This document shows, piece by piece, positions 1 through 64,000 of a stretch of 64,000 nt of DNA (positions are counted from its first letter, which is position 1; every line of letters begins with the position of its first letter). Below the pieces are notes generated by a model, which did not search any database, was not told the origin of the DNA, and was given only the letters and a program-made list of their open reading frames with translations. Source of the DNA: Sminthopsis crassicaudata. Its lineage: Eukaryota. The position numbers were made by a program, and so were the translations under genes. The stretch is taken from assembly GCF_048593235.1 (NCBI RefSeq), contig NC_133622.1, forward strand, positions 239,041,198-239,105,197, read 5' to 3'.

Positions 1-657
1 CCTTCCTACATTTAATTTTGAGATCTTTATGTCCTAATATATGGTCAATTTTTGTATAGGATCCATGAACTGCTGAGAAGAAAGTATATTCCTTTCTATT
101 GCCATTCAGTTTTCTCCAAAGGTCTATCATACCTAGTTTTTCTAATGTTCTATTTACTTTTTTAATTCCTTTCTTATTTGTTTTGTGGTTTGATTTGTCT
201 AAATCTGAGAGTGCAAGGTTGAGATCTCCCACTATTATAGTTTTACTGTCTATTTCTTCTTGCAACTCTCTTAACTTTTCTTTTAGAAAGTTAGATGCTA
301 TACCACTTGGTGCATATATGTTTAGTATCGATATGGCTTCATTATTTATGCTACCTTTCAGCAGGATATAGTTTCCTTCCTTATTTCTTTTAACTAGATC
401 AACTTCTGCTTTTGCTTGATCTGAGATAAGGATAGCTACCCCTGCTTTTTGGCTTTACCTGAAGCATAATAGATTCTGGTCCAACCTTTTACCTTTACTC
501 TATATGTATCTCCCTGCTTTAAGTGTGTTTCCTGTAAACAACATATTGTAGGGTTCTGATTTTTGATCCAGTCTGCTATCCGTCTCTGTTTGATGGGAGC
601 ATTCATTCCATTCACATTTACAGTTAAAATTACTAATTCTGTATTTCCTGCCATCAT
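1..657 (-). pseudogene. L1 ORF2 endonuclease N-terminus, disrupted
   Basis: ORF 436..657 reads MMAGNTELVILTVNVNGMNAPIKQRRIADWIKNQNPTICCLQETHL, matching the L1 EN motifs NVNG and CLQETH. The frame breaks at about 436. Confidence 0.95.
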
Positions 658-1127
658 ATTATCCCCATATTATGCTTTTTCCCTTGACCTCCCTTGTGAC
701 ACGCAGCCCTCCCTTTTTTTTTTTTAGTATCCCTCCCTCTTCCCTCCGAATCCCTTCCCTTATTCTCCTTTTCCTTTTCCCTTTTCCTCTACCCCCTTTT
801 AATGAGGTGAGAGAGAATTCTCTGAAAAACAAATATGTCAATTATTTACTCTCTGAGCCTCTTCTGATGAGAGTAAGATTTACACAATGATTCTCCCCCT
901 CTCTAAATTCCCTCAGAAATTATGTATTTTCTATGCCTTTCCTGGGATATAGTTTCCCTCTTTTTATCACTCCCTCCCCTTTTTCTGATACTACCCCCTT
1001 CCCTTTACTACACCCCCTCCTTTTTTTCTTTTATATCAGTAAAATCAAATTATCTATGCATACTTTCTATATACCCACAACAGAGATACAGTTCTCAAGG
1101 GTTCTGTGTACTTTTTTCTGTTTCTCT

Positions 1128-2295
1128 TCAATCTTGTGGATGTAGATCAAATTTTTTGTTTAAGTCTGGTTTTTTTCTTAGAAACATATGGACTTCCTCT
1201 ATTTCATTGAATGACCATCTTCTTCCATGGAAAAAGATGTTAAACTTAGCTGGGTAGTTTATTCTTGGTTGCAATCCTTGATCTTTTGCCTTTTAGAATA
1301 TCAGGTTCCAGGCCCTTCTATCTTTTAATGTGGAGGCAGCCAGATCTTGTGTGACCCTTATTGTGGCACCTTGGTATTTAAATTGTTTTTTTCTAGCTGC
1401 TTGCAGGATTTTCTCCTTTGTGTGGTAATTCTGCAGCTTAGCCACTATATTCCGTGGTGTTCATTTTTTAGGGTCCATTTCAGAAGGAGTTTGATGATTT
1501 CTTTCAACATCTACTTTCCCCTCTGTTTCTATTATCTCTGGACAGTTCTCTTTGATAATTTCCTGTAAAATAGAATCTAGGCTCTTTTTTTGGTCATAAT
1601 TTTGGGGAAGTCCAATGATCCTCAGATTATCTCTCCTAGATCTATTTTCCAGGTCTATAGATTTTCCCAGTAAGTATTTGACGTTATTCTCCAGTTTTTC
1701 ATTTTTTTTTTTTTTTGTTTGACTGATTCTTGGGTTCTTAATGAATCATTCATTTCTATTTGTTCCATCCTGACTTTTAAGGAGTTATTTTCTTCATTCA
1801 CAGTTTTTAGTTCTTTTTGTAAATGCCCAATTTCATTTCTAAATGAGTTATTTTGCTCTATTGAATTTTTTCCATTTCCCTGATTTTTTTTTTTTTTGAG
1901 AATTATTTTCTTTTTCCAATTCAGAAATCCTATTTTCTTGAGATTTTTTTATCTTTTCCAATTCAGAAATCCTACTTTCCTGTGATTTTTTAACCTTTTC
2001 TAATTCACAAATTTTATTTTCCTGCATCTCCTGTGAATTCTTTATTTTTTCCAACTCCAATTTCAGGACGTTGTTATTCTCTATCATCGCTTCCCTTTCC
2101 TTTCCCCATTTTTCTTCAAACTCTCTTAGCTTTGTAATAGTCTCTTCGAGGAGAGAGTTATGTGATGGGGGGGCAGGTATCTTTCCCCTTTAGGTTGTTA
2201 TCTGCTGACTCTCTGCTGTTAACTTCCTCGGGATTGGATACCTGCTCTTTCTCTGTGTAGAAGGAATCTATAGATTTTCTTTGCTTTTTACTCAT
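1128..2295 (-). pseudogene. L1 ORF1, frameshifted
   Basis: ATG at 2295 (MSKKQRKSIDSF). Coiled-coil ORF at 1848..2087. C-terminal QPRINYPAKFNIFFHG near 1220-1270 matches the ORF1p QPRISYPAKL motif. Breaks fall at poly-T runs. Confidence 0.88.
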
Positions 2296-3210
2296 ACTTA
2301 AAAAATCTTTTGAGGTCTTTCCCTGGGGTAGGAAATTATTTATTTATTTCTTTACCAGCTTCCTCCCAGACTGGGTGGATGCAGAGGCCCTTTCTGCCTC
2401 AGCTAAGAGAGCTCTGGGAGAGAGTTCCCCACCCCCTCCCTGGAAGTGCCTCACAGGTGATCAGCACTGGTGTGCTTTGAGGGTGCTGTGTTCTGGAGTC
2501 TTCCCTGAGGTTTGAGACTGAACAGTAAAGGTGACACAAAGCCCAGCCAATGCATCCTGGTGGGGCATGGATGTCAGCAGCTGGTGATGTGAAAAGCCCC
2601 TGTGCTCAAACTGGAAGTGTCTGTCAGAAACAGCAGTCCCTTGTTCAAAGGTTCTGCTTCTCTGGTACTTCCCAGGGCTGAGTTCTACAGCCTCCAGCCC
2701 AGCCAGGCACTATGAGTTACTGCCCCGCCCACTTTTCAATCTCTTAACTACCCCCAGGTAAAAGCCTGGATTGCCTATGTCAGCCACACCCACAGTGCCA
2801 AGTTCTGCTGAGTCACCCCCAGGACCTGGGAAGATCTAATCTGGTTTTAAAATTTTAAAGTGGCTTATTTTCTTTTCTGAACTGCTGTTTTATAAGCAGA
2901 GAAGAGCTAACAGCCTGTGCCAGATTCTTCTATCTGAGTGGCTTCTCTGATCCCAGAGCCCTCCCCAGCGCAATCGGCGCAGGGTGCCAGCACCCAGCCG
3001 TCTGTGCTGGCCTTTTTTCTTCCTCCCCTGGGAGCTGACCTTTCCTGTTGAAACTCCAGATTCTCTTCAGGTGGTAAGTTGTGCTTCCAGTCCTTGTGGA
3101 TTCTATCAGTCCAGCACTATTTCTGAGGCTGATTTTATCTAGTTGGTTGTGAGGGAAGAAAGGAGCTTAAACAATCGTGTGTATCTTCTCCGCCATCTTG
3201 GCTCCGCCCC
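2296..3210 (-). promoter_or_regulatory. L1 5'UTR with presumed internal Pol II promoter
   Basis: GC-rich segment of about 915 bp between the L1 5' end and the ORF1 ATG. Promoter function is inferred from L1 biology. Confidence 0.7.
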
Positions 3211-4399
3211 AGTTTTCTATTTTTTAATGGAGGATAATAATAGTATGCTGGGCACATAGTTATTAGGAGGACCAAATTAATATATTTAAAAATCTTTGCA
3301 AACATAAAGATGCTAATAATTATTATATAAATAATATAATACACATTACATTATTATCATTATTATTCATTCTTGTGTCAGATAGAGTATGAACCACATT
3401 TTTTTGTTCTGAATAAATCTTTATATGTCCAGAAGTTAAAATAAAATTCAAAAAAATATTTAGAATAAGTAAACCTTTCCTGAAATATTTCAAAGAAAAT
3501 AATTTCAGGCATCAGGATATCAAATAAAATAAACATTCCAAATTGTCCAAAAATTGTTAAGAGAAACAGAAAGAGGAAAAAAGGGAGAGAGGGAGGATGT
3601 ATTGGAGGGAAGAATAAAAGGAAGGAAGGAAGCATGCAAGAAGCAAGGAAGGAATAAACAAAGGGAAAACAATAAAATATCACTAACATAGACAAGTACT
3701 TAATAACAACAAAAGCCTTCCAAAAGTGAGGTGAATGAATACCAGTCAATCTGTGGAGGGGGAAATATATTAAAAATATGACCTTTAACCAAAACAAACA
3801 AACATTCTTGGCACAAACAAATAAAAGTTGGAAAACCCAAGGCAGAGAAAATTTAGATTTAAAATGTGAAGCCCTATAATGATAAACAGTTAAAATTCAA
3901 GTCTAAACAGGAAGACAATGCAGCTCATGAAGATAATCTCTTTCTTCCCCTTCCCCATTCCCTGACTGCAGCAGGGACACATGGGACCAGAGGGAGAAAA
4001 AGAAAGTATGCTTAATCAGTTTAATGAAATTTGTTATTTGAGATATGATAGTAAAAACGGTTTTGTATATGATTTTATTTTAAGTCAAAATATAGGTTAT
4101 TAAAACAAAGTTCCTGTAGTTTACCTTAGTGGAGGTCATTTTTGTATCACCCTAATTAAATGGTATGTTGTGTATATTGGGTAATTTGTTAAATTATGAT
4201 TTATGCCTTAAATTTTGTCAGTTCTACATGATATATGTATAAGTTTTATTAAATTTGATCCAAAGTTATTTAATTGTGAATCTTAAAAGTTTTAAATCTT
4301 TAAATTTAAATAAATAATCATTTAAAGACAAGGGACAAGAAAGATTGACTTTCAAAAGCTATTAATAGCTTAAATGGAACATATAGTGAGAAGGGTTAT

Positions 4400-7300
4400 T
4401 GATTTGGGAGCATGTTAGAGAAAGGGAAAGAGTATGTTGGAAAGGAGAGAGTATGTTGGAATTGGGAGGAGAGAGATAGATGGGATGAGTAACAGGGCAG
4501 AGATATTATGAGAGAGAAAGAAGGAGAAAGAAAGAGATAGGAAAATGGAAATTAGGGAAATGGTTAGGTTGGACAGAAAGGTACAACAAGCTCCTAGTGG
4601 AATTTGCCATTTGCTAGGAGAAAGGAGACATCCCATGAGGGACTCTCAGATTGGATCCTGGGGGACTTTGCACCTTAAAAAGGTTAGCTGTGAGAAGTGA
4701 GGGTCGGGAAGCATTGGTGGAGTAGGAAGGATTGCTACATGGAGTAAAATAAGGATAAGAAGACTTTATCATATGACAACCTAACTCTACCTCCCACACT
4801 AAGTGGAGTGCAGCTGTTTTTTTTAACAAATTGCAGCTCTTTGGAGCTCCCATCCTTCTTGCTGTTAGAAACATTAATTACTTATATTGTTTAAAGGAAC
4901 AGTCTACAGTTACATGATATTAATAACTGAATGTTTTATTTTTATTTTTCAAGTCTATAGATGCTCTCAAAGGCTTGTTGGAACCACAAGTTTTCTGAAA
5001 GCGATTTATTTCACCTAAGGTGTCCATCTGCCTTCAGCAAATTATTTAATGTTTAAGTGCATGAATGTTCCCATTGTTTAAGAAATATGATAAAAAAAAA
5101 AAAACCTAGAGCATTATTTTAATCTGATTTGATATGTTGATAGGGCTTTTTCCGTAAAGGAAGAGGACTTCACTTTAAGTGTAGGGAAGCAAACTTACAG
5201 ATCTGCTGCCCATTTGTTCCTGATCATGACAAATTTGTTTCCACAATTGGAGGAAGTTGACTTAATATTTTTTTTTTAACAATGAAGAAATTGTTAATTC
5301 TGATAAGGTTCTTTTATGTGAAACTAAGATATTCTATATGAATTTTAATTGATTGTATTGAATCATCTTAAAGTTGTACCCATCATTTAAAGAGATTCTG
5401 ATAGTAATAGTTTTTGCCTTTGTCCCTTTGAACATGTTCCTGTTATGGACAATATTCAATTTAGAATTCTTTTATGTATTGAATATTTTAAAAGCAAAAT
5501 AATCTGTGTAATGTTGAATTTAAAGCCATATACTTAAATACGAAAGATAAGTCGTAAACTTTCTAGGATAAATCTCTTACGGTGATCCTTGAGACTTAGA
5601 TTCATCTGAAGCTTTGGTTAATGAGAATTGCTATTAGAGATAAAATCATTTGGGGACAGCAGCTGATATTTTTTTGAAGTTTTAAATTTTGGTATTAGTG
5701 ATCATCAAGCCAGTACTCCATCATCTAAAAAGAGTATACCACAAGCTACTCAAAAGAAATTGTTACAGGTGGAAGTTAGTATCTGGGAACAAATTAGAAG
5801 GATGATCTTGGCCAATCCTTCTAATTTTTCAGTGGTGTTCTTTCTGGATAAGAATCCACCTGGTTATTCCTAATTTTGGCTTAATATGGAATCCTTAAAA
5901 TTGGGATACTTACCTTAAGTAAAAGTGCTTTAAGGATGCTTTATACTATATGTGCTGTCAGGTTAAGACCTGAAGGACCACTTTTGTTAAAATTTAAACC
6001 ATTTCACTGATTTTTCCTCTTATAAGGAATTTCAAAGCAAGTGGCCAGTGAAAGATATAAGGTATGATACATGTATATAGATGATATTCTGATTTTCAGC
6101 CCAGCCCTGGAGGATTCTTTGGTTGCTGCTATAAAATCTTTAACTCTTTTGCTTCCTGGGGCTAGAGTTTCTTGGTCTGAAGGCCTACTTTGCTTAAGTA
6201 TGTGGAGCCATTTTCACTTTCCCTTTTGTTCACTAGGAAAAGAAGCAGACAATCTAAGCACACCTTGATCAAGCCAAGGTGTTTAGGACCCTGAAAGCTA
6301 AAATATTCTGCTTAGAGCTTTTAACACTATATATTGATGGAAGGTGGAGTTAGGTTCTAGGAATCTCTGGAACCCTATCCTAGATCTCTTGCTTACTTTG
6401 CAAAGATCTATACTGACTTCAAATGTGTTTTTCATATTTTGCATGATCATGAGGTCTATGTGGAAAGAAAGGGGATTTTTGACAGCCAAATAATTCCCTA
6501 TTAAATATTCAGGGAAAACAATTACTGATAGCTGTTCATGGACCTAGAAAGGTTTCTGTTGTTTCCTAAAGGAAGGGAACTTCACTTCAGGTGAAGGGAA
6601 ACAGACTTACAGATGAGCTATCTATTTGTCCCTGATCATGACAACTTTGTTTCCCCAACTTTTGACTCCTGCATTCCCTCATATAACTTCCAGGCAAGTA
6701 AATTCTGAAAAGATTGATAAAAAGGCCTGCATATGTGCCCTCTTGCAGAAGCTTCAAACTGCTTTCAGTTTTAACACCAGTAAAAGTTGAGTAAAAGCCT
6801 TCCCTTGTAAGACTCTAGGAGTTTTGTTGGGAGAGATTATATTCAGGGTGCAATGCTCTACCCATTGCCCTTATTCCTTTGAGGAAACAAAAGTAAGAAT
6901 TTTGGGAAAACATTTTTTGGTATTTATCCTAGGAAAAGCTATTTGGATGAGAAGTATTTATGATAGTCTCATCTTCTTCCCCTTCCCCAGCTTTCCTCTG
7001 GATGGGGTTTCTGGTTATTGTTACTGTCTCTAGTAAATCCAACATTAACTACACTTTTGTTTATTCTTTCTCTTTTGCTCATATTTAGTCCTTTTATTTT
7101 TTAATATACTTGTGAGTTGCTTCTTCCACCAAGTCAGGAAATAACAAAAACTTGGTCAACCTGAACTCACCTGAGACTTGATTCTGATATTCAGCACTGG
7201 ACCCTGCTGCTGCCACCTACACTTATCTCCCCTTTTCAGTCCAAACTCCATTGGGTAGGGTCGGCTTTATGCCCCTTGTCAGCCTAAAGCAGTTCCCAGA

Positions 7301-7795
7301 AGATGAAACCCTTGTCCCTTTGTCCCAAATGAATCTGGGTCTGGACTGCTTGAAGTGAGGATAATGTGATATTGGGCCCTGAGGCCCTTGGACCTCCACA
7401 GCATTGTAGTTCTATGGCTGCCAGATGCCAATCTGTTCTGTGAGGACTGGGTTTCCAAGTGGAAGCTGGTGGAAGCAGACTCTGATTCTTGCTCATTGTT
7501 GTAAGCAGGAATATCCTGTTACCCATTTGCTTCTGTACTTAATCATTAGAGAAGTTCAAGATTTAGCTAAATTCAGGAATAGCTAAAGTGGCTCTTGAAA
7601 GCTTCCACTGGTGTGCTGGGATTATTTCTAAATAGTAGAGGGCAGATTACAGTTAGTATTGAGGAGGGACCAACCTGAAGGCCTAGGTCACAGAGATGCC
7701 CTAATGGAAGATATATCTTTATCTATATCTATATCTATACATACATAAATACTGGGGTGAGAAATATTCAAATGGATGAAAAGGGAGGGGGAAAC
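4400..7795 (+). mobile_element. Decayed, internally deleted class I (gamma-like/ERV1) endogenous retrovirus internal region
   Basis: pol remnants in order: IHLVIPN (5854-5874), KDA of LKDAF (5932-5940), YIDDILI (6074-6094), RNase H WKERGFLT (6461-6484) and GNRLTD (6597-6614), integrase *VKAFPCKT (6788-6814) and EIIFR. The left boundary is uncertain. Confidence 0.82.
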
Positions 7796-8138
7796 TGAAT
7801 GGGACTGATTGGATGACCATTTCTCAGTGTGAGACTAAATCACATGATCTCTATTCCCAGAGCCACAAGAGTATGTCTTGAACTCTGGGATGCAGGAAGT
7901 CACATGAAGTTAATGACCCATAGGAAGCAGACACTGTCCAATGAAAAAGGCTTAGATGTTTCCCTATTTAACATGATATTCTATTTTCTGCAGTTTGGAT
8001 CAAGCTCATGGTGGGAGCTGGGATGCCTCCTGGGCCTGCTGGTCCTCTTTCTGCAGGGACTAAATAAATGCTATTTGTACCCAAAGATGTCTCTGATTAG
8101 TTAATTTGGGAAAGGGGGTCTAGCATCCATCCCACACA
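7796..8138 (+). mobile_element. Candidate 3' LTR of the ERV
   Basis: A polypurine tract AAAAGGGAGGGGG (7779-7791) precedes TG at 7796. AATAAA at 8063; ends in CA at 8138. Confidence 0.6.
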
Positions 8139-8588
8139 ATTCCAATTATTTATTTATTCACTTTCTTTCTATTATCTATTTATTTTCATAAATATTATTA
8201 ACAAAATTATTCTTTGTAGAATTTTCCTGTTATTACATGGAAGAATAACACAATTTCACTTTTCAATTTCAGTATCAGTCATTTAATTTTTGGGGACATG
8301 GGACAATTCTAATACTGTTTTCCATCTATTATTGGTCATTATATACATATAAATATATGTACATAAATATACACACATACATATATATATATATACATAG
8401 TTACATATGTGGAATATAAATATAGTAATCTATAGCCATAGATATATTTCATTGATTAATTTATTTTGATCTATCATTCCATCATCATTATCTATTTCCA
8501 AAATATAAAGTAGTTGAATGATAATAAAATAAATGATGTAAACATCTAAATTGGAATCTCCACTGGGATTCTAAGGAAATTCCATGCT

Positions 8589-9350
8589 GTAAAAGTAATA
8601 TGGGAAACTGTGGGTTCCCTTGAGTGAGTTGTTTTGCAGACCTTGGGGAAAGACTCAGAAGATATTCTGGGATCTGGTTCTCCAGAGTCCTCAGTCAGAA
8701 CTTAGATACCTTTATCCATTCCCTGATTTAGCTCCTAGACATAGCATAATTGCTTCTTTTTGCTCCCTTTCCTTATTTTGTTTTAAATCAGGAAATAAGG
8801 AATATTTTGTTCTCCTGTTCAGTTCCATGGATGTTATGATAGCTTGAGTAGTTTGAAGTTGTGGGACTGTATATGCCCACTGATAACTTCAATCTATTCT
8901 TTTCTTAGGAGTTTTACCACTATGGAAATAATATTTTACCAAGCTTTTTCTCAACAATTCATAGCTTATTTAAGTCATAGAGTGGTGAGTATATAATTTG
9001 TGTATTGAATATATGGGTATCTGGGGCGAGACACAAGAGATTCTCTGTGTAATTCAAATAAATTCTCTAGTAATTTATTTAAGTCACCAATAACTACAAG
9101 GAGGAAGTAGGACTTAACCAGGATTTGGGCAAAGGGTGGAAAGCCTTTAAATGCAAATGTAGAGACAAGACTTTTTACCTTAGAAGATAGAATTGCAAAC
9201 CACTCTAAGACTTCTTACTCTGAATGTCTTTATTTTAAGGAAGATTTCTAGTTTCTGCTGATAGCAGAGAACAAAAAGCTCAATCAGGAAGAATTTTCTG
9301 GAGCTTATCATAAAAGAATCATTTTTAAATTCTGGAACTGTTCTTTGTAC
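8589..9350. mobile_element. Possible old LTR fragments
   Basis: TG...CA-bounded segments with LTR-like composition. No TSD verified. Confidence 0.3.
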
Positions 9351-9506
9351 TAAATCTATAAAGACAATGTATCTTAAATCTCATGCAAACTGAAAGGCAG
9401 AGCTAGAAGGGATTGCTGAGGAAATGAGGCTTTATAATCCTTTTAGTAATTTTTCCTCTTTGGTCTTTGATTAGTGTTGAAAATCTTAAGAGACAACTTT
9501 AGATGA

Positions 9507-9650
9507 TCAATCAACTACATATATACTTATTAAGCACTACCATGTTCTAGGTACTATTGAAAATGCTGGGGATACAAAAATAAGAAAAGACAGTCTCTGT
9601 CCTCAAGAAATTTGTAATCTAATAGAAGAGACATAAAATAATAAATATGT
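9507..9650. mobile_element. L2/MIR-type terminal fragment
   Basis: ttattaagcactaccatgttctaggtact...gctggggatacaaaa...tgtcctcaag resembles the L2 3' end motif. Confidence 0.6.
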
Positions 9651-9659
9651 GCCAACAAG

Positions 9660-9830
9660 CTATCTCGCTCTTCCTCTGTCTTCTTCTCCGTCTTCTTCTT
9701 TCTCCCTCTCCCTTTCCTTCTCCATCTCTCTTTCTTTATCTCTCCCTCTTCCTCTCCTTTTTCCTCTCCCTCGATGTGTGGCTGTGTGTGACATGCATAC
9801 ATACACATACATACACATACATACACATAA
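9660..9830. repeat. CT-rich and (TACA)n low-complexity tract
   Basis: Seen directly in the sequence. Confidence 0.9.
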
Positions 9831-10221
9831 ACATATGATAAATGAAAAATCATCAACAGAGGGAAGAAACTAGAAATAAAATAAAATATTTAATTAATAT
9901 CAGCTGATGGGCAATTGCCTAGCAGCTACCAATTCCTCAGAACAACAACAAAAAAAAAAACATGCATAGATCATATTAGTTTTAAACATACTCAGAACAA
10001 CATTACAGGGAGCAGATTTCTTGAGGCTGCTCAGCTGCTTTACTCTTTTGTGAGGTTGGGCAATAGAAACAGTTTATCAGCTGAGAGAAAGTCTTAACCT
10101 TGGGATTAAATCACAGGGCTCACTTGTTAGCCTTGTTGTCTTGGAAAGAATCAAAAATCAGATTTATTCTAGTAATTGTGTTTTTCCTAAACACACCATC
10201 AAACATCAAAATGTTTATATT

Positions 10222-10368
10222 TTAACATATTTAACATGTATTGGTCAACCTGCCACCTTTGGGGGGGGGAGGAAGGAGGGGAAAAATTAGAACAAAAGTT
10301 TTGGCAGTTGTCAATGTTGTAAAATTAACCATGCATATATCTGGTAAATAAAAACTATATTTAAAAAG
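10222..10368 (+). mobile_element. L1 3'UTR terminal fragment
   Basis: It is the reverse-complement homologue of 39890-40020 and ends in aataaaaa. Confidence 0.75.
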
Positions 10369-11032
10369 TATCAAAGTGTGACAGGCAGCATAGAAGATAG
10401 TGGAGAGCATATTTACATAAAAACAGAATTCTTATCCTCTTGTTGAATACAATTCAGATAGAGGTTCAATTTATGTAATTAGATAACTCCCTTTTTTGCT
10501 TAGTTGCTTTTTCTAGGCAGACGTTTCTCCCACACTCACAGAATACAGATTATATCCATTTTTCTCCAAGGATATTGAACATAGAATAACGGGATGATTT
10601 TTATATCAAGAAACTTTAGAGTAAGAAGGATTCTTTGAGAACAAGATGTCAGACGATAAGCCTATACCAAACAAAAATTCCTGTCTTTCTTTTATACATA
10701 TTAAAATCCATTCCTTCTACAAGGTCCACTTCCTCCTTCAAACTTCCCCTGACCTCTTTTCCCTTTCTTTATACCTACTTCCTTGTCCTATTTGTGGAAT
10801 TATTTAGTATTGTCTTATGACACTATTCAAGGGGCTTCCCTTGGTACTTTGGACATCAATTAGTGTCATTGTAAATTTCATGTATGTGTATCCCTATCCA
10901 TCACTCTGTTTAGAAGTATATAGACATATTTGTGAGAAACAATTTCTCTCAAGAATCTTAAAATCTAAAAAGGAGGGGTTAGAAAAAAAAAAGTATTTGT
11001 TATAAAACAAAAGAAGTATGCAATGTTTGTAT

Positions 11033-11609
11033 TGTAATGCCGGAGAAACTGAGGCAAGATAGAGATTAGAGAATTTTTAAAATATTTTATTAATTGGAGA
11101 GTTTAATTGATTGGACAGGACTCTCATCTCAAAGTATCCAGTAATGAATGGGGGAATAATAAACACTTTTATAGCTTTTCATACAAAGGAAAGGAAAAAG
11201 AGAGGGAAAAATTAGAAGCTTTGGTTCTATCAGGATGGGGGGGGGGGGAGCTGTAAATTTTTACTAAAAGCCAGAGTCAGAATGTTTGAATAACAGAAGT
11301 AAAGATGTCAGTGAAGTATCTGCAATAGTCTTATCTTTTGGAATATTTTAGAGGGGCAGTGTCATAAATTCTTGGGAGCAGAAGGAGCTAGGAGCCAGAA
11401 AGTCTGATCTGCTCCTCCTCTCCCATTGACAATTTATAACCTTAGAGCAAATGGTCCTCAGTCTTAATGAACCAGGGCGGGGTTTATGACTTAAGGGACT
11501 GAGGCAGAACAGTTTAGGAAACTGAGATAGGGAAACTCAGTCAGGACAATAAGGGAAACTAGTGCAGAGAAACTGAGGTAGAACAGCTCAAGGAGACTGT
11601 GGCATAACA
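11033..11609 (-). mobile_element. Solo LTR (ERV1-like)
   Basis: TGTAA...TAACA termini and a 4-bp TSD GTAT (11029-11032, 11610-11613). Carries tandem GAAACTGAG repeats, and TATA and AATAAA on the minus strand. Confidence 0.88.
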
Positions 11610-11959
11610 GTATATCTGTGTCTCTTCATCTGTAGGCATAAAATTTTTTTCTTTAATAGAATTGAAATGGATAATGGATCTGATGAGGCTCAGAAAATTT
11701 ATGTAACTTGGCCAAATTCACATTAATAGCAAATGACAAAGCCAGGAATTAAAATGAAGTATTTTTATCCAAATCTGAATTTTTTTTTGATTCATTTTTG
11801 CCTTAATTAGACTATATAGGGAAAGGTTCAAGGACTGGAATTGCTATTTCATTGATGCATAGGACTATCTGTTGAGGAAAATCCTTCTACAAATGTAATA
11901 TCAAACTTTCTTTGCACATACACATGCAAATTTGCTTCCTAAAATAGTAGGAATTGAAC

Positions 11960-12414
11960 TGTGAAAGCTGTTTAAAATATGAAGACAGTGTTTTAAAGAG
12001 TGACTAAAGGTCAGCTGTGCCTGGAGCTAGTTGTTTTATTTTTTTTTTCCTCCAGAATTCCCATGGTTTACAAGGAGTGGGACCTTTTCTTTGTGAGACT
12101 AAGTTGGGGCCACCTTGGCATTGAAAATCCTGTATAAGGTAATTTAAAGATGAGGTTGGCTTGAAAGTTTTTCCTCATTTATGACTTATATATGAGGTCA
12201 TTTGTCCTGGCTAATCAGGGCAAAGATCCAGATTATAGGGAGCATTAGTCCAGGCCCCTATATGATTCATGTCCATAAACTGAGCCTGGCCTCTCCTTGC
12301 CTAATAGCTTGTGGGTAAGGAGATGCCCTTTCTTGTGAGATCGTAATAAAATTCCTTTCTGCTTTTGCCTTGAAAAATCTTACTTTAATTGAGCTGGTGA
12401 GCTTGGCACACACA
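11960..12414 (+). mobile_element. Probable solo LTR
   Basis: TG...CA termini and AATAAA at 12345. No TSD found. Confidence 0.55.
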
Positions 12415-12419
12415 ATAGG

Positions 12420-12640
12420 ATAATAACATCATTAGTCATCCTGGCCCAATGCAGCACTGTCATCATTAAACTTGCATTCTTTTGGATTCTCTTTTGTGGT
12501 CTTGTTCTTTTAAAAAAAAATACTACACAGCAGTATCCCATGGAATAATTTATACTTAAGTATTAATGACATGAAATACACTGTTTTATGGGAATAATAT
12601 GGAATTATGAAACCAACTAACTTTCTGGGGGAAATAAAAG
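12420..12640 (+). promoter_or_regulatory. Candidate OR promoter/enhancer (homeodomain and O/E-like sites)
   Basis: TAATGA on either strand at 12429, 12463 and 12564. O/E-like TCCCATGGAA at 12536-12545. Confidence 0.35.
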
Positions 12641-13999
12641 TCAGATAGAGGATAAAAGATCACTGAGGTAAATGAATTTGTATTAAATCTTAACAATAAC
12701 ACCAAAGAAAAGTGTATCAGAAATATGAAATGCAATTTTGAAAAAAAAATATGCAGCAGAATTTCATTACTAATATTTCCCCAACATTTCTCACTCTGGG
12801 TCTGTTTCATAGAATGCCATTTCTCTTAAATGTCAGAATGCTTACAAGCTTACATTGTATTTTTAATAACAATGCATTTTCTTCTTTCAGAAAATAACCT
12901 TCTCCTTTTCCCCCTAACCCAATTAGTTGAAGAGAAATCATAGAGAAAAAGAGAGAGAATGAGACAACTAGCTAGAACTATTTAGAAACAATAGAAATAC
13001 TTAGAAGAAGGCAGAGATAAACACAGGCATAGAATCATAAAATTTTTAAAGGTGAAACAAACTTTTAAAAAGCAGAAGAAAGAAAAGGTAAGGGGAAAAG
13101 AGATTTCTGAATGAAATTATGCCTTTGTTAATTGTTTAGAAAAGAAGCAAAGACAGCATTCCTGATTGAGGTCTTTATCTATGGTCTTTTCTCCTCTCCT
13201 CAGAGAAATGAAATGAAGGCAGAGTAGTGTACTTGTCTATGATCACAAAATTCTTGCCAGAGGTAGAATTACTTTAAATCTATTATTCTATATACTCTGT
13301 CAATATAGAACTATGCTATCTGATGGAAAGGAAAATGAAGGCACAAATGTGAGTGTGCAACATCATCCTAAAAAGAACATGGGTTATCAGAATCACTATA
13401 ACAAAAGTTAAGCAATTACAATGTGAATTGTAGATGAATATAGATGAAAAGATTTAAAAAATAAGTCTATAATAAAATATTATGATTTCATTTGCCTACT
13501 CAGAAAGGCATCATGTATGACTAGCAAGAGGAATGAGTTAAAAACCTTAATACACAGGAGAAATTTGATGTAAAAGTGTCATTGAGAATTGGTGGTCTGA
13601 GAATCATATTTAGCATATAACACTAGAAAAAAAAAACATTACTTAAAATAAACAGGAAATTTAAGTGAAGAGTATGATTCACATAAAATATTGGGAAGAC
13701 ATATTCCCGTGATTATATTAAGGGTGTTGAGAAGCTAGAGAGGGACCATAGTGGATAGTAGATTTATTTAAATATATATATCACCAACTGATCCAGAAAG
13801 TAGTAACTAGGTGAAGTATTTGTGAAAATGATCACGACGTAATACAGAGGCATAATATAAGAACATGTGAATTCATAAGAAATCTATTAAACCTCTGAGC
13901 TCCCTCCTCCAAAAAAAAAATACACATTTATTCCTCTTCTGGCTTTGACTATACTATCCTTCCTCCAAAAGTTGCAGGATCAATACGGATCAATTATAT

Positions 14000-15010
14000 T
14001 CCAGATGTGAGTCTCTTTATTAGAAGGAACTCTTATTGGGTTAGTAAAATGGAAACCTAGGAAAAGTGTCTGCTCCATTATTGAACATTTGAGAGAGAAG
14101 AGAAGATTGATAATAGTTTGATATATATGTTAGACTTTATGAGAGCAGATTGCAAAGGATTCAGAGGCATAAGTGAAAATGATCAAAAGTCTGACTCAGG
14201 AATCTCTCAAGAATGATATTCTATAGAGAAAGATTAAAAAAAAGATGAATTCTTATGACAAAAGAAAGGGAGTTACATGTAAGTAGAATAGTGTGAATTA
14301 AAGGAAAATAATCAAATATTTAACTATGTAAATTACATATAGTAGATGGGTGAATATTGATATACAAGTATGATATAAAAATTTCAGATATAATCTTGTT
14401 AGATTAATGACTTAATTGCAAAACAATCAGAGAATGAATTGAGATTAGTAGGGATCATGAGAGGTTTCATCAGGAAAAAGAGGCTCATTCTATCCAAAGG
14501 AAGGAAGAAAAACATATTATAATCATGGTTAGAGTCCAATGCAAAGTTGTAGAGAGGGAACTTGGAGGACCATGTATGACATATAGAAGAAAGGTCCAGT
14601 TTGATAATGTGGTTGGTAGATGAGTTATCTAATGATGTCTTGTCGTCATTTGATAGTTATCATTTTAAAAACTCACTCGGATAATAGCATAGATTACCTT
14701 CCTGTCAATTTTCAGTGGCTAAAAATCATATTTGTAATGTATATGTGTTGGATATTACTTGTGAAAATAAGGAATAAAATACAATAAGTAATAAACAAAC
14801 AAACAAAAAGCTTAGCAGCCAAAGATATAGTCCAAAATACATAGGATGATATTTTATAAGAAAAGAAAAAAATAAATTTTTGTTCTGGGTTCCACAGATC
14901 AACTCTACAAATATAAGACAAGGGACTCATGGCTAAGTACTATTTCCCCTGAGGTAGGAATGGTTGATTTGGGTCAAGTTGTATAAGGATTTTGAAGCTT
15001 GCAAGTTACA
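14000..15010 (+). mobile_element. CR1/L3 ORF2 relics
   Basis: LDFMRADCKGFR at about 14130 resembles the CR1 LDFRxADF motif. 14835-14960 resembles the late RT region. Confidence 0.5.
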
Positions 15011-15944
15011 ACAGAAGAGAATACATTGTATAATTCAGAATGTATTTTATAATAGTGTAGAAGATGGAATGGAGTAATGAGAGACTTAATATAGGAAGAC
15101 CAATTAGGAGATTGCTTTCATAATCCATTCAAGAAGTGATAAAGACTAAGTTATTAGCTGTGCAAGTGAAGACAAAGGCATCATTTTGATCTATGTTGTA
15201 GGGGAAAAAATATCTAGATTTTACAACTGGTCAGAGAAATTAGATAAAGAAAGAAAAATTCTAGAATACTTATAAATTTATGAACTTGGAAAAGTGGTGG
15301 GAGAGTGTTGTCTATAAAAAGAAAAAAAACTGAAAAGCTTGGAAGAAAAATGGATTTTAGAGGAAAAATTAGCAGTTCAATTTCAGACATATACATATGT
15401 TCATATGTGCGTTTTTAGGTATATGATATACATATAACTGCACACATTGTGTTGTATCTATATGTATATGTGAGGATACACATAGGAGTATGTGTGTACA
15501 TATATGTTGCAAATATATGCACATATAAATAACTATATATAAAGGATATACACATAACAGTCATATAATAGGTGCCCTCTTTATGGATGCACATATATGT
15601 AAAATGTATGAATAAAATGCCACTTGAACTTATTTTATATTCTAGATTTAAGAGAAAGTCATTGGATGTAACTCAGCAGAGTGAATTATTTTACTAGACT
15701 TATACAACAGAAAACCTCCTTTGGTAGCTGTTTAAATAAACCATTGGAGTGGATCCAGGCCTGAGACAAGAGATCAAATAAGAAGGTGATGCAATAATCT
15801 TGGTGACAAATGATGAATATGGTGAGTATGTAAATAGAGAAAATAACTACAAGAAATTTTATTCAGGTATAAATATTAAGTTAACTCAATTATATAAATA
15901 ATATCCTCAAGTATGAAAATTTGAAACAGATAAAGTTGTGGATT

Positions 15945-16850
15945 CATTTTCAGTAATCTTTGAAATATCTCAGAGAACAGGGGAGACACTGAGACATTAG
16001 AGAAAGGCAAATGTTACAATTACTTTAAGGAAATAGAAATTACAAACGTGTAGGTTAATGGGATAATCTTAGATTTTCAATATAGAGAAAATATAAACAT
16101 TAAAACTGTGATTAGTAAACTTTTCAACAAGAAACTGATCATGAAGAATCAGCATATTTAAATGAAAAAGATAAAGGTCAGAAATCCCTGTTTTCTTTTG
16201 GATGATATTTCTAATTTGGTGAGCATAAGCGGAGTATATTTAATAAAAGGTCTAGTTGAGTTTGGTTCAGCCATATATTTGGTGTATCATCATGACAAAG
16301 CACTAAATTATTTCATGGTACATCTAACTCTACAAAATTTTAGGTAATGCACCAATTGATCCTGTATTCACAAGATGGAGTTTTCACAAAGAATTCCCTA
16401 TACAAATGAAATTTTAATTGCACATAGGGTGATGAAGAGTAATTGATTAAAATGACATTGTCATAGGGATGCTTTATGGAAATTTTAGATGAACTATCTT
16501 ATGCAACGTTTATGCTACATGAGAGTAAAATTCTGTGAATTCATAACTACTTGAAAGTTAGATTTAAGTATGACTTATCTACTTATCTAGTTATCTCTTG
16601 TCTACAAAGTCTTAATTATGATTCTATATAGTTGATCTAGGGATAGCTACTTGACAAATTACAGTTTTAGATATTGGTTGTGAGAATAAGGAATCCAAGA
16701 AACTTTATTCAGGCCACAGCAATAGTCCAAAATATTAAGATGGCATTTTAGAAGACAAATATAAATTTTTGTTCTGAGTTTCCATGAATCAACTTTATAA
16801 ATCCCCCCAAAAAAACTCATGGTTAAGAAAAACAAACCAATATGATTTAG
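15945..16850 (+). mobile_element. CR1/L3 RT relic
   Basis: Degenerate SVIFEISQRTG...RKANVT at 15950-16020 matches the CR1 IFEKSWxTG..W.KANVT motif. Confidence 0.6.
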
Positions 16851-16940
16851 AGGGTTAAACATTTAATATGAATTATTAGTACTCTATAGAAGCAAAGTAA
16901 TGTTATGAATATTTTGGGACAATTAAGAGAACATATCACC

Positions 16941-17088
16941 NNNNNNNNNNNNNNNNNNNNNNNNNNNNNNNNNNNNNNNNNNNNNNNNNNNNNNNNNNNN
17001 NNNNNNNNNNNNNNNNNNNNNNNNNNNNNNNNNNNNNNNNNNNNNNNNNNNNNNNNNNNNNNNNNNNNNNNNNNNNNNNNNNNNNNNN
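16941..17088. other. Assembly gap
   Basis: Run of N. Confidence 1.
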
Positions 17089-17529
17089 NATAATAATTAG
17101 TATTATTCTCAGTCCTGTGTACCTTTATGAACAATGGTTTAAATTTATATCAAAGGAAGATCAGTTAAAATTATGGAGAATTAAATAATTAATGAGAAGT
17201 TGAAGAAAAAGCCTTATAACTATATTCATGTATTTCAAGGATTGTCTAGTAAGTCAATCAGTCAATTCAAAAGCATCAGTTAAAATTTATGGAAAAAGAA
17301 TGAAATGGTATGATCCATGTGTAAGCTAATCAGTGTGGTAGCTGGTAGAGAGAGATTAATCCCAGAAAAGAAGGAAGGACCAATAGATAAATATTACAAA
17401 GAGACTAACTTAGTTTTAATAGAAATTTCAATTTCATTTAGAGCTTTTCATTTCTTTCATTAGTTTTCTTGAAACCAAGTGTCTTAAAGTAAGGACTCTA
17501 AAAAATCATAAAGTTAAATGTAGGAAGGT

Positions 17530-17660
17530 NNNNNNNNNNNNNNNNNNNNNNNNNNNNNNNNNNNNNNNNNNNNNNNNNNNNNNNNNNNNNNNNNNNNNNN
17601 NNNNNNNNNNNNNNNNNNNNNNNNNNNNNNNNNNNNNNNNNNNNNNNNNNNNNNNNNNNN
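17530..17660. other. Assembly gap about 40 bp upstream of the first OR start
   Basis: Run of N. Confidence 1.
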
Positions 17661-17701
17661 GCTGTATTTGTATGATTTTGAAATTCTCTCCACAAGAAAT
17701 T

Positions 17702-18646
17702 ATGATGAAAGCTAACCAAAATCAGAGTGCTACCGTGATCTTCATCCTCTTAGGATTCTCTGATTATCCAGATCTCCAAATACCCCTCTTCCTGGTGTTC
17801 CTGGCCATCTATATGGTGACTGTGGTGGGAAATTTGGGCATGATTGTGATCATAAGATGCAATCCTAAACTCCACACTCCAATGTATTTTTTCCTCAGTC
17901 ACTTGTCTTTTATAGATTTCTGTTACTCCACTATAGTTACACCCAAATTTTTAGAAATCTTAGTTGTGGAAGATAGAAGTGTCTCATTCATTGGCTGCAT
18001 CATGCAATTTTCTTTTGCTGTTACTTGTGTGGTGACAGAGATGTTCATGTTGGCCGTCATGGCCTATGATCGGTTTGTAGCCATTTGTAATCCTTTACTA
18101 TATACAGTTACTATGTCCCAAAAACTTTGCACTCTTCTGGTCACCATATCATATTCTTGGGGCCTAATTTCTTGTGTGGTCTTTACTTACTCTCTCCTTA
18201 TTTTGTCTTTTTGTGGGATTAACATCATCAATAATATACTCTGTGAGTATTCTGCCATCTTTTCTGCTTCCTACTCTGATAAACACTTGACTGAGGTACT
18301 TCTTTTTAGTCTTTCAAATTTTAATACCTTTTGTACTCTTACCATTATACTTACCTCCTATCTCTTTATTTTTGTAACTATCATGAAAATGCCTTCAACC
18401 AGTGGAAGGCATAAGGCCTTCTCTACCTGTGCCTCTCACTTGACCGCTGTTACCATTTTCTTTGGGACTATCTTGTGCCTCTACTGTGTGCCCAGTTCCA
18501 AAAGCTCATGGCTCATAATCAGAGTGAGCACTGTTTTTTATACAGTAGTGATTCCCATGTTGAATCCACTAATATACAGTCTCAGGAACAAAGACGTAAA
18601 GGAAACATTCATGAAATTAATGAATATGAAATTATTCTCCCACTAA
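17702..18646 (+). CDS. Olfactory receptor, OR5D-like (resembles OR5D13), intact, 314 aa
   Basis: Single-exon 7TM ORF with NQS glycosylation site, [33 protein letters not shown] and [12 protein letters not shown]. The start at 17702 is preferred over 17672 by homology with the paralogs. Confidence 0.96.
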
Positions 18647-19688
18647 AATTATTATATCAATGGTATATTTACTTCTTAAGTGATACTACATGAATTGATC
18701 ATGATATTTAATTAGCAAACTCATTCTTATTGTCCATTTTGTCTAGTATTCTGATATTTGGCATTACAACCATCTGAATTGTGTATATGAATATGTAAAT
18801 GAAGAAGAGATGTGTAAAATAAAGGGAGAAAATCACAAGAAGAAAAAAAAAAAACAATGTCAAGTGTAATGGCAACAACAACAAACAATAACATTCAGGA
18901 ATGATAACATTAAAATACACTTCTAACTTATTCTAAAATATAGAGCTAGGTTCAAGATCATATCGAAAGGCAAACATCTTAAATTTGGAGGTAAATAATT
19001 TTTTTTTCAATAAATTGGAAGTTGTTTTATTCAATGAATCTTCTCATCTCTCATTAAAAACAAAACAAAACAAAACAAAACAAAGGTAACAATGAAGTGA
19101 CAGAATAATAATGCAGAAAGTAAATTTGATAGCACTCATTTACACCAACAGTTGAGGACACACTGGAGTCGATGATGATGACACTGATAACACTATTAAG
19201 TCCTGATTTGTAGTGTTTGATCATTCATAAGGTATGTGAACACAATGAAGAACTAACAATCAGATTTAATAAGCCAACAAAAAGTTGTTTCAACATAATA
19301 CATTTGACATGTAGTAATGTGTGTGTTTATGCATGTATGTGTGTGTATTTCTTGGGTCCAACCTCATGGATTAAAAATGTACAATGTTAAAGTACTATTT
19401 TGAAATGTAATTGCAATAAGATTTTGTATTACTTTGAGAGGAGGAAAATCTTTACGCATTCAACTTTGGGATAAAAGGTAAAAAAGAGATATTTTTAATT
19501 AAACATAGAAAAAGAGTTTGAAGATTCAAAATTATATATGTTAATTCTTTAAAAATTGTATTTCAATATATATATTTTCATAAAAATCACTATAAAATGT
19601 TTAAGTATATTACACAAATTTATCAGAATAACACTCAAGATTCTATAAATAAATGTGACCTTATTTTAAAAAAATCTCGATAATGACC

Positions 19689-19691
<3 letters not shown>

Positions 19692-19761
<70 letters not shown>

Positions 19762-19780
19762 GTGTGTATATATATATATA
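19692..19780. repeat. (TA)n microsatellite
   Basis: Seen directly. Confidence 0.98.
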
Positions 19781-20419
19781 TTCAAACTTGATAAGAATTA
19801 AAATACAATTCTAAAAACATCCCAAGATGTATTATTCACAATTAATTTTAAAATACAATTTAAAAAACAAAGTTGATAACATTTTGTACAATACTATGCT
19901 GTTTTTAACTTCTGTGATGGTCTTGAAAATAATATACAATTTTAATGAGAACTTAAAAAAAACCCTGTTGATTCTATGAATATGAACAAACACTAATGTA
20001 TAGGCAAAACAGGATGAAACAGTAATTTAAAAACTGAAGTCATTTAATTATTTTCCAGCTAATGTGTGCTTTAAAAATTAAAATATACATAGTAGAAGCT
20101 TATCAATTCATATGTTTTAAAACTTACTTTATATCTTTTCTCACTTTTTTGTGACATATTTTTGCTTGTATTAGGAAAACATAATGTAATATAACATTTA
20201 TATGAAAAATAAAAGAAAGTGAAATTCTTGAAAATGTGGTAAAGTTTATAGAGACAATTAAGTTGTTGAAGTGGAATAGTTGATCTTAGGGTGACTTGGT
20301 ATAAAGGGAACATAGTTATAAGTTGAAATCAATAGAATTTAAATGATGACTTGGAAGTAAAGAGTTTCTTTCTCCATGAAATTATCCATATAGATAAAAA
20401 AGTGATTTTCCTAAGAAAC

Positions 20420-20715
20420 AGGTATGACCATGCCAATCTCTCACTTATTGAATTTTAGTGGCTCCCTATTTTGTCCAGTATAAACTCTGATTTTTTTTTT
20501 TCTCTTGATAACCTGGTCCCAAATTACTTCTCTACTTTAATCTACATTATTCATTACAATTCCATAATTGGGTCAAACTTACCTTCTTATTGTCAAATAA
20601 AATTATTTGATCTTTCATCTTCATGCCTTTGCACTTATCTCCACATGCTAACAACATCCTATTCTATAGTAGGTTTTCAGTAATTGATTTTTGATTGATT
20701 AATGATTAATTGATT
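20420..20715 (+). mobile_element. L2 3' fragment
   Basis: gaccatgccaatctc...agtggctccctatt...ttgattaatgattaattgatt resembles the L2 3' region and tail. Confidence 0.55.
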
Positions 20716-21173
20716 ATCTTTGCATATGAAGATGTGTGATTAAATTTCAGGATTGGAGATATTTTAGGAAAGAAATTACTATCATATGCTTCCTAGGGCA
20801 AAGTCAAACGTGAAACACTGGTGAAATTACTCAGTTCAAGAGTTTGAGAAGAAATGGTTTTTAGGGTGTGTTTCCCAAAGCTGGCTCCTGGTGTTCTGAT
20901 TAAGAGAGCAAAAAAAGTTTTATAGTACTACCTCATAAACATGGTGATTGCCAGAAGACTCCTTTAGTTTCCAAGTATCACAATTTCATTTGAGAGCTCT
21001 TTCTCCATCCTTCAAGGGTGGATCCAGGGCACAATTTTTGGATTTCATCCAGAGTGACATATTTCCTTTTATGTACAATGTTCCTTCTTAGGAAAATTTC
21101 TAGTCTCTATGTTTCATAATATCAAACCACTTGCTGGCCATCTCTAACTCTATGCCATATCACTAGTTGCAAA

Positions 21174-21175
<2 letters not shown>

Positions 21176-21234
<59 letters not shown>

Positions 21235-21247
21235 ACACACACACACA
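21176..21247. repeat. (CA)n microsatellite
   Basis: Seen directly. Confidence 0.98.
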
Positions 21248-21629
21248 CTTTCATATCTATCTCTATAGTATTTTATAGTATAGCTCCCATAAAGAGCATG
21301 GAATTTTCTTTTTTATTATCTATGAAATTGCTTAGAGGGAACCTGGCAGGCTTATTTTATTTTAGATCAGATTTTGACATTAAATAAGACATTTATAGAT
21401 AAGTGAAAAGTTAAGAAAAGGAGATTTCGTCAGGATCAACACAGGAATGGCATTCAACAATGACACAATATTATTTAAGTTGTATAGGCAGAAACCCTCT
21501 CATTTCATTGTGGTTATGAAGCTAACCAACAAGACATGTCCTCATGACTCATTAGGTCTTGGAATCACACTCATGTCTAAAAAGGCTCTAATACTACATG
21601 GAGTGCTCTTTAAATGCCCTTAAGTGAAT

Positions 21630-21806
21630 AAGAATCAAGGTCGATATGGGCAAAGAATACCAAATGCTTTTTTAATCTGAAAAAAAAAATGGAACTTTTG
21701 AACTTTTCCTACCTCCAGGTAAGAATCAGGGTCAATATGGGCAGAGGATACCAATCACTTTTTCACTCTGAAAAATGGAACTTTTGAATTTTTCCCACCT
21801 CCAGGT
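21630..21806. repeat. Two-copy tandem duplication (91 bp and 86 bp)
   Basis: aagaatca.ggtc.atatgggca...ggaacttttgaa.tttcc.acctccaggt occurs at 21630-21720 and 21721-21806. Confidence 0.92.
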
Positions 21807-22217
21807 TAATCATACTCTATTTTTGATTTGTGAAAAATGTTTATGAAAAACAAAAGCAAAAACAAAACAAACAATTAATCTAACTCTTGTTTGGGGAGGA
21901 ATGAGAATATTAAAATCATCTCTGCCTTTGATTTCTCTGCCTTAACACTTTTTCCATGCTACCTACTCTATCATAATTATTGTCTTCACCTATATATATC
22001 TACATCTCTTACATTTATATCTCTACTATTTAGCATATGCCTCAAAAATGATAAGTGCTTTAATATGATTTTTATTCATTGATTCATATTATGTCAATTT
22101 TTTGAAGAATATATAGATATAGATAGACTGAGATGACAGACAAGTGTTTATATTAGATTCTAGCACTAATACATAAAATATAATCATATAAGCACATATA
22201 TCTATCTATTTATGTGT

Positions 22218-22226
22218 TTATATATA

Positions 22227-22286
<60 letters not shown>

Positions 22287-22297
22287 CATACATACAT
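22218..22297. repeat. (TA)n/(CATA)n microsatellite
   Basis: Seen directly. Confidence 0.95.
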
Positions 22298-22789
22298 ATA
22301 TCTCCCATCTCCCTTGGGTCAAGCACAATGAATAGTAATCACCAGTGCACATTAATTTATTAGTTAACTCTTCTTCCAAATTAAAATGACTACTTTCCCA
22401 TAGTAACCCATCTTTAAAGAATAAACAGGAGCCAAAAAGTTGTTTTCTCAAGCTCTTTAACATATTTAATGCATTAGCATTTTATACAATAGCAAATTAG
22501 TAGAGGAAATCTTTCCATGCAATTTTTAGGGTATACCTGCTTCTGTCTTTCCTGCTCTTGATTTTAAAACATTTTTCACATTTACTTGACTTTTCAATTT
22601 TATGTCTTTCATATTCTTTAATGAACCACTTCTAAAGATCACTTCTTTCATTCTCCCCAAAAGGAATCAGAGTGACTCCTGACAGAAATCTGAGTGCTGT
22701 GACTTCATCTGGTCCCATGAGTATAATCATCATTCTATATCTATATACCTAGCCTTGGTATTTCTGCTGAGCTACAATCATACATCACT

Positions 22790-23010
22790 GACATTTAAGC
22801 ATCAACAATTTGGATGTGCTACAAGTGCTATACGTGAAGTCAACGTGACCAAAATGGAATTCTTTTATCTTGTCTCCAAAGCCTTCTCTCTCCATTTATG
22901 AATTTTCTTATCCTTGTCAAGGGCTCCACTAGGATCCTCTCAGTGATCCAGTCTCAATATATCAGAGTCATCCTTGAGATCTCATTTTCATTTATCCCAT
23001 AGCCAATGTT
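22790..23010 (+). mobile_element. L2 fragment
   Basis: gtcaacgtgaccaaaatggaattctt...agagtcatccttga resembles the 3' part of L2 ORF2. Confidence 0.55.
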
Positions 23011-23103
23011 ATGGATTTTTTTTTCGGTATTTGTTTCTGTTATAGGATCCAGCTATATTAACCTTTTTACTGTTATTTGAATTGTATACTTTGTCCTTTG
23101 TAT

Positions 23104-23270
23104 NNNNNNNNNNNNNNNNNNNNNNNNNNNNNNNNNNNNNNNNNNNNNNNNNNNNNNNNNNNNNNNNNNNNNNNNNNNNNNNNNNNNNNNNNNNNNNNNN
23201 NNNNNNNNNNNNNNNNNNNNNNNNNNNNNNNNNNNNNNNNNNNNNNNNNNNNNNNNNNNNNNNNNNNNNN
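23104..23270. other. Assembly gap
   Basis: Run of N. Confidence 1.
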
Positions 23271-23816
23271 TTTTACACTGATTGACCATTGACATTCAAC
23301 CATGTAATGATTGTAAAATCCTTTACCAATGTGGAATTGAAAATTCCCTTCTTCTAGATGTTTCTTGATATCTATGTGATCGCTAAAGTGGGAAATTTGG
23401 AGATGATTATATTGATCAGTTTCTATCTCAAACTTGAAACACCTATATACTCCTATTTTCCCTGAGCCACTTGTCAAATGAGATTTGGCTAGAGTTGAGG
23501 GGAGGAGCTGATTGGAATTTTTCTCCCAAAATTGTTACAAAAAGTTATTAAAAAATAGAACTGTCTCAGCCATTTATATGGTGACTGAGACTGTAATTTT
23601 AGGATGATGGTCTATAGTAGTGTAGTCTACTACTATATAGACTTAATATCTATGCTATATCTGAGCTTATATCTGAGCCTTTATGGTCCCTATTTAATGC
23701 TATTATTATTGTTATATTTATGTATTCTCCTTTATATTGACATTTTAGGGACTATATTGAGTTTAATGATTATTTAAACAATAATAATCTACTGTTGCAT
23801 TTATTTTGCTCACTGA

Positions 23817-24058
23817 GGGCAGTTAGGTGGTTTAATAAAGAGAGCACAGGACTTGAATTCATAGATATTCCCTTCATGATTTTATGTCCTAACCCAGACA
23901 CTTACTAGCTACATAACCCTGAGCAAGTCAACCATGTTTGCTTCAGTTTTCCCATTTGTAGAATAAGCTGGAGAAGAAAATGGCAAAGCATTCCAGTATC
24001 TTTGCCAAGAAAACTCCATATGAAAGTTACAAAAGATTTGGTTATGACAACAAAAACA
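23817..24058 (+). mobile_element. MAR1-type CORE-SINE
   Basis: tRNA-like head gggcagttaggtgg, CORE block, and an RTE-derived tail ggagaagaaaatggcaaagcattccagtatctttgccaagaaaac. Confidence 0.8.
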
Positions 24059-24989
24059 AAATTTCACATTTATATTGATAAAAATGTATTTTTAACTAGA
24101 TACATATTAGATAAAAGGAAAATAAACATCTAAATAGAATCTAAATAGAATTGAATGGGTTAAAAGCTATCCCATTTTCAAATTTACCCAGGAGACATCA
24201 AGTTCTTATTAATACCTTACTTTATTGTCCACGGAGAAAAATGAGAAGATATTCTCTAGAGTCTAGTTCTCAAGAGTCCTAGAAGCATATATAAGTTTCC
24301 CAGCACTGTTTTTTTTTTTTTTAAATAGAAAGTTCAGGTACAGTATAAAATTTTGTTTCTTCTCTTTTTTTGCCTACTCAGAGCTATCATATGAAATGAA
24401 GAGAACTCTTTGCTTGTTGCCCTCTCTATTTACATTTCTCTTGTTTGATATTATCAGTGTATGCCCACTACTGGCCTAAAACTATAGTTATACAAATTAT
24501 TTTTTAGTTTTATATCATCGTAGAAACAGTTTTACCTTCATAAGGCCTATTTATAATGACTCATAGCTAAGAAATAAATTATTCTGAAATATTCATTTTC
24601 TGGTGAGTCAATTTACTTCCATCGTTGTCTTCTCATTAATGCCCAGACTAGAAAATTCCCTCTGAAATTCATGTCTATTCATCAATTATCATTTGTAAAG
24701 TTTCCACAGATCAATCAGCGATGACTTTATAGACCAAGAAGGTAAGTGTAATCTAAAATGGACATGTAAATGTTATCATCAATGAAATGATACATCTATT
24801 GAATAATGATAACTGTAGGGGGAAAAAGTCATTGAACATAATTTGACCTCAAGTGATTTAGAGTCCATTTAAGAAGATAGGACATTATATTAAAGAATAA
24901 AATTCTAGAACAACTAGCAACAGTTAAAGGCCCAGTGAGTAATATATGAATAGTTGTATAGAAATTTAGCAAAGTGATTCATCTCTGAG

Positions 24990-25210
24990 ATGAAATTCCC
25001 CAGGGTATGGGCTAAAGATGTGTAGGTGAGACAGGAGAATATCCCATGGCAGAAGGGTGTTGGTCAAATGAAGTTGTATTTGATTTTCCCTAAGAGGCCC
25101 ATATTGACTTCTGTTTTATTGGGATGTGGGATGTAGGGTACTCCATTTTCTCCTTCTTATTAATAGCAGAGACAATTAAGTTGACTCTCATACAATTGTC
25201 ATTAAGTGCT
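24990..25210 (+). promoter_or_regulatory. Candidate promoter of the 27760 OR gene
   Basis: Three O/E-like sites: TCCCCAGGGT (24997), TCCCATGGCA (25042), TCCCTAAGAG (25087). Homeodomain TAATGA on the minus strand at 25199-25204. Confidence 0.45.
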
Positions 25211-27739
25211 ATGTCTTCACCTCTTCACTCCAGACACTTTGCATGGGATCTACGAGTATTGGAAGTTATATGTACCCTCTTGTTTTAAGGAAATCCATAT
25301 AATGAAACATCAAAGGAGGATGCAGTCTCTTCAAAGGAAGAGACCAAAAATTAGTGTACTAGAAAATGAAATTTTAATGTTGAGACCTTTGACCTCAGTA
25401 CAACATATATGTAATTAACCTTTTTCATTTTAAAATAAAGCACAAATCTGCTCAGTCCTTCCACTCCTAGTTCTCTTTCCATGTTCTCTATTACCTATGA
25501 AATCAAATGAAAATTCTCCTCTCATTACCTCTCATTTTTCCTCCAGTACCCTTTTGAGAAACTGGAGGACAAATCTATGTCTCTTTGCAATAATTAGCAA
25601 ATACATTTAAATATATAGATAAAAATTCAGTAATAAATTGAGGGAAACCAATATCAATCAACCATGAAGTAATTGGTAGAATCAGTACTTGAATCTATCC
25701 ATTTTTAAAAGAGATTTTAATTCCTTAAAAATCTCTCTGATATTTCTTTCAGAAATATCCTGAAAGAAAAAGGAAAACAGCTGAAATGAACCATTAGAAA
25801 TGAATTCCTTTGAATTCCTTTCTCCTGTTAATGACTTTTTCCTTCTACAAATGCATTAAAAAAATTTCTTTATCAATGCAACTGCTTATTTGAGTGGTAG
25901 AGAATTGAGCCATTCCTATTCATAGGAAGACTCTTCTTTTCCTGATGATTGTGGTGTAGCCAACAAAGAAAATTAAGTTCCTCCTTATAGGTTACTAGAT
26001 AAATTATGGTGAGGAGGGGTTTGGAGGGGGAAGGAATAGAAGCTATTTGCTTTTGATTATTGAGTTAACTCCTAATGCCAAAATTATTTGCATATATCAA
26101 ATATATTTTTTTTGCCTGTGACAATGAGATCAACTATGAAAAATTTCAGAGTTTTTCTTTTTTAAACTGCTTCCATTTCACTGAGATTCATTTCTCTTAA
26201 TGTCATACTATTTCCTGCACATATCTTTCCAAAGACAATGAAATTATTTCATTCAGTACAACATATTGTCTTTATCTCCTTCAAATTCAAGCTAAAAGAA
26301 CATAGGGGAGGGTAAAAAGGAAAGAAAAAGTTGGGGAAGAAAAGAAGAGGAGAGGAGGGGAGGGGAGAAGAAAGAAGCAGAAAATAGATAACAGAAGAGG
26401 AAGGAAATGGAGGGGAAGGAAGAGGAGTGCAGAAGAAGAAAGGATTTGATTCTAAAAATAACAGACACTGGAGGAGAATTAATTTGAGGATTACATACCC
26501 ATATATGTACTTTCAGAAAATCATTTTGGCAGTTTACTCAGAAGATGTATTGAATTGAGGAGAGGCTAGAAGCAAATGATCTATTCTAGTACATCAGATG
26601 AGTGATGATGAGGGCTTGGACTTTTTATTTGAATAGAAATAAGGAGATGAATGCAAATTATATTTTGGAAACAGGTATGAGTCAACTAGCACCTATAAAA
26701 TATATCTTCCAGATATAAAAATTATATATATATATATATATATATTCACAAACATAATTTAAGGAGTGTTAATATCATGAAAAGGAAATAATAATCAAAA
26801 ATTTTCAAAGTTACCCCATAGAGGTATGGGGGTTAATACACACTATACTAAATTTTAATTCCTCCATTTTTTTGACCAAAATTCCCAAATAGGTGTGAGA
26901 CAATGTGAAATAGTGAATAAAAAACCTAATATGGTTTGTGAATGAAATTTCTATGCTCAGAATATCCTACACAGATGAAATTACTGTTGTAGGAAAAAAA
27001 AAGCACAACTAAATTAATTGATAAAAAGAATTCTACAAAATATTTTATATTTTATAAAGATATTAATATCAAATTTGGTCTAGGACACTTAGCACTTACT
27101 ACCTGTGTGAACCTGGGTAAGTCACTTATCCCCAATTGCTTGGGGTGGGGGGGATACTAGGTAAAACACATGATTTGCTTTATATGGAAACCATAGAAAT
27201 ATGTAAGATAAGTGAAATTTGATGGATTCAAATTGCTTCAGTATTATACCCAGCGTGACCATGAATGGTTTTGTCTCATCTAAAAAGGAAATATCCAGGG
27301 AAGGAACATATAAAAAAAACACAACTAAGCAAAAACATAAAAGTAAAGCTTATTAAACTTGTAGATGACATAATTTTAAGAATGATATATATATATATAG
27401 TTAATTAAATAAGGATATATATAAATGTCTTGAACAAGTAGAACAAAGGCTTAAATCTTAGATGACTGAACTAGAGAAAGACAAGTGAAATTTCTTCATT
27501 TTTGTTTCCATAAATCCAACTGGGGACATATAATTATGTACTAATTTATGTTAAAAACAATAGCAACAACAATAAAAACAAAAACAAAAGTAAAACTTTT
27601 TAGTGAATTAAAAGCTGAATTTAGAAACCAAGAGAATTTGGTTACCTGGAGTTAATTTGTTGTTGTTATTGTTGATAGTCCTGAAAAAGATAGAATTATA
27701 GCATATAGCCATCGAGATCTTCCAACTATTAAATGCTAT

Positions 27740-27754
27740 AATTTTCTTTAACAG
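27740..27754 (+). promoter_or_regulatory. Splice acceptor ahead of the OR coding exon
   Basis: ttttctttaacAG|aaaccATG. OR genes typically have non-coding upstream exons. Confidence 0.65.
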
Positions 27755-27759
27755 AAACC

Positions 27760-28704
27760 ATGATGACTGAAGACAGAAATCAAAGTACTGATGTCATATT
27801 CATCCTTCTAGGATTCTCTGATTACCCAGATCTCCAAGTTCCCCTCTTCCTTCTATTTCTGGTTATCTATGTGGTCACAGTGATGGGAAATTTGGGCATG
27901 ATTATGATCATCAAGATCAACTCTAAACTCCACACCCCCATGTATTTTTTCCTTAGTCACTTATCTTTTGTGGATTTCTGTTACTCCACTGGAGTTACAC
28001 CCAAACTCTTAGAAAACCTAATTGTGGAAGACAGAAAGATTTCTTTTGGAAGCTGTATCACACAGTACTTTTTCACAGCTACTAGTGTGTTGGCTGAAGC
28101 TTTCTTGTTAGCAGTAATGGCCTATGATCGTTTTGTAGCTATATGTAATCCCCTTTTGTACATGGTTATTATGTCTCGGAAACGATGCATGGTGCTAGTG
28201 ACTGGGGCATATGTTTGGGGCATAAGTTCTTCCCTTATATTTACCTATTCTCTTATTAGATTATCTTTTTGTGGGACTAACATCATTAATAATTTTCTTT
28301 GTGAGTATTCTGTCATCCTCTCTGCCTCTTGTTCAGATAGACACATTAGTGAAATGATACTTTTCATCCTTGCTAATTTTAATGTCTTGAGCACCCTCAC
28401 AACCATTCTCACATCATATATTTTAATTTTTGTCACTATCTTAAAGATGCAGTCGGCCAGTGGGAGACACAAAGCCTTCTCCACCTGTGCTTCCCATCTG
28501 ACTGTCATCTCCATCTTTTATGGGACCCTGCTCTTTCTCTATTGTGTCCCCAGTTCTAAAAACTCATGGCTCATAATTAAAGTGACTTCTGTTTTTTACA
28601 CAGTGGTCATTCCTATGTTGAATCCCTTAATATACAGTCTTAGGAACAAAGATGTGAAAGAAGCTGTCAGGAAACTAATGGACACCAAAATATGTTCTTT
28701 CTAA
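27760..28704 (+). CDS. Olfactory receptor, OR5D-like, intact, 314 aa
   Basis: All OR motifs are intact ([40 protein letters not shown]). Kozak context accATG. Confidence 0.97.
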
Positions 28705-28982
28705 AATGATTTGCTGATTTGCTGAATCAGATCAACTTCTTGGCATCTGCAAAATCGCAGGCTGTTTTGCACTTGGTTTTAACTATTAGGGAATTTCTGT
28801 AAACTTAGGAATTCTCAATCTCAAAAAGAGACAGAGAAATATAAAGAGTCATAGAAAGAAAGAAATAAAGATATAGAGATACAGAAACTCATTGAAACAG
28901 AGATATAGAAACATGCAGAAAGACAGATACAGGCAAATAAACAAGACAAAGCTCTCACTGTGTGTGTGTGTGTGTATGGGGG

Positions 28983-29210
28983 GGGGGCAGCTAGTTGGTA
29001 CTGCATTGGACAGAGCACTAGCCCCAGATTCAGGAAGACTCATCTCTCTGAGTTCAAATCTGGCAGCAGACACTTATTAGCTGTGTGATCCTGGACTAAT
29101 CATTTAACCTTGTTTGCTTCAGTTTTCTCATATGTAAAATGAGGTAGAGATAAAAATAGCCCTGAATAACATAAGAAAAAATGAATGACTGAAAAGACTG
29201 AAAAACCACA
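28983..29210 (+). mobile_element. MAR1/MIR-type CORE-SINE
   Basis: ggggcagctag head, B-box-like gagttcaaatc and CORE gcttcagttttctcatatgtaaaatg. Confidence 0.8.
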
Positions 29211-30324
29211 ATATATACACATGTTTATGCATGTGAATGTATCCATATAGATAGAAGTATCTATCACACTTCTTTACAAGTTGTCTTCCACATAAATATA
29301 AGCTTCTTGAGAACACTGACTGGGCTTTTTGCCTTTATTTGTATCTTCAGGACTTAGTCTGGTGTTTAGCACATAAAGTAAGAATTTAATAAAACTTCTG
29401 GATTGAAAATAAATAAATCCCTGAATGACTCTCGCTTTTAATATATGTTTTCCAGTTTAAATGTTTTTCCCCTTTTTGATATCTGGTCCTAACTGATAAA
29501 TCCCCAAGAGAATTGAGATATTTAAAAGTAATGGAATATTGAATTCTCTCTTTTATGGAATTCTCTCTTTTATGAAAATATTACATAGAAAGTTACATAT
29601 TTCAAAATCTTAACAAAGAATGGTTTTTAGTATCTGAAAAGGAATTTATGGAATACAGAGTATTTCTGAACACTGTTTCAATATTTAACAGATAAGATGA
29701 GTCAGGAGTTAAGTCTTACAAGTGATTGAAATTTTAAAATTCAACCAAGATTACCTTTCATATCAAGCCCTCAAGACACCTTACCTCATTTATCTTAGCT
29801 TCATGATCTGGGAGAGGAAGAGGAACACTTTACAGGGGTGGGGGAGGAAGTCTTTTCTTTAAGGCCAGGAGCTTATGTTATAGCTTTGAGACTACAAATA
29901 AATCAATTTCATTCTCAAGCTAAATTTTTTCCATCTGGAAAATTTAAGATGAGGATCTTTTTCTTATAAGATTCTTTTGCAGAAAGTTCATCATAAAACA
30001 CCAAAGAAATGAGAATTTATCTTATTGTCATGCCTGTACTAGATCACATGATTCTTGTGGAAAAGGACTGGAACCTTATCTAAAATTTATACTCCCTGTC
30101 AATGATCATCATAGTAACCTACTTAAAAATGTATGTTTATGGAATTAAAGTTTGAAATTCACTGTTCTAGAATTAACTTTGAATCCATTGTCAAATGGAT
30201 CATATCAGTGATGGAGAGTATGAAACTCTGCCACATATTTGGATGATTTTAGGGTGATACAAGCTCTTTGAACAATTATTACTAGGAAAAAAAAAAAAGT
30301 ACAAAATTTAAATTTCTGTGGAAT

Positions 30325-30815
30325 TGTTGTGCCACTGTTCCCTTTCAATGTTCTGATCCAGTTTCCCTAATTGTCCTATTCAGTTACTCTGCCTCAGGTT
30401 AACCATTCCCTCTTAATGTTAGGATAAAGTCTTCTATCTTAGACCTTAGGCTATAATCATTCCCTCTTACTGTTTGATGGGATAAAGGTCTTTAAATATA
30501 TTAGACATCATTAGAATATCAGGAGCCTTTCCAGTAAGTTATCTTCATCCTAGGATTCTCCCCCTATTAGGTCATCCCCATCCAGGTACCATCATTCTTC
30601 TAACTCTATAAAAAAAGCTTGTATGAATGTCTGATATATTCAGATCATGTCTGATCTCACATATCTGACATTCACTGCTGGATTCTTTGAGACAATAGTC
30701 TCATTCAGTCCTGGGACCACATCATGGATCCATTAGATCCTAGTAAATCTCTCCCATTTAATAAATTATTAAATACTGTCTAATCTCTACCTTGCTCATT
30801 TTCTTCTGCATTACG
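30325..30815 (+). mobile_element. Solo LTR related to those at 11033 and 31787
   Basis: Starts TGTTGTGCCAC and ends GCATTAC(G), the reverse complements of those elements' ends. TATAAA at about 30608, AATAAA at about 30760. Empty site in U3 near 52640. Confidence 0.82.
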
Positions 30816-30950
30816 AAGTGGAAGTTATCATTATTAGTAGTATCATTACTGAGTTGATATTTGGTTTGAGTCTTTCACTTGCTCTGAAATCTACCATTTT
30901 GATATCATTCATATCTCAAGCCAATGAAGTTCAAGAGTTATCAACTAAGG

Positions 30951-31137
30951 CAGGGGTCCTCAAACTACAGCTTGCCGGCCAGATGCAGCCTGCTGAGGAT
31001 ATTTATGCGGCCTGCCAGGTTATGACAAAATCAGACCGGAAGTGCCATTGGGGTTTTTGTTTTTACTATAGTCCAGCCCTCCAATAATCTGAGGGACAGT
31101 GAACTGACCCCCTATTTAAAAAGTTTGAGGACCACTG
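30951..31137. mobile_element. Non-autonomous hAT MITE, OC1/OposCharlie-type
   Basis: 16-bp TIRs CAGGGGTCCTCAAACT and CAGTGGTCCTCAAACT. Perfect 8-bp TSD AACTAAGG (30943-30950, 31138-31145). Empty sites in U2 and U3. Confidence 0.93.
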
Positions 31138-31145
31138 AACTAAGG

Positions 31146-31360
31146 GGTGCTTGTGTATGGAGCACTGGACCTAAAATCAGGAAGATCTAAATTCAAAAAC
31201 AATATCATATTTACTATCTATATGACCCTAGGGAAGTCACTCCAACTCTCTTTGCCTCAGTTACCTTTTCTGTAAAATCAGGATAATAATAGCATCTACT
31301 TCTCAGGGTTGCCAGAGGAATCAAATGAGATAATCTGTATAAAGCACTTAGCCAGTTCAC
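31146..31360 (+). mobile_element. MIR/CORE-SINE
   Basis: gagcactggac...gcctcagttacc...tgtaaaat...tcaaatgagataat. Shared with U2 and U3. Confidence 0.7.
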
Positions 31361-31786
31361 AAAACTTAGAAAAAGATATATAAATGTTTCTATTAAATTT
31401 CAATAATTGTGTATTAATAATAAGCAATAAAATACAGAGAAAGGTACTCCTGATTTAAAGGAGATGGTGTATAGTAATGAGAAATCATAAAACAAGAGTT
31501 ATGTCTATTTTCTCTATATATATTTATATATTATTCATTGGTGGTAATTAAAAAGGAGTTAGGACTAACAAGGGAGAATCATGAAAAATTGCTATAGAAG
31601 TTAGGGTTTTAACTGCACTTGTAATAAACCAGGGTAGCAATAGAACAAAATAGGGGAAGAAGTAATTTTATATCTTCAGTTTAGTTTGTTGCCCTGTTTT
31701 GGTGTTCCTGTTTAATAGTATTTTAATATTAGAGAGCAATCATCCAACCTGTCATGGGTCAATTACAGAGTTAGATGATTATTCAC

Positions 31787-32462
31787 TGTAATGCTGGAGA
31801 AACTGGGGTAAGATAAAGATTAGAGAGCTTTTAATATATATATTTTTTTAATTTCTGAGAGGGAGAAATTTTCTGGGACCAAAAGGATCTATTTTTGATC
31901 TCATGGCTGAATCAGACTTTCTTCTCAAAGAATCCAGAAGCAAATGTGAATTTCCTATAAAATATACATGGCTCTACGCTTGGGTATACAAAGACAGGGG
32001 AGGAAGTGGAGTCCAAACTCTGGTGAACCGGAATCTCCAAGAAGGGGACCATTAATCCGGTTCTGACAGGTTGGGGTAGGACCATAAATTCTTACAAATT
32101 GGGAGGACTTAGGACTTGTCCAACTAGATCCAGGAAGTCTGAAACTTGATATAGAGGATACCAATTAGTTATCTCAGATAGGACAGCTGGAGTCTTAACT
32201 TTTGGAATGTCAGATCTCCACAGTCCTAATTATTTCAGTCCTAATTAGCAGAAAAGGGGAGTTGCAACCAGGGGGATTGAAGGAACTGAGGCAGAACCAT
32301 TTAGGGAAACTGAGGCAGAACAATTTAAGGACACTGAGGCAGGGCCATTCAGGGTAACTAAGTCAGGACAATAAGGGAAACTGAAGGAGGATAATTAGGG
32401 AAACTAAAGTAGGACAATTCAGGGAAATTGAGGCAAGACAATTAGGGAGCTGTGGCACAACA
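31787..32462 (-). mobile_element. Solo LTR with expanded ~24-bp tandem repeats
   Basis: TGTAATGC...GGCACAACA termini, near-TSD TTCAC/TTTAC, and empty sites in U2 (~43245) and U3 (~53475). Confidence 0.88.
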
Positions 32463-34479
32463 TTTACAATACTTCAAATTAGAATTGTGTCCTATTGCTT
32501 CATCTTGGGAGGCTTCATTAATAATAATAAATAATAATAAAAGAGATTTTAGTGTATTACAGATGATATGAAAGGAAAATGAACTTCTGACAGTACCTAT
32601 CTTTTGTGATTTCAAAAAAAATACTATTCCCTAAAGGCAAACTATGCACTGATTACTTCTTTGCACTCTTGCCAAGCAAGGTTATTATTTTCTGGCATCT
32701 TTTTCACAATGTTTATTGAGATACAAGTAAAACTAAGAACATTCAAACTAAATCAGGTGATTTACATGGTATCAATAGAGAGGAGAAAGTAATTCTAAGT
32801 AACAAACTTACTATGGAACACTTATTGAGTTAGATAATTATAATACTTTACATTAGAATTGTCTCCTGTTGCTTCATTTTGGGAGGCTTTGTTAATATTA
32901 GTTAAAAATATGTTGATTGATAACAAATAATATGAATGGAAAAGAAGCTTATGACAGTAATTATCCCCTATGATTTTGAGCAAACAATATTCCCTATAGG
33001 CAGATTTTCCTTTGATTACTTATTTGGGCCCTAGCCAGGAAAGGATATTATTCTCTAGCATCTATATTATCATGATTGTTGAGATACAAGTAAAATTGAG
33101 AGCATCTAGAGTAAGACAGGTGATGTGCAAGCTGGGAACATATGTCTCTCCATTTGAGTTTTGCCTCAAAATAAAAAGACATTTATTGTCTTCCTTCAGT
33201 CAGTTCAAAATGCATTTTAAATTTTCATTTTTGATACATTCTCATTATTTCCTTGATTGATCTTCCCATCAGATTTGGGGGAAGATGGTATTTTCTTCTA
33301 ATGGCCATTGTTTGCTACCAAGCCAAGCTCGTGATTCAGAGATTCATGGATCTAGGAAACAACTCTCTTTAATTCGGTGATTCCAGTAGATGTGTCTAGG
33401 AAATCCATTTTCTTTTCAGAAGCAAGAAAATTCTGTTTCCAGAAAATTTCTGCAAATTCCTTGATCTTAAAATATTACCAGGCAAAAAAGGTAGGTGCTT
33501 CTCTCAAATCCTCCTTTTCCTTATCATCATGGCACATTCAGTGGATAGTTACTGTTTTGGGATCACTGTACTAAGCCCCAAGAATGCCAAAACATAAATA
33601 AATAAACTGAATTTAAGAGCTTACAGTCCATGTGGGAATAAAAGACAGATACACACACACACACAAAAAAAAAACCTAATATGTATTCAGAGACCATAAA
33701 CTTAATGTCTTTTTTTTCCTAATATCTAATAATAATAGGTTTTTAGAGAAAGTGGAGTTATGGATATTAGATATTCAGGAAACCCTTGTGAAAAGGATTA
33801 ATTATAAGAAATCCTTAAAGTCAATGGGGAGTGAAAATGAAGGATATTTCAGGCAGGCCAATTTCCATGAGTAAAAACAGGAAAGAAGGAATAAATGTCT
33901 TTTTTCCCTAATACATAATTGGTTTTAAGAGAAACTGCAGTTATGAAGACTAGTTATTCAGAAAACCATTGTAAAAAGGCAAAGAGGAAGAAATCTTGAA
34001 CACAACAGGAAATGAAGATGAGACACATTTCAGGCAGGGCCACTTCTGTGAGTAAAAGCAGTAAGGAAGGAAGTCATGTTGTATTTCCCAACATTATGAT
34101 TAGTATAATGTAGCTAGATTACCAGATTATAGACATACGATTGTAAAGATAGATATTGTTCACAATAAATAAGGACTTGAATGTCAGGTAATGGAGTTGA
34201 TGATTGGCTATATAGCTTTTCAGATTCTCTGGTATAGAGATTTAACTGGATCATACCAAAAACTTTTCTTCCATCAAGTCTCAAATGAAGGTATCAGGAG
34301 CTCAGATTTCTGATTCAAAATTTTCTTATTTTCCAAATGAACATCAGCTTCCCCTAATATCTGCTCAAAGTGTCCTGGAGTCAAAGAAAGCCTTGTCTCT
34401 TATTTATTTCCATCGTGCTATAATTGGTGCTAAATCTATTCTTGTGTGTGTCAGCTTTCAAAATCAATGAGAGAGGACG

Positions 34480-34622
34480 ATTAGATGACACAATGGATAG
34501 ACTACCAGTCTTGTGGTCAGAAGGGCCTGAGTTCAAATGCAGCCTCAGATACTTGAGGCTTTCTAAGTGGTGTGATCCTGGACAAGTTACTCTACCCCCA
34601 AAACAAAACAAAAGAAAAAATG
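34480..34622 (+). mobile_element. WSINE-like SINE that predates the triplication
   Basis: A- and B-box-like head and A-rich tail. Paralogous copies at about 44632-44808 and 54890-55030. Confidence 0.75.
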
Positions 34623-35351
34623 CACAATCAAGATTATTAGATAATCAGTTTCTTCTAGGAAGTGACCATCTAATTATTTGACCTTTTATCACCAATACCA
34701 TAAATGGAAAAGTGTTTTTTACTATCAGAATTATGTTATAAAGTATACATTTTTTATAGTCATAAGAAAGGCAGGATTCACATAGAACATTTATTTGGTG
34801 GATAATGGACTTTATTTCTGGAGTATGATTATCTAAACCCATTTTTTAAAAACATTCTCAACTGTTTGTTTTAAAAGATAAAAGAATTGATGAATATCCA
34901 GATTCCTGTGTACTTGAGAAATATATCCAAATTAACATAAACATATTTTAATAGACCTGAGGACGGTTTTTGTATATTCAACATAGCTTGGGACAATAGA
35001 AAAATATATTACATCATAAAAAGCAGGTCTGATGTTTATATGAAGTGTTTTCTTTAGGTCTCATCCCCTGTTTGTAAATCACATAACTTTCTAAGAAGAA
35101 GAAAAAATATATTAAGATTTGGGGAGGAAGAAAAATGAAAGCATAAATTGAAAATGCAGTATTTTGGAAAATATTCTTCATGTCCCCTACCTTTTCCTTT
35201 TTTTCTCTTCCTTTCCCATTATTTCAACTTTCCTCACCTTTGAATTATGAGTCCATTTTATTTCCCTTTCTCCTCATCTATTCCTTCTGAGTATCTAAAC
35301 AATCTGATTTGATTTAAGATGTCAATAAATATTAAACTATTGAAATATAAT

Positions 35352-35470
35352 AATAATGATGATGATGATGATGATGATGACTTGTTTTTGCAATTGGGGT
35401 TAAGTGACTTGCCTAGGGTTACACAGTTAGGTGTCTGAGGCCAGATTTGAACTTAGGTCCTTCTAACTTT
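35352..35470 (-). mobile_element. SINE fragment with (ATC)n tail, specific to U1
   Basis: caattggggttaagtgacttgcc...gccagatttgaac is WSINE/MIR-like and absent at the paralogous site in U2. Confidence 0.65.
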
Positions 35471-35808
35471 ATGTACTTTGCTATTATAACTGTAATTATT
35501 ATTAATTATTTTGTCTTGACCTCTAATTTCTTTTGTATAAACAAATTTCATTGTGAAATCAACTTTTTCCAAAATATATTGACCCTTGTCCTGTTACTTG
35601 GAATGTTAATGAATTGCAGTTAAGCAATTGTTCCAGGGTCAAAGATTAGTATAGGTCAGAGAGAAGATAAGAATCTAGAACTTTCTGACTTCAAGCCTGA
35701 CCTTTTATCTATTAGAAAATATTGGCTTTCATAGCAGAAACATGCAATTTCTTTAAATGTTCTTTGATTGTCATCATTTATTTTAGACAACCTTCATCTC
35801 ATTACCTA

Positions 35809-36400
35809 CCGTGTTTCCCCGATAATAAGACACTGTCTTATTATTTTTTTGGGACTAAAAAACACCAGAGGGCTTATTTTCAGGGGAGGGCTTATTTTAT
35901 CCTCCATCATGCCCCTTTTATCCTCCATCATGCCCATTTTAGCCTCCATCATGCCCCTTTTATCCTCCATCATGCCCATTTTAGCCTCCATCATGCCCCT
36001 TTTAGCCTCCATCATGCCCCCTGAGTGCTTATTTTATTCTCCATCGCTTACTGAACTTACCGAGTTTTTAGATGGTCCTGTCTCAGCTCTACTCCGCGGC
36101 GCTGCTCTCAGTAGCGCCAGCAAGCAAATCACCAGGGAAGAAGAGGATGACGCGCTCACTGCTGCAGCTCTGATTGGATGCAGCTCGGAGCGCGACGTGC
36201 GTTTCACCCGGGAGGGGAGGGCAGCGCTGCTTACTGAAGGTACCGCTACGCAGCATATAGCGCAGGGGATCACCATGATGACCGTTTTCATAGTAAGTTC
36301 GATAGGGCTTATTTTCGGGGGAGGGCTTATTTTAGCGGAATATTAAAGAGTATGTGGGTGTCTTATTTTCAGGATAGGTCTTATTATCGGGGAAACACGG
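35809..36400. mobile_element. Tc1/mariner-superfamily MITE (Tc2/pogo-like), 592 bp
   Basis: Perfect 23-bp TIRs CCGTGTTTCCCCGATAATAAGAC and a TA TSD (35807-35808, 36401-36402). No transposase. Absent from U2 and U3. Confidence 0.93.
35899..36021. repeat. 21-bp minisatellite, about 6 copies, inside the MITE
   Basis: Unit a(t/g)cctccatcatgccc(c/a)tttt. Confidence 0.97.
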
Positions 36401-36404
36401 TATG

Positions 36405-36434
36405 TCCTTTTCATTGTACTATTCTTCTTTGCAG
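36405..36434 (+). promoter_or_regulatory. Splice acceptor of the OR coding exon, conserved in U1-U3
   Basis: ttcttctttgcAG|gattta. Paralogous AG at 45895-45896 and 56675-56676. Confidence 0.7.
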
Positions 36435-36466
36435 GATTTATATTTAAAATTCTTTCAAATTTAGCC

Positions 36467-63200: not shown

Positions 63201-64000
63201 CCATTTCACTTAAGTTATCAAATTTATTGGCATAAAGTTGGGCAAAGTAACTCCTTATTATTTCTCTAATTTCCTCTTCATTGGTGGAAAGATCCCCCTT
63301 TTCATTTGTAAAACTACCAATTTGATTTTTCTCTTTCTTTTTTCTGATCAGATTTACCAAAAGTTTATCTATTTTATTGGCTTTTTTCATAAAACCAACT
63401 CTTGGTTTTATTTATTAATTCAATAGTTTTTTTACTTTCAATATTATTGATTTCTCCTTTTAATTTTTGTATTTCAAGTTTAATTTTTGGTTGGGGGTTC
63501 TTAATTTGGTCTTTTTCTAGCTTTTTAAGTTGCAAGCCCAATTCGTTAATTTTCTCTTTCTCTATTTTCTTCAAATAAGCCTCTAAAGATATAAAAGTTC
63601 CCCTTATTACTGCTTTAGCTGCATCCCACAGATTTTGGTATGATTTCTCATCATTGTCATTATCTTGGGTGAAATTATTAATTGTTTCTATAATTTGCTG
63701 TTTCACCCAGTCATTCTTTAAGATGAGATTGTTCATTTTCCAATTACTTTTTGGTCTATTTACCCCTCACTTTTTACTTAATGTAGCTTTTATTGCATTG
63801 TGATCTGAGAAGAAGGCATTTATTATTTCTGCCTTCCTACATTTAATTTTGAGATCTTTATGTCCTAATATATGGTCTATTTTTGTATAGGATCCATGAA
63901 CTGCTGAGAAGAAAGTATATTCCTTTCTATTGCCATTCATTTTTCTCCAAAGGTCTATCATACCTAGTTTTTCTAATGTTCTATTTACTTTTTAAATTTC
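60251..64000 (-). mobile_element. Young L1: 3'UTR with poly(A) and frameshifted ORF2 (EN, RT, Cys-rich), cut by the window edge
   Basis: ORF2 fragments include EN (SYTKIDHILG, FFSDHNAI), RT ([33 protein letters not shown]) and the CCHC region. Poly-T starts at 60251. Confidence 0.97.

What the first reader, a model, noticed from the sequence alone, without database searches (positions are those of the whole stretch)
35807..36402. Young, CpG-rich Tc2/pogo-like MITE, possibly an undescribed horizontally acquired family
The 592-bp element has perfect 23-bp TIRs and a TA TSD. It also has repeated CTTATT(T/A) motifs, including a direct repeat GGGCTTATTTTC(A/G)GGGGAGGGCTTATTTTA at 35870 and 36305, likely transposase-binding sites. 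I count about 22 intact CpGs in 36021-36340, whereas the rest of the window is strongly CpG-depleted. It is absent from both paralogous sites. Perfect TIRs and undecayed CpG imply recent insertion and a sequence that did not evolve long in a methylating marsupial germline. Recent DNA transposon activity in mammals is rare and usually traced to horizontal transfer. I cannot assign it to a named family.
Basis: partly seen in the sequence, partly recalled or inferred. Interest (0 to 1): 0.75.

Follow-up and report, generated by a model that had tools for sequence, protein, structure and literature searches.

The report
Young pogo-type MITE beside olfactory gene
A 592-base non-coding "jumping gene" of the pogo (Tc2/Passer) type sits just upstream of an olfactory-receptor gene in a marsupial; the copy matches its family's majority sequence and an uninterrupted version of the site exists in sequencing data, which points to DNA-transposon activity far more recent than is usual in mammals.

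Summary
Window 35809-36400 is a 592-bp insert with perfect 23-bp terminal inverted repeats and a TA duplication. Its core has CpG o/e 0.97, against 0.087 for the rest of the window. Two paralogous sites lack it, base for base.

It is a non-autonomous element of the pogo superfamily, Tc2/"Passer" lineage. A metagenome contig (L003) has the same TIR (22/23) and the same 100-bp end layout, followed by a 431-aa HTH_Tnp_Tc5 + DDE_1, DD35D transposase. An intact relative occurs in a marsupial (sugar glider). Its nearest named kin are in a bat (82%) and a lizard (79%), and the tree disagrees with host phylogeny.

In the window's species the element reaches depths of 10^5, against about 40-120 on most of the flank, so thousands of copies. 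No base of this copy differs from the family majority. Contigs from two samples join the flanks cleanly without the element, so the insertion is probably polymorphic.

I could not check Dfam or Repbase.

This scan had already flagged and followed up the same family elsewhere in this genome (s1-153318).

Verdict: a real, very young, new member of a known kind.

The parts
35807..35808 (.). Left copy of the TA target-site duplication
   Evidence: the paralogs have a single dinucleotide here, and the lengths match exactly once the element and one TA are removed.
35809..35831 (+). Left 23-bp terminal inverted repeat. It contains the first ATAAGAC box.
   Evidence: perfect match, 0 expected by chance. 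It is identical to the commonest TIR of 81 metagenome MITEs.
35809..35899 (+). Left subterminal region, the 3' end in the transposase's orientation. Boxes lie at 35836-35842 (GTCTTAT), 35871-35877 and 35889-35895 (GGCTTAT).
   Evidence: blastn matches to about 100 metagenome elements over bases 1-90. Alignment A3. Boxes are 0.83 conserved against 0.56 for spacers. Family variants diverge exactly after 35899 (loose ends).
35895..36020 (.). 21-bp minisatellite, 6 units
   Evidence: TRF, 93% matches. Variants without the array are seen in organism B (loose end at 35903).
36021..36301 (.). CpG-rich internal core. It is non-coding and specific to the marsupial family. About 36084-36227 is shared with subfamilies in organisms B and C.
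   Evidence: CpG o/e 0.97. No similarity to the metagenome elements. No transposase trace by tblastn. No credible ORF. No Rfam hit. Depth profile.
36302..36400 (-). Right subterminal region, the 5' end in the transposase's orientation. Four ATAAG(A/C)C boxes on the minus strand lie at 36306-36312, 36324-36330, 36360-36366 and 36378-36384.
   Evidence: It aligns at 80.6% with the TIR-proximal 100 bp upstream of the L003 transposase ORF. Boxes are 0.97 conserved against 0.52 for spacers.
36378..36400 (-). Right 23-bp terminal inverted repeat
36401..36402 (.). Right copy of the TA target-site duplication
   Evidence: The empty-site contigs join 35806 to 36401 with 2 shared letters.
36420..36434 (+). 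Polypyrimidine tract and AG (tattcttctttgcag). This is an inferred splice acceptor of the olfactory-receptor coding exon, with its AG 32-33 bp downstream of the insert.
   Evidence: Read from the sequence. The stretch is strongly conserved in both paralogs. Inferred, not shown.
36467..37399 (+). Intact olfactory-receptor ORF (310 aa). Its ATG is 66 bp downstream of the insert.
   Evidence: Pfam 7tm_4, E = 1.7e-43.

Best explanation
This is a miniature, non-autonomous cut-and-paste DNA transposon of the pogo superfamily, in the lineage called TC2 (Dupeyron 2020) or Passer (Gao 2020). It encodes nothing. It keeps only about 91 bp at one end and 99 bp at the other of an autonomous element. Those ends carry the 23-bp TIR plus three further ATAAG(A/C)C boxes per end at fixed spacing, which I infer to be binding sites for the transposase's HTH domains. 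A DD35D transposase supplied in trans would cut the element out at its TIRs and reinsert it at a TA, which is duplicated. This copy landed in the intron or 5' leader of an olfactory-receptor gene, about 32 bp upstream of the likely splice acceptor and 66 bp upstream of the ATG. That happened after the local receptor genes duplicated. It was recent enough that none of its bases differs from the family majority, its CpGs have not decayed in a genome with CpG o/e 0.09, and an allele without it is still present. The family has thousands of copies in this marsupial, with related subfamilies in other species. It most likely descends from a horizontally introduced transposon.
For: Shown here:
- Anatomy and precise insertion.
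- No coding capacity.
- L003 carries TA, then a TIR matching 22 of 23 bases, then the same box layout, then a 431-aa ORF with HTH_Tnp_Tc5 (1.7e-13) and DDE_1 (8.8e-21).
- DD35D is present in L003, the sugar-glider protein, and the lizard, bat and spider relatives.
- 81 paired MITEs in metagenome contigs have TA/TA flanks in 54 of 81 cases, and their commonest TIR is identical to this one.
- Boxes are conserved and spacers are not.
- Summed depth on the element is 1e5-5e5, against about 40-120 on most of the flank, in two samples of the window's species. No position differs from the family majority. Loose ends at the element boundary are many and AT-rich. A clean joint 35806->36401 appears in two samples from two studies, on a haplotype marked by a TTC deletion at 36422.
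- The transposase tree disagrees with host phylogeny: the marsupial groups with a rhinolophid bat, lizard, snake, frogs and a nematode, while the pipistrelle groups with Xenopus (identities).
Against:
- The marsupial transposase I found is named only for Petaurus, and the window's species is a different, unnamed marsupial.
- The empty-site evidence rests on one short contig per run, with 28+2 letters on one side, below the tool's 31-letter bridging rule. A near-identical duplicated locus could mimic an allele.
- Copy number from summed contig depth is only an order of magnitude.
- Binding of the boxes is inferred from conservation alone.
Confidence: 0.85

Rival explanations
1. It is an old family inherited vertically and already in standard repeat libraries. 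This copy only looks young, for example because gene conversion or its location shields its CpGs.
For: Related subfamilies sharing the termini and part of the core exist at high depth in at least two other organisms. So the family as a whole is older than this one species. I could not query Dfam or Repbase.
Against: CpG o/e is 0.97 against 0.087 around it. There are zero majority differences over 592 bp, and a clean empty site appears in two samples. The insert is absent from paralogs that are only 82% identical to its flanks. The pogo survey I read found this lineage in mammals only in bats and afrotherians (PMC7386202).
Confidence: 0.07
2. It belongs to another TA-targeting Tc1/mariner family (mariner or Tc1 proper), and a non-pogo transposase moves it. 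On this reading the TIR match to L003 is convergence.
For: A TA duplication and short TIRs are common to the whole IS630-Tc1-mariner group.
Against: The match to L003 is not limited to the TIR. It covers about 100 bp with four boxes at the same spacing, 80.6% identical. A related MITE (L029) still carries the C-terminal remnant of this same transposase, in the orientation predicted.
Confidence: 0.04
3. It is an assembly or contamination artefact: foreign or misplaced sequence put into the olfactory-receptor cluster.
For: The composition is foreign to its surroundings. A contig without the insert exists.
Against: There is an exact TA duplication at a site that matches the paralogs base for base. 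Left-flank contigs of two independent samples end exactly at 35808, as expected where a repeat or allele branch begins. The element is present at 1e5 or greater depth in all runs of this species.
Confidence: 0.02

Closest known systems
Passer family of the pogo superfamily (Gao et al. 2020, PMC7386202), which is the TC2 clade 39 of Dupeyron et al. 2020 (PMC7325037)
   Same: The partner-type transposase has HTH_Tnp_Tc5 + DDE_1 and DD35D, and is about 430 aa. NCBI names its relatives 'pogo transposable element with KRAB domain'. The host list (spider Stegodyphus, leech Helobdella, fish, snake, lizard, frogs, bats) matches the published patchy range. The TSD is TA.
   Different: Gao et al. found Passer in mammals only in Chiroptera and Afrotheria. 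Here the lineage is in marsupials, as a MITE family of thousands of copies with a marsupial-specific CpG-rich core and a 21-bp minisatellite.
Recently active DNA transposons of vesper bats, including Tc2-type elements and their MITEs (Ray et al. 2008; that paper was not held, so this rests on my own knowledge and on PMC3342881 and PMC4971623 as listed)
   Same: A mammalian genome with very young cut-and-paste elements of horizontal origin. The nearest named transposases to the marsupial one are from bats (Rhinolophus 82%, Pipistrellus 75%).
   Different: The host is in a different mammalian infraclass. I could not compare TIRs with the bat elements, because no bat DNA was available in these tools.
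MITE family with the identical 23-bp TIR in ascidian-like host contigs of JGI metagenomes (L001-L120)
   Same: The TIR is identical, the TSD is TA, the two ends show the same asymmetric box layout (72-80% identity over 90-100 bp), and both are non-autonomous.
   Different: The internal sequence is unrelated. They are shorter, mostly 350-430 bp. The host genome is not CpG-depleted, and its PIG-F gene is closest to Ciona and Clavelina. The end identity is too low to argue for a direct recent transfer.
OC1/SPIN hAT transposons, the classic horizontally transferred DNA transposons of marsupials (PMC4408412)
   Same: DNA transposons in marsupials that look young and came from horizontal transfer, mostly present as MITEs.
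   Different: hAT elements make 8-bp duplications and have different TIRs and a different transposase. This element makes a TA duplication and pairs with a pogo DD35D enzyme.

Membership tests
IS630-Tc1-mariner/pogo group MITE | TA target-site duplication | tested here: met
   TA lies on both sides. The paralogous empty sites and the empty-site contigs have one dinucleotide there.
IS630-Tc1-mariner/pogo group MITE | Terminal inverted repeats bounding a short non-coding, multi-copy element | tested here: met
   Perfect 23-bp TIRs. No ORF or transposase trace. Depth of 1e5-5e5, against about 40-120 on most of the flank.
pogo superfamily, Passer/TC2 lineage | An autonomous element with the same termini encodes an HTH_Tnp_Tc5 + DDE_1 transposase | tested here: met
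   L003 has a TIR matching 22 of 23 bases and about 100 bp of shared end architecture, followed by a 431-aa ORF with both domains. L003 is a metagenome contig, not from this genome.
pogo superfamily, Passer/TC2 lineage | DD35D catalytic triad | tested here: met
   D174/D278/D314 in L003's protein and D175/D279/D315 in P0006, with a spacing of 35. The same holds in the lizard, bat, snake and spider relatives.
pogo superfamily, Passer/TC2 lineage | A partner transposase gene with these TIRs present in the same genome | not testable with these tools
There is no copy in the window. An earlier agent of this scan reports one (s1-153318), which I did not verify. Family variants that share only the termini exist in the reads (loose ends at 35899 and 36302).
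hAT (OC1, SPIN) | 8-bp target-site duplication | tested here: not met
   The duplication is 2 bp, TA.
piggyBac | TTAA target-site duplication | tested here: not met
   The flanks read ...ACCTA / TATGT... and contain no TTAA.

The most novel reading that the evidence does not exclude
The family is still transposing in living populations of this marsupial. The signs are insertions identical to the family majority, a segregating empty allele at this locus, and an intact DD35D transposase in marsupials. That would make a marsupial one of the very few mammals outside vesper bats with a currently active cut-and-paste DNA transposon. It would come from a pogo lineage not previously reported in Metatheria, and it would be creating new alleles next to olfactory-receptor genes.
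Probability: 0.4. Interest if true: 0.8.

Novelty: new member of a known kind. Interest (0 to 1): 0.55.

Why it matters
In most mammals, cut-and-paste DNA transposons have been dead for tens of millions of years. Bats are the main known exception. A family of thousands of copies with copies matching the family majority and a probable presence/absence polymorphism would put a marsupial on that short list. It would extend the host range of the horizontally spreading Passer/TC2 pogo lineage. It would also supply natural material, a MITE with mapped ends and a candidate intact transposase, for studying how a methylating mammalian germline handles a fresh invader. Locally, the insert puts a CpG-rich 0.6-kb block about 32 bp from the splice acceptor of an olfactory-receptor gene, so it may act as a regulatory or splicing variant.

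Tried and rejected
- Rfam scan of 35700-36500 at E<=1: nothing. The core is not a known RNA gene.
- Full-text search for the TIR letters: only chance primer matches.
- TIR pattern in IMG/VR viral contigs and in bacterial/archaeal genomes: 0 hits.
- tblastn-style scans for the marsupial-type transposase in viral and bacterial collections: none. So no viral vector or contaminant contig was found.
- tblastn of two transposases against the window: no trace. The core is therefore not a deleted coding region.
- ORFs inside the element, including a 192-aa frame and the in-frame 7-aa minisatellite, have no support.
I could not fetch the orthologous or allelic olfactory-receptor locus, nor the DNA around the Logan transposases.
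- Gentles 2007 and Ray 2008 are not held.
- I considered that the window's species is the sugar glider because of P0080. I rejected this as unproven: the glider has its own separate entry in the receptor cluster, and the window's chromosome is a different record.
- The loose-end sequences do not translate to the P0006 termini, so they could not be used to tie that protein to this family.

Full report
**1. Observation**

Window 35809-36400 is a 592-bp block bounded by a perfect 23-bp inverted repeat. The repeat occurs nowhere else in the 64 kb, and none is expected by chance. TA lies on each side.

Inside the block, from left to right:
- a left subterminal region with CTTAT-type motifs;
- a 21-bp tandem array of six units at 35895-36020;
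- a core with GC 53%, 22 CpGs and CpG o/e 0.97;
- a right subterminal region with four motifs 18 bp apart in pairs.

The rest of the window has GC 32.5% and CpG o/e 0.087. No other 320-bp stretch approaches this CpG count.

The window holds five tandem olfactory-receptor units about 10 kb apart. Alignment of this unit with the two most similar ones shows a clean 594-bp gap in both. After removal of the element and one TA, the lengths agree exactly.

**2. What it is**

The element has no coding capacity. No Pfam-like ORF is present, tblastn finds no trace of the relevant transposases, and Rfam gives no hit.

A scan of public collections with a 21-base TIR pattern gave:
- nothing in viral contigs;
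- nothing in bacterial genomes;
- at least 120 contigs in JGI metagenomes.

One of the metagenome contigs, L003, reads TA, then the TIR (22 of 23 bases identical), then repeated AAATAAGAC/AAATAAGCC boxes, then a 431-aa ORF. The ORF has HTH_Tnp_Tc5 (E = 1.7e-13) and DDE_1 (E = 8.8e-21). The first 100 bp of L003 align with the reverse complement of the window's right end at about 80%, with four ATAAG(A/C)C boxes at the same spacing.

The window element is therefore a deletion-type derivative of a pogo transposon, lying in reverse orientation relative to the transposase. A related MITE, L029, still carries the last 65 codons of the transposase in the orientation this predicts.

The transposase has a DD35D triad and a single Tc5-type HTH. 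Its relatives carry the NCBI name 'pogo transposable element with KRAB domain'. This matches the Passer family of Gao et al. (PMC7386202). It also matches the TC2 clade of Dupeyron et al., whose host list (Stegodyphus, Helobdella, fish, snake) recurs among my hits (PMC7325037).

**3. The ends**

The other 119 metagenome loci carry small elements. I paired 81 of them:
- most are 350-430 bp long;
- TA/TA flanks occur in 54 of 81;
- TA occurs at 151 of 182 single ends;
- the commonest TIR is identical to the window's.

They resemble the window element only over bases 1-90 and 495-592, at 72-80% identity, and not at all inside.

Within those ends, the window's identity to the others is:

| Region | Right end | Left end |
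|---|---|---|
| Boxes | 0.97 | 0.83 |
| Spacers between boxes | 0.52 | 0.56 |

(alignments A2 and A3).

The two ends are not mirror images beyond the TIR. The left end carries its inner boxes in the opposite orientation, and this asymmetry is shared by the marsupial and metagenome elements.

The host of most of these contigs is not CpG-depleted (o/e about 0.8-1.0). It carries animal genes, and its PIG-F gene is closest to Ciona (46%) and Clavelina (42%). The host is therefore probably an ascidian.

**4. The family in the window's species**

Runs of 'organism A' (five studies) hold 62-95% of the element's sampled words. Six other coded organisms hold 12-21%.

I laid contigs of two samples of A and one each of B and C on 35400-36466. 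The results were:
- (a) Summed depth is 1e5-5e5 over the element, against about 40-120 on most of the flank, which indicates thousands of copies to an order of magnitude.
- (b) No position of the element differs from the family majority in A at the 10% level, so this copy matches the majority sequence.
- (c) B and C are equally deep on the termini and on about 36084-36227. They are empty on 36048-36083 and 36228-36299, and they share six fixed differences. These are sister subfamilies.
- (d) Loose ends just outside 35807 are numerous, AT-rich and mutually unlike, which means many insertion sites with the same boundary.
- (e) Some family members share only 35809-35899 and 36302-36400 and then continue into other sequence. 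These are candidates for the autonomous element, but they are unproven.

**5. Age and polymorphism**

In both samples of A, one contig joins 35806 directly to 36401 with no letters between. Its right flank is identical to the window except for one missing TTC unit at 36422. Its left side is 28+2 letters long, which is the k-1 overlap expected where an allele-specific path leaves a shared flank. The left-flank contigs of both samples stop exactly at 35808.

In sample X2 the empty-site contig has about half the depth of the shared flank (21 against 39). This is what a heterozygous, clean pre-insertion allele looks like, and there is no excision footprint. A near-identical duplicated locus is the alternative I cannot exclude with contigs alone.

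Together with the intact CpGs and the zero differences from the family majority, this places the insertion very recently. As a rough inference from 0 of 592 differences, I put it within about the last one to two million years, and plausibly still segregating.

**6. Origin**

A Logan protein, P0006 (432 aa, intact DD35D), shares a 90% cluster with an NCBI protein of the sugar glider Petaurus breviceps. In that gene model a SCAN exon is joined to the transposase.

P0006's identity to its named relatives is:
- 82% to a Rhinolophus copy;
- 79% to Zootoca;
- 75% to Pipistrellus;
- 74% to the Stegodyphus spider, Xenopus and Ranitomeya;
- 72% to Crotalus;
- 62% to L003.

In a tree of 37 transposases, the marsupial pair sits in a short-branched, well-supported (95) clade. 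That clade also holds the bats, lizard, snake, frogs and a Trichuris nematode. The pipistrelle groups with Xenopus rather than with the other bat. This pattern disagrees with host phylogeny and argues for repeated horizontal transfer of the lineage.

The window's genome is a marsupial. Its receptor protein clusters at 90% with proteins of wallaby, devil, wombat, brushtail possum, Gracilinanus and glider. So I have not shown which transposase serves this family in this genome.

An earlier agent of this scan, working on another copy in the same genome (s1-153318), reports thousands of copies and an intact transposase whose nearest named kin are in a bat and a lizard. My independent results agree with that, but the last link remains its claim, not my result.

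**7. Local context**

The insert lies 66 bp upstream of the ATG of an intact 310-aa receptor ORF (7tm_4). It is about 32 bp upstream of a conserved pyrimidine tract plus AG that looks like the acceptor of the coding exon. An effect on splicing or transcription is possible but untested.

**8. Comparison and novelty**

The mechanism is ordinary: trans-mobilised cut-and-paste at TA. The family is a known one (pogo, Passer/TC2). Three things are not in the literature I could read:
- this lineage in marsupials. Gao et al. list only bats and afrotherians among mammals, and a 2023 survey of horizontally transferred DNA transposons found only a hAT in Monodelphis;
- such recent activity;
- the marsupial-specific CpG-rich core.

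I could not consult Dfam or Repbase, so 'undescribed' stays open. I rate it a new member of a known kind, of real interest to transposon biologists. This scan had already flagged it at other loci.

**9. Limits**

The single run search and the single read-laying run were used as described.

Noticed in passing
L001-L120 (JGI metagenome contigs Ga0210059, JGI24021J15306, JGI24022J15233, JGI24158J21664, JGI24159J19872 and others): These metagenomes hold long eukaryotic contigs (up to 68 kb, GC about 0.40, CpG o/e about 0.8-1.0) full of 350-430-bp MITEs with the identical 23-bp TIR. A PIG-F gene on L013 is closest to Ciona and Clavelina, so the host is probably an ascidian.
   Followed up: partly
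L029:392-1002: This 610-bp MITE keeps the last ~65 codons of the pogo transposase on its minus strand (tblastn E = 3e-10). It is a direct example of a MITE arising by internal deletion in this lineage.
   Followed up: partly
P0080, P0016, P0011, P0013 (proteins): Gene models in sugar glider (SCAN exon + transposase), an unnamed metaclust entry (SCAN), Pipistrellus (DnaJC17 + transposase) and Rhinolophus (R3HDM1 + transposase) fuse host exons to this transposase. They could be annotation chimeras or exonised young insertions.
   Followed up: no
window 35400-35471: This stretch belongs to another very high-copy repeat, SINE-like, with summed depth up to 1e6-2e6 in all four runs, including organisms B and C.
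   Followed up: no
window 17672-18646, 27760-28704, 36467-37399, 46207-46860, 56917-57639: Five tandem olfactory-receptor units lie about 10 kb apart. Three have full-length ORFs (310-324 aa). The last two have only 217-240-aa ORFs and may be pseudogenes.
   Followed up: no
window 36422-36424: A TTC/TTC-TTC length variant in the pyrimidine tract of the putative splice acceptor marks the haplotype that lacks the MITE.
   Followed up: partly
window 35895-36020: On the minus strand the 21-bp minisatellite is in frame (7-aa repeat, 69-aa ATG ORF). Copy number varies among family members, and some subfamilies lack the array.
   Followed up: partly
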